DNA from: Cyanophora paradoxa CCMP329
Taxonomy: Eukaryota; Plantae; Glaucophyta
DNA length: 64,000 bases
Direction of reading: 5' to 3'
Assembly (NCBI GenBank): GCA_004431415.1
Contig: QPMI01000184.1
Coordinates: 140,494 to 204,493, forward strand
Position numbers and translations under genes: made by a program. The notes beneath the pieces were generated by a model. It searched no databases and was not told the DNA's origin. It worked only from the letters and a program-made list of their open reading frames with translations. Positions 1 through 64,000 of the stretch are shown in pieces. Within the stretch, counting starts at the first letter, position 1, and each line of letters opens with the position of its first letter.

Positions 1-1098
1 GCCCCGGGGCGTCAGCTGCAGGTCTGGGCGGCCCTGCGGGGCGAGCGCGCGCGCCTCCTCTGGTTCGGGCTTCTTCTCCTCCTCCTTGGGAGGCGGCTTG
101 GGCCGGGAGGAGGCCTGCGGGGCCAGCATCCAGCTGCTCCGCACGCGTGAGCCGCGCCGAGCGGGGCGCGAGCTCCGGCGGCTCGCCTGTCGCGCTGGAT
201 GGAAGGCTCGACCCTGGAGGCCCCCTGAGGGACGTCCGCCGAGATGCGCGGCGGCGAGGGCGCCGGCGGCGGCATGCGCCGCGCCGCCTCGGCGGCCGCC
301 TTGGCCTTGTCCCCGTCGGAGGCCCCGCCCTTGCCGTCCTTCTCCTTGTCCTCGCTCTCCGAGCCCGAGCCCGAGTCGGACGAGTCGGAGGACGAATCCG
401 AGCCCTTCTTGTGCTTCTTGTGCTTCTCCTTCTTCTGAGGGGTGCGTCAGCGGTCAGCGCCGGGGGGAGGGCTGGCCCAGCCCAGCGGCGCTCGCCTTGT
501 CCTTTTCCTTATCCTTCTTCTTGTGCTTCTTCTCCTTGCGCTTCTTTTCCTTGCGCTTCTTCTTCTCGCGCTTCTCCTCCTTGCGCCGGCGCTTAGCCTC
601 CCGCTCCGGGTCGACCTTCTCCGGGGACGCTGGCCTGGGCTCCGCCGGCTGTCGGCGGCGGTCCGGCGCATCAGCTCCCCGCCCGCATCGCTCCAATGGG
701 CGACCGGCGTGCTATGCACGAGGAGCACGGCCGCGTACGCGCTCGCTGACGGACCTTCGGCTCGCTCGGCGGCTCGGGGGCCGGCGCTGGGGCAGAGAAC
801 GTCGGCAGGGCGGCGAGGCGCCGGGCCTGCTCCTCCTGCGCGGCCTGATCGGCCTGCAGGCGCTTCTCGAGGTTTGGCGCGACCCATGCGGCCTGCGAAT
901 TGCTCCCCGTCAGCTCGCTCCGATCGGCCCGCGTCCCATGCGTCAGAAGCGTACCTCGCCCGAATCGATGCGTCGCTTGCGCTCCTTGCGCTCCTCTTGC
1001 TCCTCCTCAACTTGCTGCTTGCGTCGCTCCTCCTTTAGCTTCTCCTTGGCCTCCCGATCGGCCTTGATCGACGCCTCCGAGATGAATCGGACGGCCAT
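1..1098 (-). CDS. CWF19L2: CWF19-like protein 2 (spliceosome-associated), 5' part; gene runs off the window start
   Basis: Spliced translation from ATG 1098 gives MAVRFISEASIKADREAKEKLKEERRKQQ...KRRIDSGE|AAWVAPNLEKRLQ, then Lys-rich KKEKKRKEKKHKKKDKEK and SDSSDSSDS tracts. This matches the CWF19L2 N-terminus as I recall it (RFES..SI, charged helix, GE..W..P...R, Lys tract, Ser/Asp tract). The C-terminal CwfJ domains lie outside the window. Confidence 0.55.
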
Positions 1099-1482
1099 CG
1101 GTCGCGGCTGCTGATTGCTGGTCGCTAGCTGGCCGGTCGCTCTTGCTTTATGCTGTACCCAAATCGCGGCGGCCGAAACTGCTCGTCTACAGCCTTCTCA
1201 GGCGTCCCGAAAGTAGCTACAGAGCGCCTGCAGAGCGGGATGCAGAGCGCCTTCTGCGCAGCCCAGCTGCCACTGATCGGTGACCCGATCGGCGCGGCCC
1301 AGCTGTCGCTGAACCATGGCCGCTGCGCCGCGCCGACGGCAATCGTCGACGTCCGGAACGCGCAGCGTCAGCCCCGGAGCCGCGCCGCGCCCTCGGCCTG
1401 GCTGGCCGGTGACGCCCTCGAGTCACGGAGGAGGCGCTTTGCGGCGCGGCCGGTGCCTCGCTTTGACACGCACCGGCCTTGC

Positions 1483-3464
1483 ATGCCTTGGCTTCCGCGT
1501 GCCGAGTCCGGAAGCGCGGACAGGAGTCCGAAGAAGTCCAGCAGCCTGAAGGTTCGCCGCGCTGGCCCGCGGGCGAGCGCGCGCGAGAGCTGACGCGGAC
1601 TGGTAGCTGCGGGACTGGTTCGAGGTGGTCAAGCGCAAAGAGCAGGCGCGCCGGATCGCCGCCCTATCGTTCTGGTTTTCGCCGGACCGCCGAATCATAG
1701 GCCAGGCCGCTGATCGCAGGCCGCGCGGCAGGAGCTGAAAGACGTGGCGGAGGTCTTTCTGATCGACGAGGGCGAGGGGATGCGGCTGCAGCTGGAGGAG
1801 GAGATGTTCAGGCTGCCCCCGGGCGAGCTGGCGGCGGCCATCACGGCGATGAGTCAGGGCGTGCTCGGCGTGATGGCATACTTCCAGATCTGCGACATGC
1901 AGCTCCAGGAGTACCAGGAGGTCCCCGCCCACGCGCAGCCCGCGCGCCGCCTCCCCTCGAGCCGCGCGCACCGGCGCCGGCCCACGCGCGGGGGGCGGCA
2001 GGAGCTGAAGTGGGCGGCGGAGGCGGAGGACAGGGGCGACGGGGACGCGGCGGTGGTGGCGGTGCGGGAGAAGCTGGCGGCGATGCGGGCGCGGGCGGCG
2101 CAGCTGTACGCGCGGGTCGAGACGCAGCAGGAGCGGCTCTCGGGGCAGCTGCTGGAGCGGCTGGGGTCGATGCCGGAGATCGCGGGCGGGGAGGGCGGCG
2201 CCGGGGGCCGCAAGGACGTGATGGACGCGGCGAAGGAGTTCGTGCGGCGCCCGCCCCCGGACCCCCGCGACGCGCCCGTCCCCTCCTTCTTCTTCGCCGT
2301 GCCCGCCCCCGCACCCCCGGCCCCGCGCCCCCTCCGCCCCCGCCGACGCGCGCGCAGAGCCGCGAGATGCTCGAGGAGCAGGCGGCCGCGGGGGAGGGCG
2401 CGGAGGCGGAGGAGGAGGCGGGGGAGGAGGCGGGGGAGGAGGAGAGGCCGGCGTCGCCGGCGCGGCCGCCCTCGCCCGCGCGGCCGGCCTCGCCCTCGCC
2501 CCAGCGCCTCGGCCCCCTCCCGGGCGGCCAGAAGCCCCTCCTCGCCCAGGAGACCTTCCTCTTCTGGTCCAAGATGTCCTCGGTAACCCTTCCCCCCCCC
2601 TCCGCCCCGCCGCGTCGTACCCCGGAACGAGCTGGCGCGCGGCAGAACGACATCGGGGACCTGAACGCGTTCATCCAGGCGTCCCTGCAGCGGCGCGAGG
2701 TCGCCGCCGCCTTCGTGCCCGTCGCCTCCGCCGCCCTCTTTGTCGCCCTCAAGGTGCGAGGCCCGGGGTCGGGCCCCCGCGGGGCCTCTTGCAGGGAAGA
2801 GAGAGGCCGGTGCGCGGCAGGCGCGGACGTTCGCGTTCGGGGGCGAGGAGGCGATCGACGCGGCGATCCTGGCGGGGGAGACGTGGACCTCCGGCTGGCT
2901 CCCCTGGCTCCTCTGGTGCCTCTCCGGCCTATCTCTCCACTTGCGATCCGGAAGATCATTCATAGATTCACACTTGGAACAGGTCCTTCGGGATCTGGGT
3001 GGCGTCGTACCCCCTGACGCTCGTGTACGGGGCGCTGAGCGTACCCTGGAGGCCCGAGGACGGGCGCCCCTCCCTCCTCGGCATCCGCGAGATCCTCGTC
3101 AACAGGCGGTCCGCGTACCCCGCCTGCGGATGCATGTACCCCTCCCACGCCCCCGCAGGCGGCTGCTGGAGGAGGGCCCGGACGCGTTCCCGATCAAGGT
3201 ACCCTCCCCTTTTCCCTGTTCCAGGCTCGCGTCCGTCTTCTCACGGTACCCCCCGCGCAGACGGGCCCGGGGTTCATCATTTACGACATCGTCAAGTTCC
3301 TCAGCGGCGGGGGAGAGAAGGGCGAGGACGGAGACGGGGGCGGCCCGCCCTCCCCGGGGCCTCGCTCCCCCGGGCCGCGCTCGCGCACCCCGGGGCCCAG
3401 CGGCAGCCGGCGCCCCGAGGCGCCTGGGGACGAGGCCGGCGGCGGCGGAGGCGGCAAGGCGTGA
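1483..3464 (+). CDS. Hypothetical multi-exon protein with coiled coil and a hydrophobic C-terminal segment
   Basis: Coherent exons with GT/GC-AG borders: MPWLPRAES..., VAEVFLIDEGEGMRLQLEEEMFRL...QLQEYQE, ELKWAAEAE...LLERLGS, NDIGDLNAFIQASL, WTSGWLPWLLW/SFGIWVASYPLTLVYGAL, TGPGFIIYDIVKFL...GGKA*. Stop TGA is at 3462-3464. No family recognised. Confidence 0.6.
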
Positions 3465-3781
3465 CGGACTGCACCCCCGCCCCCCCTCGATTCGCATTAG
3501 TCGCATTTCAATCACAGTCAGTGAGCAGATCTAAAGCAATCAACAGGGTATGCGGGTTCGGCTCCGAGAGAACGAGGCCGGAGCCCCTGCTGATCTGCGA
3601 AAAAGATCGACTCGAATTAAATATAAGAGAGAGACTCGAATATCGAGGGGGTACGTATAAACAGCAAGAGAAGCGGAATTAAGGTGGCGCGAAGAAAGAC
3701 TCGACAGCGCACGTGACGGCACCGATCAACTGCAGAATCCGGCTCCGGCCGCGAAGGGCCGCCGGGCCTCGAGATTCGAGG

Positions 3782-5268
3782 ATGGCCGTGGCGCGTCCGA
3801 CAGGGATCTTTGTCCAGGACATCCCCGAGGATCTTCGCTGCCCAGTTTGCCTGGGGATCCCGGCCTCCACCGTCCAGGTGCGCTCGATACGTATACGTGC
3901 CTTCGCGGAGCGCGGTTATTCGCGGGCGACAGCAGACTTTCGCATGCGCAGGTTTCTTGCAATGGACGGCACAACATGTGCCGGAGCTGCCATGATCGGC
4001 TTTTCCAGCGACATGGCCGCAACACGACGTGTCCCCTGTGCGCACGCCGGTGGCCAGGTCTCGTTTGAATTCCCGGTCTGAATTCGAGAGACGACGTCCG
4101 CAGCTGCCGCCAGCCGATTGACATGGCTCTTTCGCGCGAAAACGAGAACGCCGAACGCGAAATTGAAGCTCAGACAGCGTTGTGCGCCGCGGAAGTAATG
4201 CGGAAGCTTTTTTTCTCGTGGCTCCTGCTGACTAGCGTCGCAGCTGCCAGCACCGCGATCGTGGCTGCAATTGGCAGGGGCCTCTTGGCGCTCAGCAGCA
4301 GCACCTGCGGACCTGCCCCGCCATTCACGAGACGCGTACCTGTCAAGGCTGCCGCGCAACTTTCCTGCTCACTGAGTTCGACGTGAGCGCAATTTTCGCG
4401 CCATCTAAATTTTCGCGATAAAGAGCGCGCGCACAGGCCCACAAGCGGGAATGCGACCGTGTCCCTCGCCTTTGCGAAAATTCCTGCGGGGCTATGATCG
4501 CTAACGCCGACAAGGCTGGCCACGTCGGTAAGCAGCTGCAGGCTAAACGCGAGCCGGAGCGATGATGTGCACGCGCAAAATTCCAATTCTTTCGCAGGCG
4601 CCTGCCTCGCGCGGCTGAGGGAGTTGTACCTCGCGTCTGCGGCGGAGGCGGAGGCGGCGTCAGAGCAACTTCAGGACATCCTGTCGGGGCTGGACGAGGG
4701 CGAGCGCCTCAGGAGCGCGCGCGTCGAGGAGCTGGGCGCCCTCGCGGAGGCAGCGGAGGCGCGGGCCCGGCAGCTCGACGAGCGTGTCGCGGAGCTGACC
4801 GGCCGCCTGGAAGCATCGGAGCGCATCGCAGCAGAAGCGGTCCGCGACAAGTCGGAGGAAGCCCGGCGCGCAGCGGACCTGCAGGCGCGGCTCTCGGCGT
4901 CGGAGCGGGGGGCAGCGGACCAGCAAAATCTGAACGCGGAGCTCCGGAATCTGACAGCGGAGCTGCAGACGCGGCTCGCAGCGTCGGACCAGAAAGCGAC
5001 CGACCTGCAAGCGCGGCTTGCGGCGTCGGAGCGGGGCGCCACGGACCTGCAGGCCCAGCTCGCTGCCTCGGAGCTGCGGGCGTCGGAGCTGCAGACGTGG
5101 GTCGCGGCCTCGGAACAGCGGGCGGAGGATCTGCGCGCTCGCAATTCCGAGCTCCAGGGGCAGTTGCAGGCGGGGCAGCTGCAGGGCACGCGCGTTCAGG
5201 AGCTTGAAGGGCTGCTCGCCAAGGCGAAGGAGGAGCTTGCGCGCAAGGTGCGCTCCGCTCGAATTTAA
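3782..5268 (+). CDS. RING finger plus TRAF/Sina-type zinc finger plus coiled-coil protein (probable E3 ubiquitin ligase)
   Basis: RING: EDLRCPVCLG...|VSCNGRHNMCRSCHDRL...TTCPLC|RQPI. TRAF-like Zn finger: C...GCNWQGPLGAQQQHLRTCP. A long heptad-repeat exon follows (4597-5268, LQARLAASE repeats). Confidence 0.7.
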
Positions 5269-6300
5269 TTTGTTGCGTTGCCAATTGCATGATCATGAAC
5301 CGTGTGAATTCGAATGCAGCGCGGGCAGGCGGGGTGCGACTCAAAGACCTTCCTCAAGCTCCTCGCGGTCGCGTTGATGGGGGCGATCACCGCGGTCGTC
5401 CTCGGCTCCATTCAGGGGCCTCAGCGCCCTCGCGATCAAGCCCCAAGCGCGAGCCACAAGTGATCGGGAGGCGAGAGCCGCTGAGCCGGTACCGGTCCCG
5501 GGTGCGAAATTTTGACAAATTTCAACGCCGGCGCCGGCGGCATTTGACAGCACACATGTACACAAACACCTGCTCGTCTTAGAATCATGATCAGCCGCCG
5601 ATCATGAGCCTTCGAAAGGCCCCAATCTCTGATCCGATGAGCATCGGATGTTGTCGAGTTGTGCCACGCCGTGACGGTGTCAGTGCACGTGGTCAGATGC
5701 ACTGCAGACACCGAAGAACCTTTGTGTGTTTTGCCTCCGACTCGGCGAGCTGAGTCGAGGCTGGCCTGCTCTGGCCTTGGCAATTGCAATTGTGCCACCG
5801 TGCCACGGTGGACACGTAGAGAGATAGAAAAAAAAATTTGCTCGGATAGGTCCGGCCAGGCAGGGAGGGGGTTGCCCCCCTCCCCACGCGCCGCTGTTTA
5901 CGTAGAGAGATAGAGCAGACTGTGACAACCAATTGCAAATGACCGGACCGTGCGAGCTCGCGACTGAGTCCTGATCAAGAGCTTCATCATGCAGTCGAGT
6001 CAAGAAGAAAAGGCGATGGCGAAACGTTGGCTCTGACCAGCTGCAGGAAACCAAACTCATGATCAGAAACTGCATTCGTACACATTGGTCACTGGACAAT
6101 TAGAAGAGCCCCGCTCAGGGCTCAGGGAAGTTGTAGCTACGTAATGAAAGTGGACTCGCACACGGATGCTTACGTTTACATGCACGCTGTAAATTTAGAT
6201 GTCGCCACGTTGTACAGGGCGCTGACTGCGAAGCTTGAAAGGGAGGTGCTCTAGCTCTAGATCTACAGGGGACTCGCGAGCTCCGAGGGGGTGCACGTGG

Positions 6301-9300
6301 TCACCGGTGGCGGGAGTCGAAGGAGACGATGGTCATGCCAGCGGGGACGCCGCGGGGGGCCTGGGGCGGCAGCACGCCCCCGGCGAGGGCGAGGCCCGGC
6401 GGGGCGGCGAGCGCCGGCAGCGGGCTGAACTGCGGGCTCCCCTCCGGCGTCCCCATGCTCGAGCCGCTGCGAGGCGACGGGGGTGAGGGGCTCGGACACG
6501 AAGGGGGCCCCAGTGGGGGGGTGGGCGCACGCGCGGCTCTCGTGCTCGAGGAGGCGGGCGCGCAGCTGCGCCACCTTGGCCTCGAGCTGCGCCCCGGGGG
6601 GTCGGGAGGCGCGGGGCGGGCGGGGGCGCTCTGGGGCGGGGGCGCGGGGGCACCTTGAGGGAGCGGTCGGCGTCGATGCGCTCGGGGATGCTCGCCGCGC
6701 TGAGCGCCTGCGGGGCCACGGGTCAGGCGGGGCCGCGCGCAAGAGCGGGGCCTCGCGGGGCGCACGAGGGTCTCGCGGGCCTCGAGCTGGCGGGCGCGGC
6801 GGGCGAAGGCGAGGCCCTCGGCGTGCACCGCCGCCAGCCGCCCCTCCAGCTCCCCCCGCTGCCCTGCCCCCGCCTCCCCTCGGGCCCGGCGCGGGGGGGG
6901 GGGGGGGGGGGGAGGCGGGCACCTCCATGGCCTCGGCCGCCTCCTGCAGCTTCCGCCCCGCCTCCGCCTCGAGGGCCCGCATCTGGCCCACCGCGTTCTG
7001 CCGCCCCGCCCCGCCCCGTCAGGCCGGCGGGGGATGGGAGGGCGGGGCGGGGCGGGGCGGGGGCGCGCCTCGTAGGCCTCCTCGGCCTCGGAGAGGCGCT
7101 CGGCGAGGGCGGCGGCGCCGCGCTCCGCCTCGTCCCGGCCCCGCCGCACCTCCTCCGCGAGCGCCGAGACCTGCCGGCCGTCAGCGGCGGGGGCGGGGGC
7201 GGGGGCGGGCCGGGGGCGCGCGATGGCGCGGAGCTCGACGTTCTCCTCCTCGGGCTCAGCGCCACTCGCCCCAGCGCCCCCGCCTGCGGCGACGCCGGCG
7301 AGAGCAGCCCGCTGGCGGCGCGGGTGAGCGGAGGGGGCGGCCGCGCGGGCAAGGGCGGCGGCGGGCGTACAGGGAGATGCCGCGGGCCTTGGCGGGCGGG
7401 GGCGTCGCTCCGCCCCCGCTGACCGCCGCCAGGAGCGCCGCCGCCGCCGCCCCCGGGGCCCGCTTCGAGTCGAGCATGCCCGCAGCTGCCGACCCGTCAG
7501 GTGCAGCGTGCCGCGAGGGCGGGGGTGCAGGGGGCACCTCGGTGGTGCGCTTCTTGAGCTCCTCGGCGTCCCGCTCGGCCCTGCCGGCCCCGCTCAAGGG
7601 CGCCTCGGCGGCACGGCGCCGGGCAGCAGCGGAGGAGCAGCGGGCGCACCGCTCGCGGAGCTTGGCCGCCTCGTCGGCGCGGCGGCCTCGTCGCGGCACT
7701 GCCGCTCGGCCTCCGCCCGCGCCGCCGCCTCCCGCTCCGCCGCCGCCCGCGCCCCCGCCGCCTCCGCCCGCGCCGCGTCCGTTGCCCGGGCGCGCGCGAG
7801 CAGCGGCCCCTCGGCCGCCTCCGCGGCGACGGCCGCGAGGAGCGCCGCGGCGTCGGCCTCGAGGGCCGTCAGCGCCGCCACCGTCTCTCGGTGCGCCTGC
7901 GAGCGGATGAGAGGGGCGGAGCGGGGGGCGGGCAGCGGGGGCGCGGGCGGCGCGCCCTCTCGAGGTCGCCGGAGGGCGGGGCCGGGGCGGCGGCAGCAGC
8001 GGCGGCCTTGGAGGGGGCCCCGTGACGGCGGCGGCGGCGCGGCCGGCGGCGGCGGCGGCCTTCCAGGCGTGGGAGTAGACGGCGGCGCGGGCGGCGTCGG
8101 CGGCCTGGTGCGCCACGACCGCCGCGAGCTCCTTCTTCGACGCCGTCTCCCGCGCCCGCCCCGCCTGCTCCGCCCGCGCCTCCGCCTCCTTGGCCCGCCC
8201 CGCCGCCTCCGCCGCCGCCGCCCGCAGCCGCTCCGCCTCGCCGGCGCGCGTCTCCGCCTCGCGCGCCGCCTCGTCCCGCTCCGCCGCCGCCGCCCGCGCC
8301 GCCGCCTTGCTCCCGTCCGCCTCCAGCTGGCCCGGAGGCTTGAGGGGAGCAGGGAGACGAGCGGGGGGAGGCGGGGGGGACCTTGGCGGCGGCGAGGGCC
8401 GTCTCGAGCTCGGCGACGAGGGCCCACGCGCTGTCCGCCTCCCGCTGCTTCGCCGCCCCCGCCGCCTCCGCCTCCCGCCTCCGCCCCGCCCCCGCCTCCG
8501 CCTCCGCCAGGCCCTCCCGCGCGCGCAGCAGCTCCTCCCGCGCCTGCACCCCCGCAGCGTCAGACGCCGGCACCCCGCGCCCCTCCTTTTCGAGCCGCGC
8601 ACCCCGGCGAGGGAGCGCTCGAGGGCGGCGCTCGCCGCCTCGGCCTCGCGGGTGCGCTTCGCGGCGGCCTCCGCCTCCGCCAGCCGCTCCTTCGCCACCC
8701 GCAGCTCCTCCTTCGCCTGCGCCGCCGCTCAGCGCGAAGGGGAGAAGCGAGCGGGGGCGGGGGCGGGCGGGGGCGGGCGGGGGGCGGGCGGGGACGGACC
8801 CCGGCGAGGGACTTCTCGAGGGCGGACATGAGGGGCCAGGCGCGGTCGAGCTCCTCCTGGCGGGCGGCCGCGAGGGCCTCCGCTTCGCGCAGCCGCCGCC
8901 CGCCTCCTCCCCCGCCGCCTCCAGGCCCCGCGCCCGCTCCCCGAGCCCCTCGCCTCCTCCTCCGCCCGCCCCGCCGCCGCCGCCGCCTGCGCCCCCGCTC
9001 GGCGCCGCGCCGCCGGGGCGGGCGGGGCGGGAGGGGCCGCACCTTGGCCTCGGCCTCGCGGGCCTCGCGGGCGGCCTGCTCCGCGGCGACCGCCGCGCGC
9101 TCCGCCTCCTCGCGCCGCCGGCGCGCCTCCGCCGCCGCCGCCTCCGCCTCGCCGACGCGTGCCCGCAGCTGCTCGGCCTCCCGCTCCGCGCGGGCCGCCC
9201 GCTGCCCCGCCTCGCCGCCGGCGCGCGCCGCCTCCGCCTTGGCGGCCGCGCGGGCGGCCTCGGCGGCGGCCAGCGCCTCGCGCGCCGCCCGCTCCGAGGC

Positions 9301-12300
9301 CTCGAGCCGCTCCTTCAGCGCCGCCGCCTCGCGCCGCGCTCCGTCCGCCGTCGCTTCGGCCGACTGCCGCCCCGTCAGCGGCGGCGGCGGCGGCGTGCGG
9401 AGGGCGGGGCGGGGCGGGGCACCGTGAGCTGGGCGCGGGCGGCGTCGGCCTCGCGCTCGGCGGCCTCGGCGCGACGGCGGGCGGCGGCGAGCTCCTCCTT
9501 CTCGCCGCGCTGCTGGGACGCCTCGAGCTCCGCCAGGCGGCCCCGCAGGCGCGTCAGCTCGCCGGCGGCCGCCGTCGACGCCTCGAGCTCGCTCCGCAGC
9601 CGGGCCCGCACCTCCTCCAGCGCCTCCTCCGCCGCCTGCGCCCGCTTCCCCGCCCGCGCCTCCGCCTGCTCCAGCGCCCGCGCCCGCTCCTCCGCCTGCT
9701 TGGCGCGCGCCTCGAGCTCGGCGGCGCGCTCGGCGGCGCGCTCGGCGGCGCGCACGGCGGCGCGCTCCGCCTCGTCGAGCGCCTCGGCAACGGCCCGCTC
9801 GGCCTCGGCGAGCCGCGGGCGGAGGCCGGCCGCCTCCTCCTCGGCGGCGGCGGCGCGCACGCGCAGCTCCCCGCAGGCCCGCTCGAACTCGCCGCTGCGC
9901 GCCTGCAGGGCGGCCGCCCGCGCCTCTTGCTCTCCGAGGCGCCCCGCAGCGCCGCCAGCTCCGACGCAGACGAGTCCGCCGACCGCGCCGAGTCGCGCGC
10001 CCTCGCCTCGAGCTCCGACCGCAGCCGGCCCGCCTCCTGCTCTGCGGCGCGCAGCTTGCCCGCCGCATCCTCCGCGGCACGCGCGGCGGCCTCTTCTGAC
10101 GCCTTGAGCTTGCCGCGCGTCTCCTCGAGCGCCCGCGCCGACGCCTCGAGCTCCGACCGCAGCCGGCCGGCCTCCTGCTCCGCGGCGCGCAGCTTGCCCG
10201 CCGCATCCTCCGCGGCGCGCGCGGCGGCCTCCTCTGAAGCCTTGAGCTTGCTGCGCGTCTCCTCGAGCGCCCGCGCCGACGCCTCGAGCTCCGACCGCAG
10301 CCGGCCGGCCTCCTGCTCCGCGGCGCGCAGCTTGCCCGCCGCATCCTCCGCGGCACGCGCGGCGGCCTCCTCTGAAGCCTTGAGCTTGCCGCGCGTCTCC
10401 TCGAGCGCCCGCGCCGACGCCTCGAGCTCCGACCGCAGCCGGCCCGCCTCCTGCTCCGCGGCGCGCAGCTTGCCCGCCGCATCCTCCGCGGCGCGCGCGG
10501 CGGCCTCCTCTGAAGCCTTGAGCTTGCTGCGCGTCTCCTCGAGCGCCCGCGCCGACGCCTCGAGCTCCGACCGCAGCCGGCCCGCCTCCTGCTCCGCGGC
10601 GCGCAGCTTGCCCGCCGCATCCTCCGCGGCGCGCGCGGCGGCCTCCTCTGAAGCCTTGAGCTTGCTGCGCGTCTCCTCGAGCGCCCGCGCCGACGCCTCG
10701 AGCTCCGACCGCAGCCGGCCCGCCTCCTGCTCCGCGGCGCGCAGCTTGCCCGCCTCCTGCTCCGCGGCACGCGCGGCGGCCTCCTCTGAAGCCTTGAGCT
10801 TGCCGCGCGTCTCCTCGAGCGCCCGCGCCGACGCCTCGAGCTCCGACCGCAGCCGGCCCGCCTCCTGCTCCGCGGCGCGCAGCTTGCCCGCCGCATCCTC
10901 CGCGGCGCGCGCGGCGGCCTCCTCTGAAGCCTTGAGCTTGCTGCGCGTCTCCTCGAGCGCCCGCGCCGACGCCTCGAGCTCCGACCGCAGCCGGCCCGCC
11001 TCCTGCTCCGCGGCGCGCAGCTTGCCCGCCGCATCCTCCGCGGCGCGCGCGGCGGCCTCCTCTGAAGCCTTGAGCTTGCTGCGCGTCTCCTCGAGCGCCC
11101 GCGCCGACGCCTCGAGCTCCGACCGCAGCCGGCCGGCCTCCTGCTCCGCGGCGCGCAGCTTGCCCGCCGCATCCTCCGCGGCGCGCGCGGCGGCCTCCTC
11201 TGAAGCCTTGAGCTTGCCGCGCGTCTCCTCGAGCGCCCGCGCCGACGCATCGAGCTCCGACCGCAGCCGGCCCGCCTCCTGCTCCGCGGCGCGCAGCTTG
11301 CCCGCCGCATCCTCCGCGGCGCGCGCGGCGGCCTCCTCTGAAGCCTTGAGCTTGCCGCGCGTCTCCTCGAGCGCCCGCGCCGACGCCTCGAGCTCCGACC
11401 GCAGCCGGCCCGCCTCCTGCTCCGCGGCACGCGCGGCGGCCTCCTCTGAAGCCTTGAGCTTGCCGCGCGTCTCCTCGAGCGCCCGCGCCGACGCCTCGAG
11501 CTCCGACCGCAGCCGGCCCGCCTCCTGCTCCGCGGCGCGCAGCTTGCCCGCCGCCTCCTCCGCGGCGCGCGCGGCGGCCTCTTCGGCGGCGCGGAGCTTG
11601 GCGCGGGCGTCCTCCTCGGCGGCGCGGAGGGCGGCGCGCAGCTCGTCGGTGGCCTTGCCGGCGTCCAACAGCTGCGCCCGCAGGCGCGCCGCCTCGGCCT
11701 CGGCGCCCCCCGCCGCCGCCTCCTGCGCCTGCAGGCGGCCCCGAGCTCCTCGCGCAGCGCCGCCGCCGCCCGCTCCGCCTCGGCGAGGCGGCCGCGCAGC
11801 TCGGTGCGCTCGCGCTCCTCCTCGGCGGCGGCGCGCCTGCGGGCCTCGTCGGCGGCGGCGAGGCGCTGCCGGGCCTCCTCCGCCCCGCGCTGCGCCGCCT
11901 CCAGCTCGCCCCGCAGCCGCGCCGCCTCCCCCGCCGCCCGCTCGCCCCCTCGGCGGCCCCCGCGCGAGCTCCTCCGCCCGCCGCGCCTCCTCCGCGCGGG
12001 CGGCGCGGGCCTCCTCGGCGGCGCGCTCGAGGGCCTCGATGGCGGCGCGGGCGAGGTCGAGCTTGGGGCGGAGCTCGGCCGCCTCCCGCCGCGCCTCCGC
12101 CTCGCGCGCCTCAAGCGCGGCGCGGGCGGCGAGCACCTCGTCCAGCGTCGCCCCCAGCTCCGCCATCTGCTTCTCCGCGAAGGAGAGGGAGCCGGAGAGG
12201 GCCTTGGCGCGCTCCCGCGCAGCGGCGAGCTCCTTCTGGGCGGCCCGCAGCTCGCCCTTGGCCGCCTCCCGCTCCGCCTGCGCCCCCGCCAGGATCTCCT

Positions 12301-15300
12301 CCATCGCCCGCACCTGCCCGCGGCGAGCATGTGAGGGGCCGGCGCGGGGGGCGGCGAGGGGGCGGCCCCGCACGGCGGCCTCGGCGCTGCGGGTGGCTTC
12401 GTCGGAGCGCCCCGCGGCGGCGGCGGCCTCCTCGCGCAGGCGCGCCACCTCCTCCCGCCCCGCCCGCGCCTGCTCCTTCGCCTGCCCCGCCCCCGGCCCC
12501 CGTCAGCGGCGCCGCCCCCACCCCTCCCGCTCCCTCCGCCCGAGACGCACCCGGCGGGCCTCCTCGCGGAGGGCGTCCCGCTCCGCCTCCGCCGCCTGTG
12601 GGAGGCGTGAGGGCAGGCGAGAGTCGGGCGGGGCGCGGGGGCGGCACCTCGAGGTCGGCGCTGATCTGCTCGAGGGTCTCCTCCAGGCGCCCCGCCCGCC
12701 CCGCCGCCTCCGCCGCCTCCCGCACCCGCTCCTCCAGCTGCGCCCGCAGCGCTGCGTTCTGCGCGGCGAGCCGGCCTCAGCAGGCGGAAGGAAGGGCAGT
12801 CGAGGGGCTGTGCCGCGCCTCGTCCTTGCGGGCCTCGAGCATGACGAGGCCGGCCGCCTCCGAGCGCGCCCGCTCCGCCTCTAGCTCCGCCACCCGCCCC
12901 CGCAGCAGATCGCCCCGGCCCCGCTCCTCGAGCAGCTGGCGCGGGGCTGAGGGGCGGGCGGGGCGGGCGGGGGCGCGGGGCGGGCGGACGTCGCGGGCGA
13001 GGCTGCCGTTCTCGTCGGCGAGGGCGTCCCGCTCCGCCTCCGCCGCCGCCAGGTCCCGGCTCATCGCCTGCCGCCCCGCCGCGCTCAGCGGGGCCCCCGC
13101 GGCGGCGGGGGCGGGGGCACGTCGAGGGTCTCCTCGAGGCGGACGGAGCGGGTGCCGTGCTCGGCCAGCTCCTGCCCGCGCGCGCACGTCAGCGGGTGCC
13201 TCCGGGGCGGGATGGCGCTCGACGCGGCGCACGGCCTTCTCGGCGGAGAGGCGCGCCACCTCCTCCCGCAGCTCCCCCGCCTCCTGCGCTCCCCCGCCTC
13301 AGCTCGGCACGCAGCCGGCGCGGCGCGGGGCGGGCGGGCGGGCGGGGGGGTGCGGGCCTTGACGGCGTCGTACATGCGGCGCAGGGTCTCGGCCTCGGCG
13401 GCGCCGTACGTGGCGACGCGGGCGCGCAGCTCGGCCACGCGCGCCTCCAGCGCCGCCGCCCCGAGCGCGCCGCCTCGAGCTCGCGCGCCAGCCGGTCCCG
13501 CTCCTGCCGGGCCCCGACGAGGGCCGCCACCCGCCCGGGGAGCGACGCCAGGTCCTCCTTGCGCGGCGGCGCCCCGGCCCCGCCTCCGCCGCCGGCGCGT
13601 CCTGCTCCGCCGCCTGCGGGGCCGAGTGTCGGGCGGAACGCGGGGGGACGAAGGGGGCGGGGTACCATGGCGTGGAGGACGCTCTCGATGACCTTGTCGC
13701 GGTCCTCGAGGAGGCCGCTGTACCCCTGCGGGGCGCGTCGGGCCTCGGGCGGGGGCGAGCGGGGAAGGGAACGGGGGCGGGGCACCTCGACGCGCATGCG
13801 GGCGCTCTCGAGCTCGTGGGAGAGGCTCGCCTTCTGCGGCCGCCCTCAGCCCGGCGGGAGCCGCAGCGCGGTCTCGGGCGGGGGGCGCACGTCGGTGTCG
13901 GCCTCGGCGCGGGAGGCGCGGGCGGCGGCGCGGGCGGCGGCGGCGGCCTCGGTCTCCTCGGCGAGGGCGCGCTGCAGCTGCTCGATGCGCTCCCGCGCGT
14001 CCTGCAGGCCCGACTCGAGCGCCCGCTCCTTCGCGCTGCGGGGCGCTCAGGTCGCCCCGAGGGAGGCCCTCGGGCCGGCGCGACCTGAGGGTGGCGATGG
14101 CCGAGCGGGCGGCCTCGACGACGGCGTCGGCGGCGGCGCTGGCCGCGGGGCGCGCCCCGCCCAGCGACCCCGCCGCCTTCTCCAGCGCCCCCGCAGCGCC
14201 TCCACGTGCGCCCCCGCCAGCGCCGCCCCCGCTCCCGCCGCCCCCGCCCCGCCCGCGCGCCGCCGCCGCGGGCGACTCGGGGTGCTGCTGGGGCTGCTGC
14301 TGGCCGCGCGGGGCCGAGCGGGGCGCGCGCGGGGACTCGGGCGGGCGGAGGCGCCGGCCACCAGGTCCTGGCGCGCCTCAGGGCGGAGAGAGGCGGGGCG
14401 CGGGCGCGGGGCGGACGGCGACGTGGGCGCGGGCGGCGGCGAGACGGTGCACGGAGTCGCGCCAGAGGCGCTCCATGGCCGCCAGGCGCTCCGCGTCGCC
14501 CTGGCCCGCCGCCTCCGCCACCGCCGCCAGGCCCCCCGCCACGAACTCCGCGTACTCCTCCACCGCCTGCATCCCGGGTGAGGCGGGGGCGGGAGCGAGC
14601 GGGGGGCGAGCGGGGCGGGCCTGGTGGGCGCGGGCGAGGCGCTCCTCGAGGGCGGCGGCGTCGGAGGTGGCCTCGTCGAGGCGCGCCTCGAGCTGGCGGA
14701 TCTGCAGCAGCGACGTCTGCACGACGCCGTCCAGCTCGCGCTTCTGCGCCAGCAGCTCCTGCCTCAGGCTCTCCCGGTCCTCCTCCACCGCCGCCTCCAT
14801 CTCCTCCAGCGCCCTGCCCGCCCGCCCCCGCGTCGGCCCCGCGCCCCGGCGCCCCGCCCTCGAGCTCGCGGCGCGCGGGGCACCGGCGCTCGGCGGCGAG
14901 GTCGGCGGCGAGCTCCTCGACCTCGAGCTGCAGCGCCATCCGCTCGCGCTCCTTGCTCGCCGCCTCCTCCCGCGAGGCGGCCAGCTGCGCCCGCATCCCC
15001 TCCAGCAGCGCCCCCGCCGCCTCGGGGACCTCGCCGGCGCGGCCCTCCACGAAGGCGCCCGTCTCGAGGGCGACGCGGTCCCGGAAGGCCGCGAAGGCCG
15101 CCCGCTCCCGCTCCAGCGCCCCCTGCAGCTCCCGCACCCGGTGCGACTCCCCGCCCCCCTCCTCCTCCCGCGGCGACGGCGCCGCCGCCTGCCGCACCGG
15201 CGTCCGCGCCGCCGCCCGCGCCTCCAGCTCCCGCTGCCGCGCCCTGCCGCCGGCCCCGGCCCGGCGCGTCGGGCGGAGAGAGGGGGCGGCGGGGCGAGGG

Positions 15301-16481
15301 CGCGGGGCGCGCACTGGTCGGCCTCGGTGCGCAGGCGCGCGTTGGCCTCCCGCAGGGCCTGCGCCTCCGCCTCCAGCGCCTTCCCCTCCCCCCCTGCCCC
15401 GCGTTAGAGCGGCCGAGCGCGCGGGGCCGGCGGCCGGGCGGGCGCGCCCTGCCGGAGAGGGCCGCGTCGAGCTCCGAGCGGAGCTTGGCGAGCTCCGCCC
15501 GCAGCTCCTCGCACTCCGCCTTGCCCCTCGCGGCCGCCTCTGCGCGCGCGGCCCCGTGAGCGAGGCGGCGGGGGCCGGCGGGGGCGGGCTCCGGGGCGGG
15601 GCGGCACCGCGGGCGGCCTTCTCCTCGGACTCGAGGCGCCGGGAGACCGCCTTGAGGCTCTCGTTCACCACCTCCGCCTCCTCCAGCTTCCCTTTCAGCG
15701 CGAAGAGCTCGGCCGCCGCCGGCGCCGCCGCCGGCCGCTTCTGCGCCAGCTCCTTCTCGAACCGCTGCGCCTTCTTGTCGAACATGGTCACCTTCTGCCC
15801 TCCAGCGTCAGCGTGAGAGGTGAGGGTGAGCGGTTGGGGGAGCGGACCTGCTTCAAGTCTTCGTTTTCTTTTGTCAGCGCGCGGTTCCTATTTTCCAGTC
15901 CTCGTATGTTCTCCTGGCACTCTCGGAGCTGCTCAGAAAAAGGGGACACCGCGGCGTCGGCCGCCGCAATGTTCAGACTCGACCGGGAGCTGCGCGTGGC
16001 GCGGCGGGGGCTGGGGCCGGCGCACCTCGTTGCGCAGCTGCAAGCTCAGTGAGCTGGCGTGCTTCTGGTCGGCGAGAAGCGCGTGTGCGATCTCTGCGCG
16101 CGCGGCCGTTGAGCGTGCGCAGGTCGCGATCCATTCGACCGGCTTTCAACGGCGCGAGCGCACCGGTGGCGGCAACGAGATCCTTCTCACGGTCCTCGAG
16201 GAGCGCTTCGACCTCAAGCTTACCCCCGGCGCGCCGGCTTGACAGCTTGGCGGCTGTGCCGACCGCAGGCGTGAACCGAGCGGTCGACGCAAACACAGAC
16301 GGGACCATTTCGCACTGATAGATGACAGGCGCTGCGCGTAGATGCCCGTCTTGTCCTTCTCGGTCGGCGTCCGCGGGGGCGACGTGACGGCGGGCATCGG
16401 CGGCGCCGACGCGCCAGCCGCGCCCTTGCCCTTCTCGCCTATCATGGTTCCCTGCTTCGCCTTATTGAACAGGAAGCTCAT
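6301..16481 (-). CDS. Very large multi-exon Ala/Glu/Arg-rich coiled-coil protein (cytoskeletal, basal-body or golgin-like)
   Basis: Starts MSFLFNKAKQGTMIGEK at 16481. Dozens of short heptad-rich exons follow (e.g. FDKKAQRFEKEL, ESLRQELLAQKRELDGVV, LEAKVAQLRARLLEHE), plus one ~1.7-kb repeat exon. Predicted end is ...TIVSFDSRHR* at 6301. Confidence 0.7.
10003..11583 (-). repeat. Coding tandem repeat, 138-bp (46-aa) unit, about 11.6 near-identical copies, one shortened by 33 bp
   Basis: Unit is AAARAAEDAAGKLRAAEQEAGRLRSELEASARALEETR(G/S)KLKASEE. agctccgacc recurs at 10011 and 10149 (138-bp spacing). Confidence 0.95.
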
Positions 16482-17084
16482 ATCTGGCGCGTATGTTCAG
16501 TCAAGTGCGCGCGAGTTGTCGCTGCGCCCCCTCTATGCCAATTAACCGAAACACGCCGACGCTATAGTCTATAGCGCTTCCTTTCTTAACGCGAAGGCCG
16601 CCGCAGACAAGCGCTCCGGGGGCGCGGCGCAAGCAAGCAGGCGCACCCGAACCCGGCGCGGACCAGCTCAGCGAGCTGTCCGGCAAAGAAAGACGTAGCT
16701 CAGCTCCACGTGCACCTTGACCGATGAACAAGCAACCGCGGCGCCAAGTGCGGGAGATGGGTACGGCGTCCTTGTCATTTTTTCCCGGGCCCCTCTAGGC
16801 CTAGGCCTGTCGATAGCCTGGCATGAGGCTATGCGTGTAGCTGCCAGGCTGCAGGCCTTTGCTTAATGCTCTAAAAACAATCAGATCACTAGCTCTAGGA
16901 GCGTCACTGAACACAGCGCGCCATAACCCGGACGACCCTCCCGCAAGTCGGCCCTGTCTAGCATCGGCAGAGCCTCGGAGCGATCGCCTGCAGCCTCTCT
17001 AGCCCGCCGCCGTGCTCTGCAGCAGGTCGGCCGCGCGCTTGCGTCAGGGCCGCGCCGCGTCAGCGCACCCGGCTGCGCCGCGCC

Positions 17085-20000
17085 ATGACGGACTTCGCTT
17101 TCCGCTGGCATGGAGACGCGAGCGCGAGATGCGTCGAGGTCGCCGGTCAGCTGCTTACGCAGCTAGCGTCCGAGCGCTTCGTACACTCTTATCGGCTAAC
17201 GTGAAATATCCGCGAAGGGAGCTGGGACGGCTGGAGCAAGCGCCACGCGCTGCAGAGCGTCGACGGGACGGCGGGGCGCGAACACGCCGGCGCGGTTCGA
17301 ATTCCTGTCGATCCTGGCGCTGGCGCGCGCTTCCACTTCAAATTCGTCGTCGATGGCGCGACTCCCGCACGCTCGCGCGGCGCGTTGTTCCTCTGACGGC
17401 CGCCGGCAGGCAGCTGGCGCGTGGACGGCGGCTCGCTGGTCGAGCGGGACGGGGACGGGCACGAGAACAACGTGCTTGCCGTGCGCCCGGAGGACGTGAA
17501 GCCGGCGGGGCGCTTCCGGAGCTACGAGCACTTCCGCGGCGAGCCCGACGCGCTGGAGCCGGAGGGCGCCGGGGTCCCCGTGGCCCGGCCCTGGCACCCC
17601 GGGCTCGGCGCCGTGCCCTTCGGCCCCGGCGCCCGCTTCCGCGTCTGGGCCGACCCCGCCGAGGTCAAGCGGGCCGAGCTCGTGCTCGAGGGGCCCCCGG
17701 GTGCCCCCGCCGCCCCCGAGAGGCGCGTTCCCCTCCACCTCTCCTTCTCCGGCTTCTTCGAGGGGGACGGCCCGGCCGCCCCCGGGGACCGGTACCGCAT
17801 TTCGCTGGACGGGGGCGGCGCGGTGCCGGACATCGCGAGCCGGTGGCAGCCGGAGGGCGTGTACGGCCCCTCCGCCGTCGTCGGCGCCGCCGGCTTCCCC
17901 TGGTGCGACGCCCTATGGGAGACCCCGGCCTCCATCGAGGACCTCGCCTGCGTCTACGTGCGCTCGCCCCCCCCCCCCCCCCCCCCCCCGCATCCGTCCC
18001 CGTACCCCCGCCGACCTCCCCCCTCCTGCCAGGAACTCCACGTCGGCACGTTCACGCCGGAGGCGCGCCCCGCGCCCGCGCCCCGCCGGCGCTCCGCCGT
18101 CCCCCTCATCGCCGCCGCAGGGCTCCTTCACCGCGGCCGCCATGCGCCTCCCGCAGCTCAAGGCCGCCGGCGTCGACGCCGTCCAGGCGCGTCCCCCCGC
18201 CCCTCCGACCCCTGTACCCCCGGACCGAGCGCCCCCCGCAGGTCATGCCGCTCTCCGAGTTCCGGGGGGAGCGGGGGTGGGGGTACAGCGGGGCGCTGCC
18301 GTTCGCCCCGCCGCGCTGCTACGGGCCGCCGGACGCCTTCCGCTCCTTCGTCGACGCCGCGCACCGCTGCGGCATCAGCGTTCTCCTCGACGTCGTCTAC
18401 AATCATTGGGGGCGCGATGGAAATTACTTCGCCCGGTGCCTGCCCGCCCCCGCCTCTTCCCTTCTGCTCTGGCTGAATGGCCGGCCCCCCTCGCCAGGTA
18501 CTTCCCGAGGCACCTCGCGGCCAAGGGCGCCGAGGGCACCCCGGACGCGCGCCAGCGCCCGCCAACCCCCGCGCCGGCGTCTCCTCCTCATTTGCGTGGC
18601 GTGCAGGTGGCGTGGGGCCTGGGCGCCAACGACCTCGCGAGCGAGCTCCGCTTCTTCTGCATCGAGAACGCCCTCCACTGTGCGGCTGCTCGGGGGGGGG
18701 GGGGGGGGGGTACGCGCGCGCTCTCCCGCTCACCCACCCCTCGGCAGGGGTGCACGAGTACCACGTGGACGGCTTCCGGCTCGACTCGGCGCACAACCTC
18801 TTCGACCCCGCCTTCGAGCGCTTCCGGGCGCGCAACGGGCGGGCGGTCGAGCCGCCGCGCCCCCACTTCCTCCAGGAGCTCGCCTCCGCCCTCCAGCGCT
18901 ACCGCCGCACCGCCCGCCGGCCCCTCCTCATCGCCGAGGACGAGCGCCGCGACGCCCCCGCCCGCCTCTACCGCCCCCTCAGCGCCGGCGGGTGCGTGCG
19001 GGGCCTTCGTCAAAGGCCCCCGCCCGGAACCGAACCCGCGGCCGCAGCTTCGGGTACGACGCCGTCTGCACGGACGACCTGTACCACGAGATGGTGCCGC
19101 AGCGCCCGCCGGGCCCCTCCGCCGGCCCGCCACGTCAACCCCCCGCAGATGGCCGTTCTCCTTGACCCGCCCCGGCCCGGCGGCGGCCGCTCTGTGCGCT
19201 CCCTCGCTGGCGGCCTCACCCGCACCTACGATTTCGAGCGGTGCCCCGCTTTGCCCCCTCTCTCGTTCGCCCCTCGCTGCTGCCCCGCTTCGCGTCGAGC
19301 AGCGCGGGCGGGCGCAGGGCGTGCTTCCTCCCGCCCTCCCTGGCGGGCCACGTGGCGCACCTCCAGACGCACGACGCCGTGGCGAACCTCTCCACCGGCG
19401 CCCGCCTCGCCTCCCGCTGCTCCCGTGCCCCCCCGGCCCCCCGCCCCCTCTCTCCATCGCTCCTTTGACGCCGAGCAGCGGGGGCGTACAGAGCCGCATC
19501 GACCCTTCTCCTCAGCCTCCCCCACACCGTCATGCTCTTCATGGGACAGGAGTGGGGCGCCCGTACCCCCTTCCACTTTTTTGTTAATTACGATCCCGAC
19601 CGGGACGCCGCCGTCAATCTGGTGGGGCCCTTGTATTCCCCCCGTCCCGAATCACCGTATTCACCGTGCTGCGCAGGGCCGCCTGAAGGAGTTCGCCTCT
19701 GTACCCGGCTTCCGGGAAAAGGTGCGCCGCTCTCCCTGCCCTGGGCGGCGCGGGGCCGCCGGGAGCGAGCCGGGGAGCGGGCAGGTGCCCCCGCCGGGGG
19801 AGGAGCGGTCCTTCTCGGAGTCGGTGCTGCGGTGGCCGGGGGCCGGGGAGCTGGAGGAGCCCGGGGGCCCGCACGCCCTCCACCGCGCCCTCCTCGCCCT
19901 CCGCGCCTCGCGCGCCGCCATGCGCTGCCGCCTGCGCAGCCACTTCGCGGCAGTGCCCGTCGGCGAGGGCGCCGTCGCCGTCCTCCGGCGGCCCCTCGAC

Positions 20001-20222
20001 GGCGGGGCGCGGGGCACGCTGGCGTTCGTCGCGTGCTTCTGGGGGGCGGGGGAGTACAAGGTGGACCTCGCGTGCACGCCGGCCCCCGAGGGCCGCTGGC
20101 GGAGCCTCCTCCCCGACGGCGAGTCGGCGCGGGCGACGTGCCTCGAGGGGCGGCCCCGCGCCCTCTTCTCCGGCCCCGGCGCGGCGGCCTTCGAGTGCCT
20201 CGGCCCGGGCGACCCCGCCTAG
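17085..20222 (+). CDS. treZ: Malto-oligosyltrehalose trehalohydrolase-like GH13 (TreZ-like) with an extra N-terminal AMPK-beta-type CBM48
   Basis: CBM48: VEVAGSWDGW...FHFKFVVDGSWRVD...DGHENNVL. TreZ signature: ARFRVWA...PDIASRWQPEGVYGPS, YELHVGTFTPEG, MPLSEFRGERGWGY, LDVVYNH. Catalytic triad: DGFRLDSAH (D), LIAEDE (E), LQTHD (D). Also MLFMGQEWGA. Confidence 0.85.
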
Positions 20223-20295
20223 CGGCCCAGCGCCCAGCGCTGTGCGCGACGGTGCTCGCCGACGTGCACGGCTAGGCTTATGCTTTATTGCACAC

Positions 20296-20551
20296 ACGCG
20301 CGCTGCCAACGGAGAGGGGGTTGGGACAAAATCGCTGCGTACTATCCAAAAGCGGGAAAATCTGTCTAAAGTGAAGGCACACACATCACAAAAAGAGAAC
20401 ATAACGCGCGCTGCCAACGAATGGCCTAGCGATCATACAGCTGAGGGGGCCCAGCGCGAGGACAATGGGATTTGGACAAAATCGCTGCGTACTATCCAAA
20501 AGCGGGAAAACCTGTCTAAAGTGATGGCACATACAGTACACAAAGAGAACA
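20296..20551. repeat. Two-copy imperfect tandem duplication between convergent genes
   Basis: GGACAAAATCGCTGCGTACTATCCAAAAGCGGGAAAA(T/C)CTGTCTAAAGTGA occurs at 20324 and 20474. ACGCGCGCTGCCAACG occurs at 20296 and 20404. Confidence 0.9.
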
Positions 20552-20761
20552 CAATTGCAAACCCGAAAACAAAAACAAACCAGCAAACCACCTACGCGTC
20601 GACCAGTGTTGGGAGCGCCTCAACAAGTTTATCGATCTACGTATCTCCCAGCGTATAGCGCCACTGCCGACCAAAAGCTAACCAGCTAACCAAAGCACAG
20701 ATCTAGAGCTTCACAAAGGAGGAAGTAAAAGAAAGGGGTGAAAGAAAGACAGAAAGAGCGC

Positions 20762-21487
20762 CTAGTTCTCCTTCTTCTCCTCGTCCTTGTTAAGACCGAG
20801 GGCCTTAAGAAGGCCGCCGAAGAAGCCGCCGCGGTCCTCTTCGACGTACATCTGAGGCAAAGCACGCGGTCAGCGTCGCTCTCAAAACCGTGGCCAGTGC
20901 GTCCTCGGCCGGAAAATCATAGCGAGGGCGCGGGCAGGCTGGAAGCACCTAACGAGTTTATGAGATGGCAACTAGGATTGGCTAGGATGGCAGGGGCAGG
21001 AGGGACAAGGATGCGCGTCGCGGGCAGAAAACGGCAACTTACTGACCTTCGGCTCAACGGCCCAGGTGTTCATAAGGCCGTTCTCGCGGTCAAAGGTGAT
21101 GCTGCGCGCGAGAAGGCGTGAGCTCGAGGGCTGGCGGGGATGTGCGTGGGGAACTCATTCGACACGAACCCGCTCCTCGGTTTACGAACACGGCCTTGCA
21201 TGAACTGATCGAAATCTTTCATCTGAGGCGCGATACGCATTAGTGAACCCCGCTCCCGGCGCTGTGGCACCGACCGGCGCTGTCTCGACCGGCACCCCTG
21301 CGAGCGCCCCAGTACTCACATCTTCCGGAATGGCCCACGAGGGCTTGTCCGAGGCCTCGGCCTTCTCCTCCTTCACCGGCTCCTTGTCCTCCGCGCGGAC
21401 GCAGAACTTCGCCGCGCGGGCGGGCGCCGCCTGCACGCTGAAACGAGTGGTGCTCGGGCGGACGGGGGCGGCGACGATGAAGGCCAT
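20762..21487 (-). CDS. Plastid-targeted small protein with HliA/HliB-Psb34 (Ssl1498)-type N-terminal motif, paralog A
   Basis: Spliced product: transit peptide MAFIVAAPVRPSTTRFSVQAAPARAAKFCVRA, then ...WAIPED|MKDFDQFMQGRVRKPRSG|ITFDRENGLMNTWAVEPK|MYVEEDRGGFFGGLLKALGLNKDEEKKEN*. NTWAVEPKMYV resembles the cyanobacterial NNFAIEP(E/K)VY motif. Confidence 0.7.
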
Positions 21488-21589
21488 TTTCGACGGGCGT
21501 GTCGCGTGCTTGGGCGACTGTACCCCTAACTTCGTTCGCAACGCGCGGAGCGGACTCGGTGCGCGGACTCGGTGTATTAGTCACAAACC
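21488..21589. promoter_or_regulatory. Probable bidirectional promoter between two plastid-targeted photosynthesis genes
   Basis: About 100 bp separates divergent ATGs at 21487 (-) and 21590 (+). It contains the direct repeat GCGGACTCGGTG twice (21550-21574). Confidence 0.45.
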
Positions 21590-22108
21590 ATGATGGCCTT
21601 CACCGGCCCAGCATCGGCCGGCTTGGCCAAGTGCGCGCCCGTAAACATCAGCCGCCCGGCGTGCGCAGCTGCCCGCATTTGCGCGCTGAGCCGCCCGGCG
21701 TGCGCGGACGGGCGCCCGAGCGAACCCGACGCCGACGCTCGTCCCGGGGCCGAACGCGCCTTTAGCTACGCCCCGGCGCGCGTGCTCGTCGCGTCGCTGG
21801 CCGCCTCGGCGTTCGCGCCCGGCTCCGCTGCCCACGCCACGGCCGCGGCCGCCGTGAGCCAGCAGGAGGCACTGGAAGCCGACTCGCCGCTCGTACGCGA
21901 GCTCCTCGAGCGTTCCAAGGCGAACAAGGTCCGTGGTACCATCTGAAGGTCGAGCCGCCTGACGGACGCGTGCGCGCTCCCTGCGCAGGAGCGGTACGAG
22001 CGCGAGCTGCGGGACAAATGGTACGAAAGAGGCTACACGGACTATATGAAGGTGCGAGACACATCGTTAGATGTCTCTGGAACCCCAGCGCCCCGCCCCA
22101 AGGCATAG
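21590..22108 (+). CDS. PsaN-domain-like thylakoid lumen protein (At1g49975-like)
   Basis: Transit peptide MMAFTGPASA..., then a hydrophobic Ala-rich lumen signal ending AHA, then SPLVRELLERSKANK|ERYERELRDKWYERGYTDYMK. This matches the L.(K/R)S..NK.....R...YY.R.Y.DY pattern I recall for PsaN-like proteins. The last exon is uncertain. Confidence 0.65.
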
Positions 22109-22551
22109 ACCGCGCGCGCCGGCCGCGGGCCCTGCAGCGCTAGCTGGGCCGGCGCGCCGGGCCGGGGCGGCTGCTACTGATTATGATCGATGCCATCTTC
22201 CTGACCGCCCCCGGCCCCCGGCGGGCCCCGGGGCGCCGGCAGTTTGCGGACACTTCGGATCCCGTGATGGAGGCACAGTTCGCCGGGGCTGTCGCGCTAC
22301 CCCTCGTAATCATCTTGCTCATCGCTTACTTCTCCAAGAAAGACCGCCAGTAGGGTGGGGTCCGTGGCTGAGATTCAAACATTAAATTCGTAGCTGCCTG
22401 CTTTGTCGCTGCCCGATATCGATCATCGGATGGCCCCGTAGCGTCTGTTGGCACAGGGGCTGGCATGCATATTTCGGCATGCACGCCCTGAGCGAGGCCT
22501 TAGGCTAAACAGGGGGGGGGGGGGGGGGGGGGGGGAGGTGGGGGGGCCGAC

Positions 22552-23739
22552 TCAAGGTCGGCTCACCGCGGCGCGTTCTGCTGTTCGTCGGCCGCGCCCG
22601 TCCGTCGGATCCGAGGCCCCCGCCCCCTCCGAGGCTCGGAGGAGGGAGTCCGAGAGCTGGCGCCATCCGTCACCGCCGCTGCGAGCGCGGGCCGGTGTCG
22701 CGCATGGTCCGTGCGCGCCGTCGGCGGGGGGACGGGGGCAGCGGGCGGACCGTGTATCGGGCGGCAAGGGCCTGCACGAGCCTCCGGTACTCCTGTACCG
22801 CCTCCTGCGTGAGCCAGCCCTCGCCATCCGCGCTGTACGCCTCCAGCCGGCGCAGCAGCGAGCTACCCTCGGGCACGCGCCAGCCCTTCGCGCCCGGCGA
22901 TCTCAGCCGCAGAGCAGCGGCGTGGGCGGGGACGCTCACTGTCGCGGAAGCCGCTTTCAAGGCTATGAGCTCGGCCGAAATGCACACGTGCACCCCGCAG
23001 TCGTAGCTGCGGGTGGGCGCAGCGTCCGTCGGCATCGGCGTAGATATGACATCTAAACGCACCCGTTCCCCTGCTGGCGCGTTGGGGCTTCCCGCATCTC
23101 GAGCCGACGGCCTGCGTTGCCGTGAGGCGAGCAAGAGAGACTACGCCCCGACCGCGCCGCATCGAACCGAGCAAGCGGCCAATCGCGGCCACGGCCATGG
23201 CTGCCGGCGCGCAGTTGTGCGGTTTCATGCTATCAAAATGCAGCGCGAGTCCTCGCCCGGGCTCGACGACAAGCAGCGACCAGTGCGAGCTGCCAGCAAC
23301 AAGTCAAATCTATAGCTACGACGCTAGCTGCAGCGCGCGCTCACCCTCCGACGTGGTCTGGGTGGGCGTTGTCGTTCACAGGCATGAAAACCAGCTCCCG
23401 CTCAGGGATGCGCAGCGGCGCCAGCAGCTCTCGCAGCTCGCTCGGGTCATCGACAAAGTTCATGAGCATGGAGGTGCTTGGCAGCACGAAGAGCAGCTGG
23501 TCCTGTCCGCCGAAGACGTTCTGCGCGAAGTGCCTGATGCACCAATCTATGAGACCAATGAGAAGACGAACTGCAGCGGGGTTATATGGCGCCTAGATCT
23601 AGAATTCGAATGCGTACTCGAGGACGAAAGCGATGACCGCGTCGTTCCACCAGGCGCTCCCGCCGATTAGCCGAGCATCGCTGGCGTGAAGCGCCGCGTC
23701 GCCGACGGACGCGACGACGGGGTCGCCTCTCGAGGTCAT
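22552..23739 (-). CDS. SENP8: NEDD8-specific protease 1 (SENP8/DEN1, peptidase C48)
   Basis: MTSRGDPVVASVGDAALHASDARLIGGSAWWNDAVIAF, FMPVNDN, GTHWSLLV (His), LHFDSM (Asp) and YDCGVHVC (Cys). The 3' end is uncertain. Confidence 0.85.
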
Positions 23740-23771
23740 CGCGTTGCGCCGTACCCCGCACAAGAAAAAAG

Positions 23772-24314
23772 ATGCCCGGCCGACGGCTCGCGTTCCAGGC
23801 GTCTCTGGCGCCGGCACCGTCGCTGGTAGTTGCACCTTCCAGCGTTCAGAGGCCGGCGCTGTGCGTGCGAGCCTCTGTGCCGGAGCGCGCGACCCGGGCC
23901 CCGGACGCACAGCAGCGGCAAGCTTCCACATCCGATGCGGATGGGAAGGTGAGCGCATAGCTATCCACTTCCACCGCGTCGGCGTAGGCCGGTCTCCTGA
24001 TGCCGCACGCCGAAAGATCGGCCGGCGGGAGGCGCTTCGCTTCGTCAGCGCGGCGGCGGTGGCTTCGCTTGTAGCTTCCACTTCAGCGCCTGAAAAGGCG
24101 CGCGCGGACCAGTGGGACCTGCCCGACATCGACCTCGAGGAGGGCGTGCGTCCTGACCGCGAGCCCCGCGCGCCCGCCTGACTGCGCGGCTGTCCTGCAG
24201 AAGAAGAAGCCTCCCGCAGCCGTCTGGGAGTACTTGGTGTTCTTCGGCACTCCCGCCACCCTGGTCTACTACGTCTGGGAGAAGCAAATCAGGCGCTTCT
24301 TCGGTATCCGGTAG
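23772..24314 (+). CDS. Small nucleus-encoded thylakoid membrane protein with a twin-arginine (Tat) lumen signal
   Basis: Transit-like MPGRRLAFQASLAPAPS...LCVRA, then |IGRREALRFVSAAAVASLVASTSAPEKARA (RR motif and AxA), then DQWDLPDIDLEEG|KKKPPAAVWEYLVFFGTPATLVYYVWEKQIRRFFGIR*. Two canonical GT-AG introns. Confidence 0.6.
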
Positions 24315-25848
24315 CTCCGTGCTGCACCTCGCTTCCCTTTCCTCCCTCCCTCCCTTCGATCATTTAGCCCCTCTCTGTATCTTTTCTTCTGGAGTGCACA
24401 TTCCGTGAAAGGTCGCCTGCCGGGGACTCCTCGAAGAGCATGCAGCATTTCGCAATCAGGACCGGGGGTATTCTGCTGGATTTGTGCGTTCTTGCTATGG
24501 ATATCGCACTTGGTTAATGTGCTATATAAGCGCCGTGGGAGCACTGAAGGAGCACCCAGGCACCGCGGCAAGCGGACAGAATAGTGAGTACTCGAAACCT
24601 CCTGCGCTATTCTATGAGAAATGTGCTAAACTAAACTTCAAGCTATGCGGACTCAAAAATGGAGAGGCTCGCCTCAGGGCGCCACCGTCCATCTACAGGA
24701 AGCAAGAAGGGCTTCAGAGGAAGCCGCCATAGTCTGCAAAGAAACAAAGATTGGCCGAGAAGAGGAGGGAGCACAGCAACCGCAACTATTTGAAAGCCAC
24801 GTGGTACGACGGGGCAGCCGCGGAAAGAAAGCTACTGGACGAGATAGGGGGACGGCCATCGTCTGTCGCTTCTACTGCTGCACGGAGCGCGTCGTCGTTG
24901 AGATCGATCTTCTTGCACTTTTGTTTCCCTATTGCCCGCAGGCTGCGAGTCTGCCGGGCCGCGCTGATCGACTGGCTCTCTCGTGGGGTGGGCGGTGACA
25001 CAATCAGCTCCACCTGCGGTTGGGAGCGCGACCGCAGCAAGTGGCAGTCTGATGGATCCGAAAGTGACGGCCCCGGCAGAGGTAGCAGATGAGCGCACTG
25101 CCCGGCGAGAGGTCAACGGCGGCGAAACATGGAGAGGTCGCAAGCTCTCGAACAGCAGCGCGTTAAGCCTCCTAGGCGGTCCTAGACAGCAGCAACTACT
25201 TGCAACAGCTCTAGGCGAGGCGAAAAGCGCCAAACCTAGCAGAGCGCACGTCTCGGGTCTTGTACGCGACTGGCGACGTGGGAGTCCAGGTCAATGCCGA
25301 CGGGAGCTGGGGATCAGACATCATCCTTCAGCCCATGCGTCCCGTCACGACCGAAGCTGCCAAAGCTGCCCAAAGCACGCCGGGGGCCGGGGTTGCCGGG
25401 GTGCAGTTCCCCCTCGAGTTCACTGGGCGGTTCTTTCTTGCCGGCTGATTGGTCTCGCTAGCGTTTATTAAGCTAGATACAAGCTGAAGCCACGTCAAGC
25501 TGCTGAACCGGCGGTTTGCGTTGGGGAGGAAGGGATCGCTCTGGGGGGGGTATCGTTCGTTGGCAGAATCCCAGCAGGGAGGCGCTAGGGTCGTCACAGG
25601 AGACGCGCCAGGCTCGCTCCAGCGGCGGATCTGATTGTGGAATCAACTTGTCTGTCACATTCGTCTGCGTGCGTTGGCACCGCCCGATAGCGCAATCCGT
25701 CGGCCTGGGAGGTCGGGCGAGGCACGGGCGCGCCGAAGCCTCTTTAGAGGGAGTTTAGAGCCTTTATGGCCTTTCGGTGGCCGTCTGACAGCGCAGACTT
25801 CCTGGCCCTCTCCACTCAGCCCTGATCTCGCCCCGCGCCTGCAGGAAG

Positions 25849-27672
25849 ATGAACGGGCACATAAAGACCATGAAAGTCTTGCCCAACCCGGCATTGAAGA
25901 ATGTGAAATACGAGATTCGTGGGCCGCTCAACCGCCGTGCAGATGAGCTCGCTCAGTGCGCCCGTCACCGCCCCTTCGCGCCGAGCGCCGCGGCGTGGCC
26001 GTTGATGCTGTTGTTTCTTTCTGTTGTGCAGGCAGGGCGCACAGATCATCAAGCTGAACATCGGCAACCCCGGCGCATTCGGTTTCCGCACCCCAGAGCT
26101 CCTGCGCCAGGCGGTTGTCGACCACCTGGAGGACAGCGAGGGATACGTGCACCAGAAGGGTGTTCTTTCTGCACGCAAGGCGATTGTGGACACGTTCACC
26201 GAGCGAGGCATTCCCGGCGTGACCCCAGACCATGTTTTCATCGGCAATGGTGCGCCGCCCCTTGTCGAGAGAGCCTCCCGGCCGCCCACCGACCTTTTCG
26301 CGCAGGTGTCTCAGAGCTGATTATGATGGCTATGCGCGCGCTCATCTGCCGCTTTGACGAGGTCATGGTTCCCAGCCCGGACTACCCGCTCTGGACCGCG
26401 TCGGTCGTGATGCACGACGGCACGCCTGTGCACTACCCGTGCAAGGTGGAGAATGGGTGCGAGCACTCTACGCGCATGTCGGCCGGCTGCGGCGCAGGCT
26501 GAGCGCCCGCTTGCAGCTTCCTTCCCAAGGTGGAGGATCTGGAGGCGCTGGTGACGCCGCGCACGCGCGCAATTGTCGTGATCAGCCCGAACAACCCGAC
26601 GGGCGTTGTCTATCCCGAGGAGACGCTCAAGATGATTGCCGACTTCGCGGGTGACTCCGCGCGCTGCGGCCCTGCCGCGCGGGCGCCCAGCTGACGGCCG
26701 CGCCCCCGCAGAGAGGCACAACCTGGTGTTGTTCAGCGATGAGATCTATGACCACATGCTCTACGACGGCGCCCAGGTGCGCGCGGGGAGCGCGCCGCCG
26801 CCGCTCTCGCCCTGGCACTGGCGCGGTTCCGAATTCGAGCGGCCGGCGCGCAGCACATCTCGATCGGGCGCTTTGTGAAGAAGACGCTGTGCGCGACCTT
26901 CGGCGGGCTGTCGAAGGTGTACCGCGCGTGCGGCTTCCGCGTCGGCTGGCTCGTCTTCAGCGGCAACGTGGCGGCCGGCGCCGACTACTTCATGGCGCTG
27001 GACCTGCTCGCCGGCCTGCGGCTCTGCAGCAACGCGCCCGGCCAGTGGGCCGTCGAGACCGCCCTCCGCGGCCACCAGACCATCCACGAGCTCACCAACC
27101 CCGGCGGCCGCCTGTACCAGACCCGGAAAGCGATCATCGAAGGCGTCAAGAAGAGCAAGTACCTCCGGCTCGCGCAGGTGACCGCAGCGCCGCGCCGCGC
27201 CGGCGTCGAGCCGAGCCGCGGGGCGCTGAGCCTGGCGCAGATCCCGGACGGGGCGATGTACGTCTTCATCGGCGTGAACAAGGAGCTGCTGCCCGACTTC
27301 GACGACCAGAAGTTCGGCATGGACCTCCTCGAGCAGAAGCACGTCCTCATCGCCCCCGGTGCGCCGAAGCGCGGCGCCCCAGCCGCCGGCCGCCGGCGCG
27401 GGCGAGGCCCTGACCCTCGCGGCGGGGGCAGGGACGTCGTTTAACGTGAAGTACAACGACCACTTCCGCCTCACGCTGCTCCCCAACGAGGAGACCGTCG
27501 CCGACGTCTTCCACCGGATAGGCGTGCCCGCGCCCGTCCCCGTCCTTCCGCCCCTCTCACACTGCCTGCCCTCTCAGAGGACGTGCTGGACGGGTACGCG
27601 AAGGAGTACGAGAAGAGGCGGGCAGAGATGCTCGACAGCCCCTCGAGGCGGATGTCGCCCCTCTCCGCATGA
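25849..27672 (+). CDS. alaA: PLP-dependent alanine aminotransferase of the bacterial AlaA/YfbQ type
   Basis: LKNVKYEIRGP, IIKLNIGNPGAFGF, IGNG|VSELIMMAM, PSPDYPLWTA, SPNNPTG, SDEIYD, GGLSKVYRACGFRVGW (PLP Lys), RLCSNAPGQ and DHFRLTLLP. Eight short introns were inferred. Confidence 0.9.
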
Positions 27673-28455
27673 GTTGGCGGCCTGCCAGGCACCTCCTCCC
27701 TTTCTTCTCTTCCCCCTTTCTTCTTCGTCCCCCTCCGCCCCCTCGCACGCACGTCTCCGGCCGCGGATTCCAGAGCTAGTAGATGGCACTCCGCGCCTCG
27801 AGGTTTTCCCCTTCGCCAGCAGAACAGGATAAGGGCCCATTTTGTCGCGCGGGCTGTGCTCCGCTCTCTCTCAAGTAAGTATCGTGCACATACCGTAGCT
27901 GCAGCCGCTCGGCTGTTTTGAGTGCGAGAGACCCGCGAGGTAGTCTTCTTCTGTTTCAATCTGCAGAAGAGTCCGTCTCCGAAGGAAGCTGCCGTCATTC
28001 ACGGACAGAGGAAAGGGAGAATCGTCGTGCGCACGTGCCCCGAAAATGCATCATGGCATGGATTCGGGTTCGAAAATCAGACTGTTCGATTTCATGACAA
28101 AGGAAATATTATGCATCATTTGATTTGCTGTCTGTCACGACGTCTACAGTGGCTATGAGACACGAGACGCAACTGCAAAAATTGAAATATAGTACACGAT
28201 GCGAAATGCAAGAGCTGTGTTAACTTAACTAGAGCGGATCGGAGAGTGAGTGAGGCGATTGGAGGCAAGAAATTCGAAGCAAGACCGCATTCGCCGAGTC
28301 TAATCAAACACGGCCAAGGATCATCGGGTCGAGCCAATGGACGGCCGGGGTGAAGGCGACGCTAGATCAATGCCTGATTTGGTGAAGAAGATTGAGATGA
28401 AATGTGAAAGTAATTAGGTAGTGAGCTCCCGAACTTCGGCATGCCAGAGGCCGCC

Positions 28456-29129
28456 TTAGTTCTTCTTGAGGGTGAAGTTGGTGATCTTCACGAGGCCGCC
28501 GATCATGCCCTCGAACGCCTTGAAGTGCGCGTCCCAGCCGGAAACTTGGTCCTCGCCGACGTACATCTGCGGCCACGCGGGTCGGCTATCAAGAACGTGC
28601 ACAGACGCCGGAACGGCCGTCCGGGCGGGACTGACCTTGGGCTCGACAGCCCAGGTGTTCATGAGACCGTTCTCGCGGTCGAAGGTGATGCCCGTGCGCG
28701 GCTTCCGCTCGCGGCCCTTCATGAAGCTGTCGAAGTCCTTCATCTGAAGCACCATACACGTTAGCCGCCGGAACGACGCCGACCTAATTATGACGACCCG
28801 CGGGGCGCGCGCAGTGCGCGCGGGCCCGCAGGTGCTTCATTTGCGCTATTTAAACATTCTTAAGCGCGTGGGAAGGCACTGTAAGGGTGCGCGCGCCGAA
28901 TGCCGTCCGCACGTGCGGATCCCGCTAGACTCGCAACCGCGGCCTGGGCAGCGCTAACCTCCTCGGGGATGGCCCACGACGCCTTGTTCGACTCGGAAGT
29001 AGACGCCTCCTCCTTGGTGCTCGGCTCGGCCTCGGCGCGCACGCAGAACTTCGCCGGCGCGGCACGGGCCGACTGCACGCTGAAGCGCGAGGTGCTGGGG
29101 CGGACGGGGGTGGAGACGACGAAGGCCAT
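28456..29129 (-). CDS. Plastid-targeted small protein with HliA/HliB-Psb34-type motif, paralog B
   Basis: MAFVVSTPVRPSTSRFSVQSARAAPAKFCVRA...WAIPEE|MKDFDSFMKGRERKPRTGITFDRENGLMNTWAVEPK|MYVGEDQVSGWDAHFKAFEGMIGGLVKITNFTLKKN*. Clear paralog of 20762-21487. Confidence 0.7.
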
Positions 29130-29529
29130 TTCGACTGCTGTGCTGGCGCGTGCTTTCGTTTTGCAAAAGTTCTAATGAAGTGACGAGTTCTGATGCGCGA
29201 GTCGGTTTTGGGGCGGGTCAAATTTGCAACAAGCACTCTATCCCCCCCCGCGCGCACGAATCGAAAAGCTGCCTGGGGGTACAGGCAGGTTTGTTAGGGT
29301 ACAGGCGTCTGCCAACCTCGCGCCGCCAGCTCTGTCGTGCTTGTTCTCGCCTCCGTCGGTTGCCATCTTCGAGCAACGGCGCTGACGCCGACCGGTTGTG
29401 CGTGCCCCTCGCACGGTGACCCGTCGCCGCCGCCGCCGTACGTGCAGGCCCCAGATCTACGTGCAGGCCCCCAGAACGCGCAGGCCCCTGCGCCAGAGCT
29501 GTCTACAGCGTGCACCGACGCACTCAAGC

Positions 29530-30264
29530 ATGAGTGGCTCGGCGCCGACCTGTGCCGTCCTCGGCGCCGGCCCTACGGTCTCTGACGCGGCCGAGCCGCT
29601 GAACGACCTCGTACTCGAGTCTTCTCCATCTCTTGCCCCGCTGGAGGAGTTCAGATCCCCGCGCGGCGAGGAGGGGCGTCAATTCGTTCCAGGGCGGGCG
29701 GCCGTCAAGATTCCCCGTGCGGGAGCCAGCTCCGCTAGCTCGCGCATGAGCGCCAGCTCGAGCCGCCGCAACTTCCTCGTCGATCTGCTCACAGCATCGT
29801 CGGCTTTCCTGTCGCTGAGGAACCCCGAAGTCTCCCAGATGCGGCGCGTCCTCCCGCCCACCCTCGCCCCAGATCTCGACATTCTCGACCACATCGACTG
29901 GCATGCGCTGCTTCCGAGTCGCGGCATCGACGCGGAGCAGATCTCGAAGCTGCCGCGCTTCGTGGTCGCGGCGGCGGCGGTGGCGGCGGCGGCGGCGGCC
30001 CCCTGCAGCGTCTGCCTGGAGGAGCTGGCGGAGGGGGAGAGGGCCCTGCGCCTCCCGTGCTCGCATCACTTCCACGAGCAGTGCATTGCGAAGTGGTGCC
30101 CCCGCCCCCCCCCCCCCCCCCCCCCCCCCCGGCACCCTGATCGATATTGCTGCGGTGGTTTGGCCTCCTGACCGCCCCGCCCCCGGCCCGCGGCCGGCCC
30201 CGCGCGCAGGCTCGGGACCGACGCCCGCTGCCCGAACTGCCGGCAGAGCTGCTCCAGCCTCTGA
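29530..30264 (+). CDS. RING-H2 E3 ubiquitin ligase
   Basis: GIDAEQISKLP...CSVCLEELAEGERALRLPCSHHFHEQCIAKW|LGTDARCPNCR. The start is uncertain. Confidence 0.85.
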
Positions 30265-30749
30265 GCCCGACCGCACGCCATCTTTCTCTGTAAGATACTC
30301 GATGTCACTTCTCTCGGCTGCACCACACATAATGCTTTGAACTTCTAGATTGTAAATTAGCTTCTATCTGCCCGGCACTTCCAGGCAGCACCCTTGTCGG
30401 ACCGTTTCCACTTCTGCTCCACGCTGCACGCGTACGTGTGCACGTGGAGCCTGTACATGTACTACACGTTGTAATTGTACTTTACCCTGTTGTTCAATAT
30501 AGTTAGGCAGCCACTGTACCATATTACAGCTACTAGGGCTTCGAAAATCTGTTGTATTCGTAGGACTGGACTGCTCACTAGCTATCGCTGCAGGGCTCGC
30601 TCGGCCCTTGCAGTTCTCGCGGAAGCGGCCCCTGTCGGGCCCTGTACATGTATGTGCACAATACAGCAGCAGCAGCGTTGACCAGAACCGGAGGCCTAGG
30701 GCCTAGCCTAGGGTGCCTCGGCCGATAAGGTGGCTTACTGTGCGTGTGG

Positions 30750-32267
30750 CTAGCTCGCGGTGCAGGAGGCGAGGGCGGGGCCGGCGTGCTGGCCGGCGGC
30801 CGGCTCGCGCAGGAAGACGTCGTAGAGGACGCCGAAGTGGTCGGAGGGCCACACGGGGCGCCGCCCCACCCGCTCGTCCTCCTCCTCCCCCACCTGCTCT
30901 GCTCATCACGCACAGGTCTGCATCTGGAGGAGGCGGGGCGGGGCCGGGGCCGGGGCGCGCGCGCCTGCTCGGTGCCGACGATGGTCGCCTCGACCCGCTC
31001 GATGTCCGGGCCGCGCCAGTACCTGCGCCCGCTTCCCCTGCTCGGGCCGCGCACGGCCAGGGCGAAAGGAGGTGGCGGGCAGGCTAGGGCCGCTCGAGCG
31101 CACATGCGGTCCAGCCGGTTCTGGTACTTCCCGAAGTTCATCTTGTTCGCCTGCGCCCAGCCGGCCGGCGTCTTTCGAGCCCCGAGCGCGAGGGCCGAGC
31201 TGGGGCGGGGCGGGGCGGGGCGGGGGCGGGGCGGACGAGGCAGTCGTAGGTGTAGCCGGGCCCCTGGCGGGCCTCGTCCCAGGCGTCGTTGAGGCCCTCC
31301 AGCGCCGGGTGCCGCTCCTCCGCGCTCAGGATGTTCGTGTCTGGGGCGACTCAGCGCGGGAGAAGGCGGGCGGGGCGGGCCTAGTTGAAGGCCCAGGGCC
31401 CTCCCTCCGCCCACACACCTCCCCAGAAGATCGCGTTGCGCTGCCGCCGCATGGCCGCCCGGACCTGCCCCGAATCAGATCCAGGGGGCGGGCGGGCGAG
31501 GGGGGGGCGTGGTGGCGGGCCTCCACGATCTGGGCCTCGCGCGTGCGCGCGCTGTTGAGGGACTCCAGGTGGGCCGTGAAGACGGACACCGCCGTGGGCC
31601 CCACGCGCACCTGCCAACAGGCGTCGGCCGAGGAGGCGGAGCGCATCGGAGGGGCGCGCTCGCCTCGGCGCCGAGGAGCTCGCGGCCCATGCGCGTCTCC
31701 GTGAAGGCCTGCATCTCCGGCTGGCGCGTGAAGGGCAGCCTCGAGAAGAGCACCACGCCGTACGAGTTCCGCAGCGTCCGCCCTGGCGCGCGCCCCGCTC
31801 AGCGCGCGCCCGGTCGAGAGCCGCACTCCGTTTCTGGCCGCGGTCGTCCTAGAGCAAGAGCCCTATAGCTAGCGCTATTTCGTTGGCACATGCACAGCGC
31901 GGCGCACCGGTCCCTGGGTCTGATCTGTACGGATACTCCCGCATAACAGGATGCATCTGCGCGGCCGGCCCCTCCCTAAATCGTATCTAGATCAGATGAA
32001 GCGCATGCGCACCGCGAGCTGGGGAAGGTTTTGCTCCGTGCACTGAGCAGCAGCTTAGCAGCGCCGCAAAGCCTCATAACGTACGCACACCTCTTGGAGC
32101 CCGATGATGTCGGGTGCATGCGTCGCGATGATGTCTCCAATCGCTTTCATACGAGCGCCCTCCGCGAAAGGATCGAACCAAACGTTGTAGCCGAGCGCGC
32201 GCAGCCGCATTTGTTCAACTGCTGGCAGTCTGCTGGCAGACTGCTGCGCGACCGGGGGTACACTCAT
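30750..32267 (-). CDS. TDP2: Endonuclease/exonuclease/phosphatase family protein, TDP2-like
   Basis: GYNVWF...RMKAIGDII...PDIIGLQE, TRMGREL, TAHLES, G|DTN, DAW, GYTYD..ANKM, RLDR and PSDHFGV. Confidence 0.75.
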
Positions 32268-32579
32268 TACGAAGCAAGCCTGCCGGGGACTTCGCAGGAA
32301 TGGACTCGTTCGAAAACCTGCCTCTGGGCGAGTTCGTCCACGGCGATATCCCGACGCCCCAGGCGCCGCCGCCGCCGCCAGTTAAAAAGTGCCCGGAAGC
32401 CAAGTGTGTGGTCTGCGAGAAGTACCTTGGCGCTCTCCAGGTGCATTCTTTGTAGTTTTCGCATTCTCCGCGCGGCCTTGCTGGGATAACCGCCGCGCCT
32501 TCTTCACCTGGTGTGGCCCGACCTCTTGTACCGGAGGCCACTCCTTGTAAAGCGACCTGCATAGCTAGATTGTCGGCAC

Positions 32580-33380
32580 ATGTGGCGCTTGTTCCTCTGC
32601 CTGGCGGCGGCCTCCCGCCTTCCTCGACTAACGGTTTCGGCGTCGTCCCCGGGGATTCCTATTGCGATTCGACTTGTCAAGTTGCATAGTATAGCTAGAT
32701 CGTCGGCTCATCCGGCGCATGATATAGCATCGACCGCCATCATCCGTTTCTCACGGCCGGCCCCCGCAGACGGATCGGGACCCATTGGAGTATGGCCTGC
32801 GGCTGGATCGCTCTTTCTCCCACGTCGTGAATGCACATGAGCTCGGGAAGGTTCGCAACGATGAGCGCCTGTCACCGCCGCTTGCCCGCGGCGCCCGCGC
32901 CGACGAGCCCTGGCGCGCAGGTGCCGAATGCCGAGTGGACGAACCTTCGCGCATGGTGCGCGTCTCTCCCGCGCTGCGCTCCCTGTGCGCGCCGCTCTTC
33001 TGATCTCGGCTGCTCCCCGGCCCGGCCCCCGTAGCTACGAAGCGAAGAACAAGGTGCCGGCGGCGCCGGGGCCGGCTCACGCCAGCGGCGCGCTGCTGAC
33101 TCTCCGGGCGCAGATGGACGACATAGACGTGCGCAGCGGGAAGCCGATCGGGTACGTGGAGGAGGAGGAGCGGATAGACTTCCTCGACTTTGAGGGCCTC
33201 TGCGGCGCGGTGCATGCGCGCCGGCGGCCCCGTCGGCCCCGCCGGACCGCCGCTCACGCCGGCCCGCAGGAGGAGGCCTCCAGCGTGGAGGGCGGCGTGG
33301 CGGCGGCGGTGGCGGAGGAGGCTTCGTTCGCCGAGTTCGCGGACGAGGCGGTCGAGGCCGGCGAGTACGAGACCCTGTAG
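32580..33380 (+). CDS. Small hypothetical protein with an acidic C-terminus and a possible organellar targeting peptide
   Basis: Short exons with canonical borders: DRDPLEYGLRLDRSFSHVVNAHELGK|VPNAEWTNLRAW|YEAKNK|MDDIDVRSGKPIGYVEEEERIDFLDFEG|...EAGEYETL*. Confidence 0.5.
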
Positions 33381-34448
33381 GGCGCCCCACCATCCCTTCC
33401 CCGCCCCCTCGTCCGACTCCGTCGGGCCGCTCCCCTCCGAGGCTCGCCTCGCGGCCCCTCGTGCATGCTGGCGAGTAAATATCACTCATTTTTTCCATCG
33501 CGTGCTTTGCGGCACGGGGCAATGTTGAGGCCGACAGCGGAGCCTCGGAGCCAGTGCGGACCGCTCTTGGCATGCATCGGGCCCCGTGTGGTCCGAGGCT
33601 GAGCAACTCCGCACGCCCGGCGGCCAGAGAGCCCCGGAAACCTGGCTTTGGACCCGCGGAGCCTCGGCCTCGCTCCGGACAAAGAGGGCCGCGGAACAGC
33701 GAACTGGCCATGGATCTGACCACATGGGCGCACGGCAGTTGCGGCACAGGCTGTACATGATGTCGTGGACCCACAGCCTTTGGGGGCCGGTGGGGGGGGG
33801 GGGGGGGGGCGGGGGGCAAGCTTCATCAGCGGCTGTTGAAATTTTGTCTGCACACAGGGACACAAATGCACAACATCATCCGCAACTGTGCCTGTAAGCA
33901 GAATAAGTAAAGAGCATCGACTGACTGTGCCTGACTGACTCCATGTACGTCAGGTCTTGAGTGGAACCTTTTTAAACGACGACGTAGTGTAAATATATGG
34001 AAAGCCGCTACGAGAGACATTCACCATCGACAAAATTGGGCTTACGCCTTCTAAAAGTACAAATGGCCAAACGGAAGATAGCAAGGTTGCAAGCGGAGGC
34101 CAACGAAGGTCAGAGGCACCAACGACTATGTACAGTCGCAGCGGGCCGGAGCCCAGCTGCGCGTCTGCGATACAAAGTATGAATGCCTGGCATTCTAAAA
34201 TAGTGAAGTGATTGGGGGATGGCTAAACAATGCGGGATCTAAGCTGTCTACAGGTATTTTGCGGTCCTGCTGTACAAACTACGCGAAATAAGTAACGGTG
34301 CTGCAACAAGATACAGTGCATGAAGCATGAAGTGAAGAATTGTTCGGGAGGAAAGTAACAAATGCCGACCGCAACTGGCGGAGCGGCTCGAAAGAAATCC
34401 CAAGTGGCAAGCAGCTAGGTGCCCGAGGAGTCACACGGGGAACTTGTT

Positions 34449-36005
34449 TTACATGCCGCCTGCGGCGATGGCCGGCAGGGGCGGGGTGCGGCGGCCGTGC
34501 GAGGCTTGCGCCGGGTACATGCGCTCGTCCAGCCAGCCTGCGGGGGCGTGGGTACAGGCGCTCGTCCGGGGAGGGAGGGGCGGGGCGGGGCGCACGGGAG
34601 CGGACGACGGACTCGTAGAGCCAGGCGCAGGAGACGGTGCGGATGCCCCAGCTCACGGCGTGGCGGAACTTCTCCGTGTCCGTCGACTGCCGGGGGCGAC
34701 GCTCCGCGTCAGGCGACCCGGCACGGGGGCGGGGGCGGGGGCGGGGGCGGGGGGCCCACCGCGGCGATCAGGTGCGTGTTCCCGCGGCGGTGCAGCGCCG
34801 GCGTGAAGCGCGCGCCGTGCTCCGCGGCGAGGCGGCGCATCGTTGCCCGAGCGGCTACGCGGTCAGCGGTCAGCGGTCGCGATCGGCGATCCCGAGCGGG
34901 GCAGCTCACTGTGCGGCAGGCCTGTCACCGAGAAGACAAGGCCAGAGAGCAGCGGGAGACGGTGCGGGGACGTCGGGACCAGCTCGCCGACGGTCAGGCA
35001 GGCGGCAACCCAGGACGCGCGAAGCACCGGGGTGCCCTTCTCGAGGGCGGCCTGCACGAAGCGCGGCGGTTAGAGAGCGAATCAAAGCCTGCGGTGCGCA
35101 ATGCGCGCGCGGCGCATCGGACCTGGCACGCAGGCAGGTCCATAGTGGTCGACACGACGTAGTCGACGTTGACCGGCGAAGTGTAAGCAGCATTGAAGAT
35201 TCCGCCCATTCGCGGGACGAGGCTCGCCGCCGCTTGCATCTGCGATGTGACCGGACGTGCGCGCGGTCAGCGCGCGAGCGCGGCCCCGCGGCAACCCCGC
35301 GAACCTCTTCGAGGGAGGCAGGAGCGGTGGTCGACTCATTGCCAGAGGTGTTTCCGTTGATCTCGGCAGCTGGGGCGCGTTGCGGCGGGAAGCAGAACCG
35401 CATGCCCTTGAAAAGGCCGCGCCGTTTGGCGTAGAACGACCGCTTCGACGCGCCATCAGCCTGGCCAGGCGGCGCCATGCCTGAGCATTATTAACAGTCA
35501 ACAACGCGAAGCATGCACAGTTGCAAAGATGGCGGGCCGATCTTGCAAAGAATCGAATCGGCACGCACCGAAAGTGTTCTTGCAAATGGCATCCCAGAGG
35601 CAGGAAGCAGGAGAGCTGTCAGCCTGATTGCGTATGGAGCGGCAGGTCCCGGACAGGGCGACAAGGGAGTCGCCGTCAAGAGCGGACATGACGGCCACGA
35701 CCAGCTCCGAGGGCAGCCGGAGGAGTTGGCACATCTCCATATCACTGGACGATGGCTGCTTCTTCACCTCCATCAGCAGGGCACGCGCTGGAGTCTCTAG
35801 GACCCGGTCGCTGCAGAAAACGGATCAGTTCACGAGCGCGGCGGGCCTCTAACAGCATTCGGGGGAGCGAAAAGCACCCGATAGAGGCCAGACGCCTTCT
35901 TTTCGACACAGTGGAGCGAGGAGGAGGGTGTGCGTCGCTCTCGTCGTGAGAATCATCGCTGCTGCTTGAATCCGCCACGCTGTAGCACTCCTCCGGGCAC
36001 TCCAT
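34449..36005 (-). CDS. F-box plus tandem BRCT domain protein
   Basis: F-box: LLRLPSELVVAVMSALDGDSLVALSGTCRSIR...LWDAIC. BRCT1: GLFKGMRFCF...LVPRMGG...VDYVV...GTPVLRASWVAAC. BRCT2: LLSGLVFSVTG...LAAEHGARF...THLI...KFRHAVSWGIRTVSCAWLYES. Confidence 0.7.
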
Positions 36006-36357
36006 CGCAACTGCAGGCCTCTTTGCTGGCCTCTTCTGCCTCGCTATCGCGCCGCGGTCGCGACCGTCGCCAAGCTGCGCAAACAGAACAGTCAGCGGTC
36101 CGAGACAGTCAGAACAGGCTGCATTCGACGCGGACAACTGAATTACCGGCGTGGCGGCGCCATCGGGCATGTTGCGCTGCCCAAACGAGCGGCTGTTCTC
36201 GACCCAGTGACTAGCGTACCCCTAGATTCGAGCTTCTACCCCCATTCGCCCCAAGGAATCCAGAATCAATCTGGCCGCGGCCCCAATCCGGCCCCATCGC
36301 CTTCGTTTGAGTTCGCGTCGATTGGGGCGAAGTTGGGGCACGCCGCCGTGACGCCGG

Positions 36358-36532
36358 CCGCATGCGCAGTGCGCACTGCGCACTGCGCTAGCGCTGCTGT
36401 CTGCGCATGCAGTGCGCGCGCACTGCGGCACTGCGCAGTGCGTACTGCGCAGTCGACGTCGCCGGTCGACTCGACGAGTCGACGAGTCGACAACGACGAC
36501 GACGCGCGCAGCGCTATAGCGCTAGCGCTATC
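36358..36532. repeat. Palindrome-rich low-complexity intergenic tract
   Basis: Run of overlapping TGCGCA/CAGTGCGCACTG, GTCGAC and AGCGCT/GCTAGC palindromes. Confidence 0.7.
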
Positions 36533-36799
36533 GCTTGCAATTGATGAGGTCGAGCCTTCGATCTTGAATTTTGCCATTGACATGATCGCAATCGAACTTG
36601 CGAAGCTTAAGACTGCTCAAGCGAAGCACGAATTCGACGCATGGGCCCACTCAGTGACTGCAGCTGCGCGCGCGGAGGCATAAAACTCAAAATTAATGTT
36701 CATGTACATGTACATGTGCCAGCATAGAACGGCAGGCTGCAGCCTGCAGGGGCGACCGCGAGCGAGCCGCTGAGCACGGGGTCGGGAGTTCGCGATCGC

Positions 36800-39700
36800 T
36801 CAGAAGGGGGCGGGGAGGACGGAGTCGAGGGCGAGGGCGTCGCCCTGGAAGAGGGAGAGGGCGACGGTGAGCGCCGAGAGCCCCGCGCTCAGCAGCGACC
36901 GCAGCAGCGCCTCGTCCATCCGCATCCCCTACGTGCCCCCACGAAAACGCCGGGAACCGGGCTTCAGGGAAGCGCGCGGGGAGGGGGCCGGGGCGGGGCG
37001 GGGCGGGCACGCGCACGAGGAGGGCGACGGGGCGGAGGCGGTCCTCGAGCTCGAGGGCGCCCTGGGCGAGCTCGAGCGCGTGCGAGCACGCGCACGCCTG
37101 CGCCCCGCGCCCCGCCCCGCACGCCCCGCACCCCGCCTCCCTCCAGCTCCCCGCCGCGCCCGGAGGCGGGCCCCCCCGCCCCCGCCGCTCCGCCTCGGCG
37201 CCGACGTTGGGCGGGAGGTACAGGTCCACCGGCCCCGCGGGGGCGTCGGCGGGGCCAAGCACGCGCTGCTCGGCCAGCTGGGCCTGCCGCCGACGCCGAC
37301 TCAGGGGGCGGGGAGGAAGACTGGGCGAGGGGCGAGGTGGAGGGGAGGAGGCGGGCCCGGATGGAGTGTAGGAGAAAGGCGTGCTCGACGGCGAGCTCGT
37401 TGGCGCCGGCCCCGAAGTAGACGCACGCCACCAGCGCCGCCCCCACCAGCCCCGTCTGACCCGCCCGCCCTCAGTCATGATCAACACTGATCGTGAACGC
37501 GCTCAGCGGCCAATGCTCAGGCTTCGCTCACGTTGTATGCGATGTAGGCCTGTGGATACGCATCGGATCAGAGGTAGAGAGGGTTGGAGAGGAGGATGTG
37601 TGGGGGGGGGGGTACGCAGCGCACGTAGACGTAGCGGTGGACGTGGGCGGGGGCGAGGGCGAGCCCGAGGCCCACGGCGGAGGCGCCGGCCCCGCTGAAA
37701 AAGGACTGTGCGGTGACGGTACCGGTGACATGGTGAGCCCGGGTTGAGGGGGCGGGGGGCGGGGCTTGGGGCGGGGCCGGGGCGCCTGGAAGAACAAGAA
37801 GGCCATCTGCGCGGCGAGCAGGAGGGCGAAGCAGGAGAGGAAGAACTGGCGGGCCGGGGCGTGAGCGAGGCGGAGGTCTCGCTGGGGGGCGGGGGGTCGC
37901 GTGCGTGACCTGGATGCGGAGGTGGAAGGAGCGGCCGACGTCCCCCGCCCACGCCCGCAGCCGCAGCCAGGCCATCGCCGCTGCCGGCCGCCGCAGGTCC
38001 AGTCGCAGCCGCCCCGGGCCCCGCCCCGCCCCAGCCCCGCCCTCCAGCTGCGCGTCGCCGTGCTCAGGGCAGGCTTCCACGCGCGAGCCCGAGGAAGCAC
38101 GCGCACCGTATGCGGGGCGGGGCGGCCCTGCGCAGCGCTAGCCGGCCCACCCGAGGAGCTGGCCATGGAGGCGGCGGCGGGGGTACCGGGCGGCGGGGAC
38201 AGCGTGGCGCGGCCGGCGATGAGGAGCCGCCCCGCCGCGCGCACCCAGGTGTACCTGCGCATGCGCCGCGCCTCAGCGATCGCTCTGTAGCCACTCGCCG
38301 GCTCGCGATCGCGGGCTGACCGCCGATGGTAGTCGACGCAGGCGGAGACGAAGAAGGCCGTCACGAAGAAGTACATCGACCTGCGCCCCCGCGCCCCGCC
38401 ACCTCGCTGCCGCGCCCCCAGCTCGGGGGGCGGGCGGGGCGGGCGGGCGGACAGGAAGCCGTTGGTGAGCATCGCGCAGGAGAGGGCGAGCAGCACGGGC
38501 CGCGACGCCGAGACGGCCCGCTGCGGCCGCCGTTCGAGCTCAGGGCGTGGAGGGTCCCGAAGCGGGCAGGGCGTGGGGGGCCCCGAGCCGGGCGCGCGCA
38601 CGATCTCGGAGAAGAGGTAGGGGATGGCGCAGTGGGCGAGCGTCAGCACCAGCTGCGCGCCCCGCCTCAGACGGAGCCGATGCGAGGGGGAGCGCCAGTT
38701 GCAGATCGGAGCGGGCCTTGGGCAGCTCGAGATAGGCGAGGCGCGTGCGGCGGGCCCCCGCCGCGGCCCCGCGCTCGTCGATGCCGCCCGCCGCGCCCTT
38801 CGATATCGATCCGCTTTGCCGTCTTGGGACGTGCGACGGGCTCGCCTCCAGCACCTGCGTGCACGTACACATGCATCTGAGGGCGGCCGACATCGACGGG
38901 ATTAATATATACGAGTGCGGGCCTGGGGGGGCACCTGCTGGAGGACCCACAGGCGCGCGGGGGCGGCCGTGCCCCCGCCGGGGAGGGCCCGCACCCTCGC
39001 CGCGTCCTCCGGGCGCGCCTGCAGATTCAAACCGCACATCAAGTCGAAGGGGCGAGATTGGGTGCCCGGGGGACTGGAGGGCGCACGAGGGCGGCGAGCT
39101 CGAGGGCGGCGAGGACCTCGGCGGGGGTGTTCGCGAAGGGGACGGGGAAGGCGGGGTCGAAGCCCGCGCGGATGCACGCCAGGTCCACCTGCCCGCCCCC
39201 AGCCTCGCCATCGGCGTGGCCCGGCGCGGGACGGGGGCAGCGCGCCTCGCACCTCCCGGAGGGCCGTTAGGAACCGGAGGGGGAGCCAACTGCGAGCCGC
39301 GCTCGTCGGCCCTCCACCATTACCTCTTAAACCACCCCCCCCTCCCCCCCCCCGCCCCCGCCGCCGCCGCCGCCACCACCCTTAGCCGGGCGCACCCGAA
39401 GATGGCCTCCTCAGAGCGGGCCTCGAGGGTGGAGAGGCCGCGCGAGGCGGCCTTCCGCGCCAGGTCCGGCGCCCGGTCTGCAGGGAGCCAGGGTCAGGGA
39501 TGCAGGGGGCTGGAAGGGGGGGCGGGGCGCACAGCCGTACTTGACGGCGACCATGAGGGGCCGCACGGTGGAGACTGCGAAGAAGGCGAGGTACTCCGTC
39601 GACTGCCGCCCCGGGCCCCGCACGGGTGAAGCCAAGCCGGGAGGGAGGGGAGGGGGGCAGGGGGGGGGGGAAGAGGGGGTATACGTAGAGAGGAAGCACC

Positions 39701-40785
39701 TTGAGGCTGCGCTCCTCGGGGGTCAGGAGGAAGAGGAAGGAGACCGTCGAGAACCACCACGACAGCTGCGCGGGCCGGGGGGTTGCAGTCGGCCTTCGTA
39801 CTACGGTAGGGGCAGCCGGAGCGGGCAGCGGCACCCCGAAGAAGATGTTGATGACGGTGATCACAGCGTTCTCGGGCCCCCAGTACGCGTGGCTCCGCAT
39901 GCCCCTCGTCCCCTGCTGCAGAAAGAGGTACGGCAGGGCTGCGCACAATCGATGTCATGCGCGCGCGCGCGCCAACGCCCCCGGAGGCCCCCATCGGACG
40001 CTAAGCGCTAGCGCGCGCTAAGCGCTAGCGCGCGCTAAGCGCTAGCGCCACACGCCGGGGGAGAAGGCCGAGGGGTTCGAGCGGCGAGCTGGCGAACTCG
40101 GGGATTCGAACGTACTGAACGGAAAGCAGACGTGGCTGCGGGCGCCGGCCGCGGCCGGAGCGTCAAGTTGGCGTCCAACCGTAATGTGTGCGACGTGCAA
40201 GGTCAACGCGAGTAACGCACACGAACAGCTCGTTGAAGAAGGCGCGCCAGTCGAGCGGGAGGCGCTGCAGCAGGTTGTGGTCCGCGTCCTGCGCGCCGGA
40301 CGCCGCGACCGCGCGGCCGCGGCCACGCGGAGGTTCATGATCAAACGCTAAAGCGAATGCTTAACGCGCGCGCAAAGGCAATGTTCCGCAAAGGCAATGG
40401 GAAGCCTTCATCCTATGTTTGCGCGGCGTCGACGTCCGACGCGGCAGGCCTAGGGGCAGCGCCCTTATCCGGATCCTGGACCCTTAAGCTTATCTGGCAT
40501 CGCCCTCGCGATCGATGGCTCCCGATGGCCCCGCGGCTCACCTCGCCCTGGAACAGCTCTCGCTCGAGCCACACCGCATCGGCGAGAGCCGTGGCGCTGC
40601 TGTCTCCCGCGGCCGCGGCCGCGACCGTTGGGCCATGTACATATCGAGACGTGATCGGCGCTGCTGCCTGCGCTGCGAATCGGCCGGACGACGTGGAAGA
40701 AGTCGACGCCGACGCTGAAAGTGGGCCCCGTCTGAGCCGCTCCTGCAGCTGCTCCATCCGGCTGGATCAAATGTACCGTACCCAT
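36800..40785 (-). CDS. Multi-pass membrane protein, possibly PHTF-family-like
   Basis: Many hydrophobic exons (LSWWFSTVSFLFLL, RPLMVAVKYG, SMYFFVTAFFVSACVDYHRR, FFLSCFALLLAAQMAFLFF). LDLRRPAAAMAWLRLRAW and the terminal LELEDRLRPVALL|GMRMDEALLRSLLSAGLSAL recall PHTF C-terminal motifs. The 5' end is uncertain. Confidence 0.45.
40000..40048. repeat. 17-bp tandem repeat, about 2.9 copies, built from palindromic words
   Basis: GCTAAGCGCTAGCGCGC units start at 40000, 40017 and 40034. Confidence 0.9.
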
Positions 40786-40806
40786 AGGATTCAGGCAACT
40801 TGGGCA

Positions 40807-40951
40807 TGTTGCCACTCCACTACGTACCCTTTTGCACCACGTAGCAGAATCGAGTTGGACGGGCCTATTACATGATTGCCGGGGCCCCGTGCCCAAATCC
40901 GCTTTGGGCACGTCGGGGCTAGGGCGCGTCGTGCCCAAAGGCCTGGGCACG
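40807..40951 (+). repeat. Left terminal inverted repeat (145 bp)
   Basis: TGTTGCCACTCCACTACGTACCC...CGTGCCCAAAGGCCTGGGCACG is the reverse complement of 47629-47773 with one mismatch (40943). Confidence 0.95.
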
Positions 40952-40989
40952 GCGGGTAGAGCAGCGTCGTGCCCAAGTCGTGCCCCGCG

Positions 40990-43419
40990 ATGGCGGGAGA
41001 GCAGCCTGGCAGCGCGGCAGGCGGGGGCGTGCAGGCTCCAACTATGTGGTCGTTCTGTGTGTACTTGCATAGCGAAGTTGGCAATCCAGCGGAGTGCTTG
41101 CCGACGATGGGCAACATGGTCCCAGCACCGCTCATACCGTCGGCGGAGCCCATATTCAGGAAGCTGGTAGACAGGAAGCTTCTTCGTCCGGAGATACAGC
41201 AGATAGATCAGCTGCGCTTCTGGCAGTGCTGGCGGGGAGCTACTGTGCGACTCTATCATGACGTGCGAGTCGTACTGCCGCGTGCAAGCAACGCCGATCG
41301 ACTGATCTGGACTCGGGCATGCGCAGGAGTTCGCCGTGGTGGTCGAGGGAGGGCCCGTTACCCTCATCGTCGCGCCGGCCAAAGTAGTGCAGCCCGACCT
41401 GGCGCACTACGGCCTGGTGCGCTAGCTAACGTGAACGATATCCCGCGCCTGATGTCTCCTGCAGGGCCTCCCACCGGCCGGCCCTGCAGCTCCCGCAGCG
41501 CTAGCAGCGGTAGCGCCTCGCGCCCCCACGGCCGCATCCAGCGCGGGCAGCGCCGCCGGGAGCGGTGATGAGGATGACGGGCTGGAGCAGTATGAGCGCT
41601 TCCTCAGTCTGGACACGGATGGCATCTTCGGCGGGATCAGCGCTGACCAAGCGAAAGACCAGGTACATGATCCGGGCACGATCCGGGCACGTACGGGGCA
41701 CGTCTGAGCACGGGCCGTGCACGCAGATCTTTGGAAAGGGCGCGCGAGCGAACATCAAGAACCTGAACCGATTCCTTGCCGCCCCGTTTCGTCTGCACTA
41801 CGGGGAAGCTGACGGCCTGAGCAAGGTGAGAGGACAGAACACGCTGGTCATTGCAGACATGGAAGACGCGTGAGTGGCTGCGTTCTTTTGGAAGCAGCAC
41901 AAGAGCAGCGCAAACCTTGCCTCGCAGGTTGGCCGTCCTCCTGGACAGGACGGTGGAGACCTCAAGCATCCCAGCGAAGATCAAAGAGAAGTGCACGGAA
42001 CGGATGAAACAGCGGCTCCAGACCCTCAACCCGTACGAGAAGACCCGAGCACTGCTGGAGGTCAACAGGATCTACAGGACATGGACGATGATCATGTCAG
42101 TCGACAACATCCCGTTCCTTCCGAAGTGCGCCCTTGCCGCTCTCTTTCTCTTTCTCTTTCTCCCTCTTTCTCCCGCCATGGACGCTAAGCCTCGCCGCAG
42201 GCCTGACGTGGAGCCGCCATGGGAAACGAACCTGGCGACAGTGAAGGAGAAGGCGGCCAGGTCGGGCATAACACACCAGAGCCGGGTTCACGCTGCGAAG
42301 CGAAGAGACGACGAGAACTCCGATGGAGGAGGCGGCGCTGCAACCGAGCATCCGAAGAAGGCGACCAAGAAGGCGCCAGCGGAGAAGAAGGCCGCTACGG
42401 AGAAGACGAACCGGGCGCGGAAGCACGAGGAGGCGGAGGACGAGAACGCGGCGGAGGCCGCCGTGACCGGAGCACGTTTGGGCACGGCGCGGGCACATTT
42501 GGGCACGACGCGGGCACGTCCACAGTCGTCGGGCACGGCTGGGGCACGTAATGGGGCACCACGTGCTGAGAAATCGGTGAGCTTTCATGAGGACGTGCTC
42601 GAGACGCCCCACGCCCGCTGTCACATTCCAGACACTCATGCAAACCCGGCGCAGGCTACGGGTGGGCAGAACGCAGAGGACTCAGTGAAGAAGAAGAAGA
42701 AGAAGAAGAGGACGCCGGCGCCGAAGGACACTGAGGAAGAGCTGGAGACAGAGATTGAACCGCAACTGTCGAAGAAGCCCAGGGCAGCGAGCGTGAAGGA
42801 GCACACGTCGGCGTCGTCGTCGTCGAAGGTGGCTGCCCGCGCCGTCCAACGTGTGCATCTCTCCCCACCTGACGTTCACTGAAGGCAGCATCTGGCCCGG
42901 AGAAGAAGGCGGCGAAGGGAAAGGACCCGGAGCACTCAGGCAAGGCTCAGGAGCAATCTTCGCACAGGGGGCCCAAGCATGCGCCCTCGCGCGACGACGA
43001 AGCCAGCACTCAGGCTCCCCCGTGCGTTCCCGTGCTTGGGCACGGTCTGGGTACTATTTCGGCATGTCGCGTCCTTGGTCGTGCTGCACTCTCGTGCCCA
43101 AACGTGCCCCAATCGTGCCCCAACGTGCCCCATGGTTCTCCCGACGAAATCTGATTCCGGAGCGTCGCTGTTGCAGGCGAGAGAAGGGGAGGCACTACGA
43201 CTTTTCTTATTTCTTAGCGAATCCCAGTTCAAGTACTTCCTGTGCATACGGGAGACGGTCAAGTCCAAGAGCACATACAAGCAGGGCCACATCTTCCCCA
43301 AGTGCAACAAGCACGGCGATCCGCCGTCGGGCTGCCTAGGGGTGTACGGGATCAAGCAGCTCATTCAGGACACCGCAAAGCTAGCTGCGGCCCAAAAAAA
43401 GGCGGCGGCGGCAAAGTAG
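40990..43419 (+). CDS. Transposon-borne accessory gene of unknown function (multi-exon, Lys-rich, Cys/His C-terminal cluster)
   Basis: The ATG is 39 bp inside the left TIR. In-frame exons with GT-AG introns: ...PIFRKLVDRKLLRPEIQQIDQLRFWQCWRG..., EFAVVVEGGPVTLIVAPAK, DEDDGLEQYERFLSLDTDGIFGGISADQAKDQ|IFGKGARANIKNLNRFLAAPFRLHYG, KIKEKCTERMKQRLQTLNPYEKTRALLEVNRIYRTW, VKKKKKKKR, and KYFLCIRE...GHIFPKCNKHGDPPSGCLG...AAAAK*. Confidence 0.65.
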
Positions 43420-44039
43420 ATCCAGTGTCTATCTCCTAGTAGCAGTCCTAGTAGCTCTACTAGCATTGATAGTGTTGCTCTATTAGGGTTTTTGCAGCGT
43501 ATCTTCCTTAGAATTGGGTCGTGCACTGGTCGTGCCCGGCTCGTGCCCAAACATGCCCAAATGTGCCCCGTCATGCCCAAACCGACTTGATCCTGAATTT
43601 AGCAGTGATTGACGTCGCGGAGCACGATTGCGCATTGAACTGCACATTTGCCATGTGAACTTAACAGTATTGATATTTTACAACGTTTTGATGAAGAAAG
43701 GCGATGCGAAGAACTTCAGCATGACATGTTCCGCGTCGCTCAGAAGTCTGACCATCGGACTCGCATCATGATGTGAAGCCAAGGGTCATGAACTCATGAT
43801 GAGGCCTCGAAGACCTGAAGCAGTTCCGACCCGTCCGAGAGGCCGCACAAGTTGAATTTGAGAATGCTGAAGCCTTGTTTAACTCGTATTCATGAAGCTT
43901 CATGGTTCGCTCCCTCTTTACCGGTTTCTGCTACTTGCTCGTGCCCACGTCATGCCCAATCGTGCCCAAGTACGTGCCCAGACGAAGTTCGGACATGCTC
44001 AAGGAGGGCACGACTCGGAAACTCTTTCACAACGAAAGG

Positions 44040-47000
44040 CTATTCCAAAATCGATCGTAAACTGGCTGCACTACTTGGCATTAGAGGGCCCGCCTCAGCC
44101 TCAGGCTCGGCGGGGCCAGCCGCGGCCTCTGCCGCGGCAGCGGCCTCCTTCTCGGCGCTCTTCTGTACTTTCTTCCAAGGTTTCTGGATGCAAGAGCGGT
44201 TCTTGCACGCGTCCCTCCCCGACTTCTTGTGGCACTTTGACGAGCAGATGATGTCTTCGTACTTGCAAATGCACTTCTTGTTCGTGCAGCCAGTCGTGCA
44301 GTTGCAGATCTTGCTCGGCCTGTCGATTTCGATGGCGCACCAGTCAAAGAACGCTTTTCTGCCAGGCAAGACATGGCAGTCAGAGCGCTGAGAAAGAATG
44401 CTGGAGGAAGACGGACCTGAGGGTTACAGGTTCGGTGCTGGCGGCGGTGATGCTCTCGATGAGATGCTTGAACCCGGCAAAGCCGCCGGTCTCGCCTGGA
44501 GGGGCAGGATGCCGCATAGAGCACACTTCGTCGGCCTGGAAGAGGCGGGGCTGAGAGTCGTCATCGTTGCGCTGGACTATACCGGCAGCAGTCTTGAGGA
44601 TGTACTTGTTGAAGCCCGTGCCGACCGCAGCAATGACCGCGTGCACCATTGCGGGCATGCGGGCCTCGTCCAGGGCACGCGGATCGCAGTCCTTCACGCT
44701 GATGGATACCAGCTGCGCGCCCAACGTGAGCTCCATTGTCGTGTCCAAATGGTGCTCAAAACCATACCCAAACGTGCCTCGCGGGGCACGTTTGAGTATG
44801 ATTTGGGCACGTCGGAGCATGGGGTTTGGGCATGACAGAGACGCACGTCGCCGACTGCAAGGTTGGCGATCTCCCCGGCTCTCTTGCGGGCGAAGTCAAT
44901 CATCCTGTTCCTGTACGCCGAGAGACGATCGTTCAGGACCCCTACGTAAGCCTTGTACTTCTCGTGCTCCTTCTGCGGGAACAATGTCAGTGCCGACAGC
45001 CATTAACGTAAACAGGACATAGCGAACCATGAAAGCGATCGGCATCCCCTCGATGGTGCCACGACGGAAGCCGCCTTTGAGATGGCGCTCTGCGGAGTCC
45101 AAGTACTGCTCCGATTCCTTAGATTCCTCCTCCTCCATGTCCTTCACATACTTGTCCCAGAGGATCTGCTGCTTGTCGGTGGGCACCCAGCTGTCCCGGG
45201 CAGCTGCAGCCTCAACATCTTCGTCCGTGCCGACATCGACAGTGATTCCCGCATCCTGCACGACGGGCATGGGAGGGAGCAGCATCAAAGCGTTCAAGAA
45301 GGCCTAGGGAGGTGTGCACCTTCATGAGCTCCTGGAGCGTAGTGCCCTGCACGACCTCCCGCTCGTTGTAGACACGATCAGAGGAGGCGGGAGCCAGGTT
45401 TCCGAATCGCTCGGACGGATCTCTGTTGAACATGACCTTGAAAGGCGTCTGCTTGTGCCCCTTGGTGAAGATGGATGTGTTCATCTGCCACTGGACCTGT
45501 GCCTGGGTTGGTTGCAGGGCGCGAGCATGTCGGCACGGTCATACCGGGCCCAGGGCGGACACCCAGTCTTTCGTTCCGTTGAAGAAGCAGTACGCAGTGA
45601 CTCGGCGGCCGAGCGTCCGGTTCGCGCGCTCCACAGAACCTGCAAAACACGGTCATACCCGAACATGCTCAAACATGCTCGGCACGTGCTCAAAAAGATC
45701 GTTGGGCACGATTGAGCATGATGTTGGGCATGTCGCGGGCATGACGCGGGCATGGCGGGGCATGGCGAACCTTGGTGCCAGGGACGGTAAGGCGCGCCGG
45801 TGATGATCACTATCTTGCGCCCCGTCACTCGCTGCCATTGCTTGCACGTCGAGCGAACAACCTGCGTCCACTTTCAGCTGATATGACGGCCCTAGGCAGA
45901 CGTCCAAATGTACCCTGTTTACGAACTCGGACCCGTTGTCGTGATGCAGCACTTGTGGGACTCCCATCACCTGGAAAATCTCGACAAGAGCCTGTGCGAC
46001 GCACCAGGCGGCCTTGAATTCCAGCGGCCTCAGGATGCTGAACCGAGAGAAGTGGTCCTGTAAATGCACCCATCATGATCAATGAACAGCCAGACAGATG
46101 GTGTTGAACAGCGAACCCGGACGTGCAAGACGTATCTGTACCGGCGAGTCGGGTGATCGAACCACTCGACATCCTCGCAGTCGAGCCTGTCCATGGCCGC
46201 CGCTTCCTCGTCGGTCTCAGGGATCCTTGGCACTCGAATCGGGATGGGAAGCTTGCTGAAGTCCTTGAGGTCGATGACGACGCGAGACCAGGCGGACTTT
46301 GCGACGATAGGCTTCATGCCCGCGAGCTTCGCAGCGAGCTCGACCGCCCTGTTGATGGCACAGTACGGGCAGCGCTGCGTACGGGTGTCAGTCTTGCTCA
46401 GGGTCCCCGCGCGGGCAGCTGCAGCGAGCACCTTGCAGAAGTACTCGACGAACTTGTCTTTGATGGCATAGACGCGCGAAACCTTGCCCTTGACGGTGTA
46501 CGCAGCCTCGTGCGCCGCGTTATGGTACTCCTGCGCGCGCGTCGTCACGTCGTGCTCCGGGCACGGTTTGAGCACGATTGGGCACGATGTTTGGACACGT
46601 CCTTACCGACAGGATTTCGAAGACCTCGCGGGCGTCCTTCGGCAAGATACGCACTTGAGTAGGGGCCGTCGCCGCCACCGCTCCAGTGTTGTTCTTCTGG
46701 CGCTTCTTGGCCACCTGCACTTCCTGCATGACATACACCGCGGGTCCGTTCGGGTCGCGCGGGTTTGGCTGCTCGACTAGAACGTAGTTGCCGGTGCGGT
46801 TCTTGATCCGCTGATCGTTACTCTTCTTGGCCCTCCCCTCCGCAGCCTTCTGGTTCTGCTCGTCGCTCTTGTTCGGATCCGCTGGCGCCTCCAGGTCCTT
46901 CCTCTGGACGCGCGCACGCACGACTGGCTTCGACGCGTTCAGCCGCTTGATCGCCTCCTTGTCGTTCGCGTCCCCGGCTGCCTTCATGTCCCGCTCCCAG

Positions 47001-47578
47001 ACCAGCGCGTTGTAGCGTTCCGTCTCGTCGAGTGCGCGCTCCGCGTTGGGATTCCCCTGCTCGTCCTGCATGTCCTTGTGCTTCCGGAATGGCGCTAATT
47101 CGTTGCACGCCTTTATGAACTCTTCGTACGTCCAGCGCACGGTGTGCCGCGTGCTGGTCGTTTCCTCGCTGGGCGCTGCGCCGCCGTCCGAGCCGTCCGA
47201 TTGCCGCTGGGTCGCAGCAGTTGGTGCCCTACGCTGCTCCGGAGGGACGACATACGCGCCAGGCGGCGGGCCAGCTGCTGCCGTGCTGTTCCCGCCACCA
47301 TTGCTTGAACTGCTCGAAGGCCCCGCGCGTGCCTGCTGGAGCTGATCTAAGAGAGATCTAGCAAGATGCCCGCCAGGACAATGGCCGCGGTGGCCCTCCT
47401 TGTGATCGCAGTCGCAGCTCGAGAACGACGAGATCAGCTGCTCGATGTGGCAGGTACACTTGCGGCCGCACCACGCGCGACCCGCGAGCACAGCTGTCTG
47501 TAGCGCGAAGCTGCAGAAGACGCAGAACTGCAGAATCTGGCCGGCCGCCTGAATCTCCTCCGGCGACAGGCCCAACAT
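44040..47578 (-). CDS. Ginger2/Tdd-type DDE transposase (rve integrase core, KRBA2/SCAND3-like) with C-terminal CXC-like domain
   Basis: HHCC zinc motif: EYHNAAH...RCPYC. Catalytic residues: RVVIDLKD (D), LHHDNGSEF (D) and PYRPWHQ|GSVERANRT (E). Also QDHFSRFSILRPL and QTPFKVMFNR. C-terminus: CNCTTGCTNKKCICKYEDIICSSKCH. No premature stop was seen after removing inferred introns. Confidence 0.9.
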
Positions 47579-47628
47579 CGCTGCAGCTGTCTGGGCTCTA
47601 ACACCTGTCGTGCCCAACACAAAGCTTA

Positions 47629-47773
47629 CGTGCCCAAGCCTTTGGGCACGACGCGCCCTAGCCCCGACGTGCCCAAAGCGGATTTGGGCACGGGGCCCCG
47701 GCAATCATGTAATAGGCCCGTCCAACTCGATTCTGCTACGTGGTGCAAAAGGGTACGTAGTGGAGTGGCAACA
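47629..47773 (-). repeat. Right terminal inverted repeat (145 bp)
   Basis: Ends ...GTAGTGGAGTGGCAACA, followed by the TSD GGGCA. Confidence 0.95.
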
Positions 47774-48000
47774 GGGCAAGCTCAGGCAACACTCAACGAC
47801 ACTGTACAACCTAGCTCTCACTCCCATCAAAAATAGCGGCATAGCATCTACGCAGGACCCGAGGGGGCCGGGCGGCCCCGTTCGTGAGCTGCAGACTTGG
47901 ACGTCCGCCAGTGCGTTCAAAAGAAAGAGCAGCCGGCTCCGCTGTCGCCGGCCGTGGGGGGCGCGCCTGGCGGACGTGCGGCGGACTCGCCTCTCCCGCC

Positions 48001-49632
48001 TCACTTGCTGATCACTGCGGGCGGCGTCAGAGCCGTCAAAACCGCTCAAATTCAAACTGAACAGGGCGCACTGTAGTCGAAGAGGACGGAGACGGACTCC
48101 TCGTTGTGTATCCGGCGAATCGCCTCGGCGAGGGTCTGCGCGATGGAGAGGACCTTGATCTTGCCGCACGCCAGCTTTTCCGGGCCCAGCTGGATGCTGT
48201 TCGTCACGATAATCTGCACCGCACGGCGGGGTCCGGCGGCTCAGGCCAGGGGGCCGGGGGAGAGAGGGGTGCGGGGGAAGCGACCTCCTCGACGGGGGCG
48301 GCGGTGATGCGCTGGATGGCGGGGCCGGAGAGGAGGGCGTGGATGCCGCAGGCGAGGATCCGCCGCGCGCCCTCCCGCTTCAGCGCCTCTGCCATCCCGC
48401 CCCGCCCGAGCCTCAGCGACGGCGAGGGCTGGGCCGGGGGTACAGGGCGCACGGACGGCCTCGCAGAGCGTGCCGGCGGTGTCGATCATGTCGTCGACAA
48501 CGATGCAGTCCTTGCCCTGTGCGGCGCGGCGGGGCGTGAGGCGGGAGGAAAGGAAGAGAAAGAAAGGAAGAGAGAAGACGGCCGGACCTTGACCTCGCCG
48601 ACGAGGTGCATGAAGTGGGCGACATTGGGTCCGTCCCGCCGCTTGTCGATGATCGCCAGGCCGGCGTTCAGCCGCTTCGCCACCGCCCGAGCCCGCTCCA
48701 TCCCCCCGGCGTCCGGCGAGACCTGCGCGTCCGCCTGAGGCGACAGAGAAGAGAGGGCAGCGTGGCGGAGCCGGCCGGGCCGCGGGCGGGCACCACGACG
48801 ATGTCCTGGAGGTCCTTCTCCTTGATGTAGTCGATGATGACGGGCCCCGCGTACAGGTGGTCCACCGGGATGTTGAAGAAGCCCTGGATCTGCCCCGCGT
48901 GCAGCTCCAGAGTCACCACTCGGTGCGCCCCCGCCACGGTGACAAGGTCCGCCACTGCCGCCGGCGTCAGGGCCGGCCAGGGAGCGGGGCGAGGAGCCGG
49001 GGCGGACCGAGCTTCGCGGAGATAGGCACGCGGGGCTGCGCCTTCCGGTCCTGGCGGCCGTATCCGTAGTACTGTACACGCGCGCGGGTCGGCGGGGCCC
49101 GAAGGGGGGCGGGCGGGCGATCGCGGAGGCCGGCACCGGCAGGACGGCCGTGATGCGCTTTGCCGAGGCGCGCTTGAGCGCATCGATGATGACCAGCAGC
49201 TCCTGCCGCCGCAACCGGTCGAACGAAGACGGCACACAACGGCCCGCGGCGCCGCGCACCATGATGTTGTCGTTCACAGGTGGGCAGGTGGGCTGGATAA
49301 CGAACACTGCGCGATGGGGCTGCTCGGCGGGGGCAGACCCAGCATACAGCGTAGCACTCACCATCGGCACCACGGACGTTCTCTGCGGCGCGCGGCCGAA
49401 GCCTCAGTCAGCCAAGGGCAAGCCGCGCGGTCTGACGCGCTCACCGTTGATCTGGACGCGGACCTCTCCATCCGAGAACTGGCCCACCTCCATGTCCGCG
49501 ATACGAACACCCAGCAGGTGCGCGATCTCCTCCGCGAGGGGGCGGTTCGCGTTGCCTGCGCAAGACTCGGTCCCGCGAGCGCACGGGGGCCAGCGGTCTC
49601 TTACCAGTGAACAGCTTAATATCGTAGTTCAT
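48001..49632 (-). CDS. prs: Ribose-phosphate pyrophosphokinase (class I PRPP synthetase)
   Basis: IKLFTG|[90 protein letters not shown] and ESVSVLFDY|MISK*. Confidence 0.95.
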
Positions 49633-50175
49633 TTTCTACGCGCAGCTAGCGTTAGCGCACACGGAGCTAGCCGAGGGCGGCTAGATCGCGCGATCGGGCG
49701 AGGCAAGCACACCTGGTCGCCCCGCACATGCGCGTGCGCCAAGCTCGCTGCGGTGTGAGACATGTTGCCGCCTCGGGTTCGCTGGCTGCCTCGCACAGGA
49801 TCAACCCAGGGGGATACGTGTTTTCGGGGCGATCGCTCATCCAGGCAGGCGCACGCGCGAAGCGCTTTGCAATTGAGCTCCCCGCAGCCGCGGCCGATCC
49901 AATCGCCTCTCGCGGATCATCGAATACATTACATTGCAGGCGCTCGAGGCGCCTGGCCAGCGGCCGCCCAGCATAGCTTCGATTCGGAGGCTAGGAATTC
50001 GGCTAGCTATATATAGCGCTAGCGCTGCAGCTGCGCATGCATACGCTGCCATGCCGCTGCTGTCGATGAGGTCGACTACAATCGCGCATGCGCATGCACT
50101 GCGGCAATCGATATCGATGGAGATCGCGTGCACTGCGGCACGTAAAACATGTACATATATGCTGGTGGGGCGGGG

Positions 50176-52045
50176 CTAGTGCACGTGGTGGCCATGCATA
50201 TGGAAGACCACGCGGTAGCGTGCCTTGTTGTCGATGGCGCGCTGCAGTGCCTCGTTAATCTGCGCGCCGCGCGCCGCCCGCATCAGATCAGACGCTGAGT
50301 TCGAGGAGGCTCCGAGGGGCGCGGCCGCGGCTCGCGATCGGACGGGCGGCGTGCCTCCTTGAAGGGGTATAGTGCTAGCTCGACGAGGGGCTGGATCTTG
50401 TGCGTGGCCGTGAACTGGTGGCGCAAGCGGCTCATTCTCTGGGCAGGCCAGGGCTGGGGTGGGGGCGCGCGCTTCAGGCCATATATAGCTAGGCCAAGGG
50501 GCAGCCGGTCACGAGGAGCTCTAGATATCGATGCAGCGTCCGACGGTCCGGGCCCGGGAAGGGGGCTCACGCGGAGCGTCTCGCCCATGAGCCGCCGCCC
50601 CGCGATGATGCTGCGGTCGGTTGCTGAGCCACAAGGGCGAGCGGGGCGCGGCAGGAGGCGGCGGGGCGGGGCGGGGGGGGCACCTGCCGTGGACGCTGGT
50701 CTGCTTCGTGAGGAGCTGCCAGGCTGCCCCAAGATGTTCACCGTGACGTCGCCGGGCGCCGCCCCCACGAACATTGCCTGACCGCCTAGAGTCGGGCCTG
50801 CACACGGGGCGGGCCGGGCCGGCGCGGACCGCGGCGGGCGAGGAGGGCGAGGTACGGCTGCCAGTCGAGGGCCGCGGAGACCGTCACGAGCACCACGTCG
50901 AACTGGTCCGCCTGCGCATGCGCGACAAGCCAGACGGCGCGCGCGGGGCCGGGAGCACCTCGGGCTCGGAGAAGTCGCCTTGAGCTGGCGGGGGTCCCTG
51001 CTGTTGATCATGATGAAGCGCTAGCCCCTCGCGCCCATCCTGAGGGCCTCCTCCCGCTTGTCCTCCGACCTCGAGATCGCCCACGTCTGGGGCGGGAGCT
51101 CAAAGAGACCAAGGGGAAGGTTAGGGGCGGGGACGGCACCTCGCAGCCACGGCCGAGCGGGGGGCGCCGCACGTCCGAGGCCCCCGATGCCCAATATGGC
51201 GACCTTCGTGCCCGGTGCGCAGTGCTCCGAAATTGGCGAATACACTGGAGGCCCTGAGGAGAGTGTGCGAGAGAAGCGAAGGGAGTCGGGGCGGGGCGCG
51301 CACCAGTGGCACCCCCGCACAGCAGCGGCCCGGCGTGCTCCGCTCTGATCTCCTTTGGTATGGGGAAAGCGAAGAAGGACGGGACGCGGATGTAGTCTGC
51401 GCCGGCCTGGCCCGCGGCCACGTCAAGGGTAGACTTGAATTGGCGGAGCGCGCGCGGCAGCGCAGCAAGCGCTGCAGGCCGGGGAGTCATGATCACCCGC
51501 GAAGCCGCCGTGCTCGCCGCCCGTGCAGACGCTCGCCTGCTTCGAGCAGAGCTGGTCATCCCCGCTTGCGCAGTACTTGCAGCCGAGGCAAGACGACCGC
51601 TGCGCGCCGATCCCCACCTACGCGAAGGGTCATGAAGAGAGCGAGCCGTATCGCCGATCTTGAGGTGGGGGACTGCAGGGCCGGCGGCGGTGACTTCCCC
51701 CACGATCTGCCGCGGTCGTCGCATCGTCGACGTCATAAGCACTAGCTTGAAATTGGGCGCGAGCTATAGCTAGCTAGCGCTGCAGCCTGGCAGCGCGGCC
51801 GGCAAAAGGGCTCTCACGGTGTCTCACCTCATGCCCGCCATGCATGTGGTATACACGCGCGGCGCGCGCGCACACGCGACAGCGCATGCACCCCAACTGC
51901 TGCCGATCAACGCGTACGCACACGCAGCTGCATGCGCGGGCCGATCGCGCAACGCATCGCTGGATTGACGGACTGGCTTGACTGTCGGGCCTGCTCCGAA
52001 CGCGGCGTAAGCGTTGATGACGCGCTTCCCCGCGCTGGAGTCCAT
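50176..52045 (-). pseudogene. Zn-dependent alcohol dehydrogenase / aldehyde reductase (CAD/Ahr-like), apparently damaged
   Basis: INAYAA, GGHE|IVGEV, VGIGAQRSSCLGCKYCASGDDQLC, GPLLCGGAT|VYSP, GIGGLG and KARYRVV are present. The CGICHSD-type catalytic Zn exon and most of the HLA.QF exon could not be found. This may be a pseudogene or an assembly error. Confidence 0.6.
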
Positions 52046-52214
52046 CTTAAGCTTGAAGAAGCTTGGGCGAAAGTCGACGTACGCGTCTGATCGGCAGCTG
52101 TATCCCCCGGGAACTACACCAGGTACACCTCCGACAGGGTGGCTCGGACGCTTTGTGATGAACCGTGTGAGGCCGTTCTAATATATATAGCCAAACTGCC
52201 AAACTGGAGCAGCC

Positions 52215-53595
52215 ATGCCGGGCGATCCTACGCCCTACTCTTCCTTCCTCCTTACAGTTGTCCGACACGGAGAGACTGAAGCGAATCAGGCTAAGGTGAT
52301 ACAGGGCCAAGCCGGTGCGTCCTCCGCCCGCGTCGCCCTGCTAGCGCCCTCAAGGCGCGCGATGTTGACGATCCTGCAGGCGGTAAGCTTACCATAAGGG
52401 GCAAGCTGCAGGCCGAGCGGGTGCGGCTGTGCCCGGCAGGTCCTCGCGGGGCGCGCCTTGTTGATCAAGGGGGCCCGCAGCTGGGGGCCCGGCTGCAGTC
52501 GACGCAGTTCGCCGAGGTCTACTGCTCGGACCTGCACAGGACGAAGCAGACGCTGGAGGGCATCCGCGTGCACAGCAAGCTCAAGGACGTCCCCGTCCAG
52601 TTCTCCGAGCTCGTGCGCGCGCGTCCCCAATCACGCAAGCGCCTGGAAGCTTTGGGCGCCCGACGCGAGCGCCGGTCCGCCAGATCCGGGAGAAGGCGGC
52701 CGGAAACTACGAGGGAAAGGGCATCGGCGCGCAGGAGGCAGACGCCAAGGCGCAAAACGTATCCATCCGCAAGTTCAAGGCGCGCCCCCTCGCCGCCCGC
52801 GGCTCCGGCGGACGCCTCACTGAGCCGCGGCGTGCACAGCCCGAGGGCGGCGAGTGTTGGGACGAGGTCCTGACTAGGTGCGTGGGGCGGGGCGCCCTCC
52901 CGGCCCCCGGCGTCCCTCCGCCCCACGGACGGGGACGGGGCGGGGCGGCAGGGCGCGGACGTTCGTTTCTCTGCTGCTGGAGCGACACTCGCACCCCGTG
53001 AAGCAGCCCGCCGCCGGGCCCTCCGCCGGCCCCGCAGCAGCACCCGCCCCGGCCCCCTCCCCCTCCGGCGCCCCCGCCCCCCGCCTCTCCGCCGCCCTTG
53101 GCAGCATGCGCATCTCAGCGCAGCCGGCGGCGGCCGCAGCCACCGCCGCCTCGCCGGCCTTCGCGGCGGGGGTCCCACTTCCCGGGGAGCCGAACATTCT
53201 CGTTGTGACACACGGTGCGTACGTGCGCGCGCGCTGGCGCCCTGCGCCCCCCAACCTTCTCCGCGCCGCACCGGCCGACGCCCGACGGTCCGGGCCCGCC
53301 AGGCGGCTTCATCAAGGAGCTCCTCAACGTCCTCATGCTCCGCGCCGGCACGCAGCAGTCGCCCTACTTCCCGGTAGCGCCTCTCCGTGCGCCCCCGCAG
53401 CGGCCGCCTGGGCGCGAGCGGGGGCCGCAGAACAACACGCGGAACACGGGCGTCTACGTCCTGCGCGTGTCCCGCGCCGCCCCAACCCCGGCCCCGGCCC
53501 CGGCCCCTGGGCGGGGGCCGGCCGGCCCCGCGCCCGACTTCGCAGCGACGCTCCTCATCAACAATGACGCGTCGCACCTCGCGTCGCCGGCGTAG
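52215..53595 (+). CDS. Histidine phosphatase (phosphoglycerate mutase family, TIGAR-like)
   Basis: LTVVRHGETEAN, YCSDLHRTKQT, IREKAAGNYEG, PEGGECW, ILVVTHG|GFIKEL, NTG and NDASHL. Confidence 0.88.
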
Positions 53596-53830
53596 GCCTC
53601 TTCATTTCTCCCGTCTTCTGAGCGCTGGTATCGTGTGCGAGCCAACCAACCATCCCGCCATTGCTACAAGTTCCAGTATTGGGGCCAGCCAGTAGAATCG
53701 TATTCCAGTTGTTATGTGCGCTATTATTCTGTACCGTAGTACTCGAGTATATGGACACAGAGTAGGGGGGCGGGCGGCGGAGGGAAGGTGGGTGGGAAGG
53801 GGCCCCGGACGGGCCCCGGGGGGCGGGGCG

Positions 53831-55520
53831 CTATCGGAGGGTGGAGCGGGGCGAGGTGCCGGCTGACCTGCTGGCGGCCCTCGCGAGCTGCGGCGCGGCG
53901 GAAGCGGGAGGCGGGCGTGAGCTGCCGGTGGCCGCGGGCTCCCGCCTCCCGCGTGGAGGGTCGGCGGGGGGCGGGCGGACCTGGCGCGTGCGCTGCAGGT
54001 TCATCTCTGCGATCTCGATCTTCCGCTTGTAGTTATCCACCTCCTGCGCGCACGCCGCGTCACAGGCCGCCTCGAGTGGTGGTGGTGGTGGTCGTGGTGG
54101 GGGCCGGGGAGGAGGGGGGGGGGGGGGGGGGGGGGCTGGCGGGCGGGCCTTCTCGAGGTCGAAGATCTGGGCCTTGGTCTCGACGTACTCGAGGACGGCG
54201 GGGACCTTGGCGTTCTCCTGCAGCACGTGCTGGTGCCGCTCGTGCTGCCGCTCCGCCGTCCCCAGCTCCTCCGACGCCCGCTTCGTCTCGTCCGCGATCC
54301 GCACGAGCAGCTCCTCCCGGCTCTTGATCTCCTGCTTCAGCCACTCGGACTCGCCCGTGAGGTGGTTGAGCTTCTTCTGCTCGCCGGCGGGGCCTCAGCG
54401 GGGGCGCGCAGCGGCTCGGGGCGGGGCGCGGGGGTGCGGGGACCTTGAGGGAGTTGAGGACCTGGACGGTGTTCCCCGTGGTGAGCTTCAGGCGCAGCAG
54501 CTCCGAGTTGCGCTCGTCGATCTTCTCCAGGTACTGCTGGTTCTCGATCTTCAGCTGGTCGAAGTCGATGATGTGCAGCGTCTCCCCCATCTCCTCCTTC
54601 TGGTGCAGCTGCGCCTCCATCTTCTGGATCTGCTCGCCCGCCCCGCGCCCCGGCATCCGCGTCAGCTGGCGCCCGCGGAACGGCGACCCGCCGCCCGGCG
54701 CCCCCGGCCCGGCCCCTGCCCGCACCTGGCTCTTTAGCGTGGCGTTCTTGAGCCTGAGCTTCTCGATCACTGACTCCTGCGGGGGGCGGGAGCGCATCAG
54801 GGTGCGCCGGGGCGCAGCAGCGGCGTGGGGCGCGGCGAGGGGGCGCGCGCCTTGTTGCGCAGGCTCTCCTCGAAGTAGCGGACGACCTTCTCGGCGACCG
54901 TCTTGCCCGTGCGGAAGTTCTCCGCCCCGACGACGATGTCCCGCTTGAACTCGTACGCGTCCTTCTTGATCTCCGCTATCCGGATGTCTGTCTCCTCCAT
55001 GATCGCCTGCGCCGCACCGGCGCCGCCGCGCGTGCGTGAGGGGCGGTGGGAGGGCAGCTCGGGAAGCACGTCGGCGGCACTAGCTAAGGGCGACGAGCAC
55101 GCCGCGGGCTAGAGGCGGTCTAGCTACGCGTACCCGCAGGTTGTCCAGCAGCTTCTCCGCGTTCTGCTTCGTCTTTTCAATCTTCTCGCGGACCTCGTCT
55201 ATTTCGTGCATGGCTATGTCCAGCTTGTTCTCCGTCGTGAGCAGCGGTGTCTGTTTCTTCTTCTCCATGTGGCTACGCGCGCGGCCCTTCTTGGTGCCCT
55301 TGACCTCCTCTTCGTCCACAAGGTTGGCCATCTGGGGCGCGACACTCTGCAGAAAGTCCTGGAAGATTTCGTTCTCTCTTCGCAGGAACTCGTTCTTGGT
55401 TTGCAACTCCATCAGATTCCGCTCCAAGCCCTCCTCGTCCTCCGCGCTGAGAGACGGGCTGGAAGCCTGGTGCGTGCCTTGCGCCTCCAAGTCCCGCCTC
55501 ATCGCCGCTAAGTGCGCCAT
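53831..55520 (-). CDS. CCDC113: Coiled-coil domain-containing protein 113 (CFAP263), a cilia/flagella protein
   Basis: LTTENKLDIA, AIMEETDIRIAEIKKDAYEFKRDIV, IEKLRLKN, QKEEMGETLHIIDFDQLKIENQQYLEKIDERNSELLRLK, VPAVLEYV and KRKIEIAEM. Confidence 0.92.
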
Positions 55521-56123
55521 CGCCGCTGCTGTTGTGCCGCTGCCCGCTTTTGTCGTCGCTAGCGCTGTACCCGGCAAAGCAGGGGTACAACATAGCTACG
55601 TTCGCGGGTTCCGAGCGGTTGTTGCTCTCAAGCGATCGATCGCTGCTTTTGCAGCGAGGTGACGCCGAGGTCGCGATCGACGTCGTTTCGGAGGCGCGAG
55701 TGGTCCGACGGTCGCTTCTGCGCGTCAGACGAATTTTACGCGCGCTTTAAGCTAGCGCTGCGCTCGACCGCCGGCGCCGCTGGTGCGCGGCGCGCGCTGG
55801 CCGATTCGGCGATCGACTATTTGCGCATGCGTCGATTCGTCGGCGGAGGGTCCCTTCAGACCTATGCGAAATTTCGATCAGCTCAGATTCAGCTGCAACA
55901 GTCTGCTTCTGAAGCCTTGAAGGTCGACATCAGAACGCACGCGTGAGGCTGCTGCAGCGCGGTTGCAGCGCTAGCTACAGCTGCGCGCGCGCGCGCGGGT
56001 GCGCCAACTCCGCCGCCAACACGAATCGGCTCAACGAATTATGAGACAACGTTAGCGTGTGTCGGAAAGAGGGAAATGAGGCGGAGCTGGTGCCAGCACG
56101 AGCGAATTCGGACAGCCCTTCGC

Positions 56124-58910
56124 ATGCGCATCGCCCTCGGCCTCCTCCCTTGCCTCGTCATCAGCTGCGCGTTCGCGTGCGCTCGGGTGGACGGCGCGGC
56201 GCTTGCATCAGGCCCTCTGGATGTCGGGCTCGACCTCGCAGCGGCCGGCACCCTCGGCAGGGCAGGAAACCTTCAGCTCCAGCTCGACCGCGAGGCGCTG
56301 GCTCCGGCGAGCCCGAGTGGAAGGGAACCCTCCTTGACAACAGCATTGAATGACACGATCAGCGAAAGGGCGCGGGCGGCGGAGGACATTGCAGCGTTTT
56401 TGCACTGGTGCGCGCTCGCGACCGCAATCCTTAGCGCGTGGCTGTCATACTCCAGGATTCTAATCATGACTGACGCGGTCCTCTCGCGGTCTCGGCAGGT
56501 TCAGAAGCAACGGGGGACGCCTGCACCCGGCTTTAGTAATCCGCGCCGAGGGAGAAGGCAGCTCCAGGGGCGTCTTCGCGAAGGCCCCCATCCAGGTGCC
56601 CTCGCGATCAGGAATTCGATCGACACGTAGCCCCGGGATTTGATCTTCGATCTGGGGTTGGGGTGGGGCGCGCAGGCGGGGGAGGAGCTCTTCCACGTCC
56701 CGGGGGGCCTCATGCTGAACTGTGCGCCCCCGCGGGCCCCCGCCCTCCGGGAACCTCGGGCGGGGCCAGCGCGCCCAGCGCCTGCAGCTCTAAAACGAGG
56801 GCAGGCGACCCCGACGAGGTGCGGGCGATGCGCCTGCCGGGCACCCTCGCCATGGCCCCGCCCCCGGGGCGCTCCTCGGGGCCCTTCGAGGTACACCCCC
56901 TCCCCCTCCCCCCCTCCCCCCTGCCGCCACCCCTCCCCCCCTTCCCCCGCTTCGCCCCATGCCTCTCCGGCCCCTCCCCCCCCCTCTCCCCTTGGCCTCC
57001 GTAGCACCCGAGTTAAACCCCCGCCTGCGCCCCCCTCCGAATCTGACCGTGGCCCTGGTCCGAGCAGGCGGGGCTGGCGTGCGCGGCGGTGCGGCTCCTG
57101 CGCGAGTCCCTCGACAACTCCTCCTTCTGGGCCCCCTACATCCGGTCCGCGCGCCCCGCCCCCCGCCCCCCGCGGCCCGCCTCAAGCTCGAGGTCGAGGT
57201 TGAGCGGGGGCGGCGCGCAGCGTCCTGCCGAGGAGCCTCGAGGTCCCCCTCCTGTGCGCCCCGCCCCCTCCAGCCCGCCTCGCCGCTCTTGCACGCGGGG
57301 CCTTCGCGCTCGCATCCCAAGCGGCGGCTCCTGGGCGGGGTGTGAGGCTGGGCGGGGGCAGGGAGTGGACGCTGGAGGAGGTGGCCCTGCTCGCCGACGG
57401 CGACCCCGCCGCCGCCGCCGCCCGCCTCGGTGCCCCCGCTCGAGCCCCGCCCCGCCAGCCCCTCCCCTCCCGTGACCGGCCGCCGGCGGGGCGGGCGGGC
57501 AGAGGCGGCGCGGGCGGCGCGGGCGGTCGCGGCGGAGCTGGAGGCCGACCTCCCCCGCCTGGCCCGCCCCCTCCCCCCCCGCCCCCCAGAGATCCCCAGG
57601 CTCACGCCTGTCGCCTCCCCGCGTGCGCAGGCGCCCGGGGCGGGCGGGGAGGGGCTGGGCTGGGCGCTGCGGGTGGCGGCGACGCGGGCGTGGGAGACGT
57701 GCGCCTTCCTCGCCTTCGACCTCGCCAACCACCACCCGGACACGGTACCTTGCCCCGCCCCGCCCTCCGCTCGCGGCGCCTCGGCCGCGGCAGGGCGGGG
57801 CGGGGCTGACGCCGCTGACCCGGCAGGGGGCGGACGTCGAGTTCCCCGGGACGGCGCACGCGGGGGCGCGCGGCTTCCGCGAGACCTGCGCCGCCGCCTC
57901 CGCCCGCGCCACCGCCCCCCTCGCCCCGGGCTCCCAGGTCCCCGCCCCCCTCGCCTCGCCGGGCCCGCCCCCGCGGCCGCCCCCGCCGCTGACCGCTGTT
58001 GGGTGGCAGGCGCACGCGTTCTACGGGGAGCGAACGGGGGCGGCGCTGCTGCTGCACTACGGGTACCTGCCGCCGCTGCGGGACGACGTCGTGGAGCTCG
58101 CCCTCCTCCTCCCCGGGCCCCGCCGCCCCGCCTGGACCCGCATCGACCTCGCCGACGGCGACCCCGGCGACGACGCGAGCGTGCGGGTGCCTGCCCGCGC
58201 TCCCCTGCGAAATAGCCACAGATCTACATCTAGAGTGCACCGGGGTCGATTAGAACGTTGATGGCGCAGGTGCACGTGCCGACGCTGCGGCGGGCGATGG
58301 CGGCGAAGGGCTTCGGCCCGGAGGGGGGCGGGGAGGCCTCCGGGGGCTGGGAGTTCCGTGTCGGCCACTTCCTGCGGCACGGGGACGGACCGGGCGAGCT
58401 CGAGGGCCTCCTCGACCTCCACCGCGCCGTGCGCCCGCGCTCCAACCTCCACGCTTCGGCGGCGCGGAGCTCAGAGCTGAAGCCTCGCCCCGCGTCAGAT
58501 CGCGGGGGCGGGGCGGGAGGAGGGGGCGGGCCCGATGCGGGGCCCCGGGGCGGGGGGCCCCGAGGGGGAGGCGGCGGCGCTGGGCCTCCTGCGGGCGACC
58601 CTCGCCGCCCGCCTCGCCGCCGCCCGCGCCGCCGAGTCCGACCTCGCCCCCGCTTCCACCTCGAGCTCGGGCGCGGAGGGCGTGGAGGGGCGGCGGGCGG
58701 GGGCGGCGGGGCGGATGAGGGCGCAGGCGCGCGCCATCCTCCAGTCGGCCCTCGAGGCGCGCCCGCCCCGCCCGCCCCGCCCCGCTCTCGTCCCCCGGGG
58801 CCCTCGGCTCGCTCGCGCCCTTCGCCGGGGCCTGGGCCTGACGCTGAGGCCAGGTGGTGGAGGGGCTCATGCGGACTCGAACCGGGGGCGAGCCTGCAGG
58901 GGAGATCTAG
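56124..58910 (+). CDS. SET-domain protein lysine methyltransferase (Rubisco-LSMT/SETD3-like class)
   Basis: FLHW|FRSNGG, RGVFAKAPIQ|AGEELFHVP, LAVRLLRE...SFWAPYIR|VLP, WTLEEVALL, WALRVAATRAW, FDLANHH and FYGERTGAALLLHYGY. Confidence 0.8.
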
Positions 58911-59865
58911 ACCCTCCAGTCGCGAGAACGATCGACGTCGGGCCCGGCCGCGGACCCAGTGTTCGATTCCTCCAGCGCCGGCGGGATCCGTATCCGTATC
59001 ATCATGATCAGGTGTCAACGTCGAGCGCTCAGCGGCTGGGCCTCGCGGTCGGGGCCAGGGGGGCGGCCCGGCCGCAAACTACGCAGCGCTAGCGCTGACC
59101 GCTGGGCAACGCTGATAGCGGATCCGGACCTGCCAGGCTGATTTATTGCTTCGGACTCCGGGATTTATTGTGGTGGCTTATTTCATTGTTGCAGTTATTT
59201 GCCCTTTTCCAGGGCTCTTTCTGTGATGAACGTCGCATTGTATTTTAACTTATTCAGAATCACAAATTTGCAGCATGCAATCCGCGGCCGCGAGGCCGCA
59301 TAATCTAAATACCCTTCAGCCGTTGACTTCGGAACTCGGAAGTCGCGCCGAGGCTTCGAGGCTCGCATAACCACGGCCGCCCGGGCCGTCTCGAGGTTCG
59401 CATAACCGCCAGGCAGCCTGGCAGCGCCCCGGGCCCGTTCGCGAGCCTCGCCGAGTCGCCGAGTCGGAGCCCGGAGGCCCTGAGGCTGATTGTCGTGCTA
59501 CGGTGGAGTCACTCTCAGTATACTCACATACGCTGCAGCTTGGCACATGTACAGTGTGTTTCACTGAGTCAGGTCTATTTTAAAATTTCGCCTTTCATGA
59601 TCAACTGCAATGCGTATGATCATGATCATGATTCAAGATTCAAGAAGAATTTGCCCACTCAAATCATTCCGAATCCTCATGATCCCGGGCACCTCATCCA
59701 AGATTTAGACGTGTTCAAATTAAAATGATTGAAATGAAAGGTTCGAAGTACCAATTGCAAGGACAAACAATTTTGCTCTCCAAGGAATGCAGCGTAACAG
59801 ATATCGATACGTACTAGCTATGGTGGACAAGGGCGGGGCGCGGGGGCGGCGGGGCCGGGGGCGCC

Positions 59866-62800
59866 TCAGTCGGCGGTGTCCATGGAGGCGGGGCGCTCGG
59901 CGAGGGCGAGGCGGGCGACGGCGAGCGCCTCCGCGAGCTCGTGCGCCCGCACCGGCTTCTGCGGATGGCGCGCGGCGTTAGCGCCCTCGAGAGCTCGCGC
60001 CGCCCCGCACGCGCTCAAGGGGAGGGGGAGGGGGCAGAGGGGGTTGCGGGACGGGAGCCGGGGGGCGGGGGCCGCACGGCGAGGAAGGCGTCGAAGCCGG
60101 CCTCGGCGCACTCGCGGCGGTCGCGGGCGCCGACGTTGGCGGAGAGGGAGATGGCGTAGGCGGGGCGGCAGCCCTCCGCCTGCATCCGCCGCAGCGACTC
60201 CAGCCCGTCCAGCACCGGCACTGCCCCCGCGCCCCCCGTCAGCGCCCAGCGCGAGGCGGGCGGGCGGCGGGGCGAGCGGGACGCACTCATGATGTCTGCG
60301 CGGGGCGGGCGGGCGGGGCGGCACGGGGTGAGTGGAGGGAGGGGGTGCGAGGGGCCCGGGGCGGGGCGGGTCGGACCGGAGATGAAGACGTGGAAGGGGC
60401 GGCCGCGGCGGAGGGCGTCGCGGGCGGCCTCGAGGGCGGCGAGGCCGTTCGCCGCGTGCTGCACCTCCGTGAACCCGCACCTGCAAGGAGCGCCCAGGCT
60501 CAGGCCCGGGGGGCGGGCGGGGGCCGGCGGGGCGGCGCGCTTCTTGAGCTGCAGGTTGATGATCATCACGTTCGTCGGCGTGTCCTCTGCGCCCCCGCCG
60601 CTCAGCGCGGGGCGGGGGCCGGCGGGCGGCGAGCGCGGGGCGGGGCGCGCCGGCGAAGAGGATGCGGATGGGCGGCTCGCAGCGGGAGCGCTTGCGGGGC
60701 GTCAGCTGGCGCGCCGGGGCCCCCTCCGCCCCTCCGGCGCCGACTCCCCGCCCGAGTCCGAGCTCGCCGCGCTGCTCGACCTGCACCCCCCGTGAGGGGG
60801 GGAAGGGGAGAGATGGGAGGGGGCAGGGGCGGACTTGGAGCGGGGCGGGGGCCGGAGGGGCGCCTCGAGGGCGTCGTGGAGGGCGCGGGCGGAGATGGGC
60901 AGCCGCAGCGCCTGCACCCCGGGCCGCTGCAGGCCTGCGCTTCCCCGTGGGCGGGGCGGGGGCTGGAGGGGCCGGGGGGGGGCCGGCGCACCGGGGTCGG
61001 CGCCGAGGGTGAAGCGGGGACGAGGACGGGGGCCGGCCGCGGGGCGGCCCCGGCGGCCAGGGCGGCCGAGAGGGAGGCGGCGGCGGCGGCCGCGTGGAGG
61101 GCCTCCGTGAGGCGGTCGAGGGCGGCGGCGAGGGCGGGGCCCGGCGGGAGCGAGCGCGGCATGTGCAGGAGGACGGCGGCGATCTCCCCGCCCCGCCCCG
61201 CGGCGGCCTCGCGGCGGACGGCCTCCTCGGCCTCGGCGAGGGAGGCGGCGTGGGTGACGCGGAGGCCCCAGCCGGCGGCGTCCCCCGCCGCCGTCCCGCC
61301 CCACGCCGCCTCGTCCACCGCCACGATCAGCAGGCGGCCCCGCAGCCCCGGCGCCCCCTGCGCCCCATCAGGCGGGAGAGGAGGAAGAGAGGGGGGGCAG
61401 GCGCCTCGAGGAGGGCGTGGCGGAGGAGGGGCCGGGCGGCCGGCTCGTCGGGCCGCAGCGCCACCGCGCGGAAGGTGAAGGAGAAGGTGGAGCCTGGGGG
61501 CGGGGTGAGGCGGGGGAAGGAGGCGGGGGGCGGGGGTGCGGGGGGGCACCGTGGCCCGGGGTGGAGACGACACCGATGTCGCCCCCGAGCGAGCGCGCGA
61601 TCTGAGGGCCGCCGAGGCGGTGGGCCCGAGGGAGGAGGGGGGGGGGGGGGGGGGGTGGGGGGGGAGGGGGGGGGGGGCAGGGCAGGGCGGGGGCACCTGC
61701 TGGGAGATGAAGAGGCCGAGGCCGGCGCCCGCGTGGCGCCGGCTCTTCGTCGAGTTGAGCTGCGTGAAGAACCTGCCGCCCCGCCCCGCGTGAGCCCTCC
61801 CCGCCCCGCCCCGCCCCGCCCCGCCCCGCCCCGCACCCGAAGAGCCGCTTCTGGTCGGCGTCGGAGATGCCGCAGCCGGGGTCTGCGGGGGAAGAGGGTG
61901 AGGCTCGGGGGCCCGGGGGCGAGGCGAGGCGGGGCTGGGCGGGCGGGGAGCGGCGAGGGGGCACCCGTGACGGTGGCGCGGAAGAGGGTGAGGTTGTCCT
62001 CGTCGGGGCACCCCTGCCGCCGGCCCTCTCGGCGCCGGGCGGGGCGGGGCGGGCGGGGCGGGGCGGGGCGGGCGGGGCGGGCCTCGGCCTCGACGTGGAG
62101 GGTGATGCAGCCGGCGCCCTCGTCCGTGAACTTGACCGAGTCTGCCCCGCCCCGGGGCCGCGTCGGCTCGCGGGGGCGGGGCGGGGGCGGGGGCGGCGGG
62201 GCGGGGCGGACTGCCGATGAGGTTGACGAGGACCTGGCGGATGCGGCCCCGGTCGCTCACCGCCAGCCGCGGCACCCGCGCCTCCATCTGCGCGCGCGCC
62301 CCCTCGGCCCCACGGCCCCAGGGCCCGCCGCGACGAGGGGAGGAGGCGGCGCACGCGGAGGAGGAGGGCGAGGGACTTCTGCGCGGCGACCTGCGGGGGC
62401 GCTGAGCGGCGAGGGCCGCCCGTGCCGGCCGTGCGGGGCGGGGCGGGGCGGGGCGGGGCGGGCGCACGGGCCAGAGCATGTCGAGGACGTCCTCGGCGCA
62501 GGCGCGCAGGTCCATCGGCGCCAGCGCCGTCTGCAGCCGCCCGCCCCGCTCCACCGCCCCCGCGTCCAGCACCTGGCCCCGCCCGTGAGCCCCCCGAGAC
62601 GGCGCAGCCCGGGCGGGGCGGGGCGGGCGCGCCTCGCCGACGAGGTCGACGAGGGACTGCGCGCAGCTGCGGACGATCGCGAGGTGCTCGCGCTGCTCCG
62701 GCGGCGGGCCCTGCGCCCCGGCCCCGCCTCGTCGCCCCGGTGGCGCGGGCGGCCGGCGGCGGGGGCCGGGGCGCGCCTTGTCGAGGAGGAGGTCGGTGAT

Positions 62801-64000
62801 GCCGACCACCGCCTGCATCGGCGTCCGCATCTCGTCTGCCGCCGCGTCGGCGGCCCATGGCGGCGCATGGCGGGCCCGGGCGGGGCGGGGCGGACGGGTG
62901 ACGACGGAGAGGAAGTCCTGCTTGGCGCGCGCCGCCTGCTGCGCCTGCTGCACCTGCCGTGCAAGGCGCCGGTCGGAGGGGGGTCGGGGGCGGGGCGGCG
63001 TCGGGTGGGGCGGGGCGGGGCGGGGCGGACGAGGGTGGCCTGCCCGAGGGCGATGCCGACGGTCTCGCAGACGTCGGCGAAGAACTCGAGCTGCTCTGGG
63101 GCCAGCGTCCGCCCCTTCTCCACCCACGAGATCTGCGCCCCCGCCCTCACCGCCCCGCCCCTCCGCGACCCGGCGCGGCAAGGGAGGAGGCACCGCCACC
63201 ACGCCGTTGACCTGCGAGGGGGCCGCCGGGGTGAGCGCGGGGTGCGGAGGGGGCGGCGGGGGGCGGGGGAGACCTTGCCGCCCCAGACGGTGGAGCGGGC
63301 GGTGGTCGATAGGAGCCCCGCGCTCCGGAAGCACCGCACCTGCGCCCCCGTCGCCCGCCCCGCTGCCCACTCAGCCCCTCCCTCGCCCGCTGCTGCTCCT
63401 CCCCAGAGGCCGCGGCGAGCGGGGCGCGCACGGTCTCCTCGTCGGCCTCGCCGTTGGGGCCTGGGACCTCCCCCGCCCACTCCTGCGCCTGCGCCGGGGC
63501 GCTCAAGGGGGAGGGAGCCTCGGGGCCGGGGCCTCGGGGCCGGGGCGGGCGGGCCTGGAGCATGTCGAGGGCGCAGAAGGTGCGGCTGCCCTTGGCCCGC
63601 ACCACCGCCTCGATCCGCCGGTGCACCGCCGCCGGCCGCAGCGCACCTCCGCTGCCGCCCGCGCCGCGCGTCGGGCGGGGGCGGGGGGCGGCTGGGGGGC
63701 CCCGGCGGCCGGCATGCGCGTCGGACCTGACGGAGAAGTCGAGGCCGCCGCCCTTGCGCGCGTTGCAGATGTCCAGCGCGATCATCGCCGGCTCCTGCGC
63801 GCCCGCCCCTCCCCTCGCCCCGCGCGCCCCCGGCGCGGCGGCGCGGCGGGGTGGCGGGCCTGGCCGTCGGGGGCCGGCTCCCAGTCGATGCGGGTGAGGC
63901 CGGCGCGGTCGGCCCCCGTCCACTCGAGCAGCAGCTGCGCCGTCTTGTCCATCACGCTGCGCGCCCGGGTGAGGGCTCAGCGGCGGGAGCAGCCGGGATG
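59866..64000 (-). CDS. Hybrid sensor histidine kinase (GAF-like, HisKA, HATPase, degenerate REC, REC); 5' end beyond the window
   Basis: AKQDFLSVVT|HEMRTPM (phospho-His), DRGRIRQVLVNLIG, VKFTDEG, DPGCGIS, GAGLGLFIS and GSTFSF. Receiver: ILFAEDTPTN...FISDIMMPVLDG...LSAN...AGFDAFLAKP. Confidence 0.9.

Follow-up and report, generated by a model that had tools for sequence, protein, structure and literature searches.

Within the 64,000-nucleotide window of Cyanophora paradoxa DNA analysed here lies a transposon of about 7 kb (40807–47773) whose body carries repeated arrays of one short motif, and the question raised by the locus is what binds these arrays and what the element gains from it. The host is relevant to the question: C. 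paradoxa has 32% mCG, most of its repeats are methylated, and the genes that carry methylation are for the most part silent (PMC12344493). The reading developed below is that the arrays are bound by a protein of the element's own making, which keeps the element active in this CpG-methylating host, in convergence with the VANDAL/VANC and Spm/TnpA systems; we regard it as quite possible, if a little short of probable.

Structure and classification of the element

The element is bounded by terminal inverted repeats (TIRs) of 145 nt each (left, 40807–40951, forward strand; right, 47629–47773, reverse strand), which are 99% complementary with one mismatch and end in TGTTG...CAACA. The 5-bp target site duplication (TSD) GGGCA flanks the element on both sides (40802–40806 and 47774–47778, forward strand) at the single insertion examined, and the left TSD together with the first TG of the TIR makes up a variant of the motif, TTGGGCATG. 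Between the TIRs lie an HHCC/DDE transposase gene and a second gene convergent with it, and the family numbers about 6–8 copies in C. paradoxa. Host GC content is 71%, and the CpG observed/expected ratio is 1.02 in the element and 1.09 in the host, values so alike that they are uninformative on methylation.

The transposase gene (44040–47578, reverse strand) has 11 exons encoding about 925–934 residues, and all 10 of its introns correspond to RNA joints; an extra G at 44085, present in four of four sequencing runs, places the true stop at about 44071. The HHCC motif begins at residue 327 (46524) and is followed by the catalytic residues D392, D483 and E525 (46272, 45940 and 45631) with D-x41-E spacing, all on the reverse strand. 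One exon has a Pfam rve match (E 6e-6) and an IS481-like one (E 5e-5). Residues 19–71 contain an N-terminal Cys/His cluster, the YPYY and GPY/F motifs are absent, and no Pfam match to reverse transcriptase, RNase H or gag occurs in any of the element pieces scanned.

By its structure, the element fits a recently multiplied cut-and-paste transposon of the Ginger2/Tdd type. The DNA transposons of this type, described by Bao, Kapitonov and Jurka in 2010 (PMC2836005), have TGTNR termini and TIRs of 45–297 bp; the element shares this architecture with its TGTTG termini, 145-bp TIRs, 5-bp TSD as in TDD-4/5, and an integrase-like H2C2 and DDE transposase free of YPYY, GPY/F, reverse transcriptase and gag, and it agrees with Ginger2 in the absence of YPYY and GPY/F, which sets that group apart from Ginger1. 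In contrast to known members, it contains a convergent second gene, 18 introns and internal phased arrays, and resides in a glaucophyte; the AT-rich RTATAY target of metazoan Ginger2/Tdd elements, a preference rather than a diagnostic feature, is not seen at the single, GC-rich GGGCA site. No Ginger element of Cyanophora appears in the literature searched, nor any Ginger element that has a second gene.

Searches for relatives used single exons, open frames or database protein models, with joined exons serving only for checks of frame and motif spacing. Transposase pieces used as queries returned nothing or only the element's own deleted copy, P0008, in length-limited searches that are uninformative on full-length kin. 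The integrase exon had no match among viral contigs, and in metagenomes it retrieved nine distant integrases (including two LTR retroelements, IS-like sequence and one OTU-linked integrase); no comparable motif arrays occur in the four of these nine contigs that were checked, and the TIR pattern was not found in viral or metagenome contigs. Among the viral and metagenome contigs and protein representatives no diverged sister family emerged in which co-variation of motif and accessory protein would have added weight to the reading of an element-encoded array binder.

An orphan accessory gene

The second gene, hereafter the accessory gene (40990–43419, forward strand), is a spliced orphan represented by the database models P0001–P0005. 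Its introns lie at 41263–41326, 41417–41464, 41663–41726, 41870–41927, 42126–42200, 42577–42654, 42829–42884 and 43022–43176 on the forward strand; four are RNA joints and four are predicted; with the predicted set the spliced length comes to 629 nt, as in the RNA record. The N-terminal and middle regions of the protein look folded, and they are followed by a long linker, basic and disordered, in which a poly-Lys run resembles a nuclear localisation signal, and by a beta-rich C-terminal region. At a breakpoint in the gene (43203–43209, forward strand), about 420 bp present in other copies appear to be missing here: a DNA run carries 425 letters where the window has 43204–43208, and residues 441–558 of P0005, the 118 C-terminal residues, are absent from the window.

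A preliminary description of this DNA had reported 145-bp TIRs, a 5-bp TSD and complete HHCC and DDE motifs, all of which are confirmed in the window, as well as a second spliced gene, the splicing of which is supported by RNA joints; its term "intact" was too strong for the accessory gene, given the apparent truncation. It had also stated that its reading would fail if this gene were absent from other copies and a recently captured host gene. The models sit on five contigs, so the gene travels with other copies, and recent capture is rejected since no homologue or host paralogue exists among 1.84 billion protein representatives and GC3 (0.75) is like that of the transposase (0.79).

No DNA-binding or chromatin domain is recognisable in the accessory protein by Pfam, NCBIfam, PDB or atlas searches, a point against the main reading, and there is no detectable similarity to VANC. 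A BAH-like appearance of the C-terminal region, noticed by eye, found no support in Pfam or PDB and was dropped. For the middle region, a feature search placed only histone-fold families among the nearest clusters (scores 0.78–0.81, at the level of a lead), and the hhalign score of 12.1, obtained with 49 archaeal histones only, compares with a mean of 10.9 and a maximum of 17.1 for shuffled sequences. Single-sequence AlphaFold models reached pLDDT values of 38 (for the histone test of the middle region) and 32, at which fold searches are meaningless. The histone-fold register of the middle region looks right by eye and is kept as a lead only.

Phased motif arrays throughout the element

GGGCACG occurs 36 times in the element (5.2/kb) versus 19 times in the other 57 kb of the window (0.33/kb), and TTGGGCAC 18 times versus none. 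In the interior, excluding the TIRs, 28 copies are observed where 1.6 are expected (maximum of 7 in 300 simulations), and density in element introns is 9.8/kb, about 30 times the 0.29/kb of 64 putative host introns called by pattern. The motif is broader than first described and is better written GRGCAYG.

Each TIR carries two inverted motif pairs, those on the left at 40888/40906 and 40930/40945. Moving inwards, two reverse-strand copies 11 bp apart (40968–40985) stand just before the accessory ATG. The intron at 41663–41726, placed by the RNA length match, holds four forward copies at 11/11/10 bp, and a coding exon holds eight in 84 bp, or 8 × 10.5 (42470–42560, forward strand), in the part encoding the disordered linker; the intron at 43022–43176 has inverted arrays of about three forward and then four to five reverse copies. 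Between the two stop codons are six reverse copies with a period of 10.4 (43520–43578) and a second array of four reverse copies plus one or two more (43940–44012). Three further introns carry four reverse and then four forward copies (44713–44846), three to four reverse and then six forward copies, mostly CATG variants (45640–45770), and one reverse and four forward copies (46531–46606), and a single reverse copy (47609–47615) precedes the transposase ATG by about 30 bp. Only 5 of the 18 element introns contain arrays, which weighs against the main reading. The inverted TIR pairs and the array coordinates given in the preliminary description all hold, as does the excess over host introns that it had suggested examining; its grouping of 42470–42566 with arrays in predicted introns or intron-adjacent regions is corrected, since RNA contigs run unbroken over 42201–42575 and the array lies inside a coding exon.

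Close same-strand spacings fall at 10–12, 20–22 or 31–33 bp in 34 of 36 cases (p 5e-16), with a best period of 10.25–10.5, and phase is held across a 19-bp gap. There are about ten motif clusters in the element; by phased count there are eight inside versus one, unrelated, in the 57 kb outside. Neighbouring units agree at 0.74–0.85 over five core positions versus 0.37–0.51 in the spacers, and this greater conservation of the cores makes simple recent duplication unlikely. One could see the arrays as minisatellites with no function that arose from the TIR motif through slippage or conversion, as they are degenerate 10–11-bp tandem repeats in GC-rich and mostly unconstrained sequence, but the same core recurs at eight separate internal places in both orientations with its spacers diverged, the phase survives the gap, the variants are strand-asymmetric and nothing similar exists in the host DNA of the window, so that we consider this origin very improbable. 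The strand asymmetry lies in an excess of CATG over CACA variants (13 versus 2, p 0.007); neutral CpG decay is disfavoured as its source because decay would strike both strands equally, and the excess is what might be expected of a methylation-tolerant binder, with T replacing methyl-C. Phasing and core conservation fit protein-binding sites, and there is a strong inference that some protein binds the arrays.

The binder might instead be a host protein recruited by the arrays, either a transcription factor or a reader that tolerates methylation; or the arrays might act on nucleosomes, positioning or excluding them by a 10.5-bp alternation of GC-rich core and TT/AA. Either would favour expression. 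Clusters directly before both start codons, a period equal to the helical repeat, T-rich positions ahead of the core and the histone-fold families nearest to the accessory middle region are in keeping with this, whereas the motif is not enriched in the 57 kb of host DNA and the histone-fold profile score falls within the shuffles; we judge the explanation rather improbable.

Candidate binders and a possible role in anti-silencing

That the binder is encoded by the element is held with moderate confidence. The chances that it is the accessory protein appear about even, the transposase is a real but lesser possibility, and a host protein would be a surprise. The proposal in the preliminary description that the accessory protein or the transposase recognises the arrays, so as to protect, activate or synapse the element, is partly supported: two of the three outcomes that it had set as refuting, a motif no commoner in element introns than in host introns and a captured accessory gene missing from other copies, are contradicted. 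At its C-terminal end the transposase has a CXC-like domain (from 44306, reverse strand) of eight Cys and one His with a terminal CxN; a relaxed form of the CXC pattern has this one match when the window is read in six frames. CXC domains act mainly in DNA binding (PMC3447885); the tail resembles those of MSL2 and tesmin/TSO1/LIN54 in Cys spacing and terminal CxN, and differs in that an adjacent His replaces one of the nine Cys, so that it departs from the strict nine-Cys consensus, and in having no Pfam, HMM or PDB match. It is the only recognisable candidate DNA-binding module in the element, and with it the transposase is almost as good a candidate as the accessory protein.

The motif could then simply be the transposase's own site: the TIR pairs would allow the ends to be recognised and synapsed, and the arrays inside the element would be accessory, enhancer or titration sites that aid in folding or regulating the 7-kb transpososome. 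Silencing would play no part, and the accessory gene would do other work. Symmetric inverted pairs 82–145 bp inside both ends point this way, as do the CXC-like tail and the N-terminal Cys/His cluster. However, the imperfect CXC match weakens this account, which also gives no clear reason why eight internal arrays avoid conserved coding sequence element-wide and overlaps with the main reading in that a transposase can itself be an activator (AtMu1); we think it unlikely, though it deserves weight.

On the preferred reading of self-maintained activity, the GRGCAYG arrays would be docking sites for a protein made by the element itself, and spacing by one helical turn would set several protein units on the same face of the DNA. 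The arrays would have built up wherever sequence was free to change, namely in the TIRs by both start codons, in introns, in the 3' spacer and in one disordered coding linker, and with one array every 0.4–1.1 kb the entire element would be marked. The most likely purpose would be to keep up transcription of the element and its copies despite CpG methylation of transposons, as plant VANC and TnpA do, although anti-silencing or activation as the outcome is suggested by analogy only.

The VANDAL/VANC anti-silencing system of Arabidopsis (PMC5735166, PMC10398659) likewise combines an extra element gene, tandem arrays of a short motif in introns, intergenic and terminal non-coding DNA (one array being exonic here) and a host with repressive DNA methylation. 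Unlike the Mutator-type VANDAL elements, the Cyanophora element has an integrase-like transposase and an accessory protein with neither VANC homology nor any relatives, and its motif contains CpG and is strictly helically phased and inverted in arrangement. The Spm/CACTA TnpA and the AtMu1 transposase are sequence-specific activators (bioRxiv 10.64898/2026.08.24.746577) whose cognate motifs are also clustered at the element ends; the protein that binds them is the element's own and may be its transposase. Binding and hypomethylation are confined there to the termini, whereas the Cyanophora arrays span the whole body, and TnpA is transposase-derived, an origin of which the accessory gene gives no sign.

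In the literature found, experimental cases of sequence-specific transposon anti-silencing come only from flowering plants (VANC, TnpA and AtMu1). If the reading is true, anti-silencing would have a separate origin in a Ginger-type glaucophyte element, in a far-removed lineage where silencing is by CpG only, and DNA-binding proteins of a new class might be gained from it for targeted epigenome editing. A bolder and doubtful extension is that methylation-tolerant self-recognition evolved independently in this integrase-type transposon, that an orphan protein of new and possibly histone-fold-like structure polymerises on the phased arrays and shields the whole element from CpG silencing, and that unrelated Cyanophora families do likewise with motifs of their own. 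The proposal can be tested directly: the motif is defined, the candidate binders number two, and EM-seq data for C. paradoxa have been published.

As to expression, an apparent high level of a short spliced form (47472 to 44358) was dropped because the contigs carry no depth. Both genes are spliced in three independent RNA-like runs, the contigs of which speak for the family rather than for this copy or its level of expression, and such splicing in a host that methylates most repeats and mostly silences methylated genes lends support to self-maintained activity.

The element and its two genes

The transposon at window positions 40807–47773 is bounded by 145-bp terminal inverted repeats (TIRs) with one base mismatch and TGTTG termini, and is flanked by a 5-bp target site duplication (TSD), GGGCA. 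Its transposase gene, on the minus strand, has 11 exons encoding about 925–934 residues. Three RNA-like runs, each from a different study, show GT..AG joints for all ten introns; the RNA status of these runs was assigned by guess, and the intron joints are missing from the DNA run. The transposase contains an N-terminal Cys/His cluster, an HHCC motif and the D392/D483/E525 triad, one of its exons matches rve, and the YPYY and GPY/F motifs are absent. Termini, TIRs, TSD, HHCC/DDE and the two absent motifs match Ginger2/Tdd (PMC2836005), a placement made by structure alone. The preliminary description of these features is thus borne out, and its view of the element as intact holds for the TIRs, TSD and transposase motifs but not for the second gene (gene 2), from which about 420 bp are missing at 43203 in this copy, corresponding to residues 441–558 of its 621-residue database gene-model protein, P0005.

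Gene 2 lies on the plus strand and has its start at 40990. RNA joints document four of its introns and four more were predicted from GT..AG; removal of the predicted introns gives exactly the 629-nt spliced length implied by the RNA record. Two RNA contigs terminate exactly at the 43203 breakpoint, which suggests that both alleles are transcribed and that the deletion is real. Database gene models of gene 2 come from Cyanophora paradoxa (EukProt EP00741), and among 1.84 billion representative proteins the only homologues were the family's own copies; gene 2 is therefore not a detectable VANC relative, nor was it recently captured from the host. Third-position GC is alike in gene 2 (0.75) and the transposase gene (0.79). 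Pfam, NCBIfam and PDB returned nothing useful for gene 2, and its structure models were unusable. Queries for the searches were individual exons or database gene models, and exons were assembled solely to check reading frame and motif spacing. With residues 110–280 as query, the clusters nearest in a language-model feature search included TAF9, TAF13 and archaeal histones (scores 0.78–0.81, at the level of a lead), and a profile of 49 archaeal histones scored no better than shuffles.

In the DNA run the element collapsed to one contig at depth 703, compared with 87–94 for incidental unrelated contigs, suggesting some eight near-identical copies, a rough figure given that depth is not copy number; its gene models are located on six contigs. 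Roughly a third of copies lack 46041–46980 (depth 251; 4-bp microhomology GCTG), with loss of HHCC and the first catalytic Asp, in agreement with P0008, the gene-model protein of a deleted transposase copy, and with model tig00021463_g21623.

Neither a Ginger element from Cyanophora nor a Ginger that has internal arrays or an additional gene was found in the literature searched, to which Repbase and most subscription journals did not belong. A metagenome contig (L080:794-2800; 30% GC) carries an OTU-like ORF and, after it, an ORF for an HHCC/DDE integrase that by eye looks Ginger-like.

Phased motif arrays

The element contains 36 copies of the motif GGGCACG and the remaining 57 kb, the one stretch that serves as host control, contains 19; for TTGGGCAC the counts are 18 and 0. 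Its density is 9.8/kb in element introns versus 0.29/kb in 64 pattern-called host introns, so that the motif is, as first proposed, enriched in the element's introns and sporadic in the host. The consensus is GRGCAYG, frequently with TT just before it. Another word, CAACGC/GCGTTG, shows no enrichment in the element (three copies). Counted in the window copy, which excludes the 425 letters missing at 43203, arrays form inverted pairs in both TIRs, occupy five of the 18 introns (three of these with two facing arrays) and lie twice between the stops of both genes, with array centres 0.4–1.1 kb from each other. The intronic or intron-adjacent location originally reported does not extend to the array at 42470–42560, which lies in a coding exon, within a disordered linker.

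The arrays are more ordered than had been described: where copies lie close together on the same strand, 34 of 36 spacings amount to whole turns of the helix (p = 5e-16), with a best period of 10.25–10.5 and a mean across arrays of 10.7, and a motif-blind scan recovered eight phased clusters within the element and, outside it, a single cluster that is unrelated. Neighbouring units agree at 0.74–0.85 at five fixed core positions versus 0.37–0.51 in spacers. CATG variants outnumber CACA variants 13 to 2 (p = 0.007), an excess that neutral CpG decay does not predict and that counts against the arrays being neutral repeats, which we consider very improbable. A multi-copy, spliced two-gene element thus carries a conserved, phased motif along its length, and host DNA in the window does not. 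Several copies of a sequence-specific protein probably bind such arrays along the same face of the DNA; that the arrays instead serve host factors or nucleosome positioning is decidedly unlikely.

Candidate binders and proposed role of the arrays

Among plant transposon proteins, VANC binds motifs repeated in tandem in introns, between genes and at the termini of the element that encodes it, and it reduces methylation (PMC5735166). Motifs clustered at element ends are targeted in the same way by TnpA and even by the transposase of AtMu1 (bioRxiv 10.64898/2026.08.24.746577). The Cyanophora element is alike in its hypothesised working but differs in superfamily and protein, and is therefore not a member of VANDAL/VANC. 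Methylation in C. paradoxa affects 32% of CpGs and the majority of repeats, and genes that carry it are mostly silent (PMC12344493); both element genes give spliced RNA despite this CpG-methylating host. It is plausible that an element protein binds the arrays, possibly against silencing, and this idea withstood both sequence-level checks that could have refuted it, one on motif density in element and host introns and one on recent host capture of gene 2. The putative binder would activate the element or counter its silencing, a role analogous to that of VANC, TnpA or AtMu1 to which we give a little under an even chance.

The accessory protein encoded by gene 2 has about an even chance of being the binder, and is favoured only because arrays spread over the whole body follow the layout seen for VANC. 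The transposase is a possible, somewhat doubtful binder. The recognisable candidate DNA-binding domain is nevertheless in the transposase and not in the accessory protein. The Cys-rich tail of the transposase departs from the strict CXC consensus of PMC3447885 and agrees with a relaxed form of it. Transposase residues 19–71 (47366–47524, minus strand) include 13 Cys/His, have no Pfam match and make up another candidate module for zinc or DNA binding, which the deletion derivative retains. Arrays that are transposase sites with a purely transpositional role are, on balance, unlikely.

Target site, flanks and transcript ends

The target site is TTGGGCA (40800–40808, 47774–47790), and the TSD plus the first TG of the TIR spells a variant of the motif (TTGGGCATG). 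Outside the element, 114 kb of strand positions contain just six copies of TTGGGCA, and the motif might guide target choice, to judge from a single insertion. A 9-bp direct repeat (TCAGGCAAC) lies on both sides of the empty site, and in the left flank a 17-bp unit recurs in tandem for about 2.5 copies (40010–40050). To the right, a ribose-phosphate pyrophosphokinase-like host gene, identified by eye (about 48050–49750, minus strand), has its stop about 280 bp from the TIR; the element may be inserted in, or close to, the 3′ end of this gene. One RNA contig extends 1372 nt past 40990; it may represent read-through from the host, with the identical TIRs as the point of joining.

Where the window and the runs differ by one base, at 42862, 44085 and 45756, the window assembly is probably in error; the difference at 44085 is present in all four runs and shifts the transposase stop to about 44071. 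In one RNA run a contig end connects the last-exon acceptor with a GT donor at 47471 (window 47472 and 44358), a joint that would yield a 40-codon out-of-frame product. RNA contigs of two runs continue at 43949 into sequence absent from the window, and others jump at 44408 and 44485 to 47432 and to TIR sequence; these loose ends are probably further derivative copies.
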